From the NCBI GenBank assembly GCA_048939765.1, contig JBHLPF010000002.1:32001-96000 (forward strand): 64,000 nt of DNA. The letters are read 5' to 3'. Source of the stretch: Promethearchaeota archaeon (GTDB lineage Archaea; Asgardarchaeota; Thorarchaeia; Thorarchaeales; Thorarchaeaceae). The notes beneath the pieces are model-generated. The model did no database searches. It was not told where the DNA came from and saw only the letters and a list, made by a program, of their open reading frames with translations. Made by a program: the position numbers and the translations under genes. This document shows positions 1-64,000 of this stretch, one piece after another. Position 1 is the stretch's first letter, and each line of letters begins with the position of its first letter.

Positions 1-2
1 AG

Positions 3-2489
3 GAACCTGAAACCCAAAACCTGATTGTACGACACAGTGATGCAAAAGGTCATGAGGTCCTGAAGGACAGCTACGACCTTGCCGTTCTCTGTCCTGCTAT
101 GGTACCAAACAAGAACTCCGAACTGATGGAGAAGTTGGGAATAAAGGTAGACCAATACGGATTCATTGAAGGCAAGGGTGATGGGATTGACTCTGTCCAG
201 ACAGGGGTTCCTGGTGTGCACATGTGTGGAGCCTGTAATTTTCCCAAGGACATCCCTGATTCCGTAGCCCAGGGGAGCGCAGCAGCTGCAATGGCCGCCA
301 TGGATATCGTTCTGCCAGAGGCCTCAGAGAGCGAGGCTCTTACTGAAGCAGATTTGGAACTCATTGCTGCTGAGCCCCGAATTGGTGTAATAATATGTTC
401 ATGCGGCATCAACATCGCTGGGACAGTTGATGTTGCAGAAGTCACAGATTATGCAAGTACCCTTCCCGGTGTAGTCTATGCTAAGAATCTTCTCTACTCA
501 TGTTCATCAGACGCCCAAGACGTCATCAAGGACGCCATAAAGGAACATAACCTCAACCGTTTGGTAGTCGCCTCTTGCACACCTCGAACGCATGAGCCTT
601 TGTTCCGAGCCACTATCGAAGAGGCTGGCCTCAACAAATATCTGTTCGAGCTCGCGAACATCAGAGAACATTGTTCATGGGTGCATCAGGCTGCAAAGGA
701 CGAAGCGACCTCCAAAGCAAATGACCTTGTAAGAATGTCTGTTGCACGAGCGAGACTGCTTGAAGCCCAGGAGGAAGCCGTCAGCCAGATTGAGCCAACC
801 GTTCTAGTCATTGGTGCTGGCGTTTCTGGAATGGCTGCAGCTGACCTCATCGCTCAGAAAGGTTTCAAGGTACTCATTGTTGAGAAGGATGACAAGGTTG
901 GAGGCTTTCTGAATGAGCTGCGGACAGTCAACTTTGACCATCGCCCGAGTGTGGAAGTGGTAAGTGAGTTCGAGGCGGCAGTTACAGGTAATCCGAATAT
1001 TGAACTGATGCTTAATTCCGAGATAGTTGATGCAAAAGGGTCGATCGGCGATTTTGACATCACCATCAAGACTGGGAAGCAAAAGCAAGAGGTCAAGGTC
1101 GGTGTCGTCATCGTAGCCACAGGTGCTACCGAACTCGTTGAAAAAGGCCTCTACGGCCTGAAGAAGCTGGACAACGTCATCACTGAGGTCGAGTTCAATC
1201 ACAAGATAGCAGACGGTGAAGGAATTGAAGATGGTCAGACCTTTGCCGTCATACATTGCGCCGGATCTCGTGAGGAGGAGTCACTCGAAGGCGCCCGAAC
1301 CTGGTGTTCCGGGATCTGCTGTACAATCGCCTTAGAACACACACTAGAACTTCTTGACAAGTATCCCAATTCTAGGGTCTTCCATCTCTATCGTGACATC
1401 AGAGTGTCCTATGAGGACGAGGACAAATACAGAGAGGCTCGAGAGAAGGGAGTTGTGTTTCTCAGATTTGATCAGGCTAGTCCACCAAATGTGAAGAAAG
1501 GCAAGGACAAGGCGCTACGAGTAGAGGTCATGGACCAGGTTTTCGGTGCCGAGGTGGCATTTGATGTTGACCATGTTGTTCTCTCAACTGCCATGATTCC
1601 ACGAGAGAAGAACAAGGAGATCTCTGAGATTTTCAAAGTCCCACTCAACATGTCGGGGTTCTTCATGGAAGCACATCCCAAACTCCGACCAGTAGATTTC
1701 CAGACAGATGGAGTCTTTGTTGCAGGGACTGCCACTGCTCCAAAGACAATTGCTGAATCCGTGGCTCAGGGTCGAGGTGCTGCATCAAGAGCACTGATTC
1801 CCTTGGCTAGCGGTATCCGGAAGGCTGAGGCCATCGTTTCTGTAGTTGATCCTGAGGTCTGTGTTGGCTGCGGCACATGTGAGATAAACTGTGCCTACAA
1901 TGCTATCGAAGTCGTACCTGGGGACGGCGGTTCTGACTATGCGGTATCCAATCCAGTTCTGTGCGCGGGCTGTGGTAAGTGTGCTGCTGGATGCCCCGCT
2001 GGAGCCATCACAATGAAGCACTTCACTGACGACCAGATACTGGCTCAAATTCGTTCGGCTTTGGAGGACATGCCCGCCACAGCGTCGAGGATAGTGACGG
2101 TTCTCTGTAACTGGTGCTCCTATGCTGGGGCCGACAGTGCAGGTGTTTCGAGGTTTCAACAGCCTACAACGGTCCGTGACATCCGGGTGATGTGCACAGG
2201 CAGAGTCAGTGTGGCTCACATGCTGGAGGCTTTCAGACTAGGTGCTGACATGGTGTGGATTTCGGGCTGCCACTTTGGAGACTGTCACTATGTCGATGGG
2301 AACGTGTCCTTTGAGCGAAGGTTTGCCATTGCAAGGAAGATCCTTGAGAAAGCAGGTCTGGAGCCTGAGCGACTCCAGTTCACTCAGATAAGTGCAAGCG
2401 AAGGTCCAATCTGGGCGGAGACCGTGAAGAAGCTGACAGAGATTGCAGACAAACTGGGCCCAAGCCCGCTCAGACCAAGGAGGCGATAA
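3..2489 (+). CDS. hdrA: Heterodisulfide reductase subunit A-like flavoprotein with C-terminal MvhD (2Fe-2S) domain fusion; 5'-truncated by the window edge
   Basis: Frame is open from nt 3 (EPETQNLIVRH...). HdrA motifs: GACNFPKDIPDSV, CSCGINI, SCTPRTHE, NIREHCSWVH, GAGVSG FAD site, HCAGSR/CSGICC, HPKLRPVD, two CxxCxxC ferredoxin motifs. MvhD signature: CNWCSYAGAD...RVMCTGRV...GCHFGDCHY...ISASEG. Confidence 0.95.
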   Translation, partial: EPETQNLIVRHSDAKGHEVLKDSYDLAVLCPAMVPNKNSELMEKLGIKVDQYGFIEGKGDGIDSVQTGVPGVHMCGACNFPKDIPDSVAQGSAAAAMAAMDIVLPEASESEALTEADLELIAAEPRIGVIICSCGINIAGTVDVAEVTDYASTLPGVVYAKNLLYSCSSDAQDVIKDAIKEHNLNRLVVASCTPRTHEPLFRATIEEAGLNKYLFELANIREHCSWVHQAAKDEATSKANDLVRMSVARARLLEAQEEAVSQIEPTVLVIGAGVSGMAAADLIAQKGFKVLIVEKDDKVGGFLNELRTVNFDHRPSVEVVSEFEAAVTGNPNIELMLNSEIVDAKGSIGDFDITIKTGKQKQEVKVGVVIVATGATELVEKGLYGLKKLDNVITEVEFNHKIADGEGIEDGQTFAVIHCAGSREEESLEGARTWCSGICCTIALEHTLELLDKYPNSRVFHLYRDIRVSYEDEDKYREAREKGVVFLRFDQASPPNVKKGKDKALRVEVMDQVFGAEVAFDVDHVVLSTAMIPREKNKEISEIFKVPLNMSGFFMEAHPKLRPVDFQTDGVFVAGTATAPKTIAESVAQGRGAASRALIPLASGIRKAEAIVSVVDPEVCVGCGTCEINCAYNAIEVVPGDGGSDYAVSNPVLCAGCGKCAAGCPAGAITMKHFTDDQILAQIRSALEDMPATASRIVTVLCNWCSYAGADSAGVSRFQQPTTVRDIRVMCTGRVSVAHMLEAFRLGADMVWISGCHFGDCHYVDGNVSFERRFAIARKILEKAGLEPERLQFTQISASEGPIWAETVKKLTEIADKLGPSPLRPRRR

Positions 2490-2492
2490 GAG

Positions 2493-3011
2493 ATGACAGA
2501 GTCGTGGGGTCAGTTCAAATCATTTGAGGGCAAGAAGCTCGAGGCTCTGGATGCAGAGTTCACAAAGGAGGTTTCCAACCTACTTGGTGGGGCGGATCTC
2601 ACAGCATGCTTCCAGTGTGCCAAGTGCAGTGCAGGCTGTCCGGTGAGTGACAAAGTCAACATTCAGGTCCACGAGTTAATGCGAATGCTTCTCTTCGGAC
2701 TCCAGGAGGTCCTAGACACCGACATGGTATGGTTGTGCACGACCTGCTATACCTGTCAGGAGCGATGTCCACAAGGCATAGAGATCACTGACATCATCTT
2801 TGGCCTAAAGAACATGGCATTCAAGAAGAAGATAGCTCCGCCCGGTTATGTCGCCGCTAGGAAGTCATTGTATGACAACGGGAAATTGTACGAGCCTACT
2901 GAATGGGAACGTGAGGACCTAGACCTCGATGACGTGCCGGAGTTGAATGTAGAGGACACGCGAAAAGTCCTGGACAAGATGGGTCTGATGAAGTTGGAGG
3001 AGGATGAGTGA
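2493..3011 (+). CDS. hdrC: Heterodisulfide reductase subunit C (2x[4Fe-4S])
   Basis: CFQCAKCSAGCP and WLCTTCYTCQERCP motifs; lies between hdrA and hdrB. Confidence 0.93.
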   Translation: MTESWGQFKSFEGKKLEALDAEFTKEVSNLLGGADLTACFQCAKCSAGCPVSDKVNIQVHELMRMLLFGLQEVLDTDMVWLCTTCYTCQERCPQGIEITDIIFGLKNMAFKKKIAPPGYVAARKSLYDNGKLYEPTEWEREDLDLDDVPELNVEDTRKVLDKMGLMKLEEDE

Positions 3012-3888
3012 GATGACCCAGAGCTACGAGGTGTTCCTAGGGTGCGCAATCCCCAACCGCTTCAACAACTATGAGGCATCGATGCGTGCAGTGGCCAAGG
3101 AACTCGGTGTGAAACTCATCGACTTCGAAGGCGCATCATGTTGTGGTACAGTGGTCCTGAAGTCGATTGATGAGAATAGCTGGCTCTCCATGTCAGGCAG
3201 GAACATTGCTCTGGCTGAGAGTAGAGGTCATGATATCGTGACCCCATGTAACGGCTGCTTTGGTTCACTCAAAGACACGGATCATGTACTGCATGATGAC
3301 GAGACCTATCGAAAGAAAGTCAACAGCGCCTTGAAATCACTAGGACTTGAATACACAGGAAAGACCAAGATACGCCATTTTGTCGAGGTCCTCTATGACA
3401 TGAAAGACGACATAAAGGCAAAGATTGTGCGACCGCTCACCGGGCTCAGAATCGCCTTTCATCCTGGCTGTCATCTGATTCGACCATCAAACGTAGCAGG
3501 CTTTGATGATCCAGAACTCCCAAGAAAGGTAGATGAACTCCTTGAACTCACTGGTGCGCAAAGCGTTCCATGGGGTGCAAAACTCAATTGTTGTGGATCT
3601 CCTCTCTTGATCGCAAGTGAAGAAGTGGCAACAGACGTTCTGAAGGACAAGATGATCTCTGCGAAAGAAGGGAGAGCCAATGTTCTCGTGACCAACTGTC
3701 CAGCTTGCCATACACAGTTCGATGTACAGTTGATTGGGATGAAGGATGACAATGGTGAGTCTCTCGAACTCCCAGCTATGTTTGTCACTCAGATTCTTGG
3801 GCTAGCGATGGGTCTTGACCATGAACAGCTCGGCCTCGAACTGAACAGAATCTCTTTGGACCCAATCAGTGATATACTTGGAATCTAG
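3004..3888 (+). CDS. hdrB: Heterodisulfide reductase subunit B (two CCG domains)
   Basis: FLGCAIP, SCCG, TPCNGC, HPGCH, NCCG, TNCPACHTQFD motifs. Confidence 0.93.
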   Translation: MSEMTQSYEVFLGCAIPNRFNNYEASMRAVAKELGVKLIDFEGASCCGTVVLKSIDENSWLSMSGRNIALAESRGHDIVTPCNGCFGSLKDTDHVLHDDETYRKKVNSALKSLGLEYTGKTKIRHFVEVLYDMKDDIKAKIVRPLTGLRIAFHPGCHLIRPSNVAGFDDPELPRKVDELLELTGAQSVPWGAKLNCCGSPLLIASEEVATDVLKDKMISAKEGRANVLVTNCPACHTQFDVQLIGMKDDNGESLELPAMFVTQILGLAMGLDHEQLGLELNRISLDPISDILGI

Positions 3889-3911
3889 AATGGTCAATCT
3901 TGATAGTGATA

Positions 3912-4487
3912 CTATTTCTTTAGCTTGCTATCTCCATAGAATAACTCACCAAGTCGTTTCATAGCATCCCTAACGCAATCCTTCTTCCCGCTTACTTGCA
4001 GATGTCGATCGCCGTCCAAGGAGATGAGGACTCCACAGTCTTCAGCCAATTCTGATATGATCTCAACTGGAATCTCGTCCGGCAGCCTGATTCTGAAGAA
4101 GCCAATGTCCTTCTCCCTAGGTATATCGGAGATTGGAGTCTTCTCCTCCTCGACATATTTGGATTCCCCTTCCAGGGCCCGCTGAAACCTGTCTTCCCAG
4201 ACCTGTCTGTATCCGGTGCCCTCCCTGTCCTCAGCCCACACCATCATGGTTTCGCGGAGTCTTAGGATTTTTGTTTCCATCTCAATCCGGAGTTTCTCAT
4301 CTGCATGATCTGAGGCTCTGAGGTCACCCTCAAAACTTGAGAGATACTCTAAGACCATCTTTGAGTTGCGCAGATCTGCATAGGTCAGGTCGGGTATAAA
4401 CACCTCCTTCTCTCGCAGTTCCCCAAGAAGGTCGTTCAAAACGGTCCACGCTGCACGAAGACCGTCTAGGTTCACCAAGGTGCTCAC
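3912..4487 (-). CDS. DUF2096-like conserved archaeal protein
   Basis: N-terminal W-x-VL-x-DL...DLR pattern and a C-terminal ACT-like segment resemble the archaeal family usually encoded next to hdrA. Its start overlaps the hdrA2 stop. Confidence 0.6.
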   Translation of the reverse strand: MSTLVNLDGLRAAWTVLNDLLGELREKEVFIPDLTYADLRNSKMVLEYLSSFEGDLRASDHADEKLRIEMETKILRLRETMMVWAEDREGTGYRQVWEDRFQRALEGESKYVEEEKTPISDIPREKDIGFFRIRLPDEIPVEIISELAEDCGVLISLDGDRHLQVSGKKDCVRDAMKRLGELFYGDSKLKK

Positions 4488-7400
4488 TCCTTGAGCATCT
4501 CTTCGATTTGCTCCATGAAGCTTCCTTCACGCCACCATCGTAGATCACGAGCCCCGGTAGGACAGATTGCACAACAGGCTCCACAGCCTTCGCAGCGCAT
4601 CTCATCAGTGGCACTCTTCTTTACCCCTGGCTCGATTTCAATCATTGAAACGGCATCATAAGGACAGATGTCTGAATAGTGACAGAGATCACATCCTACG
4701 CAGAGGTCTTGGTCCACCTCTGCAGTTTCAAGCTCAATCTCCACGGTGCCTAGGTTCAATGGGACTGCAGCCTCACCAGCAGCCCCTCTCGCCTGGTTTA
4801 TCGAGTCTACGACATTCTTTGCATATGTGACTCCAAGAAACACTCCGGGGACGGTAGTTTCTACTGGACGGTATTTCATGTGCATCTCAGCTAGGAAACC
4901 ATCTGCTCCCCTGTTTATGCCAAGTGCCTTCGCCAGCTCATCTACATCGTCGGGAGCGTGGAGGCCTAGAGCGAGTACTACCATGTCCGACTTTATCTTG
5001 AAGGTCTCTTGAGCCAATGTGTCGTAGATTGTTACAATGGCATCATCACTGTCAGGGTCTTGCTCCACGGTGACAGGTCTTTCTCTCACCCATCTCAAAT
5101 AGGAAACGCCATTTTGCCTGTTCTCGCGCCACATCTCCTCCATGCCATTTGCATAGGGTCGAATATGCTCCTTGTACGCTGAGAATATCTTGATTTCAGG
5201 AAACATTTCCTTCAATTCATGCTGCATAGTAATGACAGCTGAGCAGCAGACTCTTGAGCAGTGTCTGAAACCCTCTCCTGGATTCTGTCTCGAGCCTACA
5301 CAGTGAATGAACACCGGATTCTTTGGTGCCTTCTTCAGTTCGCCGTTTCTGAGCTTCTTCTCAAGATCCAGAGTTGTTATGACACCTGGGACTTGTCCAT
5401 AGCCGTACTCTCCAAGTTTTGGAGTGTACGTATCAGTGCCTACTGCAACTACCATTGAACCAATGCGATGGATTTCCTTCTCGCCAGTTTCAACGTTCTC
5501 TACCTCAATGTCATAGTTGCCGTAGGAGCCATCACGGCCCACAACCTTGGAGTTGAGCATGACGCTGATCCGCTTTTCCTTTTGAACCTCATCAACAAGC
5601 CTGTCTACAATCTCTTTTGCTGACTCCATCTCAGGGAAGAGCTGATGGAGGTCATTTAGCCTGCCTCCCAGCCTATCTTGCTTCTCCACTAGTATAACAT
5701 CAAAGCCTTTCCGAGCAATATCCAGTGCAGCGGTCATTCCAGACACTCCGCCTCCGACAATCATGCTGACACGTGTGACTTCAACCTCCTTGACAGGGAC
5801 CACTTCTGAATTCACTGCCTGGGCCACTGCACTACGAATCATGTCCTGAGCCTTTTCTTGACGCTCATCAGCAGGCGCATTGGCATTTACAAGAGAAAGC
5901 TGTTCTCGAAGGCCAACTGGCCCAACGAAGTAGTAGGGTGAAAGCCCTGCGGAAACCAGAGCCCGCCTAAATGTTTCCTGATGCTGAAGCGGAGAGCACG
6001 AGCCAACAACCACCCGGTTCAGCTTATGTTCCTTTATTGCTTCCACGATCAATTCTTGGCCCGGATCTGAACACATGAAGAGATAGTCGGTCGCGTATGC
6101 CACATTTGGGAGTTCTTTAGCCCATTCGGCCAGTCCAGGAGAGTCTATGACATTGCCAATTATGCCTCCACAATGACAAACGAATACCCCAACACGCGGT
6201 TCTTCACCAAGCTCGGCAGGTGGTATCTCCTCTGGAGCTGCTGGAGTCGGGATTGGAAGCAGAGAATGAGCAGCCATGCCTGCGCCTTTTCCCTCATTTA
6301 CACTATCAGTACCATCCTTTGGCCCTGTCGCGCAGCCGGCAACAAAGACTCCTTTGCGAGTTGTTTCCAGACCCTTCGAGTTTGCATGTGCTTTTTTCAC
6401 CCATCCAGTTTCATCTATTTCGATTCTCAGGATTTTTGCGAGTTCCTCCTGTCCTTCATTTGGCCTGAAACTGGCATTCAGCACGACCATTGAGATCTTG
6501 TCGATCTCGATGATATCTCCCTTATCCGTGTCCTCCATCTTGATGTAGAGGTCATGAGTATCCGGGTCTTCAGAGATCTCCGCAACACGTCCTCGAATGA
6601 AATTAATGGCATGATTTCGTTCCGAGTCCCAGAGAAACTCTTCTAGTGCCTTTCCAGCAGTCCGCATATCCATGTAGGTATAGATGATCTCACAGTGATC
6701 CTCAGGATAGTGCATCCGAGTGACCTGGGCCAGCTTGAGTCCAAAGGAACAACAGACCCTATTGCAATGTTGGCTGTATCCTCCGATGTTCTCTCGAACA
6801 TCCCTGCTTCCCACACAGTTGATGAACAGGATCTTCTCAGGCTCCTTCCCATCAGATGGTCGGACCATGTGCGCATCAGTAGGCCCGGTAGGATGAGTCA
6901 TCCGGTCATATTCCAAACTTGTGACAACATTTGGAAAGACACCATAGCCATACTCGCCATAGTCAATTGGCTTGTATTCCTGAAATCCTGTGGCAACGAC
7001 TATTGAACCCACATTGAGATCATAGACCTTATCTTCATCATCATAGCTAATGCAGTCTTGGGGACACACTGCCGCACACGTCCCGCAGCCTATGCATGCT
7101 TCTCTGTCGATAGTTGCAACAAGGGGAACCTGTTGTGGGAAATTCATGTATATGGCCTTCCGCAACGAAAGCCCATGATTGTACTCATCAGGGACCTCTA
7201 CCGGACAATTACGAATGCACGCCTGACAACCAGTACAGGTATCCTCATTCACATATCGAGCTCTCTTTCTAACTGTGACAGTGAAATCGCCTGCGGAACC
7301 AGTTACCTTTTCCACTGTAGACAACACATGGACCGTGATGTTTGAATGCTTTCCCACGTAGGATGTCAGAGGTGTCATGACACACGCACTGCATTCAAGA

Positions 7401-7588
7401 GCTGGAAAGATCTTGTAAACCGCCACATAGTTGCCACCAATATTCACCGACTTCTCAATGACATGAGCGTGGTGCCCGCCTTCGGCTAGAGAAAGCGCTG
7501 CATTGATACCAGCCATTCCAGCGCCAATGACTAGGACATCAGTTGGTTTGGTCGCAGGTGCCGACTTCTTGGACGAGGTTGTGGCCAT
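4484..7588 (-). CDS. hdrA: Second HdrA-like flavoprotein (tandem, 1034 aa)
   Basis: Two GxGxxG FAD sites, FPALECSAC, inserted ferredoxin motifs (CTGCQAC, CIGCGTC), two CVGSR...CCS motifs, CHCGG, C-terminal ferredoxin. Confidence 0.93.
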   Translation of the reverse strand: MATTSSKKSAPATKPTDVLVIGAGMAGINAALSLAEGGHHAHVIEKSVNIGGNYVAVYKIFPALECSACVMTPLTSYVGKHSNITVHVLSTVEKVTGSAGDFTVTVRKRARYVNEDTCTGCQACIRNCPVEVPDEYNHGLSLRKAIYMNFPQQVPLVATIDREACIGCGTCAAVCPQDCISYDDEDKVYDLNVGSIVVATGFQEYKPIDYGEYGYGVFPNVVTSLEYDRMTHPTGPTDAHMVRPSDGKEPEKILFINCVGSRDVRENIGGYSQHCNRVCCSFGLKLAQVTRMHYPEDHCEIIYTYMDMRTAGKALEEFLWDSERNHAINFIRGRVAEISEDPDTHDLYIKMEDTDKGDIIEIDKISMVVLNASFRPNEGQEELAKILRIEIDETGWVKKAHANSKGLETTRKGVFVAGCATGPKDGTDSVNEGKGAGMAAHSLLPIPTPAAPEEIPPAELGEEPRVGVFVCHCGGIIGNVIDSPGLAEWAKELPNVAYATDYLFMCSDPGQELIVEAIKEHKLNRVVVGSCSPLQHQETFRRALVSAGLSPYYFVGPVGLREQLSLVNANAPADERQEKAQDMIRSAVAQAVNSEVVPVKEVEVTRVSMIVGGGVSGMTAALDIARKGFDVILVEKQDRLGGRLNDLHQLFPEMESAKEIVDRLVDEVQKEKRISVMLNSKVVGRDGSYGNYDIEVENVETGEKEIHRIGSMVVAVGTDTYTPKLGEYGYGQVPGVITTLDLEKKLRNGELKKAPKNPVFIHCVGSRQNPGEGFRHCSRVCCSAVITMQHELKEMFPEIKIFSAYKEHIRPYANGMEEMWRENRQNGVSYLRWVRERPVTVEQDPDSDDAIVTIYDTLAQETFKIKSDMVVLALGLHAPDDVDELAKALGINRGADGFLAEMHMKYRPVETTVPGVFLGVTYAKNVVDSINQARGAAGEAAVPLNLGTVEIELETAEVDQDLCVGCDLCHYSDICPYDAVSMIEIEPGVKKSATDEMRCEGCGACCAICPTGARDLRWWREGSFMEQIEEMLKE

Positions 7589-7794
7589 CTTTGAGTCCCC
7601 AAGCTGCGGTTGTACTCGGGGCTTCAGTTTACTGGGGATATAATCTTTCTGTCATGACCAGATTCTGTCAGGGATTTTGGGTTTCATCATGCGATTCAAT
7701 AATTCCCCCCAGAAGCATGGCTACGACCAAGGGTCCCAGTTTTGTATAGATGAATCATTCTTGGCCTAGCCAACTGGTTGTCCAGGAATGCTAT

Positions 7795-8907
7795 CTACCA
7801 GTTTTGTTTGACTTTTTCCACAGTTTGAACCATAAGGCTTGTTACTATTGCCAGGACGAGTGCTATAGACCCGATTACTGCCAGAATTGAGTCCGGTAGT
7901 GGGTCGACTGGGATCCTTACATTCGTGGCACTAGCTTCAATGGAGAGGCTAACTTCAACATCATTATCCACTCTATCAAGTTTCAGACTGTGCTCCTGAA
8001 TTACAGATCCCCCAATAATCTCCCATGCTATGGATGAGTTTTCATGAGTTGCAGAGAGGTCCACCTCACCAGCGACACCAAGCAGTTCAAAATGATACCT
8101 CTTGTTGTCATCCTCGAACGAATGGATTCTGAATGATTCCACGTCGTTTGGAATCTCATTGCCAAAGAGGAGAAGGCTGTTGGGATTGGAATCATTCAGC
8201 ACTAGAGTTCTTGTATCAGAATAGACCAGCTCTGTCATCTCTGTGGGAGTGAAGAAACCCCCCAGAGACCCGGAAATGAATGGAGTTACTAGTACGAGGC
8301 CAAGCAATACTAGGACAGCTATCAAGGCTGGTCGAATGCTTTTGCGAACTGTCTTCATTGTGACTATTTTCCAAAAAACATACGCCGCAAATCCCAGAGG
8401 GAACAAGATGCTGTAATAGATGACTACGACTGTAGGATCGAAGGTTGGTACGATCACTATTTCCCATATCAATATCACGAAACTTCCGTTGGCATCTCCA
8501 GTTTCTCTAGTCACAATGACTCTAGAGTCTTCTGAAGCTTGAACGACCAGAGAGCTATTGGAAATGAGATTAACACCAGATATTGCAAAGACCGTGACAT
8601 TATTCCTATTCTGGATGGAAAGCCCAACCGATGTCCCATTTGTTTCCATGTCAGTAATTCCAATTCGAGTGACCATGCTGGCGTAGGCGAGGGGCTCAAT
8701 TGGATAATATCGTTCAGAGTCATCTAATGAAACGTTGAAAGAAACGTAGTGAGAATGTAGAGATTGTTCAGGTGGAACATAATAGTGTGGATGAGGACTA
8801 ATTACTATAAAGAATGAACCTAGTAGCATCAGGACTAATGCCATTCCAACGAGCTTTACATTCCCACGCTTCAATCTCAATCTCGGCCTTTCCACTCTAC
8901 CACCCAT
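7795..8907 (-). CDS. Membrane protein of unknown function with an apparent TM-loop-TM duplication
   Basis: 370-aa ORF with four hydrophobic segments flanking two similar-length beta-rich loops that carry N-x-S/T sequons. Confidence 0.7.
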   Translation of the reverse strand: MGGRVERPRLRLKRGNVKLVGMALVLMLLGSFFIVISPHPHYYVPPEQSLHSHYVSFNVSLDDSERYYPIEPLAYASMVTRIGITDMETNGTSVGLSIQNRNNVTVFAISGVNLISNSSLVVQASEDSRVIVTRETGDANGSFVILIWEIVIVPTFDPTVVVIYYSILFPLGFAAYVFWKIVTMKTVRKSIRPALIAVLVLLGLVLVTPFISGSLGGFFTPTEMTELVYSDTRTLVLNDSNPNSLLLFGNEIPNDVESFRIHSFEDDNKRYHFELLGVAGEVDLSATHENSSIAWEIIGGSVIQEHSLKLDRVDNDVEVSLSIEASATNVRIPVDPLPDSILAVIGSIALVLAIVTSLMVQTVEKVKQNW

Positions 8908-8971
8908 ACCAAGTGGTAGATTCTTGTGTTATTGAATGGACCGGATGAATCATATTGCAACTGGAGGTTCC

Positions 8972-10048
8972 TTATTCCGTCTTCTTAGTAGCCTTCAAGT
9001 AGACATAGCCAATTCCAGCTACAACCGCAGCGAGCAGATACAAGATGATGGGTATCCAAAGCATCTCAAATCGCAACAGATACGAAATATCTCGTCCATA
9101 TCCAAATGGTGCCGGGATGTAGATCCATGCTAGGAATACGAAGTAGAGCAGTGTGACAAGAGTCTTGACTTCTCTTCTAACATTCAGCGCGTACATGTAT
9201 GTGAAAACCCACATGAACACAAATCCCGAAAGGAACATCGGCCACATGTCTGTGCTTCCATGGTCTAGAGTGTTGAAGATGGCAACCACCAACGCATGTA
9301 CTCCAACAAAGCCCTCGACAGTGATGACCCACCTCTTGTCAATATGGACCGATGTATAGGCCACCGTCATCTGTGTGAATAGCAAGAACATGTAGAAGAA
9401 TCCAGTGAGCAGTTGTGGGTCATAGAACATTGGATGGAACCAGAATGTATAGACTAGTCCCCATGCAATTGGGTACATGTGGATGCGTCTTACAAGACCT
9501 GATACACGTGCAGTAAATGGTTTCCCAGCTCTCTTTCCGAGAATTAAGCCTCGTCTGGGATTCTCAATAACAAGTATGAGAACAAGCATCAGAATAACTG
9601 AGCCTTGACTGGTCCAAATGGGGACATCCTGAGCAAGTCCATCGAACCAGATGTGCGTCTGAACAAAGTGCAGTGCAACAAAGAAGATGTTGATGATCAC
9701 CATGGCCCAGTTGTATTTCGTCAGAGATGTTGTTGGCTTTGTCTTCTGTTCTATCAGATTCTTCTGAGCCCAGTATATTGTGAACCACACCACAAACTGG
9801 TGGGCAAGATAGAAGGACCATACTATGAGCTGGGCAATTGTGTCAGGGGAAGGGAGCTGCCAATAGTACCATGCAGGGCCTTGATCTGGACCCAACACAA
9901 ATCTGTCAAGCAGAGGTCCAAAGAACCAGATAACAAAGGTGAAACCAAATGCGAAGGCGATTCCACCGGCCCAAAGCACATAGGCTGCTCTTGATTTCTT
10001 GTCAGTCGGGGTTGGATCAGTATCCATGGACTGGTCTTCAGAAGCCAT
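8972..10048 (-). CDS. His/Trp-rich polytopic membrane protein of unknown function
   Basis: About 9-10 TM segments with many intramembrane His residues (LAHQF, LHFVQTHIWFDG, IHMY, FWFHP, VHID, VHAL). Confidence 0.75.
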   Translation of the reverse strand: MASEDQSMDTDPTPTDKKSRAAYVLWAGGIAFAFGFTFVIWFFGPLLDRFVLGPDQGPAWYYWQLPSPDTIAQLIVWSFYLAHQFVVWFTIYWAQKNLIEQKTKPTTSLTKYNWAMVIINIFFVALHFVQTHIWFDGLAQDVPIWTSQGSVILMLVLILVIENPRRGLILGKRAGKPFTARVSGLVRRIHMYPIAWGLVYTFWFHPMFYDPQLLTGFFYMFLLFTQMTVAYTSVHIDKRWVITVEGFVGVHALVVAIFNTLDHGSTDMWPMFLSGFVFMWVFTYMYALNVRREVKTLVTLLYFVFLAWIYIPAPFGYGRDISYLLRFEMLWIPIILYLLAAVVAGIGYVYLKATKKTE

Positions 10049-10137
10049 CTATTGATCACTCTCGACGAGGCGCGGGGAACGTGCCTATCCCCTTGATAAA
10101 GCCTACGCATAACCAAGAACATTGTAGAAAAAGAATG

Positions 10138-10162
10138 AGAGAAGGGAAATTATCCCTTCTCT
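10138..10162 (-). terminator. Hairpin plus U-tract downstream of the ABC permease
   Basis: AGAGAAGGGA-AATTA-TCCCTTCTCT is a perfect 10-bp stem. On the minus strand it is followed by CATTCTTTTTCT and sits 10 nt after the permease stop. Confidence 0.65.
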
Positions 10163-10172
10163 AACGGGTTGC

Positions 10173-11333
10173 TCACCTTGTTCCAAATCGGCGAAAGAGG
10201 GCTATACCGATAAGAAGGAGCGCAACACCAATGACTGACACTAGAGCCAGATTCGTCCAGATGGAGAGAGTTGTCACGGATGCCCCACGTAGGAACAGAG
10301 TTGTCAAGGACTCGGTCACATAATTGCTTGGCATGAACTGGGCGATGGCTTCAGCTCCTCCACTAAGAGGCATGAAAGTGCCCAGAAACATCTGTGGCAT
10401 GATGAAGACGAACGAAACACCAGAGGCTATCTCTGCGGATTTAGATATGGTGGCAGCAATCATGCCAAAGCCGACGTTTACAAGAGAGAATGCCAGCAAC
10501 ATCGCAAAAGCAAATGCCAATCCACCGACATCAGTGACAGGTCGATAGCCTATTGCATATGACGTGGTGAACACGAGGAGAACTTGGACGACTGCAATGA
10601 TCATGTACGCAATCACATTACTCAACATGAACTCATGTGACTTGAGTGGAGTCGTGCCCATTCTCTTCAGCAGTCCACCATCTCGTTCCCCAGTCAATGA
10701 CTGTGCGACTATCATTATCATGAAGATGCTCGCAAAGGCGAATATCCCTGGAGCCATGAAGTCCCACTGTGAGAGAGTGCTTGCTTGTACCATGGAAGGA
10801 CTGCCTACATCCACTGGTAGATCCAATGTAGTAGCCTCACTTCCAAACATTGTTGTCAAGACAACTTGCTGCACAATCGGAGGAACTGCACTGCTAGCAA
10901 TCATGGACCCACTGTCTACATAGAGCTCTACGGTTGTATTAGTCCAAGAACTTCCATTGAATGGAGAGTTCCAGTAGGAAGTGCAGCTGTTTCCAAAACC
11001 TTCCGGAATCACAATGAATGCGTCAAGGCCTCCCTGAAGCAACTCTGCTTGACCAGTTTCATTTGTTTCATAGTGAAGTACCGTGATCCCCTCGAGGTCG
11101 GTGAGGTTTCCTTCGAAGCTGTCAGCCCACTGAGTATTCGTCGTGGAAGTATCTAGATTCAGGAGCCCCACATCGAAGTTGGTTGCCCCTCCTTCACCCA
11201 CACCTCCAAAAGCCAGTCCGAAGGTTGCTGTGACAATTAATGGAAATAGCAGGAGAAGGAATAGGACTGCAGGCTGCCTCGTGAACATCTTCAGGTTCTT
11301 CTTGGTGAGGGCTGTTATCCGTCGTAGACCCAT
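10173..11333 (-). CDS. ABC-2 type exporter permease
   Basis: N-terminal TM, extracellular loop, ERDGGLLKRMGTTP motif, five C-terminal TMs. Confidence 0.9.
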   Translation of the reverse strand: MGLRRITALTKKNLKMFTRQPAVLFLLLLFPLIVTATFGLAFGGVGEGGATNFDVGLLNLDTSTTNTQWADSFEGNLTDLEGITVLHYETNETGQAELLQGGLDAFIVIPEGFGNSCTSYWNSPFNGSSWTNTTVELYVDSGSMIASSAVPPIVQQVVLTTMFGSEATTLDLPVDVGSPSMVQASTLSQWDFMAPGIFAFASIFMIMIVAQSLTGERDGGLLKRMGTTPLKSHEFMLSNVIAYMIIAVVQVLLVFTTSYAIGYRPVTDVGGLAFAFAMLLAFSLVNVGFGMIAATISKSAEIASGVSFVFIMPQMFLGTFMPLSGGAEAIAQFMPSNYVTESLTTLFLRGASVTTLSIWTNLALVSVIGVALLLIGIALFRRFGTR

Positions 11334-12092
11334 CTAAACTCCCTCCCTCAGTTGCTTGCCAGTGAGCTTGATGAAGACCTCTTCGAGATCCTCAGCGTTG
11401 TACTGCTGCATCAGTTCCGTTGGAGTACCAAGAGCTATGAGCTTGCCTTGGTCTATGATTCCTACTCTGTCGCAGAGCTCCTCAGCTTCCTCCATGTAGT
11501 GAGTAGTGAGGATGATGGCTTTCCCATTATTCTTCAGCTCCCTGATGAAGTCCCACACTGCACGTCTGGACACAGGATCCATAGCCACCGTGGGCTCGTC
11601 AAGTAGAGCAACTCGAGGGTCGTTTATGAGAGCCATTACAGTACTCACCCGGCGAATCATTCCGCCGCTGTATTGACCAGCACGTCGGTCTGCTGCCTCC
11701 ACCATCCCGATCTTCTCAAGCATGTTCTCAACTCGTTCCTTTAGCACATCTCTTGGTACATCATGGAGGTCTCCAAAGAGTTCGATGTTTTCCCTTCCGG
11801 TGAGGTGCTGATAGAATGCTGGTTCCTGCGGACAGACACCGATTATTTCCCGAACTGCATCAGCATCAAAGACCACATCGTGGCCAGCAACTGCTGCAAC
11901 TCCCTCAGTAGGTTCGAGAAGGGTACAGAGTACATTGATTACGGTGGTCTTGCCTGCACCATTTGGTCCAAGCAAGCCAAACAGTTCGCCCCAACCAATC
12001 TCAAGGTTAAGTCCATCAACAGCAGTGACTTCCTCAAACCTCTTGGTCAGGTTTTCTATCTTTATTGCTTGTTTAGTAATTGTAGATGACAT
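11334..12092 (-). CDS. ABC exporter ATP-binding subunit (DrrA-like)
   Basis: GPNGAGKTT, YSGGM, LLDEPT, TTHYMEEA. Confidence 0.93.
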   Translation of the reverse strand: MSSTITKQAIKIENLTKRFEEVTAVDGLNLEIGWGELFGLLGPNGAGKTTVINVLCTLLEPTEGVAAVAGHDVVFDADAVREIIGVCPQEPAFYQHLTGRENIELFGDLHDVPRDVLKERVENMLEKIGMVEAADRRAGQYSGGMIRRVSTVMALINDPRVALLDEPTVAMDPVSRRAVWDFIRELKNNGKAIILTTHYMEEAEELCDRVGIIDQGKLIALGTPTELMQQYNAEDLEEVFIKLTGKQLREGV

Positions 12093-12142
12093 ATGTATGC
12101 TAGTACATAGTTTGTATATAATACGTGGAATCTTTTTGCATC

Positions 12143-12175
12143 AGAAAGCGTTTTGCGGCGCAAAGTGGCTTTTCT
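12143..12175. promoter_or_regulatory. Palindromic putative operator between the divergent ABC and SCP2 operons
   Basis: TTTGCG-G-CGCAAA (12152-12164) flanked by AGAAAGC/GCTTTTCT arms. Confidence 0.4.
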
Positions 12176-12241
12176 TGCATTTCCTATCCATATGCACACA
12201 AGATATATCGCGTAATGCATGCGATTCTGGGTGGTGCTTGA

Positions 12242-12574
12242 ATGACTAAGGATGAGATCTTAGCTCAATTGAAAGAACTGGGGACGCGGTTTGAAGATCC
12301 CAAGATTCAGCGACGATTCAAGGGTTTCCACAAGACGCTGCAGTTCATCTTCCCCGACATTGATGCTCAGATGTACATGAAAATTGGCGACGCCGAGCTG
12401 GTGGAACTTGCAGAGGGAACCGTAGAAGCTGAGATGACGGTGACAATGGACTCGACAGTCTTTCTCAGGATTATGGACAAGAGTGAGAGTCCTATGGCTG
12501 CCTATCAGGCTGGGAAGCTGAAGACCAAGGGAGAGGTTCCAGACCTTCTTAAGCTACAGAAGTTGCTGCTGTAG
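12242..12574 (+). CDS. SCP2 sterol-carrier/lipid-binding domain protein
   Basis: 110 aa; AEMTVTMDS...SPMAAYQAGKLKTKGEV..LLKL is the typical SCP2 C-terminal pattern. Confidence 0.85.
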   Translation: MTKDEILAQLKELGTRFEDPKIQRRFKGFHKTLQFIFPDIDAQMYMKIGDAELVELAEGTVEAEMTVTMDSTVFLRIMDKSESPMAAYQAGKLKTKGEVPDLLKLQKLLL

Positions 12575-12611
12575 TTCCAATCCCGTCGCTGTGATGAATA
12601 TTAAGGAGGCC

Positions 12612-13628
12612 ATGACTATGAAGGTGCTAATCACCGCGCCTTTCTCAGAGTCAGGATTAAAACTACTAGAAGATGCGGGGCTAGAAGTTCGACATGAGAG
12701 TTGGCAAGACACGGGCAAGCTCTACCTGGGGGATAAACTCCTCCCAATCATCAAAGAAGGCGGCTATGAGATTGTAATTGTTGAGGGTGACGAGGTGAAG
12801 GAAGAGGTCATTGAGGGATCTGATTTGAAAATCATTGCTTCAGCAAGAGACAACCCCAACAATGTTTCCATCTCTGCAGCCACAACAAAAGGCATTCCTG
12901 TGATTGGAGCACCAGGTCGAAATACAAATGCGGTCGCTGAGCTGACACTCGCTCTTATACTGGGTCAAGCACGGCGAATTGTGACAGCAGATCGCCTATT
13001 GAAGAATGACTTTATGGTCGATGACTACTCAGACTTTGCACAGATGTACAAGACGACGAAAGGCTTCGAACTGAATGGACGGACGGTTGGCATAATTGGT
13101 CTAGGGAAAATCGGATATGAAGTAGCAAAGCGATTACTAGCATTCGGTGCCGAGATTATGGTCCATGACCCCTACGCACCTAAAGAAAGGCTGAAAGAAT
13201 TTAATGCAAAAGACGTGTCATTGGAGGAGCTCCTGAGAAATTCCGATATAGTGTCAGTCCACTGCCCGCCAACAGACGAAACCAAAGGAATGCTGGGCGC
13301 GGAGCAGTTTAAAATGATGAAGCAGACTGCGATCTTCATCAACACCGCCCGTGCATCAATCACGGATGAGTATGCGCTCCGAGAGGCATTGAAATCAGGG
13401 ACTATTGCAGGTGCCGGACTCGATGTATTCTCAATGGAACCAGTGGACTGTGATAATGAGTTTCTGGAATTGGAAAATGTCATTGTGACTCCGCATATTG
13501 GAGGCAATACTGTCGACACGATTGAGCGGCAGTCCATGATGATTGCAAGGGATATTACAGCAATCCTTAACGGAGGACGCCCTGAGAACGTGCTAAACCC
13601 AGAAGTCCTGAAGAAGGAGGCGACCTAG
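12612..13628 (+). CDS. D-isomer-specific 2-hydroxyacid dehydrogenase family (SerA-like)
   Basis: GIIGLGKIG, INTAR, LDVFSMEP, TPHIGG catalytic motifs. ATG at 12612 follows AAGGAGG. Confidence 0.9.
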   Translation: MTMKVLITAPFSESGLKLLEDAGLEVRHESWQDTGKLYLGDKLLPIIKEGGYEIVIVEGDEVKEEVIEGSDLKIIASARDNPNNVSISAATTKGIPVIGAPGRNTNAVAELTLALILGQARRIVTADRLLKNDFMVDDYSDFAQMYKTTKGFELNGRTVGIIGLGKIGYEVAKRLLAFGAEIMVHDPYAPKERLKEFNAKDVSLEELLRNSDIVSVHCPPTDETKGMLGAEQFKMMKQTAIFINTARASITDEYALREALKSGTIAGAGLDVFSMEPVDCDNEFLELENVIVTPHIGGNTVDTIERQSMMIARDITAILNGGRPENVLNPEVLKKEAT

Positions 13629-13629
13629 A

Positions 13630-15135
13630 ATGCCTGTTGCTGCGATAGATGCTGGTACTACTGGCGTTCGATGTATGATTGTTGGAAGACAGGGAGAAGT
13701 CTTAGGCTTTGGAAGAAGGACATGGGGATATGAAACCCCTGAGTTTCTTGAGATAGCAAAAGAGTTCGATCCCCCTCACTTCTGGGATTTGATATGTACA
13801 GTGACCAAGGAGGCGGTGAAGGCCTCTGGACTGCCTTCTTCAAAGATTGAGAGCGTAGCCACAACGAGCCAGCGTCACGGAGTAGTATTTCTAGATGCTG
13901 ACGGAAAGGAGCTTTACGGTGGTCCAAATATAGATGCACGGGGCGCTATGTCTCAATATGTAGTCGAAGACGCACTAGGAAAGAAGTTCTTGGAGGTAAC
14001 TGGTTGCTGGCCTCCCATGATGTTTACTCCCGCAAGAATGGCCTGGTTTGAGGAAGAGGCGCCTGAGATTCGTCAGGCTGTGGCGCATGTTCTTCCCATC
14101 AACGACTGGATCACGTTTAGGCTCAGTGAAGGATATGTCACAGAGCCGGCCTCAGCCAGTGCCACGGGCTGTTACGATATCAAGGCTCAGAATTGGAGTC
14201 AAGAAATATTCTCAGCCTTAGGTATTGACAAATCCATTTTTCCCAGTCTGAGGGAGGCGGGTGACGTTGTTGGCAGTGTCACAGTCAATGCAGCCAAAGA
14301 CTCAGGACTTCCTGAGGGTCTGCCTGTCATCCAAGGGGGCACTGACACACATTGTGCTCTCCTTGCCGCGCAGGCTAATCCTGGTGAAATCACTGTCATT
14401 GCAGGCAGTACAACTCCTGTAATGCTCACATTGGACAATCACGTCTGCTCGTCTGAACAGACACTCTGGTCTTCCTGTCATATGGTTCCCGGTATGTGGA
14501 CACTAGAGAGTAACGCAATGCTCACAGGAGCATACATCGAATGGGTCATTGCTCTTTTGTGTGAGCTCTCCGAGGATCCTGTTAGATGCAGAGAGAAGAC
14601 GCTTGACAGTCTGCCCCAGCTCCTCAAGGATGTTCCCCCTGGAAGCAACGAGGCCTTTGCCGGCTTAGGGCCCCGAATCATGGACTCAACTAGAATGGCT
14701 GACATACCCATGGCTCGGCTTCATTTTCCACAGCCGGCATTGCCTCAGGTCAAACCCCTCGACTCAGCTAGTCTGATTCATGCAGTTCTTGAGAACATCG
14801 CATTTGCGGTGCGAGGCAACATAGAACAGTTGCAGGAGTATAGCGATCCGCCAGTTGTAAAAGCAATCGGCGGTATCTCAAGATCGGAGGTCTGGCGACA
14901 GATTCTTAGCAATGCCATAAGAAAGCCAGTGATGAATCCTAGGGAGTTCGAAGGCAGCCTCATTGGAGCCGCAATCTGCGCAGCGGTTGGAGTAGGCTGG
15001 TATCCTGATCTGAGGAAGGCCTCGGAAGCAATGGTGTCATGGCAACCGACACTGATACCTGATGAGCGAGCGTCTGAGTATGATTTCTATTACTCCCGCT
15101 GGAAGGAGATATGGTCTCTTGGAAGTGATGAATAG
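13630..15135 (+). CDS. FGGY carbohydrate kinase, LsrK (AI-2 kinase)-like branch
   Basis: AIDAGTT, TTSQRHGVVFLD...PNIDAR, GGTD, HMVPGMWTLES, GGISRS..W.QI. Confidence 0.88.
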   Translation: MPVAAIDAGTTGVRCMIVGRQGEVLGFGRRTWGYETPEFLEIAKEFDPPHFWDLICTVTKEAVKASGLPSSKIESVATTSQRHGVVFLDADGKELYGGPNIDARGAMSQYVVEDALGKKFLEVTGCWPPMMFTPARMAWFEEEAPEIRQAVAHVLPINDWITFRLSEGYVTEPASASATGCYDIKAQNWSQEIFSALGIDKSIFPSLREAGDVVGSVTVNAAKDSGLPEGLPVIQGGTDTHCALLAAQANPGEITVIAGSTTPVMLTLDNHVCSSEQTLWSSCHMVPGMWTLESNAMLTGAYIEWVIALLCELSEDPVRCREKTLDSLPQLLKDVPPGSNEAFAGLGPRIMDSTRMADIPMARLHFPQPALPQVKPLDSASLIHAVLENIAFAVRGNIEQLQEYSDPPVVKAIGGISRSEVWRQILSNAIRKPVMNPREFEGSLIGAAICAAVGVGWYPDLRKASEAMVSWQPTLIPDERASEYDFYYSRWKEIWSLGSDE

Positions 15136-15773
15136 TGTATGAGAAAGTGAAAGAGGAACTTCTAGCAGCTTGTGGTGAGATGATCAAAGAGGACTTAGTC
15201 ATCATCTCAGCGGGCAACGCGAGCATCCGAGTGAGTGATGAGCATGCGGTAATCACACCAAGCTCAGTTCCTTACGCCAAGATGACATTGGATGATATTG
15301 TAGTAATCAATATGGAGGGGGATGTCATAGAGGCCGACCGGAATGCGAGTGTAGAGACCCCCACGCATCTTGAGATATACAAACAGCGAGATGACGCAAA
15401 CGCAGTCGTTCATTCTCACAGCGTGTATGCCACAGCTCTTGCTGTTCTCCACAAGCCTCTTCCTCCAATTCTGGATGAGGTGGTTCCAAAGCTGGGCGGC
15501 GAGATTCGCGTCACATCCTATGCGATGCCAGGGACAAAGGACTTGGCCAAGAATGTTGTTGAATCCATGGACCGAAGAAGTGCGGTTCTTATCGCCAATC
15601 ATGGTGCAGTGACTTGTGGAAACACTATCAGAAAGGCCCTTGACAATGCCATGCTTCTCGAGAGGACCTGCCGGATTTATCTGCTAGCGTTGAGAGCTGG
15701 TGAGCCTATTCCTCTTCCTGAGGATGTTGTTGAGGACGAGGAAGACCTTTGGGAAATCATGAGGGATTTCTAG
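15135..15773 (+). CDS. Class II (Zn) aldolase, FucA/AraD family
   Basis: AGNASIR, ITPSS, SVETPTH, VVHSHS, LIANHG. Confidence 0.9.
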   Translation: MYEKVKEELLAACGEMIKEDLVIISAGNASIRVSDEHAVITPSSVPYAKMTLDDIVVINMEGDVIEADRNASVETPTHLEIYKQRDDANAVVHSHSVYATALAVLHKPLPPILDEVVPKLGGEIRVTSYAMPGTKDLAKNVVESMDRRSAVLIANHGAVTCGNTIRKALDNAMLLERTCRIYLLALRAGEPIPLPEDVVEDEEDLWEIMRDF

Positions 15774-15784
15774 GAGACTTGGAC

Positions 15785-17554
15785 ATGCATGGCTACATGG
15801 GTCAGATACTTGTAGTTGACCTTAACGAGAAGACAACATCTCAACTTCCTATTGATGAGGAAATCGCCTCAAAGTTCATTGGCGGGAGTGGCTATGCCAG
15901 CAAACTGCTTTTTGATTCGATGGGCCAATCTGTGGACCCTTTGGGACCTGACAACATGCTTCTGTTCATGACCGGTCCACTGACAGGTACTCTTGCCCCA
16001 AGCACAGGACGACTTGTGGTTTGTGGAAAGTCACCTCTAACTGGTATCTGGGGCGAGGCACATGTAGGAGGGCATTTCGGTGCGAATCTGAAGTTCTCTG
16101 GCTTTGATGGAATCCTCATCAAGGGAAAATCTGACGAACCTGTTGTTGTTCACATCAATGAAGGTGAAGCTGAGATTGCCCCAGCCGAAGAATTATGGGG
16201 CATGAAGACTGATGAAGTTCAAGAGAATCTGAGGAAGAAACTCGGACGCGTTCGTGTAGCCTGCATAGGCCCTGCGGGAGAGAACCTCGTCAAATTCGCA
16301 TCTATCATGACGGATGAGAGAGCCGCAGCCAGATGTGGACTGGGAGCCGTGATGGGCTCAAAGAAATTGAAGGCAATCACTGTAGCAGGCTCGAAGACAG
16401 TACAGGTGGCTGATTCTGAGGGATTCACAAGCCTAGCCAGAGAATCATCAAGGACTCTCGGTGAAGTCATGCATCATCTCCGTGACTCCGGCACTTCCAT
16501 GTATGTTGAAGTCGGGATGATGTTCAATGACATGCCTATCAAGTATTTTCAGGAAACTGAGTTTGACTATGATTCATTGACCTCAGCAGCAATGAAGGAG
16601 TTCCTGACTGGCAGAACAGCCTGTTATTCATGTCCTATTGCATGCGGGCGAGTGATTACCTTACCAGAGTACGGTCTTGAAAAGGTAGCAGGACCTGAGT
16701 ATCAGACAATCGCGGCATTTGGGTCCAATATGATGATTTCCGACCTGAAGAAGGTATCAGTCATCAACAATCTATGTAATCAATACGGAATTGACACCAT
16801 CAGCTGTGGCAGTACCATCGCATTTGCCTTTTATCTCTGTGAATTGGGCAAGCTGGACCTTGGTCTAAAATGGGGAGATGCGGACAAGGCAATCGAGCTT
16901 GTTCATGCGATTTCATCAAGGTCAGGCATCGGAGATGAGTTGGCCGAAGGCTCAGTACGGTTTGCGAAGAACCACGACGCATCCGAATTGGTCATCCATG
17001 TCAAGGGGCAAGAAGTGCCAAACCATGATCCAAGGGCGTTTGGAGGAATGGCCACAGTATATGCAACTGCCTCTCGCGGAGCAACTCACCTGGAGGGTGA
17101 TATGTACAGTGTCGACATGGGCGTGGATGTACGCGAGATTGGCATCGAATCCGGTGATCGTTTGGACAATGAGGGTAAGGGAAGTACAGCCGCAAGGGCA
17201 CAGGATTTCAGAGCCTTCTTCGACTCAATCATGATGTGCCATTTCGTGCAGGTGCCATTTGGAACGATTCTGGGTCTTGTGAGCAAAGCGACAGGATTGA
17301 CAATTACAAATGAGGACGTCCTATTGATAGGTTCACGGGCAGTCACAATGAAGCGTCTGTTCAACCTCAAGTGTGGACTCAAGCCAGAGGATGACCGCCT
17401 TCCAGCACCACTATTGAAGCCATTGCCGGATTATGCTACGGATGACTTTGTGCCTGATATGGAAATGCAACTAAGCGACTACTATGAGTACAGAGGATGG
17501 GATCGAGAATCTGGAGCACCTACTAAAGAGACCCTAGAGAGGTTGGGTCTCTAG
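15785..17554 (+). CDS. aor: Tungsten-dependent aldehyde:ferredoxin oxidoreductase
   Basis: KSPLTG, GPAGENLV, GAVMGSKKLKA, CYSCPIAC, GPEYQT, GIDTISCG, DDRLP, YYEYRGWD. Confidence 0.93.
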   Translation: MHGYMGQILVVDLNEKTTSQLPIDEEIASKFIGGSGYASKLLFDSMGQSVDPLGPDNMLLFMTGPLTGTLAPSTGRLVVCGKSPLTGIWGEAHVGGHFGANLKFSGFDGILIKGKSDEPVVVHINEGEAEIAPAEELWGMKTDEVQENLRKKLGRVRVACIGPAGENLVKFASIMTDERAAARCGLGAVMGSKKLKAITVAGSKTVQVADSEGFTSLARESSRTLGEVMHHLRDSGTSMYVEVGMMFNDMPIKYFQETEFDYDSLTSAAMKEFLTGRTACYSCPIACGRVITLPEYGLEKVAGPEYQTIAAFGSNMMISDLKKVSVINNLCNQYGIDTISCGSTIAFAFYLCELGKLDLGLKWGDADKAIELVHAISSRSGIGDELAEGSVRFAKNHDASELVIHVKGQEVPNHDPRAFGGMATVYATASRGATHLEGDMYSVDMGVDVREIGIESGDRLDNEGKGSTAARAQDFRAFFDSIMMCHFVQVPFGTILGLVSKATGLTITNEDVLLIGSRAVTMKRLFNLKCGLKPEDDRLPAPLLKPLPDYATDDFVPDMEMQLSDYYEYRGWDRESGAPTKETLERLGL

Positions 17555-17583
17555 AAACAGAATTATCTGATGGGTGGAAATAG

Positions 17584-18507
17584 TTGCAGGTAATGGATCT
17601 TTTGATGAACTTAGGCTCTTTCTACAGTTCGATTGTCATAGGTTATGCTATCGCCAAGATTTCGGGTCGGGGACAAGAGGTGAATAATCATCTGATAGCA
17701 CTCCTCGTGAACCTGCTAGTACCCATCCTATTCATCCAGTCCCTACTCACTTCCTCCCTGGAAACCCTGGTTGAACTTCCTATGGTCCTCTTGGCTGCAC
17801 TGATTGTTCATCTATCCGGCACGCTAATCATGTATATTCGGCTTAAAGGCAGCACAATCGAGAACAGGAGAAAAGGGGTTCTTCTGCTCTGCTCCACATT
17901 TCAAAATGCTCTGTTCATCCCTCTCCCATTGGCAATTCTATTCATTGGCGAACAGGCAGTACCCTTTGTTATCATGTTCTCGCTGACACAGATGCTTCTC
18001 TTGGTTAGCTTAGGATCGATGATTGGCTCGAGGTATAGTGAAACTGGCACTAATTGGAGGAGCATGGCAGAACAATGGCTGAAGTTTCCTCCATTCATCG
18101 CTGTCCTCTTCGCGATTGTGCTATTGCTTGTCGGAGTCACATTGCCATCGGAGGTCGTTTCTGTCCTCTCATTCAACGGAACCATCACAACCTACCTCTC
18201 GCTGGTCACTGTTGGACTTGGCATTGGCACACGATTCTCTAGGATTGATATGATAGGCGGTCTGGAAGTGGCAGCAGTCAGGCAATTGATAGTTCCCATC
18301 ATGATTGGTGTTCTGCTTTTCCTACTTGGCCTCTCGGATTTGGCGGCGAGAGTCGTTATCATTGAGGCGCTCATGCCACCTGCAGTGTTTACTGTAGTAT
18401 TCGCTGGGGGTCTTAAGCTAGACACAGAATCAGCCGCGACCGCGGTTACAATAGGGACTCTTCTACTTCTTCCGGTGGTGCCGATACTACCCTTCTTGCT
18501 TGGGTAG
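17584..18507 (+). CDS. AEC (auxin efflux carrier/malate permease) family transporter
   Basis: About 10 TMs; FQNALFIPLP, FPPFIA, MPPAVF motifs. Confidence 0.85.
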   Translation: MQVMDLLMNLGSFYSSIVIGYAIAKISGRGQEVNNHLIALLVNLLVPILFIQSLLTSSLETLVELPMVLLAALIVHLSGTLIMYIRLKGSTIENRRKGVLLLCSTFQNALFIPLPLAILFIGEQAVPFVIMFSLTQMLLLVSLGSMIGSRYSETGTNWRSMAEQWLKFPPFIAVLFAIVLLLVGVTLPSEVVSVLSFNGTITTYLSLVTVGLGIGTRFSRIDMIGGLEVAAVRQLIVPIMIGVLLFLLGLSDLAARVVIIEALMPPAVFTVVFAGGLKLDTESAATAVTIGTLLLLPVVPILPFLLG

Positions 18508-18559
18508 GTCTTTTACAGCCCCATCTCAACGCATATATCGAATCAAAATCGAGGTGATT

Positions 18560-18883
18560 ATGGTGTTGAGCCTGAAAGAGGACCGCAAAGACGCTGAGGA
18601 AATCAAGAGTTCTCTCGATGAGGTAGTTGGCAAACTCGAGCAGGATTCCGAGTCGAGTGAGAGCTGGGGTGAATCGGTTTCCACCCACCGTAATCGTTGG
18701 CAAGAGATCAAGGAGAAGATAAGAGAGCGTCAAAGCGAGCTAAAGCGACTTGTGATGGAGAAGAAGGCCGGAACCATTGGTCAAGATGAGTTCGATAGGA
18801 AGTATCGCAAGCTTCAGGATGAACTGACTGAGCTGGAGTTTCAGGTCTACAACATGCGACTAGGAACCTCCGTAGAATTCTAA
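18560..18883 (+). CDS. Small coiled-coil protein with a SHOCT-like motif
   Basis: ATG follows GAGGTGA; charged helical sequence containing GTIGQDEFDRKYRKL. Confidence 0.7.
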   Translation: MVLSLKEDRKDAEEIKSSLDEVVGKLEQDSESSESWGESVSTHRNRWQEIKEKIRERQSELKRLVMEKKAGTIGQDEFDRKYRKLQDELTELEFQVYNMRLGTSVEF

Positions 18884-18918
18884 ATCTCCTCATCGACTTG
18901 CTCTATCACTTCAAGCAC

Positions 18919-20337
18919 TTATCTTTGAATCCTGGCCTCAGGAAGTGGCTTTTGATAGGTGAACCCCAATCTAAGGATGAGTGCACCCGCGGTAGACACT
19001 GTTCCACTCAGGACAAGCACGATAGGGATTCCAACTAGGGGGACCAACCAACCAAGTATTGCGGTCAGTGGAATTGAGGCAAATACAACCAGTGTAGGCA
19101 AGAGTGAGTATACGCCATTTCGGATTCGATTTGGAACCACGTCAATCAGCACGCGCATCCAGAGAATGGCTGCAATTGTGAAAAGGATACCACCTGAGAA
19201 CCAGATGACAAGAATGAGAAATACTGGAGTAGCGGACAGCAATGGTACATGCAATATTGATACATCTGTAAACGGTATGAGGATGCTCATCATCTCCGAA
19301 TCAACTGGCGGGGGAGGAAATGCCCACATTAGAATGGCAAAGAGCCAGAAGAATACCGCTCCTGTAGACTGAATGAATCTAAGGCGAGGTATCCATTTCT
19401 CAGGTTCAAATCTTTTTGCCCAGACACCTGATCGCTCCCAGAAGCCTGCAAATGCTATAATCACGACAGTCATTAGACTTGCAACCGCTACATCAGAACT
19501 CAAGTATTCGTAGAGAAAGGGATACATGATTAGCTCGCTCCATGTAAAACCGATGCTGAGGAACAACGTATTTCCGAGTACGATGTATTTGAGATATGGG
19601 CTGCTAACAATATGCCTGGCAGCTTGTTTTAGCAGAGATACATAATCCTCTGCAATCGTTTCCGATTCTCTGTGTTCCTGTATCATAGGAAGGTCTCTAA
19701 CGAGAAAAAACGATGCAAGTGCCAACAGGACGCATGCGACTGACTGTATCTGAAATACAAAGACTCGGGCAATTAGTACTGCGAAAATCGCTCCAGGTAG
19801 TATCACGAGAGCACGAGAAATTCTGAGCAGCATAGCAAGTTTACCAATGAACACGCCATATTGTGCCTTATTCTTGTCTTCAGGTACAGATAGAGAATAG
19901 TTGTTGTCAAACCATGAATTCATCGCCCCGCTTTCTTGCGACGCAGCGAATCCCATCAATATGTAAACAAGAAGATAGTGATCAAAATGTGAACTACTTG
20001 AGATTAATGACACAAAGTAAAATGCGATTGAGTACGTTAGAAATGCCGATGACAGAACCCATCGCTGCCCCACAAGATCTCCAATAGTGCCTGTGGGATA
20101 GTCAAAAAGAGTCTGCACGACTTTCTGCACAACAATTAGCAAGCTAGCTAGCGCCAAGCCGTCTATGTAGGATCCTTTCCCCAAAGCCTCAGCTACGAAA
20201 ATGAGGTAAAACGTTGTTGAAATGCTTATTGCAGCAGTCATTGATGTGGATAAGATGATGAATCTAGCTGCTAGCCTGACAACTTCTGGATTGTCATCCG
20301 GCAGGCCAAAGTAAGAGGTGATCCTACTCAAACGCAA
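18919..20337 (-). CDS. MFS transporter
   Basis: About 12 TMs; DYPTGTIGDLVGQR motif A-like loop; SQESGA. Confidence 0.85.
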   Translation of the reverse strand: MRLSRITSYFGLPDDNPEVVRLAARFIILSTSMTAAISISTTFYLIFVAEALGKGSYIDGLALASLLIVVQKVVQTLFDYPTGTIGDLVGQRWVLSSAFLTYSIAFYFVSLISSSSHFDHYLLVYILMGFAASQESGAMNSWFDNNYSLSVPEDKNKAQYGVFIGKLAMLLRISRALVILPGAIFAVLIARVFVFQIQSVACVLLALASFFLVRDLPMIQEHRESETIAEDYVSLLKQAARHIVSSPYLKYIVLGNTLFLSIGFTWSELIMYPFLYEYLSSDVAVASLMTVVIIAFAGFWERSGVWAKRFEPEKWIPRLRFIQSTGAVFFWLFAILMWAFPPPPVDSEMMSILIPFTDVSILHVPLLSATPVFLILVIWFSGGILFTIAAILWMRVLIDVVPNRIRNGVYSLLPTLVVFASIPLTAILGWLVPLVGIPIVLVLSGTVSTAGALILRLGFTYQKPLPEARIQR

Positions 20338-20477
20338 GCCCCCTTCTCTCTAATGATAAGGTCCCGCCTAATATGTGAAACCAATTGCTTTTCTGACCTT
20401 GGAACAACCTTGAATCGGTCGGTATCTTTAAGTGTGACACACAGACATCTCGGACTCCAAGACCGGTGTGAGAAACA

Positions 20478-20882
20478 TTGAGTGACGAGATTCCCGAACG
20501 AAGCGAAATTATACGATCTACAATCATCACGATTATTCTTACAGTGGTACTATTGAGTGTGGGATTAGCACTATGGGCATGGTCTTCTCCAGAGGTCATC
20601 GAAACCGAATTGAGTCCTATTGACGTGCTCAACGACATTAATCCATTTCTTGCTCCTATCATTGAGATACTTGTCATGTCTGGCATGTTTCTCTTTCTCA
20701 CAATCACAGTGGTCAATATTCGTCTCTATCTGACTCAAATCCGAGCAGGATGGACGGAGCTGATTCTCCTTCTCATCGTAGTCTTTGTGATGACCTTCCT
20801 GATGTTCGAATCTGGTGTTGCAATAGTCACACTGTTGCTCTCATTGGCAATCGTTGTGTATCTATACATGTTGCAAGAGTGA
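20478..20882 (+). CDS. Small 4-TM membrane protein of unknown function
   Basis: TTG start after GGTGTG; four hydrophobic segments. Confidence 0.7.
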   Translation: MSDEIPERSEIIRSTIITIILTVVLLSVGLALWAWSSPEVIETELSPIDVLNDINPFLAPIIEILVMSGMFLFLTITVVNIRLYLTQIRAGWTELILLLIVVFVMTFLMFESGVAIVTLLLSLAIVVYLYMLQE

Positions 20883-21072
20883 ATCTCTACATTCACACCA
20901 GAAGCTTTATGAGTCTAGGTCAACGAAGGCCATTTGAGCCTAGAATGCAGAAATGCCGAGGGCTGGGAAAATAAAGGAGTTTGACAGTATCTATTCGGAA
21001 TTGTCAGGCGTTGCCCACTATGAGGCTCTGGCTTCCGGATTGATACAGGTTGACTACTTGGAGGAAAGCACC

Positions 21073-21813
21073 GTGTTTGGTTTACCCGGACAAGGCTATG
21101 ATATGTCTACAAGCATTTTCAGTCCTGAAGGACGAATCTTCGCAGCGGAATATGCCAAGAAGGCAGTCGAACAAGGAGCCACGTCAATTGGAATCCTTGT
21201 TAATGAAGGGATTATCCTGCTCGCTGAGAAGAACATAAAGGAACTTCAAGAACCAGACAGCATTGAGAAGATCTCTAAGATTGATGATCACATTGGTGTG
21301 GCAACATCTGGTCTTATGGCTGATGCTCGAAAACTAATACAGGAAGCCCGAATCAAGGCTCAGTCATATTGGCTAACATACGAGGAGCCTATTCCTGGAG
21401 AAGTGCTAGCTGAGCACATCTGTGATGTGAAGGCTCAGTTCACTCAGGGAGGTGGAGCGAGACCCTACGGTGTTGCAATGATCATCGGTTCTATGGACCA
21501 TGATGATTCGCCAAGGCTCTTTGTGACGGATCCGGTGGGTACATACTGGGGATATTTGGCTGTAGTAATTGGTCGAGGAAGCGCAAGAGCTGGAGAGTAC
21601 TTAGAAGGCAAGTATGATCTTAGTAAGAAACAGACTCTTGATCAGGCCATACAACTTGCTCTCGAAGCACTTCGTCAAGCCACCGAAGCGGATCTCTCTG
21701 CTGACAATGTAGAAATCGCCAAGATTCCTGTCAGCACCCGGAAATTCGAGAAGCTCAGCAGATCTGATACGCAGGCCATCTTGGATCCCTCCAGTACAAA
21801 GGCGAATGAATAG
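21073..21813 (+). CDS. psmA: Proteasome alpha subunit
   Basis: GTG start gives MFGLPGQGYD...IFSPEGR..EYA; GATSIG, KIDDHIG, SGLMADAR, RPYGV, TDPVG. Confidence 0.95.
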   Translation: MFGLPGQGYDMSTSIFSPEGRIFAAEYAKKAVEQGATSIGILVNEGIILLAEKNIKELQEPDSIEKISKIDDHIGVATSGLMADARKLIQEARIKAQSYWLTYEEPIPGEVLAEHICDVKAQFTQGGGARPYGVAMIIGSMDHDDSPRLFVTDPVGTYWGYLAVVIGRGSARAGEYLEGKYDLSKKQTLDQAIQLALEALRQATEADLSADNVEIAKIPVSTRKFEKLSRSDTQAILDPSSTKANE

Positions 21814-21830
21814 GAGTGGACTGCCGCTTG

Positions 21831-22553
21831 ATGGGTTCAGGGAAGAAATCCGGCGAAAAATGGCTTGAACTTGATGCTGTCGTCATTGGAATTCAAAAGG
21901 GCCACCTGCGATTTGAGATATTTGTTGATCCGGACCTGGCCTTTGAATTCAGACGAGGCGAAGACATCCCGATCGAGGAAATCTTGAAGAGTTATGACCT
22001 ATACGAAGATGCCAAGAGAGGAGAACGTGCATCTGATGAGCTTGCAGAAGAGGAGTTTGGGTCGTCTGATGTCTTTCAGATAGCGCCAATTATACTCAAG
22101 GATGGAGAGTTCAGACTCACCCATGAGCAGCGCAACCAGCTTGTAAAGGAGAAGACCGAAGCAATAATCGAGAGCATCTCTAAGCGGGCAATGAATCCGC
22201 AGACAGGGCATCCTCATCCGCCTGACAGAATTAGGCAGGCTATGGAGGAGGCAAAGGTCCATGTCGACCCCTTCATCAAGGTGGACGAACAAATCCCCGG
22301 AATTGTGAAAGCTCTCTTGGTGATTATCCCTATCTCATTTGAGAGTGTCAAGCTTCAGATCACTCTTCCAGCAGCCTTCTCAGGGAAGGGCTACAATCTA
22401 GTTGCAAATGCTGGACTAATCAAGTCCGAGGCGTGGGCACAGAACGGGGAATGGTCTGGCATGGTTGAAATCCCTGCATCAAAACGACAAGAACTCTATG
22501 ATGATCTGAACAAGCTCTGCAAAGGACAAGTAAGGATAGAGACCGTTCGATAG
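21831..22553 (+). CDS. sdo1: Ribosome maturation factor SBDS/Sdo1
   Basis: RFEIFVDP, DAKRGERAS, NPQTGHPHPPDRI; conserved position after psmA. Confidence 0.93.
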   Translation: MGSGKKSGEKWLELDAVVIGIQKGHLRFEIFVDPDLAFEFRRGEDIPIEEILKSYDLYEDAKRGERASDELAEEEFGSSDVFQIAPIILKDGEFRLTHEQRNQLVKEKTEAIIESISKRAMNPQTGHPHPPDRIRQAMEEAKVHVDPFIKVDEQIPGIVKALLVIIPISFESVKLQITLPAAFSGKGYNLVANAGLIKSEAWAQNGEWSGMVEIPASKRQELYDDLNKLCKGQVRIETVR

Positions 22554-22597
22554 CGGTTGAGAATATTGATGATAACAATTTGAAATGAGGGAATACA

Positions 22598-23539
22598 TTG
22601 GCTGTATACTTTCAAAAACGAGAAGTAGTGGTCCCGGGGCAATTATTGGCCGAAGGCAGATATCGTGCCTCTTTTGGGACCTATGACGACGGAGATAAGA
22701 TATACTCCGCATTGGTAGGCCTCGCTGAGCTGCGGGGCAATACTGTAAAAGTGGTTGCACTTGAGGGGGTTTATATCCCTCGCGAGGGCGACCTGGTCCT
22801 CGGAACCATTACAATGGTGATGGGGAATAACTGGAAGGTGGACATCGGAGGGCCATACCTCGCATCTCTTCATGCAAATAATGCTCTACGACGGCCATAT
22901 GATGACGATATCAGCAGATACATGGACATAGGTGATGTTATTGCTGCTGAAGTAATTGCATTCGACAGGGTGACAGGACCTTTCCTCGGGATGAAAGGAA
23001 GAGGGCTCAGGCGTCTGGATTCCGGAATGATTCTTGAAATCCGCCCGGCAAAGATTCCTCGCGTGATTGGAAGACGGGGATCGATGATCAACATGATTCA
23101 GGACATACTCAAAATCCAGACTATGGTTGGTCAGAATGGCCGGATTTGGATTCGCACACCCAACACTGAGGTCATGCGTCTAGCAGTAAAGGCGTTCAAG
23201 ATGATTGAAGCCCAGGCACACACATCGAAGCTCACCGATCGTGTGAAGGCGATGCTTGAGGAGGAAATGGCCAATATTCGTGGTGATGAGCCTCTAGAGG
23301 ATATGCCCGATGAGTCGATGGAGATGGAGGATTCTGAGGAATCTGAAGGCTCTGGCGAACCTGTTGAAGAAATCAAAGAGGAGGACACGGCTGAAGGTGA
23401 GGAGCCAGTGGTGACTGAAGAGCCTCTTGAAAATGATGTTGCTGATGAGGCAATTGAAGACTCACCTGAAGATGTTAAAGAAGAAGAAACCGAGTCCGAA
23501 GAGAATGATAGTGAAACTACGGAGGAAGTGAGTGAATAA
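22598..23539 (+). CDS. rrp4: Exosome RNA-binding subunit Rrp4 with a long acidic C-terminal tail
   Basis: VVPGQLL, YIPREGDLVLG (S1), IPRVIGRRGSM (KH), GQNGRIW. Confidence 0.95.
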   Translation: MAVYFQKREVVVPGQLLAEGRYRASFGTYDDGDKIYSALVGLAELRGNTVKVVALEGVYIPREGDLVLGTITMVMGNNWKVDIGGPYLASLHANNALRRPYDDDISRYMDIGDVIAAEVIAFDRVTGPFLGMKGRGLRRLDSGMILEIRPAKIPRVIGRRGSMINMIQDILKIQTMVGQNGRIWIRTPNTEVMRLAVKAFKMIEAQAHTSKLTDRVKAMLEEEMANIRGDEPLEDMPDESMEMEDSEESEGSGEPVEEIKEEDTAEGEEPVVTEEPLENDVADEAIEDSPEDVKEEETESEENDSETTEEVSE

Positions 23540-24351
23540 TGAGTCCAGAAGTGAAACCTGACTCCTTGCTTAACGCTGAGGGCCTACGAGTTGATGGCAG
23601 AAGACTAGATGAGCTAAGGCCAATTCAAATGGAGGTTGGAGTGCTCAAGACTGCTGATGGTTCAGCCTCTATAAGGCAAGGCAAGACCTACATCATGGCA
23701 GCAGTCTACGGTCCACGAGAGCTACATCCTAGACATTTGACGTTGAATGATCGTGCATATCTTAGAGTTGTCTACAGAATGGCCACGTTCTCAGTTCCAG
23801 ACAGAAAGAGACCTGCACCATCTCGACGAGAACGTGAGATCTCGATGGTCATTGCTAATGCACTGCAACCAGTATTGTTCTTGGAGCAATATCCAAAGGC
23901 TGTGATTGATGTATTCATACAAGTCATTCAAGCTGATGGTGGCACAAGATGTGCTGCCATTAATGCAGCTTCGCTTGCATTAGCTGATGCAGGAATCCCG
24001 ATGAGGTCTCTTGTTCCTTCTGTTGCCGTGGGCAAAGCTGAAGGTAAACTAATTGTGGACCTTGGTGATGAAGAGGACAAATACGGGCAGGGTGATGTTC
24101 CACTAGCCATTCTTCCTGATACAAATGAACTGACACTATTGCAGCAGGATGGGTCATTCACACGTGAGGAGCTTGTTGAGGCAATGCAGATGGGAATTAA
24201 CGCCTGTAAATACCTGCATGAACTGCAGAAAGACGCTCTGAAGCGGTCGTACTCAAAAAGGGCTCCTGAGGATGATGACGAAGAGATGGACGACTACGAT
24301 GACGACCTTGAGACTGACCTCGGCGAAGCCGAGATAATGGAGGATGAGTAG
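23539..24351 (+). CDS. rrp41: Exosome core subunit Rrp41
   Basis: RVDGRRLDELRP, ADGSA, VYGPRE, QADGGTR, GDVP. Confidence 0.96.
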   Translation: MSPEVKPDSLLNAEGLRVDGRRLDELRPIQMEVGVLKTADGSASIRQGKTYIMAAVYGPRELHPRHLTLNDRAYLRVVYRMATFSVPDRKRPAPSRREREISMVIANALQPVLFLEQYPKAVIDVFIQVIQADGGTRCAAINAASLALADAGIPMRSLVPSVAVGKAEGKLIVDLGDEEDKYGQGDVPLAILPDTNELTLLQQDGSFTREELVEAMQMGINACKYLHELQKDALKRSYSKRAPEDDDEEMDDYDDDLETDLGEAEIMEDE

Positions 24352-25180
24352 AATGACTGATTTCAGCTCAGAAATCATCAGCCACATTGACAGGGGCTAT
24401 GTTGCAGACCTGCTGAACAAAGGTGAAAGGGTTGACGGTCGAGCCTTTGACGAATATCGAGAAATTGTCATTGAACCTAATCCCGTGGCTGCAAAGGCAG
24501 AAGGATCTGCAATTGTACGGATTGGCGGCACATCTGTCGTTGCTGGCGTGAAGGTACTGACAGGAGCACCCTATCCAGACACGCCCGATGAAGGTGTGAC
24601 AATGGTAACAGCTGAAATGGCACCCATGGCTTCTCCTCTATTCGAGTTGGGTCCCCCAAAGGAACCCGCCATCGAACTGGCAAGAGTTGTTGACAGAGGA
24701 GTCCGTGAGTCAGAGACAATGGATGCCAAGGCCCTTTGCATTAAGCCAGGGAAGCTTGTGTATATGGTCTTTGCAGATGTCTATACACTCGAATATGATG
24801 GCAATCTGATTGATGCATCATCAATAGCGGTTAATTCTGCGCTAGTCGGAACCAGGTTTCCAGAAGTCAAGCTGGAAGATGATAAGGAAGTAGCCACTGG
24901 CAAGATGCTCGCTCTGCCTCTTCAGAATATGGCAATAGAACATACTGTTGCTAAAATTGGAGAGCACCTAGTCATCGATCCTGTCATCAAGGAAGAGATG
25001 GTCATGGATTGCCGTCTAACCATGGCGGTTGACAAAGACGATAACTTCACCGCTATGCAGAAAGGTGGAGGCGTAGGCCCTATGTCGCTCGAGATGATTG
25101 ACCATTCAATGGGCATGGCTCTTGAGAGGTCAAAAGAGATTCGAGAGCTCATAGACGAAGCAATGAAGTCCGCAGAATAG
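24344..25180 (+). CDS. rrp42: Exosome core subunit Rrp42
   Basis: RVDGRAFDEYR, AEGSA, PYPDTPDEG, ELARVVDRGVRES, YDGNLID, MQKGG. Confidence 0.96.
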   Translation: MSRMTDFSSEIISHIDRGYVADLLNKGERVDGRAFDEYREIVIEPNPVAAKAEGSAIVRIGGTSVVAGVKVLTGAPYPDTPDEGVTMVTAEMAPMASPLFELGPPKEPAIELARVVDRGVRESETMDAKALCIKPGKLVYMVFADVYTLEYDGNLIDASSIAVNSALVGTRFPEVKLEDDKEVATGKMLALPLQNMAIEHTVAKIGEHLVIDPVIKEEMVMDCRLTMAVDKDDNFTAMQKGGGVGPMSLEMIDHSMGMALERSKEIRELIDEAMKSAE

Positions 25181-25275
25181 GAACAGATGCGTGTCTCAGT
25201 CAATCTGGGATACGCTCTCTTCTCTTCACCGATAGATATGCTAATAAGCGAAATCGTTGGGCGACTGATAGACTC

Positions 25276-25297
25276 GGAGCGCCAAGTCAGGCGCTCC
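25276..25297 (+). promoter_or_regulatory. GC-rich hairpin in the rpl37ae leader
   Basis: GGAGCGCC-AAGTCA-GGCGCTCC is a perfect 8-bp stem ending 27 nt before the TTG start. Confidence 0.45.
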
Positions 25298-25324
25298 TAA
25301 TGACCACACCAGGAGAATACCGGT

Positions 25325-25732
25325 TTGGGAAGAAAGACAAAGAAAGTTGGCAGCACTGGAAGACTTGGTGCTAGGTACGGGGCGAAACTACGACGCAGAG
25401 TGCTTGATATCGAGAAACGTCGTGCTGAACCGCAGCGTTGCCCGTCCTGTGCCACAAGAGCCCTCACCAGAGAAGCTGTTGGTCTGTGGAGCTGCAAGAA
25501 GTGTGGTCTGAGTTTTGCTGGCGGAGCATATGTTCCATTCACAGATGCAGGTAAGGCTGCTAAACGTGCCATTGCACAGAGGGTTTCAGGTGACTTTCTT
25601 GCCTTGAGAGACGAAGACGAAATCGTCGACCCTTCTGAGTTCCTTCCTAACATTGAGGAGGAAGTGGCTGTAGCAGTTTCCATTGATGATGAATCGGATG
25701 TTCCCGTTGAGGAACCTGAGGCTAGTGACTAG
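25325..25732 (+). CDS. rpl37ae: Ribosomal protein eL43 (L37ae) with acidic extension
   Basis: KKVGSTGRLGARYG, CPSC...WSCKKC..FAGGAY. Confidence 0.96.
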   Translation: MGRKTKKVGSTGRLGARYGAKLRRRVLDIEKRRAEPQRCPSCATRALTREAVGLWSCKKCGLSFAGGAYVPFTDAGKAAKRAIAQRVSGDFLALRDEDEIVDPSEFLPNIEEEVAVAVSIDDESDVPVEEPEASD

Positions 25733-25756
25733 CCGCTAACAGGGCAGTGAACTGCA

Positions 25757-26320
25757 TTGCCCCAAGCATTGATCACCACATCCCGAAAAACATCAAATCG
25801 AGTTCGCTCTTTTGTACGCGATCTCTGGTCTGTTCTACCCGGCACTGAAAGGTTCAACCGAGGAGGGATGAGTATCGATGAGTTGCGGTCAAGAGTGAAA
25901 CAATCCGGTGCGAAACTCGCCCTCATCGTTACAATATGGAAGGGCAATCCAAGAACTATCAGGTTTCTATATCCGCACGGTGATGATGCACTGGAAGTCA
26001 GAGTGGAGAGTGCTGCGCTTAGAAAAGAAGTTACGGGGAATAAGGCGCCTAGAATACAATCCCTTTATGGTGTAACTGTTGAAGAGAATTGTACACAAAA
26101 TGCCCGAGAGTTTGCTTCAGCTATTGCATCAATGCTTGGGACTGATGTGAAGAATGAACCACAGCCAGTGATTCTAGACGAAGCGGCTTCTGGCATGGTC
26201 GAGATAAGAGTTACCGACCTTCGCGGAGGCAAACTCCTTTGGACATTTTATCATGCGCATAATGGACTGGAGGTAGGTCCACGCATTCGAATTTCAAAAT
26301 TCTGGAGAGGATTGTCCTGA
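25757..26320 (+). CDS. Brix/Imp4-like ribosome biogenesis protein
   Basis: LITTSRKTS.RVRSF, NRGGMS, KGNP, EVGPRI. Confidence 0.88.
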   Translation: MPQALITTSRKTSNRVRSFVRDLWSVLPGTERFNRGGMSIDELRSRVKQSGAKLALIVTIWKGNPRTIRFLYPHGDDALEVRVESAALRKEVTGNKAPRIQSLYGVTVEENCTQNAREFASAIASMLGTDVKNEPQPVILDEAASGMVEIRVTDLRGGKLLWTFYHAHNGLEVGPRIRISKFWRGLS

Positions 26321-26580
26321 TACGACAAGGACGGGCCATTATCGAAATCCCAATGGAATCAGAAGAAATCGCCGAAACAATTCGTTCTGCATTAGATCCT
26401 GAGACAAACTCAGCTCCATCAGATAGAGCTCGTGCTGCAGTGATTATACGCGGCTCAGTCCTAGTCATTCAAATCTCATCTAGTGACTTGACTTCTTTAA
26501 GGGCTGCAATGAATTCGTATATCGCATGGGTTTCAGCGAGTCTTGAAACGATTAATGCAGTCCTAGGCCAAAATCCTTAA
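26317..26580 (+). CDS. pcc1: KEOPS subunit Pcc1 (probable CTG start; first ATG at 26353)
   Basis: AE.I.SALDPE...DLTSLRAAMNSY..W motif; conserved position between Brix and pfdB. Confidence 0.88.
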   Translation: MIRQGRAIIEIPMESEEIAETIRSALDPETNSAPSDRARAAVIIRGSVLVIQISSSDLTSLRAAMNSYIAWVSASLETINAVLGQNP

Positions 26581-26632
26581 GTCGCTTACCAGATGGCGCA
26601 GGCGAAGTTAACCTCGCAATTAGAGGGAGTAG

Positions 26633-27001
26633 ATGCATATGGCACAACAGATACCACCAGAAATTGAACATGAGATTATGAAGCTTGAGAATATGCGGCG
26701 TCAGTTCGAACAGCTAATGGCCGCAATACAGACCAGGCAGTCTGAATTAAGGGAATCAGAAATCACGCTTGAGGAATTGAAGAAGCAGCCTGATGATACA
26801 GTCACATACAAGTCTGTTGGCCAAATCATGTTTCAGGTTGACAAGGCACAACTCCAAGAGGAGCTGACGAGCAGAGTCAGTGACCTCAAGATTTGGCTGG
26901 AAGCCAAAACAAAGGGCGCTGAAAAGGATCGAAAAGAGATTGAAGAGTTAACAAAGAAGATTCAGCTCGATATCTCCACGCGAAACCTAAAGGTTCAGTG
27001 A
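26633..27001 (+). CDS. pfdB: Prefoldin beta subunit
   Basis: IPPE, coiled coils flanking the TYKSVGQIM hairpin. Confidence 0.92.
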   Translation: MHMAQQIPPEIEHEIMKLENMRRQFEQLMAAIQTRQSELRESEITLEELKKQPDDTVTYKSVGQIMFQVDKAQLQEELTSRVSDLKIWLEAKTKGAEKDRKEIEELTKKIQLDISTRNLKVQ

Positions 27002-27309
27002 ATCATATGTGTCCCACACCAACTGAGATTGGATTACCCAGTCTCAATGCTCGGCTGATAGAGAGTCTTGCGGAGGATTGTGAGGACGAGATAACCAAAT
27101 TCATTCTTGGCAAGATTCCTAGGAAGAGCGTGGCAGAAATCTCTGTTAGTTGTATTCTAGAATTCGATGAAGAGCTTGACGTCGACATCCAGATTGACCT
27201 TGAGCAGAGCTATGACACTGGGGACAACCTTGATGAGATTCTGGATGCTGCGACGCGATATGGTACTGAGTGGTTAGAGAAGCGCCTAAAGGAGCTGAAG
27301 GCAACTTGA
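26998..27309 (+). CDS. DUF3194-like acidic protein
   Basis: IGLP.L motif and acidic composition; conserved position after pfdB. Confidence 0.7.
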   Translation: MNHMCPTPTEIGLPSLNARLIESLAEDCEDEITKFILGKIPRKSVAEISVSCILEFDEELDVDIQIDLEQSYDTGDNLDEILDAATRYGTEWLEKRLKELKAT

Positions 27310-28304
27310 GCTCTAGATCTCTTCTTGCTGAATCATCGAACCCCCTGATATTGGGTCATCAGAATGCAGATCCTGATGCAGTGTGTTCCATGGTTGCAGT
27401 AAAAGAGCTCTACCTCGCACTACGCCCGGATGGCAACGTGACGCTCGTGTGTGATGATGTTAGCCGCTTATCCAATCAGGTGTTGAGTCATTTCTCATTA
27501 GATGTTGCTATTTCTGATTATTCAGAGGACACACATGATTTTGTCATCCTCTTGGACACAAATAGTGAATTTCAGCTGGGCCCTCGAGTGAGAACCCTTC
27601 TCACAGACCCTACGAGAACCCTTGCTATTGATCACCATGAAGAGACTGCGGATTTGTCATCAATTGCAACGCACCAGATAGTGGATAGCAATGCCTCATC
27701 CACATGCGAGCTCGTCATTGGCCTATATGATGACCTGGGAGTCCCAATATCGTCCAACGTAGCCAATCTGCTTCTTACAGGCATGATTTTTGATACTCGT
27801 CGTTTCTTCCACTCCGGACGCGAGTCTCTTCAAATGGCTGTGAAGCTCATCGACGCAGGTGCTGACTATGACTCGTGTGTAAGAGCATTGGTCATCAAGC
27901 CGGACCGATCTGAGAGAATCGCTAGACTGAAAGCTGCCGGACGATTGCAGGTTCACGATATGGGTGGTTGGATAGTCGCTGTTTCCAAGATAGGCGCCTA
28001 CGAGGCGAGTGCATGCAGAGCCTTGATTGAGATTGGTGCGGATGTTGCTATTGTTGCAGGAAAGACCACAAAGGGGGTCGTTAGATTCAGTTCTCGGAGC
28101 AGTCGTCACTTCTCCTCGGAAACTGGCGTCAACCTTGGGACTGATGTAATGGAGCCTATTGGGGAACTCATAGGGGGCGAAGGCGGGGGACACGCTAATG
28201 CAGCAGGGGCAAATGGCACAAAGAATCGAAGTGAGGGGCTGGCAAAGGCAATTGAGCTTCTCCAATTGGCAATAGAGAAAAGCACAGGAGAGAAGGTAGG
28301 CTAG
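27306..28304 (+). CDS. DHH/DHHA1 phosphoesterase
   Basis: HQNADPDA, LLDT, IDHH, FDT, GGGHANAAG; TTG start overlaps the upstream TGA. Confidence 0.92.
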   Translation: MSSRSLLAESSNPLILGHQNADPDAVCSMVAVKELYLALRPDGNVTLVCDDVSRLSNQVLSHFSLDVAISDYSEDTHDFVILLDTNSEFQLGPRVRTLLTDPTRTLAIDHHEETADLSSIATHQIVDSNASSTCELVIGLYDDLGVPISSNVANLLLTGMIFDTRRFFHSGRESLQMAVKLIDAGADYDSCVRALVIKPDRSERIARLKAAGRLQVHDMGGWIVAVSKIGAYEASACRALIEIGADVAIVAGKTTKGVVRFSSRSSRHFSSETGVNLGTDVMEPIGELIGGEGGGHANAAGANGTKNRSEGLAKAIELLQLAIEKSTGEKVG

Positions 28305-28311
28305 GAGGCAT

Positions 28312-29163
28312 TTGTCGATGGCCTTGGTCGAGTTTGCAGATTTCAGTTTCAAATACTTGGGAGCTGATTTTCTTGCTCTACGCAAGGTCAGTGTTTCAGT
28401 CAATGAAGGGGAATATGTTGTTATAACGGGCCCATCGGGATGCGGAAAAACAACTCTGTGCCGAGCTATCAATGGGCTAGTCCCGCATTTTCATCGAGGA
28501 TATATTGCAGGAAATGTGTACGTAGACGGACACAATACACGCGAAGCAACAGTTGCCCAACTGGCATCCACGGTAGGCTTGGTTTTTCAAAATCCAGCCA
28601 ACCAACTGGTCACATTGAATGTAGAGAAAGAGATTGCCTTTGGACCTGAGAATCTCGGTGTGGAGCCACAGGAGGTCAGGAATCGAGTTGAGGAGATTAT
28701 TGATCTTCTGAATCTTGAACATCTGCGAGATAAACATCCACATGAGATGAGTGGTGGCGAACAACAGCGACTTGCTATGGCTGCAACATTGGCACTCAAG
28801 CCTAAAGTCCTGGTGGCTGATGAACCAACCTCAAATCTTGATCCAAAGAGTGCTGAACTGATTCTAGAAATCATTGCTGAGCTTAACAAGCGAAATGGAA
28901 TGACGGTCATTCTTGTGGAGCATAGACTTGATCTAGTGGCCAAGGATGCATCTAGAGTAGTCCTGATGGATAGGGGGCAGATTGTGGCTGACGGGCCACC
29001 CCGAGACATTCTGCCCATGGACATCTCTATGGAAATTGGAGTAGGGGTTCCAAAAGCAACCCAAGTTTACAGACGACTTCAAGCCAAGGGAATAGAACTA
29101 GGCCGAGTTCCTCTCACTGGTGAGGAGCTTGCGACTTTAGTTGGGGAGGTGCCCCATCAGTGA
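28312..29163 (+). CDS. ecfA1: ECF transporter ATPase A
   Basis: GPSGCGKTT, VFQNP..Q, MSGGEQQR, DEPTSNLD, VEH. Confidence 0.92.
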   Translation: MSMALVEFADFSFKYLGADFLALRKVSVSVNEGEYVVITGPSGCGKTTLCRAINGLVPHFHRGYIAGNVYVDGHNTREATVAQLASTVGLVFQNPANQLVTLNVEKEIAFGPENLGVEPQEVRNRVEEIIDLLNLEHLRDKHPHEMSGGEQQRLAMAATLALKPKVLVADEPTSNLDPKSAELILEIIAELNKRNGMTVILVEHRLDLVAKDASRVVLMDRGQIVADGPPRDILPMDISMEIGVGVPKATQVYRRLQAKGIELGRVPLTGEELATLVGEVPHQ

Positions 29164-29987
29164 TAATTGTGGAGGACGTGCATTATACCTATGATGGTAT
29201 CTATACTGCTCTCCAAGGAGTGTCCTTGCAGATTGAGAAGGGTGAAAGAGTTGCCATTATGGGAACCAACGGAGCAGGAAAAACGACTCTAATCAAGCAT
29301 ATGAATGGGCTTCTTCGACCTCAGCAAGGAAGAGTGATTGTGGATGGTATCGATGCGAAATCTCTCTCTATCGCTGAGCTCTCGAGGACTGTTGGTCTTG
29401 TCTGGCAGAACCCTGACCACCAGCTGTTTCTTGATAGTGTCAAGAAGGAGATTGAGTTCGGACTGAAGAACCTTGGCTTCACCACAGAGGAGGCTGAGGA
29501 AAAGTGTGTCAAGACACTTCAGGATCTTGGACTGGAAGGATTTGCAGAGAGATCTCCCTTTGCTCTTTCCGGAGGCGAAAGAAAGCGAGTCGCATTAGCA
29601 ACTGTATTGGCGACGGAGCCGCAGGTTCTTGCACTAGATGAACCTACTATTGGACAAGACGCTCACCAGAAAGAACGACTTGCTCGCATGTTGATCGATC
29701 TCAACGAGCGAGGGCGCACAGTTATTGTTGTGACTCACGATGTTGAGTTTGTTATTGAAAACTTTCCACGAACCATCGCAATGGCTGAGGGACGAATTGT
29801 TGCAGACGGTTCGACTGGGGCAGTCTTGAGTCATGATGATGTTCTGGAACGCTGTTCTCTGACACCTCCACAGTTGACAGTGGCAGCACGGACACTTCAC
29901 AGAGTCTTTCCACAGGTACCTGCGCGTCTATCCCTGCTATCGGAATTGGAGGAAGCGGTCTCTGAGATACTCGGAGGTACGACGTGA
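29160..29987 (+). CDS. ecfA2: ECF transporter ATPase A'
   Basis: GTNGAGKTT, WQNPDHQL, LSGGERKR, DEPT.GQD, VTHD. Confidence 0.92.
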   Translation: MIIVEDVHYTYDGIYTALQGVSLQIEKGERVAIMGTNGAGKTTLIKHMNGLLRPQQGRVIVDGIDAKSLSIAELSRTVGLVWQNPDHQLFLDSVKKEIEFGLKNLGFTTEEAEEKCVKTLQDLGLEGFAERSPFALSGGERKRVALATVLATEPQVLALDEPTIGQDAHQKERLARMLIDLNERGRTVIVVTHDVEFVIENFPRTIAMAEGRIVADGSTGAVLSHDDVLERCSLTPPQLTVAARTLHRVFPQVPARLSLLSELEEAVSEILGGTT

Positions 29988-30757
29988 TGTCATTTCTTGA
30001 GGTGTTTCAGTATACGCGCCAGGCCTCTCTGGTCCATGACCTAGACCCACGGTCAAAAATGATGTTGACTCTCACTCTTGCCGTTATATCTCTCCTCTTT
30101 CTGGACATTGTTCCACTGCTGATTATTCTAATCACAATGGTTCCTCTTCTCATTGCAGCTAAATCCCTCCGAAGATGGGCACGTAGCATGAAGGGGATGT
30201 CCTATCTATTGCTCTTCATTGTCATCTTTAACACACTACTCTCAAATGTTTCAAATCCATTCTCGCATTCAATAGCATTGGCCATCAGGCTTCTTGCGTT
30301 GATGACTTCCTTCTCCATCTTCTTCTTGACTGTGCATCCAGACCAACTTGCGCAATCCCTGATTCAGATGCGGGTTCGTTTCGAGTTTGCATTTGCTATG
30401 AGCATGGCTATGCGATATGTTCCCACACTTGGACAAGAGGCTTATGCAATCATGGATGCGCAGAAGGCCCGCGGGGTGGAGCTGGACAAAGGCAACATTC
30501 TGAAGCGCATTCGCAATATAGTGCCAATCATTGTTCCTCTGATTATTGTTTCAATACGAAGAGCCTTGTCTGTGGCTGAGAGCATGGAATCGAGGGGATT
30601 CGGAGCAAATGAGAACAGAACATACATGGAGCTTTTAAGATTCAGAAGGAGGGACTGGGCGGTCCTGCTCGTATCACTTCTCGTGCTAGTCTGTGGCATC
30701 TATGTGAGGTTCTTTGTTCCACTTCCATCCTGGATGTTGTTCCAGCTACCATTCTAA
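29984..30757 (+). CDS. ecfT: ECF transporter T component
   Basis: LDPRSK, AQKARG and MESRG Arg motifs. Confidence 0.92.
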   Translation: MMSFLEVFQYTRQASLVHDLDPRSKMMLTLTLAVISLLFLDIVPLLIILITMVPLLIAAKSLRRWARSMKGMSYLLLFIVIFNTLLSNVSNPFSHSIALAIRLLALMTSFSIFFLTVHPDQLAQSLIQMRVRFEFAFAMSMAMRYVPTLGQEAYAIMDAQKARGVELDKGNILKRIRNIVPIIVPLIIVSIRRALSVAESMESRGFGANENRTYMELLRFRRRDWAVLLVSLLVLVCGIYVRFFVPLPSWMLFQLPF

Positions 30758-30823
30758 CGCTTAATGGTTCATATGGATTTTATTTATCTAATCCCACACG
30801 TAATTTCTGGGGTGCTTCAGTAG

Positions 30824-31417
30824 GTGAGGAGCTTGTCTAAGAAAAAGTCTACCGGACTCACGAAGAGAAGGAAGTATACGGTCAAGAATCTAGTTACTGA
30901 TTTGAAGAAGATAGGGTGCTCTCCTAGAGTTCTTGACAACATCGGTCGCGAAGTAGTCTATTTTGAATGGACTCAAGCTCAACACTTGTTGGGAGAGGAC
31001 CATCCAGTCACCACGAATTTAGAATCACTTCTAGAGTTTATGCAAGGTGGCTGTGAGAAACAACTTGTTGAGGGTGAACTATGGCGTGCTGCTGACACTC
31101 CTCAGTCCGCACTCAATGACGCAATAAAGGGTGCACCAGCGGAGTTTCTATCCTACCAATTCGTTCGTTCGTCAGATCACGTCCATGAAGTTCTTGAAGC
31201 TGCCAAGAAAGAGCGTAAGATGGAAATCAAGACCTACAAGGAAATTGAGAAAGGTGTGAGAAAAGAAATCAAGGCAGACCCAGATAATCCTGACCTTTGG
31301 AATAAGCTACGGCTTGTCCTCTGGCTTGTCGGAAAGCACAAGGAATCTAGTGAGGCCTTCAAGAAGGCAAAGAAGCTTGGCTGGGACAGTGCCACAAGTG
31401 CCTTTGTTGCTCTCTAG
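30824..31417 (+). CDS. Hypothetical protein with a single C-terminal TPR
   Basis: IKADPDNPDLWNKL..VL...GK..E..EAFKKA pattern. Confidence 0.7.
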   Translation: MRSLSKKKSTGLTKRRKYTVKNLVTDLKKIGCSPRVLDNIGREVVYFEWTQAQHLLGEDHPVTTNLESLLEFMQGGCEKQLVEGELWRAADTPQSALNDAIKGAPAEFLSYQFVRSSDHVHEVLEAAKKERKMEIKTYKEIEKGVRKEIKADPDNPDLWNKLRLVLWLVGKHKESSEAFKKAKKLGWDSATSAFVAL

Positions 31418-31526
31418 ACGAAGTCTGATGATTAGTGCATATTGATTCATCTCATCCGAATGATGAATCCAGAGGTGAACGATACAATCATTGGGCGGCT
31501 TTGTCAATGTTTCAATGACGCTCATC

Positions 31527-32078
31527 ATGACTCGAATCCTACATCTCATGAGGCACGCAGAAACAGAAATTGATCCTAATATTCCAGCATCTGATTGGCA
31601 GCTCACTGAGGATGGCCTTTGCCAAGCAGAAGAACTTGCTTCGGTGGGCATCTTTTCTGGTGTGGATGGCATCTTTTCATCAACTGAAAGCAAGGCGTTG
31701 CAGACGGCACGCCCTTTTGCTGACAGGCTCGGAATTGAGATTATGGAATACTCTGAGTTCAGAGAGCTTAACAGAGGAACCGAAATGCTCTCTGATACGG
31801 AATACTTACACTCTGTGGAGGGGCTTCTGAATAGATCTGATGCCGTACCTGGCTGGGAGTTACGAGAGCATGCCATGAATCGTTTTCAAACAAGGCTAGA
31901 ACGAATAATGAACAAGGGTGATTTCAGAGAGGGTCTTCTCATTTCTCATGGACTTGTTCTCTCAATGCATTTCGCAGATCTCTTGCAACTTGATGATGTC
32001 TTCTCAAGATGGAAAAGACTGAGATTCTGTGCGTGGGGAACAATTCAAGCCAATCTGGTCATCAAGGATATAGTCTAA
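31527..32078 (+). CDS. Histidine phosphatase (PGAM-like) family protein
   Basis: LMRHAE, SST..KALQTA, ISHG. Confidence 0.85.
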   Translation: MTRILHLMRHAETEIDPNIPASDWQLTEDGLCQAEELASVGIFSGVDGIFSSTESKALQTARPFADRLGIEIMEYSEFRELNRGTEMLSDTEYLHSVEGLLNRSDAVPGWELREHAMNRFQTRLERIMNKGDFREGLLISHGLVLSMHFADLLQLDDVFSRWKRLRFCAWGTIQANLVIKDIV

Positions 32079-32148
32079 TCGCCTATTTCCGAACCAGTGC
32101 ATTCGGATTCTTGCTTTTTTCATAGCCTAGCTCGCACAAACAGGAATC

Positions 32149-32682
32149 TTGTATCTCCCGAGCATAGATATTCTTTCCATGAGTTATCTTGTAATGGGAA
32201 AAGAGATGACAGATCCCTCAGAACTGATCAAGAGATACGAACAAATCATTGAAACTCCTGCGAAGGAGCTGAGATTCAATGAGCACGGTGAATCAGTGGC
32301 AATACTTTGCCAGTCTGAATGGGTTCGTATTCTTGTGATTCAGCGTCAAGATACTGCCAATCTGGTTTCAATTGAGGTTGAACTGTCACTTCCTGCGCGA
32401 AGCACAAAGGCGTCATCAGGTATTCGCGAAAAAGGTGATTTGAAAGAAGCAGATACAAAGGTGCTTGCAGATCAGGTTATAGAGCACCTTCGTTATATGA
32501 CCCTTCTCCAAGATGAAGGATTCACTCTTGAGCTAATTGGACAAGAGTGCCTCTGGACTGCGTCCAGAGACCTTCAGGAATCCCCCCGTCAGGAATTTTT
32601 CGAATTACTTACTCCTCCTTCCGAATGTGTTCCATGGAGCGCTGAGAATTCTGTCATCTCCCCATTCAAATATGCATCATAA
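32149..32682 (+). CDS. Hypothetical protein (true start uncertain)
   Basis: 177-aa ORF with protein-like composition filling the intergenic space. Confidence 0.6.
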   Translation: MYLPSIDILSMSYLVMGKEMTDPSELIKRYEQIIETPAKELRFNEHGESVAILCQSEWVRILVIQRQDTANLVSIEVELSLPARSTKASSGIREKGDLKEADTKVLADQVIEHLRYMTLLQDEGFTLELIGQECLWTASRDLQESPRQEFFELLTPPSECVPWSAENSVISPFKYAS

Positions 32683-32701
32683 AGTGAAAGGTGGTTAGAA
32701 G

Positions 32702-32956
32702 ATGACTATGGAGTTGCCTATGAGTGCGCTGATAGTACTCGATTTTCTTACAAAGAGAGGCCCCCACTCGCCTAAAGTGATAAGCAAGAAGGCCAACCTT
32801 CCACTTAGGACGGTTTCCTTTGCCCTACGCCACTTGCGAAAGGGCCAACTATGTCGCAGAATTCCAAATCTCAGTGACATGCGTCAGCCCCTATATATCG
32901 CTGACATTGAGCGTGCTAGAGCGGTCTTTCTCAGGCACGGCAGAGTTCCAGTATAA
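32702..32956 (+). CDS. Small winged-helix DNA-binding protein
   Basis: VLDFL..RGPHSPKVIS...NLPLRTVSFALRHL...PNLSDMRQPLY. Confidence 0.8.
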   Translation: MTMELPMSALIVLDFLTKRGPHSPKVISKKANLPLRTVSFALRHLRKGQLCRRIPNLSDMRQPLYIADIERARAVFLRHGRVPV

Positions 32957-33020
32957 GCCCCACAAGGCATGCCTGCGCGCGTAGGCGCCCGGCCTCATGT
33001 GGGGTCATTTCCTCTTTTCT
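32957..33020 (+). terminator. Three-segment GC-rich stem-loop plus pyrimidine tract
   Basis: GCCCCACA/TGTGGGGT, AGGC/GCCT and GCCTGC/GTAGGC stems, then ATTTCCTCTTTTCT. Confidence 0.55.
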
Positions 33021-33100
33021 GATCAGTCAATAATCCAAAGAGACGACTTGTTTATGAGGAAGTGCATATTGAGAACCTTGCTACAGGACGTGATACTGCG

Positions 33101-35113
33101 ATGATTGATGTGTCCAAGGCGATGGCCATAAAGCTCCCTCAGGAGCTACCGCCACATCCTGAATTTGATGCACAATACAGGCGAGCACCGAATAGAGGAT
33201 ATACTCTATCCGAATCTGATACTGTGATAGCTCTCAAGAATGCTCTCAGATATGTTCCAGCAAATCTTCACGAGACTCTCGCTCCAGAGTTCTTGGATGA
33301 GTTGATGACCAGAGGGCGGATCTATGGGTACCGCTATCGTCCTCCAGGGCCCATCAAAGCACTGCCCGTTGATGAATACAAGGGAATCCTAGAGGCCAGA
33401 GCGCTTCAACTAATGATTGATAATAATCTGGACTTCGATGTCGCTCTGTATCCCTATGAACTTGTGACTTATGGAGAGAGCGGGCAGGTCTGCCAGAACT
33501 GGATGCAGTACAGGCTCATCAAGCAATACCTAGAAACAATGACAGATGAACAGACACTCGTAGTCAGTTCAGGCCATCCCGTCGGCCTGTTTCCCTCTCG
33601 CAAACTTGCTCCTCGTGCAATCACGACAAACGGACTCATGGTGGGTATGTATGACACGCTTGAGAGCTTTCACAGAGCTGCAGCTCTAGGAGTTGCGAAT
33701 TATGGGCAGATGACAGCTGGAGGTTGGATGTATATCGGTCCTCAAGGCATAGTCCATGGGACCTACATCACATTGCTCAATGCGGGACGGCTGTATTTGG
33801 GACTGCCTGAGGACCAAGACCTTCGAGGTCGAACCTTTTTGACCTCTGGATTAGGAGGGATGAGCGGTGCCCAGGCGAAAGCAATTGAGATTGCAGGTGG
33901 CATAGGTATTATTGCAGAAGTGGACAAGAGTCGCATTGAGACCCGTCATGAACAAGGTTGGTTAAGCAAGTATTCTGCTAATCTAGCGGAGATCTTCGAA
34001 TGGGTCGATGAATACAAGGAGAAGAGTGAGCCCGTTTCAATTGGCTACTATGGAAATGTTGTCGATCTATGGAGGTATGTTGAAAACAATGAGATACCGA
34101 TTGATCTCTCGTCAGACCAGACATCCTGTCATGATGTCTATAACGGCGGGTACACTCCCCACGGACTGACCTTTGAGCAAGGACGAGAGCTCTTGAAAAC
34201 AGATCGAGCAGAATTCAAAGTCCTTGCTGACAAATCATTGAGGCTGCAGTTTGAGCTCATCAGGAAGATGACAGAACGCGGCTCATACTTCTGGGACTAC
34301 GGTAACAGTTTCTTGAAAGCAGTATTCGACGCTGGTGTGACAGCCATTGCTAGGAATGGCGAGAATCCTGACGACGGTTTCATATTTCACTCCTATGTAG
34401 AAGATATCATGGGACCGATTTGCTTCGATTATGGGTATGGCCCATTTCGGTGGGTATGCCTGAGCGGCAAGCATGATGATTTGATCAAGACAGACCAGGC
34501 TGCTATGTCTTGTATAGACCCAACAAGAAGAGGTCAGGATAGGGATAATTACGTCTGGATTCGGGATGCTGAGAAGAATGCATTGGTTGTCGGCTCTCAA
34601 GCCAGAATTCTCTACGCTGATGCAGCTGGAAGAGTCAAGATTGCGTTGGAGTTCAATAGGAAGATTCGCGAGGGTGAGATAGGCCCAGTAATGATGGGGA
34701 GAGACCATCATGACACAGGTGGCACAGACTCTCCATTCAGAGAAACCGCAAACATTCGCGATGGCAGTAATGTGACAAGTGATATGGCTCATCAAGTCTG
34801 GGCTGGGAACGCAGCCAGAGGGATGACCCTCTGTGTCCTTTCAAATGGGGGTGGCGTGGGTACCGGGAAGGCCATCAATGGCGGATTCGGCCTTGTGCTT
34901 GATGGAAGTGAGAGAGTAGACAACATTATCCGCCTTGGTCTTGATTGGGATGTGATGGGTGGAGTTGCTCGACGGGCATGGGCTAGAAATGACCATTCGA
35001 TTGAAACTGCGATTGAATGGAACAGGTTGATGAGCGACAGAGGTCAGATCACTCTGCCTTACGTGCCAGAAGAAGGACTTGTCGAGAGTATTGTGAAGAA
35101 GAAGCTACAATGA
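33101..35113 (+). CDS. hutU: Urocanate hydratase (long, about 670-aa type)
   Basis: PYELVTYG, YGQMTAGGWMYIGPQGIVHGT, GLGGMSGAQ, SDQTSCH, GPFRW, GRDHHD, SPFRET. Confidence 0.97.
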   Translation: MIDVSKAMAIKLPQELPPHPEFDAQYRRAPNRGYTLSESDTVIALKNALRYVPANLHETLAPEFLDELMTRGRIYGYRYRPPGPIKALPVDEYKGILEARALQLMIDNNLDFDVALYPYELVTYGESGQVCQNWMQYRLIKQYLETMTDEQTLVVSSGHPVGLFPSRKLAPRAITTNGLMVGMYDTLESFHRAAALGVANYGQMTAGGWMYIGPQGIVHGTYITLLNAGRLYLGLPEDQDLRGRTFLTSGLGGMSGAQAKAIEIAGGIGIIAEVDKSRIETRHEQGWLSKYSANLAEIFEWVDEYKEKSEPVSIGYYGNVVDLWRYVENNEIPIDLSSDQTSCHDVYNGGYTPHGLTFEQGRELLKTDRAEFKVLADKSLRLQFELIRKMTERGSYFWDYGNSFLKAVFDAGVTAIARNGENPDDGFIFHSYVEDIMGPICFDYGYGPFRWVCLSGKHDDLIKTDQAAMSCIDPTRRGQDRDNYVWIRDAEKNALVVGSQARILYADAAGRVKIALEFNRKIREGEIGPVMMGRDHHDTGGTDSPFRETANIRDGSNVTSDMAHQVWAGNAARGMTLCVLSNGGGVGTGKAINGGFGLVLDGSERVDNIIRLGLDWDVMGGVARRAWARNDHSIETAIEWNRLMSDRGQITLPYVPEEGLVESIVKKKLQ

Positions 35114-35147
35114 ATATCATTGTACCATAACCAAAGAGTATTAACTA

Positions 35148-35846
35148 TTGTTTCCGCTCCAAAGCTTGTTGTTGAAATTGAGCGGATGGACAGGTGCCTA
35201 TAAGACTACGCCCCCTTGGGACATTGGTCGTCCACAACGGGCTGTCGTTGACCTTGTTGATAACCGAGATCTATCAGGAAGAATCTTGGATGTAGGTTGC
35301 GGGACTGGCGAGAATGCGATTTTTCTGGCCGCAAATGGCTTCGATGTTGTGGGCATAGACTTCACTCCTAGAGCAATCGAGATAGCACAAGTGAAAGCCT
35401 TCGAGAGGGATGTGGACGTCGAATTCCTGGTGGGTGACGTGTTGGAACTGGACTATTACTTCCGCGAAGCTGAGTTTGATGCAGTGCTTGACTCGGGGCT
35501 TTTCCATACTCTGACTGATGAGGAACGACCGCTCTACGTCGAACAGGTTGCCAGAGTCTTGAGGTCTAGAGGGTCATACTTCATGTTAAGCTTCTCTGCA
35601 AAGCAACCTGGAATGACCGGACCAAGAAGGATGAGTGTGAGAGAAATCACCGAGTCTTTCCAAGACAGATTCCATCTCAACTACATTCGAGATGTGATAT
35701 TTGAGTCAAATGTACATGATTCTGGTGCTAAGGGCTATCTGACCTCCGCAACTCGACTCTCAAGTGAGAGGTCGATGAAGAATGCCTCATATAGGTCAGA
35801 TTATGAACGGTCTTTCCTCTGGCGAACCCGGGAGTACAGTCAGTGA
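35148..35846 (+). CDS. Class I SAM-dependent methyltransferase
   Basis: PPWDIGRPQ, ILDVGCGTG, FDAVLDSGLFH. Confidence 0.9.
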   Translation: MFPLQSLLLKLSGWTGAYKTTPPWDIGRPQRAVVDLVDNRDLSGRILDVGCGTGENAIFLAANGFDVVGIDFTPRAIEIAQVKAFERDVDVEFLVGDVLELDYYFREAEFDAVLDSGLFHTLTDEERPLYVEQVARVLRSRGSYFMLSFSAKQPGMTGPRRMSVREITESFQDRFHLNYIRDVIFESNVHDSGAKGYLTSATRLSSERSMKNASYRSDYERSFLWRTREYSQ

Positions 35847-35997
35847 ATCCTAGTCTTTACCAGTCAGTCAAAATCAGATTAAACTTGATAATGTGATGCA
35901 TCAGATTAATGCATTGCCACGTTGACGCATTCTCCGGTAATTACTAAAGCAGGACCACCATGTCATAGAAAAGGGCACGGGGTCACGAGGTGAATCC

Positions 35998-37530
35998 ATG
36001 ACTGTGGCTATTGATGGCATTAGTCTAACCATCGAGGATGTTGTGAAGGTGGCTCGCCATGATGAGCCTGTGGAGCTATCCGAAGCTGCGCTAGACGGTA
36101 TTCTCAGTAGCAGAGATGTAATCGAGAAGGCCGTGAAGGAGGGTCGCACTGTCTATGGTGTGAACACAGGCTTTGGTGACCTTTCCAATGTCTGCATAGA
36201 CCCTAAGGATCTAGCAAAGCTGCAAGTCAATCTTATTCGGAGCCACTCTGCTGGAGTTGGCCTTCCCTTCTCCATTGAAGTAGTGAGAGGAATGATGCTT
36301 TTGCGTGCCAATGCTCTCGCGAAGGGATTCTCTGGAGTACGATTGGATGTCATTGAGATGCTAATTGACATGCTCAATGCAGGAGTGACCCCTGTGGTTC
36401 CACAACAAGGATCTGTTGGTTCTAGCGGCGACCTTGCTCCGCTTGCACATATGGCCCTAGTCTTGATTGGTGAGGGTGAGGCATATTTCAAGGGTGATCG
36501 AGTTGCGGGAAGAGATGCTCTAAGCCGAGCTGGAATCACGCCCCTGGTTTTACAGGCCAAGGAAGGAGTCGCTCTGATAAATGGGACCCAACCAATGTGT
36601 GCCATTGCTTCATTAGTCGTACATGATGCATTAGCTCTTCTCAAGGACGCATGTATTGCAGCCTCAATGAGTCTGGAGGCACTAAAGGGAACACGTGCAG
36701 CACTAGATGAGCGAATTCACCGAGTGCGTCGCTACGAAGGACAGAGTGACGTCGCCCGCACAATGCTTGAGATACTCAGAGACAGCGAAATCAATCAATC
36801 TCATGCAGACTGTGGCATAGTACAAGATGCATATTCACTGCGCTGTGTTCCTCAGGTTCTTGGCGCATCTCTAGATGCACTAAGATACGCTCAAAACACG
36901 CTTGAGATTGAGATCAACTCGGCAACCGACAACCCTCTAGTGTTTTCCGAAGAAGGCGATGTTGTTTCTGGAGGGAATTTCCATGGTCAACCAATTGCAT
37001 TGGCGATGGACTTTGTGGGCATTGCTCTGTCTGAGATTGCTAACATCTCAGAGCGAAGGGTGAATCGACTTGTTAATCCGAGTCTGAGTGGTTTACCCGC
37101 ATTCTTGACAACTGAAGGTGGACTCGAGTCGGGAATGATGATTGCCCAGTACACCGCGGCAGCACTTGTTTCAGAAAACAAGGTTCTAGCACATCCAGCA
37201 AGTGTTGACTCTATTCCCACAAGTGCTGACCAAGAGGATCATGTGAGCATGGGCACCATCTCAGCCAGGAAGGCCGCAGAGATACTTGGCAATGTGAAGA
37301 ATGTCATTGCGATAGAATATATGTGCGCTGCACAAGGTCTTAGTCTACTATTGCCTCTACAACCGTCTGAACCTCTCAAACTGGCATTTGGCGCAATCAG
37401 AGAAACCGTTCCGCAGCTAGATGACGACAGACCATTACACATTGATATTGAAAGGATTCGAGAAATGATCGACTCTGAAACCATCGTAGCGAGTGTTGAG
37501 AAAGTCACGGGAACTCTACTGGAGGGTTAG
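35998..37530 (+). CDS. hutH: Histidine ammonia-lyase
   Basis: YGVNTGFG, GSVGSSGDLAPLAH (MIO-forming triad is SSG here), QDAYSLRC, SGGNFHG, QEDHVSMG. Confidence 0.96.
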   Translation: MTVAIDGISLTIEDVVKVARHDEPVELSEAALDGILSSRDVIEKAVKEGRTVYGVNTGFGDLSNVCIDPKDLAKLQVNLIRSHSAGVGLPFSIEVVRGMMLLRANALAKGFSGVRLDVIEMLIDMLNAGVTPVVPQQGSVGSSGDLAPLAHMALVLIGEGEAYFKGDRVAGRDALSRAGITPLVLQAKEGVALINGTQPMCAIASLVVHDALALLKDACIAASMSLEALKGTRAALDERIHRVRRYEGQSDVARTMLEILRDSEINQSHADCGIVQDAYSLRCVPQVLGASLDALRYAQNTLEIEINSATDNPLVFSEEGDVVSGGNFHGQPIALAMDFVGIALSEIANISERRVNRLVNPSLSGLPAFLTTEGGLESGMMIAQYTAAALVSENKVLAHPASVDSIPTSADQEDHVSMGTISARKAAEILGNVKNVIAIEYMCAAQGLSLLLPLQPSEPLKLAFGAIRETVPQLDDDRPLHIDIERIREMIDSETIVASVEKVTGTLLEG

Positions 37531-37605
37531 CGCATGGCATTCGTCAAGCTTTATCTGGTTTTCAAATAGTATCTTGTTTTGTATCCAGAGGTGTGTGAAC
37601 CAGTC

Positions 37606-38058
37606 TTGAAAGGTCTGACAAAAGCCATGGAGCAGTACCTTGAGTCAATATATGAGCTGCAGCAAGAACATGGCTCTGCAAATGTGACTGATATCGCTGA
37701 GATGAGGGGTGTGAAGGCACCCAGCGTAACATATGTTCTTCAGAAGCTCAAGAAGATTGGACTTGTAAACTATGAGCGTTATCGTAGTGTCAGTCTGACA
37801 CCCAAGGGAAAAGAGATAGCAGAGAACCTCGATCGCACTCACAAGACCATCAAGTGGTTCTTCTGTATGATCGGCATAGATGATGAGATTGCGGATGATG
37901 ACGCCTGTGAATTTGAGCACATCGCAAACCCCGAAACAGTAGAGAAACTCACGCAATTCGTGGATTGGGTGAAGGGCGCTCCAAAGAGCCCGAGGTGGCT
38001 TGAGCATTTCAAAGAGTACCAGGAATCAGGAACTCGCTCTGAAGAATGCCTGTCCTAG
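37606..38058 (+). CDS. DtxR/MntR-family metal-dependent transcriptional regulator
   Basis: MEQYLESIY, DIA...VKAPSVT, LTPKG, RTH, DACEFEH. Confidence 0.9.
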   Translation: MKGLTKAMEQYLESIYELQQEHGSANVTDIAEMRGVKAPSVTYVLQKLKKIGLVNYERYRSVSLTPKGKEIAENLDRTHKTIKWFFCMIGIDDEIADDDACEFEHIANPETVEKLTQFVDWVKGAPKSPRWLEHFKEYQESGTRSEECLS

Positions 38059-39320
38059 GGCCCTAGCTTAGTGTGGACAACCTCGCCATTTGCAACAACT
38101 GTATGTATCAGATTGACTCCGAACCTCCATGATAGATACTCTGGATTTGGACAGTCCAAGATTAGGATGTCTGCCCGCTTTCCTTGTTCTATGCTTCCCA
38201 GTGTTTCACTTCTTCCAAGAGCATGAGCCGCATTTATTGTGGCTGCTGAGATCGCTTCTCGTGGATGCATCTTCATCTTGTAGCAAGCCAAGGATATTGT
38301 GAAGAACATAGACTCGTTTGCGCAATTTGGATTGAAGTCAGTGGCGAGTGCCACAGGAAGCCCCATTTCTATCATCTTGCGGGCATCGGCGTATTCGGTA
38401 TCAAGACTGAATGCAGTTCCAGGTAGCAGGGTAGCAATGGTTCCAGCTTTACGCATGGATTCCAAATCATCATTGGAGGCCATCAGAAGATGATCTGCGG
38501 AAACTGCCTCGACTTCTGCTGCAAGGCCTGCCCCTCCAAGTTGGACAATCTCGTCTGCATGGACCTTTAGCTTCATGCCCTTGGCTTTTGCTGCTTGAAG
38601 AATCTCTCTCGACTGCTCCACACTGAATACACCGTCTTCACAGAAAACATCGCAGAACTCTGCCAAATTCTGTTTCGCGACAGCTGGAATCATTTCGTTC
38701 TTTACAAGGCCGACATAGTCATCAACCCTGCCCCTATACTCAGGAGGAATCGCATGAGCTCCCATGAAAGTTGATACAAACTCTGAGGGCAACTTGTTTC
38801 TCAATGTCCCTATAACACGGAGCATCTTCAATTCATTCTCTACATCGAGTCCATAGCCGCTCTTGGCCTCAATTGTTGTGGTCCCAGATGCAAGCATACT
38901 CTCAGCATATGAGAACGCATTGGAGATGAGTTCGTCTTCAGACGCTGATCGAGTCGCTTTCAGGGTGTTCAATATGCCTCCGCCCCCCTCCAGTATCTCC
39001 ATGTAGGTCCTGCCGGCAAGCTTCATGGCGAAGTCATTCTCTCTTGAGCCTCCAAACACTAGATGCGTATGACTGTCGACGAAACCTGGAATTGCTAGCA
39101 TATTGGGAAACTCGATTGGTGGGAGTTTAGGCTCGTCACTGAGGCTCGACATGACTTCCTTAGTCGTTCCAACCGCTATAATCTTCCCATCTTGAATGGC
39201 AACAGCTCCATCCTCAATTATAGACAACTCTTTCAGCGTTTCTCCTGTCTTTGGCGCGCTAGTATGTCCCGCAAGCGTGGCAAGTTGAGCGATGTGGGAG
39301 AGGACAATGTCCGGTTTCAT
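38055..39320 (-). CDS. hutI: Imidazolonepropionase
   Basis: PGFVDSHTHLVFGG, EAKSGYGL, GAHA, HADE, SADHL, ATDFNP. Confidence 0.96.
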   Translation of the reverse strand: MKPDIVLSHIAQLATLAGHTSAPKTGETLKELSIIEDGAVAIQDGKIIAVGTTKEVMSSLSDEPKLPPIEFPNMLAIPGFVDSHTHLVFGGSRENDFAMKLAGRTYMEILEGGGGILNTLKATRSASEDELISNAFSYAESMLASGTTTIEAKSGYGLDVENELKMLRVIGTLRNKLPSEFVSTFMGAHAIPPEYRGRVDDYVGLVKNEMIPAVAKQNLAEFCDVFCEDGVFSVEQSREILQAAKAKGMKLKVHADEIVQLGGAGLAAEVEAVSADHLLMASNDDLESMRKAGTIATLLPGTAFSLDTEYADARKMIEMGLPVALATDFNPNCANESMFFTISLACYKMKMHPREAISAATINAAHALGRSETLGSIEQGKRADILILDCPNPEYLSWRFGVNLIHTVVANGEVVHTKLGP

Positions 39321-39448
39321 ATCTATTCACAATGAGTGACGAGTATCTCCCCCCTAAATCTACGTTGCGCTGAAGAGTTTCTCAGCAGTACTGTTAATAT
39401 GGAGGAAGTACACTGAGCTGCAAAGCCCGTGCGGGGTTATGGAGTAGA

Positions 39449-40030
39449 ATGGAGTATCTAATTCTCACTTGGGATGACGTCTACAATCTCACGCTTCAGC
39501 TTTCGGAACGTGTTGTTGAGAGCGGCTTCAAGCCTGATGTAGTGGTAGGAATAGCAAGAGGTGGTTGGATACCAGCCAGGGTGCTTTCCGATGTCCTGTA
39601 TGCAGATAGTCTCCAGAATATCCGCATTGAATACTACAGTGACGTAGGTCAGAAAGGACGCGAGCCTAAAATCACCCAACCCATCACAGGATCAATGGAG
39701 GGCAAGAGCGTATTGCTGGTGGATGAGGTCGCCGACACAGGAGACAGTCTCTATCATGCAATCGAACATGTTCAGGACTTGGGAGCGGCCGACGTGAAGA
39801 CAGCAGTCCTACACTGGAAACCTTGGTCGAGAGTCAAACCAGATTTCTTCATGGTGCAGACCGAGAGGTGGACAGTATATCCCTGGGAAATGCGGGAGTC
39901 AATCATTGCGTTGGTAAAGGTGTTCAAGAAGGAAGATCCTTCAATGGACCTCAAGCAAATTCGCAATAAGCTCGTCTTCGAGGTGGGATTCCAGCCCACT
40001 GTCGCAGACTATTTCATCAAGAGGCTCTAA
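39449..40030 (+). CDS. Type I phosphoribosyltransferase (purine salvage, Gpt-like)
   Basis: IARGG, VLLVDEVADTGDS, WTVYPWE. Confidence 0.9.
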   Translation: MEYLILTWDDVYNLTLQLSERVVESGFKPDVVVGIARGGWIPARVLSDVLYADSLQNIRIEYYSDVGQKGREPKITQPITGSMEGKSVLLVDEVADTGDSLYHAIEHVQDLGAADVKTAVLHWKPWSRVKPDFFMVQTERWTVYPWEMRESIIALVKVFKKEDPSMDLKQIRNKLVFEVGFQPTVADYFIKRL

Positions 40031-40039
40031 AGTATAGAA

Positions 40040-40633
40040 GTGTGGATGGATGTGCGCCTGGAAACACTGACCTATAAGGATGAGGTCTTTCATGTAGCCG
40101 TTGGGGAACTCGCCAATGTCAGCTGCTTGAACAGGGAGGAAATTGTTTCCTTGTCGTCTGAGCAAATTGAAGGAATTATGGCAGTACAACTGCTTGATTC
40201 GACTCTTGTAGCTGGAGCGTTGCACCTTCTCTCAGCTGCACAAAATGCGTTGAATGCTTGGAAGGGAAATTATGCGATTTCAAGAAACCTTGCCGTTGAG
40301 ATACTACTCTATACTTCGGGTCAACATCAAATCGGAGTTGCATTAGACAAGCTAGGCGTCAATGATGAAACAACATCCATTGCTGCAGTTGTCTTGGCCT
40401 CAGATGAAAGTAAACTGAAGCGTCACGTTGACTACCTCATCGATGAGATTGGGCCTGTAGTTCAGCACCCTTTTGCTCCCACAGAGGAACGGATGCAGCT
40501 CATAATGATGCACTTTGGAATTAATGACGCCGAAATCACTGCGGTTTCAACTTCAGAATCACTTGAAGCAAGATATCAGGCTCTTTCAGGCTGTGTGATA
40601 AGCAGGGTATCCATGGTTGCCCTTGAAGCGTAA
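40040..40633 (+). CDS. cgi121: KEOPS subunit Cgi121
   Basis: HLLSAA..A..A, ISRNLAVEILLYTSGQHQI..AL..LG. Confidence 0.88.
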   Translation: MWMDVRLETLTYKDEVFHVAVGELANVSCLNREEIVSLSSEQIEGIMAVQLLDSTLVAGALHLLSAAQNALNAWKGNYAISRNLAVEILLYTSGQHQIGVALDKLGVNDETTSIAAVVLASDESKLKRHVDYLIDEIGPVVQHPFAPTEERMQLIMMHFGINDAEITAVSTSESLEARYQALSGCVISRVSMVALEA

Positions 40634-40640
40634 CTCAGAA

Positions 40641-41174
40641 CTAAAACATATCATCTCGCATGGTCATAATCGAGAGAATGTCCTCATTTTGGCTTAGAAT
40701 AGAGACCCCTGTCCATTCACCCACGATCTCAATCCACACAGTCTTATCAGGCTGGTCCAGGTTCACCCGTCTGGAAATCACAGCAGCCGCAGCATTCACT
40801 ATCTCCATGTGTTCCAATTCAGTATGGCGCCGCCTCACAGTCACCCTGAATGAGTCACTCTCATCTATCTTATAGCTCAATTCCTTTGTTGCATTCACTA
40901 TGTTTTCTATTGATGTTGATACACATTTCTCAATTGGTGTGAATCGGATCGCGAATCGAAATTGATAGGCGTTTTCTAGGGCGAACTCCTTCAATCTGTG
41001 AACAACCTCAAACGGATCTAGAGTAGTTAATGCGGCAAGCAGGCCAGAGATTGGTGTTTGGTACACTCTAAGCTCGGCATCTTCCAAGAGGTCGCCAATG
41101 AAGTACTGTACTTCGGATTTTGCAGCTCTTTCCCGATCTCTAGGGCAACCCACAAGTAGATTGTAATTGTGCAG
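40641..41174 (-). CDS. Stand-alone THUMP-domain protein (probable CTG start)
   Basis: SFRVTVRRRH...VNLDQPDKTVWIEIVG THUMP signature. CTG at 41174 lies 10 nt after the sua5 stop. Confidence 0.85.
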   Translation of the reverse strand: MHNYNLLVGCPRDRERAAKSEVQYFIGDLLEDAELRVYQTPISGLLAALTTLDPFEVVHRLKEFALENAYQFRFAIRFTPIEKCVSTSIENIVNATKELSYKIDESDSFRVTVRRRHTELEHMEIVNAAAAVISRRVNLDQPDKTVWIEIVGEWTGVSILSQNEDILSIMTMRDDMF

Positions 41175-41184
41175 ACCGTTCGCC

Positions 41185-41889
41185 TCACATTTCTGGATAG
41201 ATGATACGATTTGTCCAGAGTCGCAATGCATCTGAATCAATTCTAAGGCTATCTGTTATCCTCTCCACACTCAGACTCCCCTCTCGATAGACCCTAATGT
41301 TCAATGGCCCTTCAGTTCCAGTTTCTTCTACTCCCAGAATTGTTGAGTTGGCATTTGCAGAGGATGGTCCGCCATCAATATAGAGGTCCACCTCATCTCC
41401 CAACTGCTCTCTTGCTGAGGATACTGTAAAGGGAGATTCGCCGCCGCTCAGATTTGCACTTGTGCCAACTATTGGCACTCCTAATTCCTTGGCAATCCTT
41501 CGTGGAATGAAATGATCGGGGACTCTTATCGCTGCGGATGTTCTGCCGCCAGTAATATAGTCTGGAATTGTGTCCTTTACCGTCACTATTAATGTCAATG
41601 CGCCAGGCCAGAAGAGTCGTGTTAAGACCCTCTCTAGATTTCCAAAGTGATGATACCTCTCACATTGGCGAATGTCTGAAAATAGAAGCGGGACCCCGAC
41701 TCCCCTATCTCTTTTCTTTGCTGCAATCAAGCGTTCAAGTGCCTGTTCTTGCATGGGGTCACAGGCAATGCCGTAGCTCGTATCCGTCGGATAGACTACC
41801 AGCCCACCTTCCTGAATGACTCTTACTGCCTCCTGAATAACGGGGTCACAGCCCTCCTCATCCTTGACAGTAAGGACTCTAGATGTCAA
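41185..41889 (-). CDS. sua5: Threonylcarbamoyl-AMP synthase Sua5/YrdC (short form)
   Basis: VYPTDTSYGI, KKR, FWPGALT, IRVPDH, GTSANLSG, ST. Confidence 0.93.
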   Translation of the reverse strand: MTSRVLTVKDEEGCDPVIQEAVRVIQEGGLVVYPTDTSYGIACDPMQEQALERLIAAKKRDRGVGVPLLFSDIRQCERYHHFGNLERVLTRLFWPGALTLIVTVKDTIPDYITGGRTSAAIRVPDHFIPRRIAKELGVPIVGTSANLSGGESPFTVSSAREQLGDEVDLYIDGGPSSANANSTILGVEETGTEGPLNIRVYREGSLSVERITDSLRIDSDALRLWTNRIIYPEM

Positions 41890-41965
41890 GATTAGTTACC
41901 ATCTCCTTTCCTTACAAACACTGATATGAACCATGCTATTTGGCTGGGTGAAAGGAGGAATATGC

Positions 41966-43000
41966 ATACACGCAGTAATTCTGGCTGCTGGCCGTGGTTC
42001 GCGAATGGGTGTCCTAAGTGACTCAATACCTAAGGGACTCATCCCTTTGGCAGGCAAGGCAATTCTAACACGGCTACTTGATGTTTTGGTTGAGTCTGGA
42101 GTACATTCTATACATGTGGGGATTGGTTGGAAACATGACCTCTTCACGAAGCACTTGCATGACGTCGCTAATTCCTACTCCACGCACATAGAGGCGGTTC
42201 AGGTTTCATCAATCGAGAGGGGCCCTCTTCATACTCTATCTACAGTCCTCGATGATTATGATGATGAACCATTCCTGATATGCCCAGTCGATTATGTTGT
42301 TTCGCCATCCATAGTCGAACAACTCATAAAGGCACATGAGAGTGGTGGGAACTCTCGCATGCTGACAATCAGTGTAACATCGGAGTCGTCCAATGAATCC
42401 CCGACGTATATTCGTGATGGTGGCTTGGTTGCTGGCATAGGAACGCCCCTGATGGAGTTCAATTCGGTTCATCACAGTGCTATGCTTGTGGCGGCCAATC
42501 CGGCCTCAATCAGTCATTTTCGAGCTGCTCATGCATCAGGCGAGAAGACCGTGGTAGCAGCCATAAATCAAATGATATCTCAACGAATGAATGTTTATGC
42601 AGCTAAAGTGGCTGGGAAGTGGGCAGATATCGACTCGCTCCCAGACCTTCTTCGTGCAATGGAGCTGATTCTGTCTGAACAGGTCGAGCCAATCGAGGGC
42701 TGTATCATTGTCCCACCTGGTGATACCATTGAGATAGGCGATTCTTTCGAAATCTCATCGGGAACACTCATTGCATCCGGTGTGACCATAACTGGGCCAG
42801 CATTCATAGGTCCTGCATGCAGCCTTGGAGAGAGATGTAGGATTGGTCCGAGCGTGAGCATGGAGCATGATACAAGACTTCCCAAAGAGGTCACTATCGA
42901 AAACTGCCTATTGTTCAATTCAGCCCGAGTCAAGGCGAGAACTCAGGTCAAGGATGCTATTGTGTTTGGCAGCAAAATCATTACCAAGGAGAGTGTATGA
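41966..43000 (+). CDS. Sugar-phosphate nucleotidyltransferase with left-handed beta-helix C-terminus (probable ATA start)
   Basis: AVILAAGRGSRMG...PKGL, WADID, hexapeptide repeats. Confidence 0.85.
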   Translation: MHAVILAAGRGSRMGVLSDSIPKGLIPLAGKAILTRLLDVLVESGVHSIHVGIGWKHDLFTKHLHDVANSYSTHIEAVQVSSIERGPLHTLSTVLDDYDDEPFLICPVDYVVSPSIVEQLIKAHESGGNSRMLTISVTSESSNESPTYIRDGGLVAGIGTPLMEFNSVHHSAMLVAANPASISHFRAAHASGEKTVVAAINQMISQRMNVYAAKVAGKWADIDSLPDLLRAMELILSEQVEPIEGCIIVPPGDTIEIGDSFEISSGTLIASGVTITGPAFIGPACSLGERCRIGPSVSMEHDTRLPKEVTIENCLLFNSARVKARTQVKDAIVFGSKIITKESV

Positions 43001-43628
43001 TATCTCACCAAGCAAATTCAGAGTTAGAGGCATTTTCAGAAGTGCTGTCACTGCGGTCGCAAAACCGCTTGTGAAGCGTAATGTGAAACCTGACTCGATC
43101 ACCTACCTCACAGTCCTGATGGCTCTTCTCGCTTTCCTTGTATTGACCATTATGAATTCCCAGCCTATCTATGGGTTGCTAGTGTTTTTCGTAGGATTTC
43201 TGGACGGTGTTGATGGAGTAGTAGCAAGAGAGGGGAATCTGACTTCAAAAGCAGGAGCACTTACTGACTCATTCATGGATAAAGTATCTGAAGCAATCCT
43301 ACTTTTTGCCATCGCTGTGGCTTTTGAATCATCATCATTCGCTGGAATTTCAATTCCACTCTGGGTGCTTGTTTGCATAACCGGATGGCTCCTGACCAGC
43401 TATAGCAGGTCACGCGCAGCAAGTCTGGGAGTGACGGACCTTGATGTGGGATTAGGCGCGAGGTCAGAGCGTCTACTCACACTGGTCATTTTTGCCATGC
43501 TTAGCTTTGTCATATGGGGTCTTATAGTCGTGACAATCATGGGTCTCTTAACTGCAGCCTACCGATTCTATCACTATAAGCGAGATCTTCTTACTACGAG
43601 TGATGAGCCTCAGGGCCATCACATTTAA
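42993..43628 (+). CDS. CDP-alcohol phosphatidyltransferase (archaetidylinositol-phosphate synthase-like)
   Basis: PDSIT, DGVDGVVAR.....SKAGALTDSFMDK, SYSRSRA, RSERL. Confidence 0.9.
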   Translation: MYDISPSKFRVRGIFRSAVTAVAKPLVKRNVKPDSITYLTVLMALLAFLVLTIMNSQPIYGLLVFFVGFLDGVDGVVAREGNLTSKAGALTDSFMDKVSEAILLFAIAVAFESSSFAGISIPLWVLVCITGWLLTSYSRSRAASLGVTDLDVGLGARSERLLTLVIFAMLSFVIWGLIVVTIMGLLTAAYRFYHYKRDLLTTSDEPQGHHI

Positions 43629-43662
43629 GAGCGGAGCGCCGACAGGCGGCTTCATCATATTG

Positions 43663-44094
43663 ATGGAGCCAATGTTCATGCCTAAGTTCAGAGCTGATCA
43701 TTACCTGATAGCGGAGTTCGCAGAGATTAAGGATACAAAGACCTCGGGCCAATTAGTTCTTGATGCGCTAAAGGAGCTCCCAGAATTAAGGGACCTGGCC
43801 ATAGTGTCAAAGAGATTGGAAGGTAAATCCTGGTCGGAAATCCTCGGTCGAATCGACATCCCTGCTGGTTCCAAGGCCTTCTGGGCGATGATTAAGAAAG
43901 ATGTGTCTGAAAGGGAGCCCTATAACTTATTCATCAGGTTTGATATGAATGCAGAGGCAGAGAATATCGAGATGGCACGGGCAAGTGTAAAGAATTGGCT
44001 TGAAACCGAAGTAGTTCCTCGCATTAAATCCAAGACCTCAGTGAAAAAGATTGAAGTGCTACAACCAAACGAAGTCTTCATGCCAGCGCTGTAA
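43663..44094 (+). CDS. Hypothetical protein (start uncertain)
   Basis: Open frame with normal composition; converges on the propeller gene. Confidence 0.6.
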   Translation: MEPMFMPKFRADHYLIAEFAEIKDTKTSGQLVLDALKELPELRDLAIVSKRLEGKSWSEILGRIDIPAGSKAFWAMIKKDVSEREPYNLFIRFDMNAEAENIEMARASVKNWLETEVVPRIKSKTSVKKIEVLQPNEVFMPAL

Positions 44095-44097
44095 ATG

Positions 44098-45108
44098 TCA
44101 CTCATCTTGAATCTTGATGAGGAAGATCTTGTTCCCTATTGCCTGTACAATTTCATTTCTTGAATCCCCAGTAACATCACCAAAAGCTACTTGCGACTCA
44201 GCAGATTTTGAGGCGGTCTTTAGAGCAGCCTCCTCAACAAGCTCAATCCCATTGAAACCTAGCAAGAGAATTGTGGAGTCCAGCAAGCTCAGGAGAATCT
44301 GTCCCGCAGCGGTGTCTTTAAGTATTCTACCCATTCTCACTGCTGTCACCGGAGCCGGGGCTTTAATTTCAAGAACTTTTTCCAGAGTCTGTTGTTCCAC
44401 TCTTAGGAGTGTGATTGTACGCTTGTCTGACACACAGACAATCTCGTCATATCTTCCGCCTGCAATATTACCAGTGGCAATATGATAGACCTCCTTTCCC
44501 ACCTTCATCCTCCATACTTCATGAAGCCTATCATCCGCATATTGATACACGAAGATGTTGCCAGTCTCATCCCCGAAAACAAATCTGCTGTAGGGAACAT
44601 TCTCTATTGATAGTCTTCGCATAGAAAGAACAGGATTATCGACTACCTTGTGGGCCAGCTTGTCCAGAACCACGTCAAACCATCCGTAGCATCTAAGGGC
44701 TTGGTCAGTTGTAGATACTATGACTTCTGCGCTCTTGTCACTAAGCACATTTGCTACTACCAGCGAGGTAGGAATGGCTCCTACAGGGATGGAGCTCTTC
44801 ACTTGGAGCTTGTTGTCCATGAACACAAGCAGCCGGAGCTGGTTGTCAAGCCCTGCTACAACAAAGTCAGGGGTTCCATTTCCCAGAACATCTCCAACAT
44901 CCAATGCAGCTACTGGTGGGAGGTCGCTTGTGTTTGCTATCTCCTCAAGCCTTGGCCTCTTACCTTTTGTCAACTCAAAGACCCGCAGATCCCCGTTCAT
45001 AGTGGATACCACAACATTCGCTCTTCCACTGCCCGTGAGATCTACAACTTCGAGTGATGTGACTCCTTCTTTGAAGGAGTGCTCGGTTAGTAAGCTAAGC
45101 TTGGTCAT
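44098..45108 (-). CDS. FG-GAP-like beta-propeller protein (BBS2/ITFG-like)
   Basis: About 7 repeats of V-x-x-L-x-x-G-D/N-x-x-G-x-G-x-x-E/D-I/F-V-V. ATG at 45108 follows GAGGT. Confidence 0.8.
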   Translation of the reverse strand: MTKLSLLTEHSFKEGVTSLEVVDLTGSGRANVVVSTMNGDLRVFELTKGKRPRLEEIANTSDLPPVAALDVGDVLGNGTPDFVVAGLDNQLRLLVFMDNKLQVKSSIPVGAIPTSLVVANVLSDKSAEVIVSTTDQALRCYGWFDVVLDKLAHKVVDNPVLSMRRLSIENVPYSRFVFGDETGNIFVYQYADDRLHEVWRMKVGKEVYHIATGNIAGGRYDEIVCVSDKRTITLLRVEQQTLEKVLEIKAPAPVTAVRMGRILKDTAAGQILLSLLDSTILLLGFNGIELVEEAALKTASKSAESQVAFGDVTGDSRNEIVQAIGNKIFLIKIQDE

Positions 45109-45262
45109 CTGGCACTGACCTCGTGAGAAGAGGCGCTGTGAAGCAAAAACTCCGTTTCCCTGATTTAAGAGTTGCTCCAACAAGCTTCGAATCTTTTCAG
45201 CCGGATCGCTCAATCCAACTGATGCGTTTAAGATGACCTTTGCGGGATATGAAGATGAATAT

Positions 45263-45814
45263 ATGATGGCTGAGAAAACGCGAAAACCACTCCTTACTGA
45301 GGAATACTGGACTTCTACAGAATATGAAGTCCAATCTGAGATCCAATCGTTCATAGATGAATTTGGTGCTTTTACACCCGAGTGGTTTGTAGACATCAAG
45401 TTTCATCTGCTGCGTGAATCAGGACTGACAAAGGAGAGTAGAAATGAATTATGCAGACTCTCAATTCACGCAAGTCTTTGTCCTAAGTGCGATTTTCTCT
45501 ATGTTGCCAAAAGGTGTCTTCTTTGGAGCAGACTGTTTCGGATAAACCCAAGGATTATCGAACGTGCACCACCTTGCATTCAGGAAGCATTCAAGAACAA
45601 CCGGATAAAGATAGTCGCAGATTTTCTAGTCGTTGCTAACCTCATCGACCCTCCTTTCTATAAGGTGCGATCAGCCCCGTGGTGCAAGACCCTGCGAGGG
45701 TGGGGTTATTGCACTCCTGATGAGTATTGTGAGGCAATGGCGCGCGAGAATACACTGGAGTATAGTGCCGCGCGTGAGAGGGTTAAGAGATCCAGGGACT
45801 TCTCCCCCGAGTGA
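45263..45814 (+). CDS. Small Cys-rich protein with a primase large-subunit C-terminal (4Fe-4S)-like motif set
   Basis: APPCI...APWCKTLRGWGYCTPDEYC...NTLEY. Confidence 0.7.
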   Translation: MMAEKTRKPLLTEEYWTSTEYEVQSEIQSFIDEFGAFTPEWFVDIKFHLLRESGLTKESRNELCRLSIHASLCPKCDFLYVAKRCLLWSRLFRINPRIIERAPPCIQEAFKNNRIKIVADFLVVANLIDPPFYKVRSAPWCKTLRGWGYCTPDEYCEAMARENTLEYSAARERVKRSRDFSPE

Positions 45815-45923
45815 AATGCTCTCTATCATAGTCATTGCTTAAATAACGGGGGACTATGGAATACGCAGGTGAAAGGAGATTATACGTGGAGATAGTGCGG
45901 CCATCCAAGACCTTGATGCAGAA

Positions 45924-47411
45924 ATGGCTGAATTGATTCGACTGACAGGTTTTCGTGAGCACACCATTTTGGAAGCCAAGTCCAAGAAAGGTGCTGCTTG
46001 GGATGAAATCCAAGGTAAGATAGAACGACGTAAACGGCTTTGGTCTGTAGAAGAAAAACACACTCGGCAGAAAGCAATCCAGGATCCGGTGCATGGTGCT
46101 ATCCTTTTTGCACCCTGGGAGTTGGATATCTTGTCAAGCATTGAGATGCTACGGTTGCGTTTCGTGAAGCAACTCGGTCCGGCTCATCTGGTGTATCCCG
46201 GGGCAACGCATACTCGTTTCCTTCACTGCATTGGAACTAATTTCTTAGCGCAGAAATGCATACGAGTCGTCAACTATTGCGATGACTTGGATGACGCATG
46301 TTTTCACCCACTTTCCGACCTATTGGATGACTACCAGCAGAGAGTATTCCGTGCGGCGGCGCTTCTTCATGATGTTGGCCATCCTCCAACATCACACACT
46401 ATTGAGTATGCATTGGAGAGTTGGGCTGGAATTGATCATTTGGATTTGGGTGAGTATCTTATCAAGCATAGTAGTCTCTCAGATATATTGAAGGATCATG
46501 GTATCGAACCAAGAATTGTTGTCGATGTATTCAGAAGAAAAGCAAAAGATCCTGTTTGGATGCTGCTGTCAGATTTTCTTGACCATCCTTTGGATATTGA
46601 CAAGACAGACTATCTGATTCGAGATGCTCATTTCAGTGGAGTCCAGCTTGGCATATTTCCCGCTGAGCGTGTTATGTTGACCAACCGAGTTGTCAGAAAT
46701 CGAGATGGCAACTATGAAAGAGCGTTCATGCTAAAAGCCCTCCATTCTCTGGAGTCGCTAATTATGAGTAGGAATTGGATGTTCAGCGACCTCTATCTTC
46801 ATCATGCTGTGAAGCTGGCAGAAGCAATAACATCTAAGGCCACCTACTTCCGGCTTCAAGAGGAAGACCTCTCTAGAACTGAATGCTTTGGACTCTTCAC
46901 GCGAATGACTGATGCTGACCTCTATCTGTGGTTCAAGAATTCTGGGATTGAATTTGTGAGGGACTATGCACGGAGAATCAGACACAGGAGGATGTTCAAA
47001 GTGGTCCTAGCAAGGTCCCTCTCATCATTTGAAGAAGCTTCGAGAGATGCATTACTTGCAACTCTGACAGATATTGAGAAACTAATAGATATTGAATCGG
47101 AGGTTGCTGGAGATATCGGAAAAGTCATTGTTGATGTTGTGAATCCTAAGCTGGGCGAAGATATCCTCGGCAAGATTCCTCTTTTGGTAGGAGGAGAAGG
47201 TAGCAGCCTTGATACAGTGACTCTTGACTCCATCGAAGAGGGCCAACCCCTAATGCAGATCCTCAATAAACAGAAGCATACAGCGCCGGCAGTTCGTGTC
47301 TACTCCGACCCCCAAGACGCAGCCGGTATTCGTAAGAGATTCTTTCAGATGTTCTCTGCAATTCCAGGTGCAAAGGATTTGCGCAATGAATATGACATGA
47401 CAGAAGCCTAG
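45924..47411 (+). CDS. HD-domain phosphohydrolase (dNTP triphosphohydrolase/SAMHD1-like)
   Basis: IQDPVHG, RLRFVKQLG..HLVYPGATHTRF.H, LLHDVGH...SH, DIDKTDYLIRDA, YLHH. Confidence 0.92.
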   Translation: MAELIRLTGFREHTILEAKSKKGAAWDEIQGKIERRKRLWSVEEKHTRQKAIQDPVHGAILFAPWELDILSSIEMLRLRFVKQLGPAHLVYPGATHTRFLHCIGTNFLAQKCIRVVNYCDDLDDACFHPLSDLLDDYQQRVFRAAALLHDVGHPPTSHTIEYALESWAGIDHLDLGEYLIKHSSLSDILKDHGIEPRIVVDVFRRKAKDPVWMLLSDFLDHPLDIDKTDYLIRDAHFSGVQLGIFPAERVMLTNRVVRNRDGNYERAFMLKALHSLESLIMSRNWMFSDLYLHHAVKLAEAITSKATYFRLQEEDLSRTECFGLFTRMTDADLYLWFKNSGIEFVRDYARRIRHRRMFKVVLARSLSSFEEASRDALLATLTDIEKLIDIESEVAGDIGKVIVDVVNPKLGEDILGKIPLLVGGEGSSLDTVTLDSIEEGQPLMQILNKQKHTAPAVRVYSDPQDAAGIRKRFFQMFSAIPGAKDLRNEYDMTEA

Positions 47412-47424
47412 AGCAATTTGCCTA

Positions 47425-48108
47425 TCATCCCATGATAGCAGGTACCAACGCTTTGACCATTTTGAACCCATGTTCAATGTAGACAATGCCATAGATTGCT
47501 TCCACAAGGGTTCCCTTATCGTGGTCCATCTCAGTCTTACTAGGACTATCTGGGTCAAAATGGATACGTTGTTCATAGAGGCCCCATGAGTCACAGACTT
47601 TCGCCAGATGCTCATTGCTCACAACGTCAGCCCGCCGCTGAGTCAATGTACCTACATCTACAGCTCTAGGAGTCCAAATATGATGCAACACCGCCATTGA
47701 AATTGCCGCATCACCCACAAGTGCTAATGATTGAGCCATCTCACTAAGGGACAGAAGTACCGCGTAGTCTTCATTCTCAAGTGGACACCTTTTGTCATTG
47801 ACAAGATGAACCTCCATTTCACTGAACAGGTTCTTGGTACTTGGTTGGAACATAGCAACCTGCAGAAGTTCCGGCTCTACTATTGAAACGCCTAATGCCT
47901 TCTCAATTCTAGGTCTAAGCCTAGTCCGAATCATGTGCAGGGATTCAATGATTTGGGAGAGCTGTCGACCCCATTTCCTGGTCTTACGTAGCATTCGTGT
48001 GCTGTTGGAAGGTATTGTCGTTTCGACATCTTTGACAGTCTTTGCTATTACCTTTAGGGTCCTTTCAAGCCCGATCGGCTCCCATGAAAGATCACGGCCG
48101 TCTGTCAT
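47425..48108 (-). CDS. RNase III-domain protein without dsRBD (Mini-III-like)
   Basis: LALVGDAAI, GTLT..R..VVSNEHLA, GTLVEAIYG.VY. Confidence 0.85.
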   Translation of the reverse strand: MTDGRDLSWEPIGLERTLKVIAKTVKDVETTIPSNSTRMLRKTRKWGRQLSQIIESLHMIRTRLRPRIEKALGVSIVEPELLQVAMFQPSTKNLFSEMEVHLVNDKRCPLENEDYAVLLSLSEMAQSLALVGDAAISMAVLHHIWTPRAVDVGTLTQRRADVVSNEHLAKVCDSWGLYEQRIHFDPDSPSKTEMDHDKGTLVEAIYGIVYIEHGFKMVKALVPAIMG

Positions 48109-48115
48109 TAATGCT

Positions 48116-48913
48116 TCAACCCCTTGGCAACACTCTGGTTATGATATTGTCTCCATCCTTGTGCCTCACAAATATAGCACTCAGTGAGTAATGCATAGCC
48201 AATAGTGAGAGTGCAAGCACAATCAGAGGAGGTCCTGTTGAGAGATCAATAACAAGGTCATATTGTGTGATGTTGTCTGTTATTATGTTCTCAATCTCCC
48301 GCTGTGTGAGCATGACATCACCTGGAATATTCGTGTCATAGTTGCCTGCTGAGTCGACAGGCAAATCATGCCACTGTATCTCCCATTTTGGTTCAGCCTT
48401 CTCAGGCAGGTATCGTGCCAGGTCTCTTGATGAGCCTCTAGCAAAAGTCCTGTCTTCAACAATGACATGAAGAACTCTGACATCGAAATCTTTCTGGTCA
48501 TTTAGCCATGTGATGAACGGTCTCTGATCTTCTGGACGTGACATCGAGGTTATGAGAGCAACCGGTCGTGTTATTCCTAGTACTCTTCTCACTGGTTGGA
48601 TAGCCCATGGCACTAAACCAAAGAGTCGAATTCGTGAACTCTTCCTGCTAGTGATTATCTGGAGGTTCTCAAGATGTTTCGTATTATGATACAGATGTGG
48701 ATCGGTGACATTAATCGCTTGTATCTGCTTCTTGGTGAGCTTGCGCTTCTCATCTCTTGCCCTATCCATCTCTTGAGTCTGCTTGAAGCGTTTGATTGCC
48801 TCTCGCAGTTCTATCCCTGTCTTTGGGCCCCCTTCCAGAAGGTCCAGGATTATTCTCCTGGCGTCTATCTGAATCTCCCGACTGATGACCGTGTCTGCTG
48901 TTTCCCAGAACAT
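48116..48913 (-). CDS. Transcription regulator: N-terminal winged helix plus C-terminal CARF-like Rossmann domain (start 48913 or 48928)
   Basis: RRIILDLLEGGPKTG.EL...LYHN..HLE...II (PadR/ArsR-like). VALITS and LVIDLSTGPP.IVLALSLLA...AIFV match CARF motif I/II topology. Confidence 0.7.
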   Translation of the reverse strand: MFWETADTVISREIQIDARRIILDLLEGGPKTGIELREAIKRFKQTQEMDRARDEKRKLTKKQIQAINVTDPHLYHNTKHLENLQIITSRKSSRIRLFGLVPWAIQPVRRVLGITRPVALITSMSRPEDQRPFITWLNDQKDFDVRVLHVIVEDRTFARGSSRDLARYLPEKAEPKWEIQWHDLPVDSAGNYDTNIPGDVMLTQREIENIITDNITQYDLVIDLSTGPPLIVLALSLLAMHYSLSAIFVRHKDGDNIITRVLPRG

Positions 48914-49140
48914 CGTTTCGCGCCACATTAACTCAAAAACATATATCATATATATATTCCGTCTATGTAATGGTGTTTTATACACTGATAATTAATACAA
49001 AACTATGCTTAATGATGTATATATGGCCATTTGAGAGGCATTTTAAAGCTAGTAAAAGCGTCAGACATATAAGACCTATGTATATCTCGTATCAATCGAA
49101 TATACCTTAGACTTCTATTTGAATTAAAGAGACCAAGACA

Positions 49141-49215
49141 GAATAGCCTTAAATATGGTCGGAAGACAACTGTACATCAGCCTAGAGTTCCATGAACTCT
49201 GAGTTAGAATCTAGG
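49141..49215 (+). promoter_or_regulatory. Actin promoter (BRE/TATA) and downstream inverted repeat
   Basis: GAATAGCCTTAAATA (49141-49155), then AGAGTTC-CAT-GAACTCT (49184-49200) and an alternative CCTAGA/TCTAGG pairing. Confidence 0.55.
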
Positions 49216-49257
49216 TTCTGAGATCTACTCATTAACCGAAAAAGAGGACCGAAAAAA

Positions 49258-50397
49258 ATGGCTGAAGACGAGTTTCTTGGCGCGAAGCCCATTGTCATTG
49301 ACAACGGCACTGGCCTTAGCAAGAACGGATACGCCGGCGAAGATCAGCCACGGAGTGTTTGGCCCACACTGATTGGATATCCAAGATATGAATCAATCAT
49401 GACCGATGTTGACCACTATACCAGAGACTACTACATCGGTGAGGAAGCCATCAACCTGCGTGGTGTTCTGCGACTGGTCTATCCTATCACACATGGTGTG
49501 ATTGATGACTGGGACGCTATTGAGAAGATATGGAGCTACACGTTCTATAATGACCTCAAGGTAGACCCGAGTGAGAACCCAGTCCTACTGACTGAAGCAC
49601 CATTCAACCCACGTGAGAACCGTGAGAGAATGGCGTCAGTGATGTTCGACAACTTTGGTGTTCCAGCAGTGTACGTTGCCACACAGGCAGTGCTTTCGCT
49701 ATACGCGTCCGGAAGAACGACGGGGTTAGTTATTGACTCTGGAGATGGTGTGACGCACATTGTCCCAATCTACGAGGGCTTTGCTATCACACACGCCATC
49801 AAGAGGATCGACCTCGCAGGCCGTGACATCACCGAGTATCTGCGTAGACTGCTTAGACAGAGGGGTTACTCCTTTGTAAGCGGTGCAGAGAAAGAGATTG
49901 TCAGAGATGTCAAGGAGAAGCTATGTTATGTAGCCCTTGATCCTGAGAGAGAACGAACCGTTGCCGACAAGGCAGGTGTTGACAAACCATACATGCTACC
50001 GGATGGTGAGGTAATCACTGTAGGTGCAGAAAGGTTCCAGGCACCAGAGTTGTTCTTCAACCCAAGCGCGATCGGTCTTGACACCCAGCCTCTAGACGAC
50101 CACATTGTTGAGTCAATCAAGGCATGTGACGTCGACCTGCGACGTGACCTGTATGCCAATGTTGTGTTGTCCGGCGGTTCGACCATGTTTCCAGGACTCA
50201 AGGAGAGACTCCACAAGGAGATCACCGAGCTAGTCCCAGAGAACATCGAGGTCAGAATCATTGCTCCACCCGAGAGACAGTACTCTGTCTGGATTGGTGG
50301 AAGCATCCTCGCCTCGCTGAAGACCTTCCAGAAGATGTGGGTTTCCAGAAAGGAGTTCGAGGAAGCAGGACCTGAAGTCATTCACAGGTGTATCTAG
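49258..50397 (+). CDS. Asgard actin (Lokiactin-type)
   Basis: [98 protein letters not shown]. Confidence 0.98.
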
Positions 50398-50407
50398 ACC
50401 AACAGTC

Positions 50408-50438
50408 TCTGAAGGTAGGGCTGCAACGCCCTCCTTCA
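50408..50438 (+). repeat. Bulged hairpin element, copy 1 (actin 3' end)
   Basis: TCTGAAGG-T-AGGGC-TGCAAC-GCCCT-CCTTCA, 10 nt after the actin stop. Confidence 0.65.
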
Positions 50439-50541
50439 AACTTCTATTTCTCTGGACTCCATTTTATCGCAAATGAGCTTATTATGCAACCCGCCTTCTT
50501 TGACATGCGTCAATGACCCACTGAGGCTGAGGTAGAGGTCC

Positions 50542-51009
50542 GTGACATATACTAAGAAAGAATTGAGGAACCACCTTAAGGATTTAATAAAAGGAAAAGC
50601 TGACTTGGCGAACTTCATATTTGAATACCAATCTGGACATACTGCATATTATTCGCGACTCAGAATCACTGTGACCTCTGATAAGATCGTACATTGGAAG
50701 ATACCGAAAGGAACACCAATCGATATCAAGCAAGAAACTAAGGCCGCAAAAAAGAGAGAGATTGCGTTTTCTGATGATATGCTGGCCGCATTCATACAGG
50801 AGTTGGTAAAGCAGAAGATATGGGACTTGGAGAACTGTTCAGAAAGAGCGCTCCCTAATGCTGCAGTGCTCACATTCTCGATTAGGGACGGAGATAATCT
50901 AGTGTTTGAGCAAAAGGTCTGGGAGAGTTGCAGATTTGACGACAAGACGACAAAGGAACTGATAAGAACTCTCGCTTCAAACATTCCTCTAGATTGGCCC
51001 CCTCCATGA
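50542..51009 (+). CDS. Hypothetical protein
   Basis: 155-aa ORF with GTG start after GAGGT; flanked by the two hairpin copies. Confidence 0.7.
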   Translation: MTYTKKELRNHLKDLIKGKADLANFIFEYQSGHTAYYSRLRITVTSDKIVHWKIPKGTPIDIKQETKAAKKREIAFSDDMLAAFIQELVKQKIWDLENCSERALPNAAVLTFSIRDGDNLVFEQKVWESCRFDDKTTKELIRTLASNIPLDWPPP

Positions 51010-51029
51010 GTCTATTAGAAGCAACAGCG

Positions 51030-51059
51030 TCTGAAGAAGGGCTTTGCCCTATCTTCAGA
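51030..51059 (-). repeat. Bulged hairpin element, copy 2
   Basis: Minus strand reads TCTGAAGA-T-AGGGC-AAA-GCCCT-TCTTCAGA. Confidence 0.65.
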
Positions 51060-51103
51060 TTTCTAATGTATTCTGAGTTATCGCTCTCGCAATATCCAAG
51101 ACA

Positions 51104-51736
51104 TCATGCTGTTAGTAATCTTTCTTGAGATGTCCCAATAAGATAACCGCCATAGCTAATTATCCATGCTAGAATTGGATAGATAGCCCAGCGTTCCATT
51201 GATCCCTTTGGCATTCCGAAGAAAGTCACTGTCGAACCAGACGGAAGGCCGAGGTACGGGAAAAAGACTATTGTCAATGAAAGTGACATGAGTCCAAGTA
51301 TGAGCGCAACGATTGACATTGGAGCTTTCTGATAGGAGTATGAAGCAATCGTTCCTAATCCCCCAAAGAGAATCGCGATCAAGGTAAATATGCTATGCAT
51401 TGGCTGAAGGTAGCCGGGGAATATGCCTACTCCCATTGCACCAACTCCAGTCATAGCCAGCAAAGCTGGTAGGAGTCTTCTCTCTTGGCACCTATTTAGG
51501 AAGAACGCTCCGGCAAAGACAAAAACGCCCAGAATGAAAACTGATAGATTATAGAGCCAGGCGGTTGGTCCAATTCCCAGCTCACTGACATAATCGATGC
51601 GACTACTATATCCATCATGCCATGATTCCGCAGCAAGAATTCCCAGGAACCATTGAACGCCTCCAATCAAGAAGGAAGCGCCACTCAAGGTTTTCCCATC
51701 ATATCTATTTTGTATTGAGTTACCTGACTGTGACAT
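51104..51736 (-). CDS. DUF998-family membrane protein
   Basis: YS...DYVSELG, GVGIFP, H, G.MERW pattern. Confidence 0.8.
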   Translation of the reverse strand: MSQSGNSIQNRYDGKTLSGASFLIGGVQWFLGILAAESWHDGYSSRIDYVSELGIGPTAWLYNLSVFILGVFVFAGAFFLNRCQERRLLPALLAMTGVGAMGVGIFPGYLQPMHSIFTLIAILFGGLGTIASYSYQKAPMSIVALILGLMSLSLTIVFFPYLGLPSGSTVTFFGMPKGSMERWAIYPILAWIISYGGYLIGTSQERLLTA

Positions 51737-51837
51737 GTTATTTCACAGGAACCGACAAGTATTGAACGAATATAAGAAGTGGATATTCTTTGAACCACAT
51801 AGTGGTTTGCACCACAAACTTGCCTGCAGGCAGCTCA

Positions 51838-53484
51838 CTATCTGCGCAGCGGCTTGAAGCTCAAGACGAATGAGTGGGCTCCATTTTCACCAATTTTCCG
51901 GAATTCGATGCTCCCACCATAATAGGTCATTAGGATTTTCGCAGTGAAAATTTCAAGTCCCAGATGTTTTCTATCGGGGATAATTCCACTTGTTATGGCA
52001 AGCTCAGCGTCACTAGGCAAAGTCAATCCTTTGCAGGCGATAATGATCTGGACTCTGTCCTTGTGAGATGCAATATTCAATTTTAGGGGATCATCGGAAT
52101 GGAGATTGCGTAGAATGAATCTAAAGAGGCAAATGAAGACCAAATCAAGAAAGTCGTCAGCTATGACTTGCGTCTTGCTGTTGCCTTCTAGGATAAGACC
52201 ATCAGGATTTGCCCCAAGTGTGTCAACTACTTCATCATAAGCCTTTTTGATCATGTTCGACAGGTGAACTGGCCACGTTCTGGAAACCTCGTTCTCCTTT
52301 ACTCTTAGTAATGCTGCAACTTGTCTATTGATTACTATCGCCTCGCCGGATAGGTCCTTTGCAGTTTCTTGGGGCTTGGAGAGGAAATCAGGATCGATTG
52401 ACGCCGAGAACAGATCAAGATACGTTGTCATCCCTTGAAGAAGGTTACCTACTTTGTGGGCCCAGATATTGAGATAGAACTCAGTTTCTCTCTTGGCTTG
52501 CTCAAGCTCTTCTGTTCTTATTCTCACAGCTTCTGCCAATTCCCTGCGCGGCTCGATTATATTGGAGATGAGCATAGCCACAGCTATTATTGCGAAACCC
52601 GCGTTAATTCCCCAGAACCAGAGTAGTTCTGCCAGATGAAATGGATTAGTTTGCACTGCGAAAGTCATAATAGAACTGACCCAGAGGATTAGTGCAAAGA
52701 AGTAGGCAAGTGTGATGCGGCTTTTCTCCTTCTTCCACGCAAAATAACTCTTTGCTAGCATGCCTGCGATTGTAGCCAAAGCCACAAAGAGGATGACCAA
52801 TGCCAGCGGTGTAATCCCTGAGAGTCCTTCTCCGGTCGGAGACGTGATGAATACTGGCTCGGGACTAAGAAGGAACCAGAATAGCACAAAGGGAATCAAG
52901 CATAGTCCCCAGGCTACAGAAGCAATCTCCTGCCTCTTAGTCGCCATTGATTTCTTCTCTATTGAGCCAAATAATAGGAATGGAATAAGAATGAATGCGA
53001 ACGCAGTTATGATGGTTCGGTTTCTTTCTCGGTCGGCAAATGATGACCAAGATACTGATGATGGATTTGTGACGAGATGAAATAGCATGAAGATGATGCC
53101 ATCAATCACAATTAGCATGAGAGCAAGGTCTCTGAAATCTCTCTCCTGCAGATAATTCACTAGTGAATATGCCACGAGTGTGCTGTTCACTCCCATGCCT
53201 ATTGACAGAAGCATGATGAGTCCCAAAAGAAGGGTTTCTGGAGCCAGAACGATTTGCGAGAAGCCGAATAAATGACATAGTGCAATAGGCGAGAGCGCAA
53301 AGAGGAAGAGAATGGTGATCAATCTCTCATTGAGCTTTCGTGGCTCATCGCCTAGCAACCAGAACATCCTCTTTTGCTTCAATGGAATTGGCAAAGAAAT
53401 GAAGCCTATTAAAGCAATGTCGGGGGAAGGAGAGGAAATCTGTTGAGCTAGAAAAGAGAGAGGATACGAGATAAGGTGTTTCAT
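51838..53484 (-). CDS. Multi-TM sensor with HisKA/HATPase-like C-terminus, ATP-binding motifs degenerate (start uncertain)
   Basis: About 8 TMs, coiled coil, FYLNIWAHKVGNLLQG H-box, VIADDFL, YGGSI. Confidence 0.75.
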   Translation of the reverse strand: MKHLISYPLSFLAQQISSPSPDIALIGFISLPIPLKQKRMFWLLGDEPRKLNERLITILFLFALSPIALCHLFGFSQIVLAPETLLLGLIMLLSIGMGVNSTLVAYSLVNYLQERDFRDLALMLIVIDGIIFMLFHLVTNPSSVSWSSFADRERNRTIITAFAFILIPFLLFGSIEKKSMATKRQEIASVAWGLCLIPFVLFWFLLSPEPVFITSPTGEGLSGITPLALVILFVALATIAGMLAKSYFAWKKEKSRITLAYFFALILWVSSIMTFAVQTNPFHLAELLWFWGINAGFAIIAVAMLISNIIEPRRELAEAVRIRTEELEQAKRETEFYLNIWAHKVGNLLQGMTTYLDLFSASIDPDFLSKPQETAKDLSGEAIVINRQVAALLRVKENEVSRTWPVHLSNMIKKAYDEVVDTLGANPDGLILEGNSKTQVIADDFLDLVFICLFRFILRNLHSDDPLKLNIASHKDRVQIIIACKGLTLPSDAELAITSGIIPDRKHLGLEIFTAKILMTYYGGSIEFRKIGENGAHSFVLSFKPLRR

Positions 53485-53718
53485 TCCAGAGCGACAATTT
53501 GAGGAAGTGCCTCTATCTTGAATTGAAATCGAGCAAGACGTACATAGGAGTGCATCCAGTGTAAGACCTTGAACGCAGGGATTATGAGGTATCCACTTCT
53601 ACTCCACGCCCGATGAGATTATCAGTAGTTTATTCCCAATTTTGTTTTACACACAACAGCACTCATATTTCCACCAAGTCTGTGTCCACGTGCTACAGAG
53701 ATAGAATTCAACTGACTA

Positions 53719-54738
53719 ATGCGAATAGGTGAAGATTCTATGAGACGAAGAAATCTGGCGCGTCACATGATTCGTTTCATTGGAATCATCCTTTTCATTT
53801 TTCTTTTGTATAGTATTGACTTTACACAGGTTGCCCGATTGGCACTAACACTTGATGCAGCTTCTGTTCTATTGGCGGCAGCATTGGTTGTGCCGGTTAT
53901 GATTTTGAAGGGAGCTCGGTGGCATGTAACCACATCCGCGCTGGATTTGCGCCTAGATGTTCTGGAAGCAGTTGATGGTCTATGCATCGCCCAGATGATG
54001 AGCTTCGCACTGCCCGGAGCACTCGGTGACCTCGTTAGAGTTCCATATTTGAAGGGTAGAGGTAATACAACTGAGCGCTCGATAATGAGTGTGTTTCTAG
54101 ATGCCGTCATTGCATCTTTTGTCCCTTATTTGGTAACCACAATTGCCATACTCGCAATACTAGAGATTGATTTTCTCTTTGCATTGGCTGTAATTGGGTC
54201 TGTAGCTATCTTTCTGTTCGCTTGCTATGTCACTTACAGAGCTTTGAAATTCTTGCTTTCCCCGTGGCTGATAGGAGTGCGGATACGGAGATTGAAGAAG
54301 AAAGGGATCCCTGGCACGCATAGTGTTGGGATCAGCGAATCCCTCCGCCTCGCAGGGTGGAAATCACTGTTCGTAGCCCTCATGCTAGCTGGTGGGGCTT
54401 GGCTGCTTTATACAATCCAGGGTGTGCTGCTGGCAAGAGCTCTAGATATCCAGCTTCCTTGGATTTCTGTAGCTTTGGCTGTAACAATAACTGCAATGTT
54501 TGTAACAGTACCGATTTCAATCCAAGGGGTTGGTGTGAGGGAGGGGATTCTTTTGCTCGTACTCGGAGCAATGGGAATCGACTACGCAACGGTCATCACA
54601 TTCTCAATAATCCTCATGACAATCTCTCTTGTCCCTTCCATTTGGGGATTAATAAGCTGGCTTCGAGACCCCTTCATTAGAATCGAAGAGGCAGCTATAG
54701 AAGATGCAATTCTAGAACCATCCGTTTTTGTGGATTAG
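53719..54738 (+). CDS. Lysylphosphatidylglycerol-synthase TM / flippase-like protein
   Basis: RW, LPGALGDLVR, PISIQGVGVREG. Confidence 0.85.
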   Translation: MRIGEDSMRRRNLARHMIRFIGIILFIFLLYSIDFTQVARLALTLDAASVLLAAALVVPVMILKGARWHVTTSALDLRLDVLEAVDGLCIAQMMSFALPGALGDLVRVPYLKGRGNTTERSIMSVFLDAVIASFVPYLVTTIAILAILEIDFLFALAVIGSVAIFLFACYVTYRALKFLLSPWLIGVRIRRLKKKGIPGTHSVGISESLRLAGWKSLFVALMLAGGAWLLYTIQGVLLARALDIQLPWISVALAVTITAMFVTVPISIQGVGVREGILLLVLGAMGIDYATVITFSIILMTISLVPSIWGLISWLRDPFIRIEEAAIEDAILEPSVFVD

Positions 54739-54744
54739 CTTCTG

Positions 54745-55281
54745 CTAGACTCCGACGTAGCCCCTTGAGGTTCTTGCAAAGCCATTCGCAATGATGGTGA
54801 TTAGAAGAAATAGCAGAATAGTTGAGAAATCAGCTACAGGGAACATTACAACCACACCCGTAAGGGCCACAGTAGTCAGACCAACCACAATCTGTAGTAT
54901 TCGTGCCCAAAGAGGCACGTCCCTTTCAATCAATCCAATAGAAATCCTCGCCAGTCCCATTATCATCCATGCGATTGCAAGTAGAATCAAAATAGTTTCT
55001 TCAGGTAGTTGAATGTTGAATATGAGCAGCGAAGCAGCTCCAATCCCAAGAATCCCTGCACCTAGATTCATCGCACGCCGTGATGTCCCCTTGGCCTTTA
55101 CAGCAGCAGCTCTAGCAAATCTAGCAAGCCCTACCATGAACAGTGTTATTATCAGAAGAATGAATATTGCCACGCTGGAAGGTACCAACCCTATGAGCAC
55201 AAAGCTACACAGTGCAATCGAAAGTGCACCCACCAGAATATCAATCGCTCGAAGCCAATCAGGTATTATAACTTGTTCCAA
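54745..55281 (-). CDS. HdeD/DUF308-like 6-TM protein
   Basis: Repeated W.R...I.VG...I and G.AR motifs. Confidence 0.7.
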   Translation of the reverse strand: MEQVIIPDWLRAIDILVGALSIALCSFVLIGLVPSSVAIFILLIITLFMVGLARFARAAAVKAKGTSRRAMNLGAGILGIGAASLLIFNIQLPEETILILLAIAWMIMGLARISIGLIERDVPLWARILQIVVGLTTVALTGVVVMFPVADFSTILLFLLITIIANGFARTSRGYVGV

Positions 55282-55387
55282 AATTGAAACCTCCGATATT
55301 CAGCTCCATTTTACCAGTCTGGCTCACCAACTAGAGTCACTTCAGAACTTAGTCCTGTGAGCAGGTGGTGAAGCTAGTCATATCCGC

Positions 55388-55894
55388 TTACAATTGCTGA
55401 GCCATCTCACTCAATCGTTGGACCAGGGTGCCGATGTTAGTCCCCTCCTTTGAACTCACAAGCAAGAAGTCAATTCCGTGACGTGATGTGATATCATGGA
55501 TGGCATCATAGTCCACATCCTCACAGAGGTCCAGTTTGGTTCCGACAAAGAGCTTCCTGCTGCGTGACATATTGGAGACCATTCCTACCCACTCTTCAAC
55601 TGCCAATAATGACTCGAAAGATGAGCAGTCGAAGACAATCAATGCAATTTTCGCTCTTGTGACCGCAGCTGCCTCAAAGAACTTGAATTCTTCATGCTCA
55701 TCGAACTCGAAAAACGATGCTTCAATTGAGGTGAATTCATCAACTGAGATCATCCAAGTAGCAATATCTACACCCATTGTTTCGGATGAGTCAATAAAAG
55801 TACCAGAAACCAATTTGGCGATTAGCGTACTTTTGCCTGCATCGATTGCTCCAATGACTGCTAGTTTCACCAAGCCTGATTCTTCGTCTGTCAA
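55388..55894 (-). CDS. Rab/Ras-like small GTPase with degenerate G3
   Basis: G1 GAIDAGKST, G2 TMGVD, IVFDCS..SL, G4 GTKLD, G5 VSSK. G3 reads EFDEH instead of DxxGQ. Confidence 0.85.
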   Translation of the reverse strand: MTDEESGLVKLAVIGAIDAGKSTLIAKLVSGTFIDSSETMGVDIATWMISVDEFTSIEASFFEFDEHEEFKFFEAAAVTRAKIALIVFDCSSFESLLAVEEWVGMVSNMSRSRKLFVGTKLDLCEDVDYDAIHDITSRHGIDFLLVSSKEGTNIGTLVQRLSEMAQQL

Positions 55895-55946
55895 TTCATC
55901 AAAATGGTACGTTTTGTTTGATAAAACGTTATTTTGGACTTACGAG

Positions 55947-57101
55947 CTAGCTCTTTTCCTGTGCTGCTTGTTTTTCTTTCTCTTTATCGAGGTCTCGAAC
56001 GCGCTTCTCAACTGTAGACTCTGCCTTACCTATGTTCTTCTGGATTTTGTCGATTCTCTTCTGTCTGGTCGAAATCTCTTTCTTCTGGCGATCCTGAGCA
56101 GCATGATATTCTTTCTCTGCAGCACTCCACTCCTCCTTTGCTAGACGAGCCTGCTCCTGAATACTCTCATAATGAATCCTCTTTACTTCCGTAGAATTTC
56201 TGCAATTCTGAACATCATTCTCAAGATGTGCGGATACAGTTCCAAGATCCGCATTTGCCTGCTTTAGTTCAAGGTGGAGATGCCTAAGGTCTGTCAGCGT
56301 GCTGCTTATCTTCTTGTCCTTGAGATATTCTGGGTCGGATATCTTCATCTCAATTACTTCTACCTCTGGGATTACCTGTTGAGCAACAGGCACACTCGGT
56401 GGTGGTGCCGTTACTGGAGCAGGAGCTGGCGTAGTCGGAGGTGGTTTTGCTTTAGGAGTAGGAGGCTTCGGCTTGGGTGCAGGAGCAGCAGGAGCCGCGG
56501 GAGCTGCTGGAGCAGCAGGGGCGGGTGGCCCGCCAGGAGGCACACTTGTTTCTGGTGGTGGTGTAGGTGTCACAGGGGGCGCCGGCTTATCTACAAGCGA
56601 CGATTGTGAGCCTAATATCCCCTCTTCAAGGTCTTTTGGTGTGGGTATGGCAGGTGCCGCTGGTTGTGGTGGAGCTCCAGGTTCTATTGCTTCTGGTTGT
56701 GTCGGCATTGGAGGAGCCTGAGCCTCGTATTCTGCAGCAGACTCCAATAACTCTCTCACTTCACTTGCTCTGAGCATACGGGTTTCAACAATCCCCTCGT
56801 CACCTTCTTCTATTCCTACTTCTTCAGCTCTGGCGAATGCCTCTCGGGCCTTTTCAAGCTCTGATTTCATCTTTGGTGCGCTTTTTCTCACTCGATCAGT
56901 CGAAACCTCACTCGGTCTAACCCATTTGTCTTCTGTTGTAGTGCTGACTTGATTAGTAGGAGTAGATGGGGCTACTGGCTCTGGTTGCGGAGTAGCCTTA
57001 GGGGTTTCAGGTTCTGCGGTAGAAATGAGTGACGCACCACAGCGCAGGCAGTATTTTCTGGTTGGGAGGTTTGCCTTACCACACTTGGCACATGTTCTCA
57101 A
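55947..57101 (-). CDS. Zinc-ribbon, Pro/Ala-rich linker and coiled-coil protein
   Basis: CAKC...YCLRCG; (PAA)n and PPP tracts; about 120-aa heptad C-terminus. Confidence 0.85.
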   Translation of the reverse strand: MRTCAKCGKANLPTRKYCLRCGASLISTAEPETPKATPQPEPVAPSTPTNQVSTTTEDKWVRPSEVSTDRVRKSAPKMKSELEKAREAFARAEEVGIEEGDEGIVETRMLRASEVRELLESAAEYEAQAPPMPTQPEAIEPGAPPQPAAPAIPTPKDLEEGILGSQSSLVDKPAPPVTPTPPPETSVPPGGPPAPAAPAAPAAPAAPAPKPKPPTPKAKPPPTTPAPAPVTAPPPSVPVAQQVIPEVEVIEMKISDPEYLKDKKISSTLTDLRHLHLELKQANADLGTVSAHLENDVQNCRNSTEVKRIHYESIQEQARLAKEEWSAAEKEYHAAQDRQKKEISTRQKRIDKIQKNIGKAESTVEKRVRDLDKEKEKQAAQEKS

Positions 57102-57187
57102 ATTTCATCATCCCCAAGTCATCGCACTCCCATCAGTAGGAAATGAATACTGTAAAGGTTTTCTGAGGAGTATTCACGCAGAATTTG

Positions 57188-57470
57188 TTACAAAAGTTGC
57201 ATTATTTGCTTATGTGGTATCTCATTACACGCTATAGAAGACTCCCCCAGCGCTTCGGCGTCCCATCTAGGTCTGTGAACACACCACCTGCTTCTGTTAT
57301 AATCGGTTTCAGTGGTGCAACGTCCAATATCTTCATGATAGGATCAATCATTAAGTCTACTCTCCAAGCTGCAACGAGAAAATGTCCATAGTTGTCTTGC
57401 CTGCTTGTATAGCGGCATCAACTGCAAAGTCTAGAATTCCTCTGATTTCTAGCGTAGCAGTGAGGCCTGC
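57188..57470 (-). pseudogene. Inositol monophosphatase/HisN-family pseudogene with a large internal deletion
   Basis: Three pieces in different frames: ILDFAVDAAIQAGKTTMD, then YGHFLVAAWRVDLMIDPIMKILDVAPLKPIITEAGGVFTDLDG, then SIACNEIPHKQIMQLL*. Confidence 0.8.
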
Positions 57471-57499
57471 TTCTTAGTTGAGTCGAAGCATTTCTGAGA

Positions 57500-58030
57500 T
57501 TAATTCCCACTGGTCTTTGCCAGCCTTTTTAGAACCGATATTTGACCGATGTGCATGGCCTCATGCTCCAGAATATGGAACAGTATCCATTCAATGCTCA
57601 CTTCAGCGCTGCCCACGTCGACTAGAACGTGAAGATTCGAATCGTCTAGGTTTCTTAGTCTGAGAAAGACTTGACTCCGAACCGCTGCGAGTCGGTCGAT
57701 ATAGAACTGAAGACCTTGCTTTGTCAATTGTGCGAGCCCCTCTTCTCTCAGAGCAAATGCATGCTTCCATTTTTCATAGTCCATCTCCTCTCCATCGATA
57801 TCCTCGAAGATCCATGACCATTCTACGCCTGCTATATGAAGGAGAAGTGTGCCAATTGTTTCAACATTTTCCATGTCTGGAGAATAGTCTAGCTCATCAT
57901 CTGAAAGGCCATCAACGCTCCGGAGGAGTCGCTCGCGTGTTTTGTCCATCATTGAGAACAAGAATGCAACTCGAGGAGACAAATCTCCCCGTCTATCCAG
58001 CATTATCAGTTCCTTCGACTCTTCTGACAT
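57500..58030 (-). CDS. DinB/DUF664-family protein
   Basis: TIGTLLLHIAGVE..W and WILFHILEHEAMHIGQI His triad. Confidence 0.9.
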   Translation of the reverse strand: MSEESKELIMLDRRGDLSPRVAFLFSMMDKTRERLLRSVDGLSDDELDYSPDMENVETIGTLLLHIAGVEWSWIFEDIDGEEMDYEKWKHAFALREEGLAQLTKQGLQFYIDRLAAVRSQVFLRLRNLDDSNLHVLVDVGSAEVSIEWILFHILEHEAMHIGQISVLKRLAKTSGN

Positions 58031-58120
58031 GCCTCGGGGGTAGAGATACATGCAGATAACATATTGCTTCTATGGATTTCACTATTCATTTACCAGGGCG
58101 AATGCAAATCCGAGAGCGAA

Positions 58121-59209
58121 CTAGCGTGTGATCTGATAGCTCTTGACCTGTTCGTACAATCTGTTAGCGCTTCCCTTCTTCTCAAAGTGCTCTCGAATTG
58201 GTCGAACCGCCCTATCCAGATAGATGGTCATGGCATTCTTTAGGTCCAGTGGATGGAGATCGCCAGCTATGTAGCTCTTCTCCAAGTCCTTATAGGTTAT
58301 GAACTCGGTGTCTCCTCCAAACTTCGGCTTTCTTTCCACAACCATGGAGTCGAATGACCTGAAGACTATGTGTTTTGCATAATCAAGTAGTGGATTGCCA
58401 ACAACTTCTTTCGGGGGGCAGTATGCTCCCATTATCTTCGAACGAATCTCATCTAGTGAGTCATGGACAAATATGCTTGAAGAGGGTTTGCTCTTGCTCA
58501 TCTTCGTCTGTATCATATGCCAGTCGCGTTCCGCCTCATCAAGTCCATCGGGCTCAATTGCTCCCTCGAGATTGACCAACATATGATGGCTTATCACAAC
58601 AGGTTTCCAAAGACCTAGCTTTGGACCGACTTCCCGTGCAAGTATGTTTGCTCTCCGTTGATCCATGCCAAGCTGGGTAATGTCAGCCTTGAGGTGAAAG
58701 ATATCTGATGCTTGCATCACAGGGTAGAAGTACTGTGCGACTTCTGACATCTCTCCCTCTCTTCTTCCCATGATTGTCAATGCACGCGTTGCTCTAGCCA
58801 CAGTGGTGACTTTTGCAATCCTCACTACTCTCTCCCAATAGTCAATGGAGTCCATCGCATCGGATGCAAACAGGAACTCGACGCTGTTGCTAGGAACCCC
58901 AGCAGCTTTCCAGACCTCAATGAAATATTCCCCTGTAGTCTTTATTTTATCTAGGTCACCACCCATCTTGTTATTGATCCATGCGAACCAATCAGCAAGC
59001 CAAATCTTGAATCTGACTCCGGCTTTGATGAGGTCCTTCAGCAAGAGTGGTCGATACACTCCGAATGGAAGATGTGCCATGCCTGATGGCTCGAACCCAT
59101 CATAAGCAATTGGATTCTTTTTCTCTTCCAGCAATTGCCGAAGCTCCTTCTTGGTGACTATCTCTTCTCCAACTCCGGCGATTAGTTTGAAGCGTTGTTC
59201 GAGGTCCAT
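58121..59209 (-). CDS. tyrS: Tyrosyl-tRNA synthetase (archaeal type)
   Basis: EEIVT, AYDGFEPSG.AH, ADWFA.IN.K, YPVMQASD, GMDQR, KMSKS, AYCP, LHPLDLK. Confidence 0.96.
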   Translation of the reverse strand: MDLEQRFKLIAGVGEEIVTKKELRQLLEEKKNPIAYDGFEPSGMAHLPFGVYRPLLLKDLIKAGVRFKIWLADWFAWINNKMGGDLDKIKTTGEYFIEVWKAAGVPSNSVEFLFASDAMDSIDYWERVVRIAKVTTVARATRALTIMGRREGEMSEVAQYFYPVMQASDIFHLKADITQLGMDQRRANILAREVGPKLGLWKPVVISHHMLVNLEGAIEPDGLDEAERDWHMIQTKMSKSKPSSSIFVHDSLDEIRSKIMGAYCPPKEVVGNPLLDYAKHIVFRSFDSMVVERKPKFGGDTEFITYKDLEKSYIAGDLHPLDLKNAMTIYLDRAVRPIREHFEKKGSANRLYEQVKSYQITR

Positions 59210-59426
59210 GCTTTGAAAAGAACATGTGATGTTCTTAACTGTTGCCCGAAGTTGAGGAGAAAGCTCCTCTAGCTGACACCTTATTACTGTACGAAGTACA
59301 CTGTATAAAGCTAGGACGCAAAGCAGGAGGAACGTGATGAAACACACTAAGGCTAAAGCTCCACACCAGACCAGCACTGACTCTCCAGTACCCCAGAGAG
59401 TCTGGGGATTTGAGGGATGTGGTGCG

Positions 59427-59633
59427 ATGTGGACATTCTATTCTGACAGAGAACAAGCCATTGAGTCTGCAATGGACAACCGAGTCCATGAGCTTGAAGT
59501 CTACGAGGCATTCTCTTTGGATAATACACGACGCCATGAGATGGGATATCCAAGCATCACATTCAAGCAGTTTTTAGATTGCGTGAATCGTCAAACTCGT
59601 TGTGTTCCTGAGGACATAGACTGCATGGAGTAG
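59427..59633 (+). CDS. Small hypothetical protein (68 aa)
   Basis: ATG preceded by GAGGGATGTGGTG; protein-like composition. Confidence 0.5.
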   Translation: MWTFYSDREQAIESAMDNRVHELEVYEAFSLDNTRRHEMGYPSITFKQFLDCVNRQTRCVPEDIDCME

Positions 59634-59899
59634 CTATGTGCTATGTCATTCCTTCCCTCATAAAGGTGACAAGTATCGAGTTCGCTTCAAAGAAGTCTGT
59701 TTCCGCCCTTTTTGCAGACTCTTCTGCTGCGTTTTGAGCGTCGGCTAGAGTCATCCTCTCTTATCTTCTTATCTCCATAGATGATACTTGATATGCAATG
59801 CACATGAAGCCTGACAAATGACTTGTTCATGTTACACCTATTCCAACGGTGCAGTAGTGTTTATAGGCCAATCCACTACTGCTCCGTGATTGGTGGCAA

Positions 59900-61231
59900 T
59901 TGATGTCTGATGCTGAATCCAGAAATCATCTCTCTGTCTTCTGGGACTTCGAGAACGTCCATGAAGACTTTGGCACACATAGAGAGCTGACTGAGCGGAT
60001 TCGTGAAGCTGGAAAAGTCGTGAAGGCTTACGCCTTTGCTGATTGGACCAATCGACGGCGAATGGCGGAGGAGCTACATAACCTAGGCTACGACGTAATC
60101 CACGTGCCTGACAGCAGAGACAATGCTGCAGATTACAAGATGGCCGCATATATCATGGATCATATGGTCCATTACCCTGAAACAACCTGTTATGTCATAA
60201 TCACAGGTGATGGCGATTTCAAGCTCATCGCAGGAGCAATCCGGCAACGCGGGCTTGGTCTTTGGATCATAAGTAATCCAATCATCACGGCAAGTGAGCT
60301 CACTGACCTGGCAACCAAATATACTGACATACATTCTTTCAGGAGAATATCATTGGACTGTCCTGAAATCGGAGATTGCCAAGAGCGGGTTCGAAGTATT
60401 ACTGAGATGAGACGCATTATGGGCGGGAAGCTTCATGATGCAATCCAGACAATAATAGAGGCAGGGAATAAACCAGGCATTGGAAATGTGAAGTATGTCA
60501 TGTCTTCACTCAATCCAAGCTTTAACGAGAGAGAGCTGGGATTTCTGAGTTGGAATGAGTTTGTGAGATGGGCTGAATCTGAGGGCTATATTGTCAAGGA
60601 GGGAGAACTACCAAGCACTATTTTGAAGCTCCCCGACACACTCTCAGATGATATGTCGAAGCTCTCTGAAGAAAACAGAGAGGCCTTTGCCTTCCTTGTT
60701 CGAGTGGTCGAGGAAGGAATTGATGAAGGGCACCCCTTCACTCTACCCAAATTAAATGAAGAACTCCAAGAAAGAGGCTTGGACATCTCAGAAGTAGGCT
60801 TCAGTAATCTACCCGATTTTGTATTCTCTGCGGAGAAGAGAAGCCTTGTCCGTGTAATGCCCTATGGAGAAGAAGAGGTAGTGGTCCTCCCGTATTGCAG
60901 GGTTGATCGAGTTCGTGAATGGTTTGAGAAGAATGTTAAACGACTCTACGGAGAGTCTGTGAATGTTCCAAAGGATCTTTTCCTCGAAAAGATCAGAAAC
61001 ATGCTACTGGAGAATGGTAGCACTCTACCGCAAATGGAAGCCTTTCTCCAAGATGAGAAGATAAGACAGGAATACCAGAGCATTTTAAACGCCAGTGATA
61101 TTCCCTTTCTGCCACCATATCAAATGACCTTGACGCATGTGCTGTTGGGCAAAGGTCATAGCTGTAATGAAACCCTAGTAAAGGTCAATGAGGAACTAAG
61201 CCCTCTTGGAATTACCTTGGAATGCCCCTAA
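59900..61231 (+). CDS. NYN (PIN-like) nuclease with two OST-HTH/LOTUS domains
   Basis: FWDFENV, YAFADW, NAAD, ITGDGDF acidic tetrad; PSFNERELGFLSWNEFV and LDISEVGFSNLPDFV repeats. Confidence 0.88.
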   Translation: MMSDAESRNHLSVFWDFENVHEDFGTHRELTERIREAGKVVKAYAFADWTNRRRMAEELHNLGYDVIHVPDSRDNAADYKMAAYIMDHMVHYPETTCYVIITGDGDFKLIAGAIRQRGLGLWIISNPIITASELTDLATKYTDIHSFRRISLDCPEIGDCQERVRSITEMRRIMGGKLHDAIQTIIEAGNKPGIGNVKYVMSSLNPSFNERELGFLSWNEFVRWAESEGYIVKEGELPSTILKLPDTLSDDMSKLSEENREAFAFLVRVVEEGIDEGHPFTLPKLNEELQERGLDISEVGFSNLPDFVFSAEKRSLVRVMPYGEEEVVVLPYCRVDRVREWFEKNVKRLYGESVNVPKDLFLEKIRNMLLENGSTLPQMEAFLQDEKIRQEYQSILNASDIPFLPPYQMTLTHVLLGKGHSCNETLVKVNEELSPLGITLECP

Positions 61232-61256
61232 AAGAATGAAAACGGAGATCACATGA

Positions 61257-62345
61257 ATGTCTGATGAAGTATACGAAAGACTTGCTGCAACTCTAGACAA
61301 AATCCCAAATGGATTTCCCCCGGTCCCAGATAGGAGTCACATCAAGCTGCTCAAGTGGATTTTCGAGGAGTCCGAGGCCGATTTGGCGAGCCAGATGAAG
61401 CTGATGGGTGAAACCATTGAGGACCTGAGTACTCGACTTGACCGGGACTCTGCGTCTCTAAAGGAACTGCTGGAAACAATGGCACGTAAAGGCCAGATTC
61501 GGGCTTGGAACTCCAGCACTGGAAGAAGGTACGCCCTAATTCCATTTGCCGTGGGAATATATGAAGAGCAGGTGGGCAGAATGGACAAGGAGTTTGCCCA
61601 GCTTTATGAAGACTATTACAATACAGTGAAAGGTGTTGGTGACATGTTCTCTACTGAACCTCCGATCTTCAAGGTAATCCCTGTCAACAGGGCTGTAGAA
61701 ACTGACCTTGAAATCTATCCGTATGAGAGGGCGGAGCATCTCATTGAAACCGCAAAATCTTGGGGTGTAAGGGAGTGTATCTGTAAGAGGCAGAAAGAAC
61801 TAATGGGTGAGCCCTGCAGCTATCCGACTTCTGTTTGTATCATGATTGCTCCCAAGAAAGAGCATGCCTACGATGACGACGAGCTTACGAAAGTAGTCAC
61901 CAAAGAGGGAGCTCTGAGAATCCTGAAGGATGCAGAGGAGGCTGGACTTGTTCACTGCAGCATGAATATTCAGAGCGGTCAGACATACCTCTGCAACTGC
62001 TGTACCTGCTGTTGTGGTGTACTAAGAGGACTCACAGAGCATGAACGACCCTACGCATTCGTCAAATCCGACTTCATGATTGAGGTCGACGATGATCTTT
62101 GCACAGGGTGTGGCACATGTGTGGATAGATGTCAATTTGCTGCACTTGATGTTCCTGAGGATATTAGCGTCGTAAACACAGATCGCTGTGTCGGGTGTGG
62201 CGTATGTGCCATATCCTGCCCTGAGGGTGCTCTTCAACTTGTGGCACGACCTGATAGAGGTGAGAAGGTACCACCGGAGAAGTTCATGGATTGGATGACA
62301 GAGAAAGCGATTTCCAGAGGAGTCGACCCGTCAGAATTGATGTGA
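61257..62345 (+). CDS. Cys-rich 4Fe-4S ferredoxin-domain protein
   Basis: CICK, CNCCTCCCG, CTGCGTCVDRC, CVGCGVCAISCP. Confidence 0.88.
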   Translation: MSDEVYERLAATLDKIPNGFPPVPDRSHIKLLKWIFEESEADLASQMKLMGETIEDLSTRLDRDSASLKELLETMARKGQIRAWNSSTGRRYALIPFAVGIYEEQVGRMDKEFAQLYEDYYNTVKGVGDMFSTEPPIFKVIPVNRAVETDLEIYPYERAEHLIETAKSWGVRECICKRQKELMGEPCSYPTSVCIMIAPKKEHAYDDDELTKVVTKEGALRILKDAEEAGLVHCSMNIQSGQTYLCNCCTCCCGVLRGLTEHERPYAFVKSDFMIEVDDDLCTGCGTCVDRCQFAALDVPEDISVVNTDRCVGCGVCAISCPEGALQLVARPDRGEKVPPEKFMDWMTEKAISRGVDPSELM

Positions 62346-62415
62346 ACAGCGCTCAATCCGATAATCAGACACATGCTTTAAGAGGTCCATATGTGACTAA
62401 GGAGCGAGGCTCCTT

Positions 62416-63387
62416 ATGACAGTCCACTCTGAAGAAGGAGAAGAAAAATCACCTGCTCGGCGTCGGTCAAAACGGTACATACCGAATCTTGCCGAGTTCT
62501 ACTTCGAACCCACATATGACTGGACAATAGAGGAAGCCAGAGCGCTCTATGACGCTCGTGTTGGATTTGCGCAGGGAATCGAGCTGAACACAGTATTCTA
62601 TGAGGACTGCATTCAGGGTATGGGAAGGCTTCCAGAAGGTTCTATTGACTTAGTGATAGCAGATCCTCCCTTTGGTATTGACTTCAACGGGAAAAGCAGT
62701 GTATACAACAGAGATGAGAGGCTAGTTGTTGAAGACTACGAAGAGGTGAACGAATCCTATGTTGAATTCACGAAAAGATGGATTCGTGAGCTGCCACGAC
62801 TACTCAAGGATGAAGGATCTATCTACATCTTCAGTGGATGGACGAATCTAGAACCCGTTTTGAGTAGTGCAAGAGAGATCGGACTCTCAACACTGAATCA
62901 TATAGTCTGGCACTACCCATTTGGAGTATTCACCAAGAGGCGATTCGTCACTAGTCACTACCACGTCCTGCTGTTGGTCAAGAATCCAAAAAGCTACTTC
63001 TTCAACAAGATAGAACACTATCCTGAGGATGTATGGCCGGTAAAACGCAGGTATCGAGCCGGAGAAATCAAGAACAGTACTAAACTTCCATTAGAAGTGG
63101 TGAGTAGATGCATTGACTACTCCTCTAAGCCCGGAGACCTAATCCTTGATCCTTTCATGGGCAATGGCACCACAGCTGTTGCTGCAAAGACGAGCTGGAG
63201 ACACTATGTCGGATATGAGATTAATGAGCGGCTTAAACCAGTGATTGAATCTGAAGTATCCTCAGTGGCTCCGGGTGAATGCTTTACACCCTATGCCATC
63301 CGTCTTCCAACAATCGATGAGCTAGCAGAGGCATATCCAAAGGCCTATCGTGAGTACCTTCGAAGAGAGAAGGAGGGGAAAAGGTAA
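62416..63387 (+). CDS. N4-C/N6-A DNA methyltransferase, beta class (orphan in this window)
   Basis: Motif IV IADPPF precedes motif I LDPFMGNGTT; YVGYEI. Confidence 0.92.
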   Translation: MTVHSEEGEEKSPARRRSKRYIPNLAEFYFEPTYDWTIEEARALYDARVGFAQGIELNTVFYEDCIQGMGRLPEGSIDLVIADPPFGIDFNGKSSVYNRDERLVVEDYEEVNESYVEFTKRWIRELPRLLKDEGSIYIFSGWTNLEPVLSSAREIGLSTLNHIVWHYPFGVFTKRRFVTSHYHVLLLVKNPKSYFFNKIEHYPEDVWPVKRRYRAGEIKNSTKLPLEVVSRCIDYSSKPGDLILDPFMGNGTTAVAAKTSWRHYVGYEINERLKPVIESEVSSVAPGECFTPYAIRLPTIDELAEAYPKAYREYLRREKEGKR

Positions 63388-63446
63388 AGCCTTGTACTCA
63401 ATTGCAGATGTGAAGGACACCAGAGGAATAGAATGGAGGCCAAGCA

Positions 63447-64000
63447 TTGAGTGCTGAAGACATCTACGACCTTCTCGATAAATCAGAAGATAGGCTGGCA
63501 GATGTGAGTGCAGCGAGTGATGTCTTCGACAGACAGTTTGGTTCAGAGCTGGTCAATTGGGAGCTTAAGCTGCAACAGCAGTTCAAGCATCGGATATCTG
63601 GAGCTAGATATCACTACCATGGGTTTGTTCGATATACCTCCGTTAAGTCCCGCTTTCTTCTGACTCCAAGTCCATGGCTGGTTGAAGGTATTTTCATCGA
63701 GCTGCCTGATGATGTTGAACCCCCAAATGAAGGTGCAAGGATTGAGGTCACAGGTAAACGGGTCGCTCTCCCAGACTACTTGGAGCGCAACAAGCCTTCT
63801 CCAGCCGCAATATTGGCTGATTCCATCGAGCTATCGACAGAAGACTATCTAGCAGACATACATCCACCCATGAATCTCAAGGGCCTCTCTCGTCTATTGT
63901 TTGAAAATGTCGGTATGGCTGAGGCAAGCAAGCAGGTGTTCGCACGTCTATTCGTATCAAGCCCTCCCTTTCAGGAGAGTGTGGGGGGCCTTACTGCGGG
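63447..64000 (+). CDS. Hypothetical protein, 3'-truncated by the window edge
   Basis: TTG after GGAGG; open to the window end (MSAEDIYDLL...SSPPFQESVGGLTA). Confidence 0.7.
   Translation, partial: MSAEDIYDLLDKSEDRLADVSAASDVFDRQFGSELVNWELKLQQQFKHRISGARYHYHGFVRYTSVKSRFLLTPSPWLVEGIFIELPDDVEPPNEGARIEVTGKRVALPDYLERNKPSPAAILADSIELSTEDYLADIHPPMNLKGLSRLLFENVGMAEASKQVFARLFVSSPPFQESVGGLTA

Follow-up and report, generated by a model that had tools for sequence, protein, structure and literature searches.

In this archaeal genome, the gene that lies head-to-head with the Asgard actin gene encodes an N-terminal winged helix followed by a true CARF domain. On balance, we favor the reading that this protein is a transcription factor dedicated to the actin promoter, its activity probably being modulated by a ligand. 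To our knowledge, past work on the eukaryote-like cytoskeleton of Asgard archaea has dealt with actin-binding proteins such as profilin and gelsolin and not with transcription. The genes and the control region considered here lie as follows in the window, which is the whole stretch of 64,000 nucleotides that was analysed:

47425..48108, minus strand, dsRBD-less RNase III-domain protein of 227 aa (Pfam PF00636, structural model, VIA).
48116..48913, minus strand, wHTH-CARF regulator of 265 aa, CARF_m5 (ORF list, AF2 model, Foldseek/VIA, PADLOC, family alignments A1 and A2).
48914..49257, no strand, AT-rich divergent control region of regulator and actin, 344 nt (composition, Thor spacer alignment).
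49258..50397, plus strand, Asgard actin of 379 aa, the proposed target gene (PF00022, 1.1e-132).

Both open reading frames on the minus strand were found where the first-pass annotation had placed them, as was the 7-nt gap between them. The regulator stop codon occupies 48116-48118 and the RNase III ATG ends at 48108, leaving the spacer AGCATTA, which is preceded by a GGGGT Shine-Dalgarno-like run; the two genes are probably cotranscribed. We place the regulator start at ATG 48913 and not at the upstream GTG 48985, since homologues begin with MFW. The AT-rich region shared with the divergent actin gene, given earlier as about 340 nt, measures 344 nt and has a GC content of 0.32-0.40 versus 0.45-0.52 in the flanks. 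The actin itself is a full-length match to Pfam Actin (PF00022 over residues 10-377).

The regulator divides into two domains:

48572..48913, minus strand, winged helix, residues 1-114, ArsR/SmtB-like (VIA Z ~9-10).
48119..48571, minus strand, CARF domain, residues 115-265 (VIA Z 12.8-15.0).

When residues 115-265 of the AF2 model (pLDDT 83) were superposed in VIA on solved CARF domains, they matched VC1899 (1xmx, Z 15.0), Cdn1 (14.5), Can2 (13.8), Card1 (13.1) and Csa3 (12.8) at an rmsd of 2.4-2.9. All 17 of the 17 best-ranked Foldseek matches to the regulator were CARF proteins, with E-values down to 1.3e-5. Furthermore, the PADLOC profile CARF_m5--CARF matched residues 40-258 (4.2e-21) with positions 18-193 out of its 195, and it recognized 20/20 aligned relatives (best E-value 3.3e-81). 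Matches to the CARF4, CARF1, Csx1 and Csa3 profiles were also seen among the relatives. Pfam and NCBIfam gave no usable match for the regulator, and a sequence search of the PDB gave none below E 0.5. Fold and profile together bear out the CARF-like C-terminal domain that had been proposed earlier, along with the N-terminal winged helix and a domain order reversed relative to Csa3.

In the CARF signature (PMC4012209), strand 1 closes with a polar S/T, and strand 4 is followed by a [DN]x[ST]xxx[RK] motif whose basic residue is conserved. Strand 118-123 of the regulator ends in T122-S123, as expected. The motif after strand 4 reads D223-L-S-T-G-P-P229, so that P229 stands where CARF domains have K/R, a replacement already pointed out in the first-pass annotation. 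This Pro is present in 7/7 Thor-type rows of alignment A2, and R/K is present in 11/13 non-Thor rows. By family code, the K/R is replaced by Pro in f1 and by aromatic or aliphatic residues in f2; R/K is found in the f3, f7, f8, f13, f28 and f30 proteins read from loci, as well as in Cas10-linked paralogues. Additionally, the Thor-order regulators carry a conserved insertion of ~40 residues. The residues conserved within Thor include T122-S123, P127, E128, R131, S225, G227 and P229 at both canonical pocket positions, and G160, W181, G190 and G198 in the insertion. Identity between Thor and non-Thor proteins is higher in the wHTH (33%) than in the CARF domain (18.5%), which fits a conserved DNA target.

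Linkage to actin was assessed by tblastn in the 57 fetched regulator loci with sufficient flank, and actin directly adjoins the regulator in 54 of them. The two genes are divergent in f1, f2, f3, f6, f8, f12, f13, f15, f19 and f21 and in tandem in f30; the three unlinked loci belong to f7 and f28. Strong matches to the regulator come from 13 Asgard family codes, and in 11 of these the orthologue lies beside actin. The actins that adjoin it in other loci are 65-100% identical orthologues. The link to actin in relatives, which the earlier reading had made a point to check, thus holds and reaches far beyond Thorarchaeia. The outer neighbours of the pair vary: one flank has RNase III, a beta-propeller, ComB or an unknown gene, and the opposite flank has diverse genes.

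In the phylogenetic tree, a branch with support 98/91 separates the actin-type proteins from Cas10-linked paralogues, and the Thor-family regulators, present in 72/76 genomes, form one clade (100/99). The unlinked f7 proteins are nested as sister to actin-linked f19 (100/100), indicating that the loss of linkage was secondary. The regulator is a core, vertically inherited gene and forms one orthologous group apart from the Cas10-linked paralogues. Several large actin-bearing Asgard groups have no strong match to it (f9, weak matches in 7/68; f5, 1/28; f22, 1/21; f27, 0/11), and other genes face actin there, such as PAN in f9. Thus the regulator is not required for actin expression in general. 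In the library of papers searched, nothing relevant was found on a link between actin and CARF in Asgard archaea, or between CARF_m5 and actin.

The shared spacer contains several elements that may serve in control:

48941..48958, minus strand, probable promoter of the regulator gene, a TATA-like run of ATATAT located 28-45 nt before its ATG (presumed function).
49064..49086, no strand, conserved AT-rich element with imperfect dyad GACATATAAGACCTATGTATATC, candidate operator, 62 nt upstream of the actin TATA.
49148..49155, plus strand, actin TATA box CTTAAATA, preceded by purine-rich BRE-like AAGG/ATAG (presumed function, from the archaeal promoter consensus).
49184..49200, plus strand, palindrome AGAGTTC-CAT-GAACTCT, ~30 nt downstream of the TATA and near the expected transcription start.
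49207-49218, plus strand, GAATCTAGGTTC, after the palindrome.
49244..49252, plus strand, Shine-Dalgarno-containing block GAGGACCGA before the actin ATG, near-invariant in Thor loci.

In the Thor spacer alignment an invariant ATATATA core within 48941..48958 is one of the conserved blocks, and GCTTAAATA at the actin TATA is invariant in 19/20 Thor loci. All Thor loci have an element related to 49064..49086, located 40-85 nt upstream of the TATA. This element occurs only once in the 3.37-Mb genome; the closest second site has 4 mismatches to it. The palindrome at 49184..49200 is also unique in the genome, and across Thor only its CAGAGTT half is well conserved. A scan of the organism's own genome found no second copy of either of these two candidate sites, as would fit a local, dedicated regulator.

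A 22-nt palindrome pattern was scanned over 363 kb of loci with up to 4 substitutions allowed. The scan gave 11 matches versus 0.2 expected. Each of the 11 precedes an actin ATG by 93-301 nt, and they come from f3, f15, f19, f21, f7 and f28. In f7 and f28, where actin and regulator are separated, the palindrome has stayed with the relocated actin, and the regulator gene does not have it. The pattern was drawn up by eye on f19 and f7 sequences, which leaves only the matches in f3, f15, f21 and f28 as independent. The Thor spacer gave no match to it at up to 4 substitutions, and the AT-rich element there is only loosely related. A genome-wide regulon search of five genomes with the 16-mer TAGATGATATCRTCTA (up to 3 mismatches) gave counts equal to those of a reversed-pattern control and no clear regulon. 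Among these five genomes, only in G029 (f15) was the actin-promoter site the sole TAGATGATATCRTCTA match at up to 2 mismatches.

The gene downstream of the regulator encodes an RNase III domain, with PF00636 at residues 126-214 (2.2e-12, 48.1 bits versus a cut-off of 27) and a model of pLDDT 92 that has an N-terminal helical hairpin at about residues 12-72. In VIA the fold matches bacterial nuclease domains from C. jejuni (Z 14.6) and from E. coli and T. maritima (Z 14.0). As the first-pass annotation had stated, Pfam and the model show no dsRBD; the protein ends at the nuclease domain. D133 and E203, which correspond to E. coli D45 and E117, are invariant, and the positions of E. coli E41 and D114 are occupied by invariant A129 and T200, leaving two of the four carboxylates. 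The NCBIfam RNaseIII equivalog scores 32 bits versus a cut-off of 166. Among solved structures, this archaeal, dsRBD-less protein is closest in sequence to human Drosha, in its first RNase III domain (2.8e-12), and T. maritima RNase III matches at 3.6e-5. Fold ranking does not support a Mini-III assignment, since the Z score to B. subtilis Mini-III (4oun) is 7.8 versus 14.6 for a canonical enzyme; Mini-III is also absent from the PDB sequence matches at E <= 0.01.

By coordinates, RNase III is immediately downstream of the regulator in ~68/68 Thor-family genomes, and it is present in 73/76. It is missing from the pair in all 10 of the 10 other actin-linked families, and its homologues outside Thor have unrelated neighbours. 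We conclude that RNase III is a Thor-family addition to the regulator operon; a place for this nuclease in the conserved circuit is not supported. An RNase III and HD hydrolase mobile module was also considered and rejected, as the homologues outside Thor lack the HD gene; within Thor, the HD gene is missing from some loci (L052, L053). Likewise rejected was the actin 5' leader as a long dsRNA substrate of RNase III. Its folding energy is -16.7 kcal/mol (z -1.27 versus shuffles), and it holds only one 8-bp hairpin, which is not kept across Thor.

Together these observations suggest the following model. The regulator would be a one-component CARF_m5 transcription factor, presumably a homodimer, whose conserved N-terminal winged helices may bind within the shared spacer, at the AT-rich, dyad-like site that closely precedes the actin BRE/TATA. 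Once bound, it would control actin transcription and probably that of its own operon. We lean toward activation only because the candidate site is upstream of the TATA box. The C-terminal CARF domain may modulate this control through a small ligand, which in this organism would not be a cyclic oligoadenylate made by Cas10. The actin-regulator arrangement appears to be ancient, older than the split of most of the Asgard families in which it occurs. The change of the motif-II K/R to Pro and the ~40-residue insertion probably remodelled the ligand pocket in the Thor order, and in the Thor family the dsRBD-less RNase III gene would have joined the regulator operon.

Other explanations have to be weighed against this model. 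Divergent gene pairs can last through shared promoter architecture, with no need for cross-regulation. The regulator might control only its own operon, which in Thor includes RNase III, and its adjacency to actin would reflect an old bidirectional promoter that is hard to break. Autoregulation is common among local regulators, the conserved ATATATA core lies at the regulator's own promoter, and synteny across lineages extends in part to a wider block (beta-propeller, CDP-alcohol transferase, NTP transferase). However, the pair stays together while its outer neighbours change, and where actin and regulator have separated the palindrome has remained upstream of actin, so that we regard pure autoregulation as unlikely. 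We also think it improbable that the Thor-order CARF domain binds no ligand and acts as a dimerisation scaffold, making the protein a constitutive DNA-binding factor or an RNase III partner. Loss of the basic motif-II residue from the Thor clade, when it is retained in the paralogues and in the rest of the actin-linked proteins, does mean that the domain may have stopped sensing anything here, and a search of the genome for known cyclic-nucleotide synthases found none. Yet the loops at both canonical pocket positions and the insertion are strongly conserved within Thor, which suggests that a binding surface has been maintained and has not decayed.

The first-pass annotation had considered a nucleotide second-messenger circuit or a CRISPR-independent defence or stress module inserted beside actin. 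In the latter, the CARF domain would sense a cyclic-oligonucleotide alarm and switch on RNase III, with actin a bystander or co-regulated. Most CARF domains act as defence sensors (PMC4012209), other Asgard genomes have paralogues of this family beside Cas10, and in Thor a regulator and a nuclease share one operon. On the other side, the annotation was right that the window holds no cas gene, and neither Cas1, Cas10 nor a CRISPR-like array was found in the 88.5%-complete genome; searches for a SMODS/CD-NTase or DAC synthase in the genome were also negative. Cas10 is present in ~9/80 Thor-family genomes and in 0/16 of the organism's own genus, and in f12 it is found in 0/19 genomes and the regulator in 12/19. 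Actin-linked regulators therefore occur mostly in genomes without Cas10, and its apparent lack here and rarity in the family make a defence or type III signalling module unlikely. Moreover, the near-universal, single-copy and vertical inheritance of the regulator and RNase III in the Thor family is unlike the usual distribution of defence genes, the GC content matches the flanks, and the pair lacks RNase III in every other actin-linked family. The basic motif-II residue, a conserved ligand contact, has been lost from the Thor clade as well, and a second-messenger circuit finds no support here. We consider a defence module very improbable.

We thus return to a dedicated regulator of actin. A more far-reaching version is that the actin-linked CARF_m5 protein is an ancient ligand-gated master switch for actin, derived from a CRISPR-type sensor recruited before most Asgard classes diverged to tie cytoskeleton expression to a small-molecule signal, and that its rewiring in Thorarchaeia brought a new pocket and, through a co-expressed RNase III, a post-transcriptional layer of control. 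This version is tentative, and we would rather doubt it than assume it. In either form, we see in the regulator a candidate switch of actin expression in archaea, open to experimental test, rather than a defence module. One small, soluble, predicted DNA-binding protein kept beside actin in many Asgard lineages offers a concrete handle, making possible operator footprinting, ligand screening of the CARF pocket, and comparison of orthologues that have the canonical K/R with the Thor pocket. With it, the uses known for CARF domains would reach beyond antiviral signalling to the control of a core gene of the cell, a step for which RtcR is an earlier precedent in RNA repair.

Among known systems, the RNase III shares its nuclease fold with bacterial class-1 RNase III and differs from it in A129 and T200, in having no dsRBD, in the N-terminal hairpin and in an insertion of ~35 residues. 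Mini-III is similar in that it also has no dsRBD; its own structural match is the lower one, at Z 7.8. CARF_m5 is a minor CARF family (PADLOC-DB profile PDLC01987), named, we presume, in the style of the CARF classification of Makarova et al. 2020. Its type III CRISPR-linked Asgard paralogues are of similar size (~196-214 aa as delimited); in contrast, the actin-linked proteins are an orthologous group of their own, and their Thor clade has no basic residue in motif II.

Csa3 of Sulfolobales CRISPR loci (PDB 2wte, 6wxq) is described as a cA4-binding transcription factor (PMC8844856, PMC8699464). Similar to the regulator, it combines one CARF domain and one winged helix with no enzymatic effector, and the CARF domains superpose over 130 residues at an rmsd of 2.9. 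In contrast to Csa3, the regulator has its wHTH first, Pro in place of K/R, no cas neighbours and a cytoskeleton gene as its presumed target. The PADLOC Csa3 profile does not match it, and matches 5/20 of its relatives weakly.

In bacteria, RtcR has the architecture CARF-AAA+-HTH and activates rtcBA, an RNA-repair operon. Its divergent CARF domain is listed in PMC4012209. It differs from the regulator in its sigma-54 AAA+ module and C-terminal HTH. The two are alike in that a CARF protein regulates, or in our case would regulate, a housekeeping or stress operon outside CRISPR, a functional analogy drawn from the literature.

ORF, spacer, composition and Pfam analysis of the window recovered all the features that the first-pass annotation described at this locus:

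47425-48108, minus strand: RNase III ORF, 227 aa, 7 nt downstream of the regulator
48116-48913, minus strand: regulator ORF, 265 aa
49258-50397, plus strand: actin (Pfam Actin, 1.1e-132), divergent to the regulator

The 344-nt spacer between regulator and actin has a GC content of 0.32-0.40, compared with 0.45-0.52 in its surroundings. We place the regulator start at the ATG at 48913 and not at the upstream GTG at 48985, because homologues begin at MFW. Convergent with the RNase III gene is a gene for an HD-domain hydrolase (45924-47411, plus strand) that includes an HD_assoc_2 region; the hydrolase is dGTPase/SAMHD1-like, with weak NCBIfam dGTPase matches, and occurs in most Thor loci examined, with no HD match in loci L052 or L053. 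A cytoplasmic beta-propeller gene (44098-45399, minus strand), matching Pfam BBS7 and BBS2 (BBSome) and FG-GAP repeats (4.4e-11, 7.3e-9), is conserved within the same block in Thor and is the next gene downstream of the regulator in locus L048 of family f2 and in an f2-like metagenome locus (L008). Two ORFs had no Pfam match, at 45233-45814 (plus strand, 193 aa) and 50542-51009 (plus strand, 155 aa). The latter follows actin, a position it retains in close relatives alone (L001, L002); in other Thor genera the slot is taken by a different gene, such as a DUF7347 wHTH protein in L003.

The regulator has no Pfam match. As judged from its predicted structure and from profile matches, it is a winged helix joined to a genuine CARF domain. 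In the AF2 model (pLDDT 83, pTM 0.79), residues 1-114 resemble ArsR/SmtB-type winged helices (Z 9-10), and residues 115-265 align with VC1899 (Z 15.0), Cdn1 (14.5), Can2 (13.8), Card1 (13.1) and Csa3 (12.8) at rmsd 2.4-2.9 in all-against-all VIA comparisons. In Foldseek, CARF proteins fill ranks 1-17 (Cam1, Card1, ring nucleases, Csm6, Cdn1), with Can2 and Csa3 lower in the list. Furthermore, the PADLOC profile CARF_m5--CARF matches the regulator at 4.2e-21 and all 20 members of a wider family alignment. The CARF-like C-terminal domain suspected at first is thus borne out by both the structural matches and the profile. Of the two CARF signatures (PMC4012209), the Ser/Thr ending strand 1 is present as T122-S123; the basic position of [DN]x[ST]xxx[RK] is Pro229, the replacement already noted in the first-pass annotation. 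Between Thor and non-Thor members the winged helix is better conserved than the CARF domain (33% versus 18.5% identity), and an alignment of 16 close relatives, each carrying a Thorarchaeota or similar label, shows conservation of the loops of the pocket and of a 40-residue insertion.

Profile searching across 1.8 billion representatives extended the family to proteins of 212-260 aa that share 23-30% identity and have the canonical motif D-[VL]-[ST]-x-G-x-[RK]. We sampled 301 genomes from the phylum and found a regulator match in 129. These include 72 of 76 in the Thor family f1, with strong matches also in f2, f3, f6, f7, f8, f12, f13, f15, f19, f21, f28 and f30; source labels of carriers include Thor-, Hod-, Frey-, Jord- and Lokiarchaeota. 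Few or no matches came from f5 (1/28), f22 and f27, or from f9, where the 7 in 68 genomes are weak and confined to the C-terminus.

The proposed linkage to actin holds well beyond close relatives. By tblastn on 57 fetched regulator loci, actin directly adjoins the regulator wherever the flank is sufficient to judge, except in f7 and f28. The two genes are divergent in ten families (f1, f2, f3, f6, f8, f12, f13, f15, f19 and f21) and tandem in f30, regulator upstream. Neighbors on either side change: the gene downstream of the regulator is RNase III (f1), a BBS-like beta-propeller (f2), a ComB phosphatase (f19, f7, f28) or a 661-aa gene, and the gene beyond actin differs even between Thor genera. 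Regulator and actin identities fall together (97/100, 69/99, 51/99, 40/94, 29/89, 27/78 and 24/66%). In regulator-less families another gene faces actin, a PAN-like AAA ATPase in f9 (L061, G030) and a protein of >345 aa in f5 (L063, G026); no palindrome of the regulator-family type was seen at these two actin loci.

In a maximum-likelihood tree of 48 proteins, a 98/91 branch splits actin-type proteins from paralogues. Thor f1 forms a clade (100/99) sister to f2 (97/94), the unlinked f7 proteins nest as sister of actin-linked f19 (100/100), and f28 pairs with f30. Linkage to actin has therefore been lost secondarily, at least twice. Within the actin-linked group, Pro (f1) or Tyr/Ile (f2) has replaced the basic residue, and f6 lost it separately, to Glu; on this sequence comparison its loss is derived in the Thor order. 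Several paralogues adjoin Cas10 matches (loci L075-L079: G006:C4, G076:C49, G028:C379, G171:C70 and, at 2.69 Mb, G038:C1); their motifs, DCTSATK or DLTGGTK, retain the basic residue. These CARF_m5 proteins from other Asgard genomes are about 200-210 aa and lie within a few kb of Cas10; several of their genomes also carry an actin-type copy. It looks like an old duplication gave a CRISPR-linked and an actin-type group, the f7 actin-type copy now standing apart from actin.

In each non-Thor family one block of the spacer stands out as strongly conserved: a palindrome formed around GATATC or TATA, lying 30-40 nt ahead of the actin TATA box. The candidate operators, with the Thor elements of the window, are:

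f15: palindrome TAGATGATATCGTCTA
f21: palindrome TAGATGATATCATTTGTAGA
f19: palindrome GGATGATATCGATGATAA
f3: palindrome TATAGTCGATATCGCTTATA
f12: 11-nt inverted repeat
f2: 14-nt inverted repeat
49064-49086 (Thor): candidate AT-rich element GACATATAAGACCTATGTATATC
49184-49200 (Thor): palindrome AGAGTTCCATGAACTCT, near the expected start site

A 22-nt pattern drawn up by eye from f19 and f7 (TTATCATCKATATMGATGATAA, up to 4 substitutions) gave 11 matches across all the fetched loci (363 kb in total), compared with 0.2 in local shuffles. All 11 precede an actin ATG, by 93-301 nt, and they come from f3, f15, f19, f21, f7 and f28. When five whole genomes were scanned with a looser 16-mer, matches were not enriched over the control and no regulon emerged; the best genome-wide match in G007 (f8), TAGATGATATTATCTA with 1 mismatch, lies away from the actin locus (C67:72218-72233). 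The Thor element occupies the corresponding position, 40-85 nt upstream of an invariant GCTTAAATA, and is AT-rich, related but different; it and the AGAGTTCCATGAACTCT palindrome are each unique in the 3.37-Mb genome.

We consider it fairly probable that the regulator is a dimeric one-component factor that would bind the dyad upstream of the actin BRE/TATA, set actin transcription and autoregulate through the shared spacer, and its CARF domain may modulate DNA binding. The position of the site upstream of TATA suggests activation of actin, by analogy with archaeal activators. We regard autoregulation alone as unlikely. In f7 and f28, where the genes are separated, the palindrome is found at the relocated actin and not upstream of the regulator itself in the fetched loci, which is the best argument that the conserved target is actin and not the regulator's own operon.

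A ligand-blind CARF scaffold in Thor, which overlaps with the actin-regulator reading, is similarly doubtful. The Thor pocket is altered, yet its loops and insertion are conserved, and so a changed ligand is somewhat likelier than none. That the regulator pair is a defence module, as the Cas10-adjoining paralogues might invite one to think, appears very improbable. Searches of the source genome (88.5% complete) for Cas1, Cas10 (with the Cmr2 and Csm1 profiles), SMODS/CD-NTase and DAC drew no match, nor did any CRISPR-like array of repeats turn up. Cas10 occurs in about 9 of 80 Thor-family genomes, against the regulator's 72 of 76, in 0/16 of the same genus, and in 0/19 f12, 0/3 f13 and 0/3 f21 genomes, though these families carry the regulator. 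Since Cas10 is mostly missing among carriers, any signal is probably not a type III cyclic oligoadenylate in most of them.

RNase III had been drawn into the actin circuit as well, and here the proposal is not supported: the enzyme is not beside the regulator in the other ten actin-linked families. Full-length homologues occur in 73 of 76 Thor-family genomes, immediately downstream of the regulator in all of the approximately 68 cases listing both. Beyond this family homologues are sporadic (f9 6/68, f14, f22, f24, f5; 31-36% identity) and in unrelated contexts (thiolase/MFS, DUF2400, AAA+/Schlafen, Cdc6). We read RNase III as an extra output or a passenger of the regulator operon that is specific to Thor and lies outside the ancestral circuit. 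Pfam Ribonuclease_3 matches residues 126-214 only (2.2e-12), with no dsRBD match. Of the four canonical carboxylates the family keeps two, D133 and E203; the remaining two positions are occupied invariantly by Ala129 and Thr200. Mutagenesis of E. coli RNase III marks the pair kept here as the essential one, which makes activity plausible.

The RNase III model (pLDDT 92) has a canonical nuclease fold preceded by a helical hairpin, matching the C. jejuni (Z 14.6), E. coli and T. maritima (14.0) enzymes, Dicer (13) and Drosha (11.9), whereas Mini-III matches at Z 7.8 only. By sequence, human Drosha gives the best PDB match, through its first RNase III domain (2.8e-12, compared with 3.6e-5 for T. 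maritima RNase III); the Drosha match takes in the flanking 'LLQ.AM..PS' helix. This Drosha-like sequence in an archaeon could be informative about how eukaryotic RNase III enzymes arose.

The regulator family is already catalogued as CARF_m5, and the CARF transcription factors Csa3 and RtcR are known. We did not find the reversed domain order, the housekeeping context or, above all, the conserved actin pairing in the literature searched. New here are the Thor-order loss of the basic residue, a tree with one actin-linked orthologous group and secondary unlinking, a palindrome travelling with actin, and an operon, strictly confined to Thor, that pairs the regulator with an RNase III of canonical fold.
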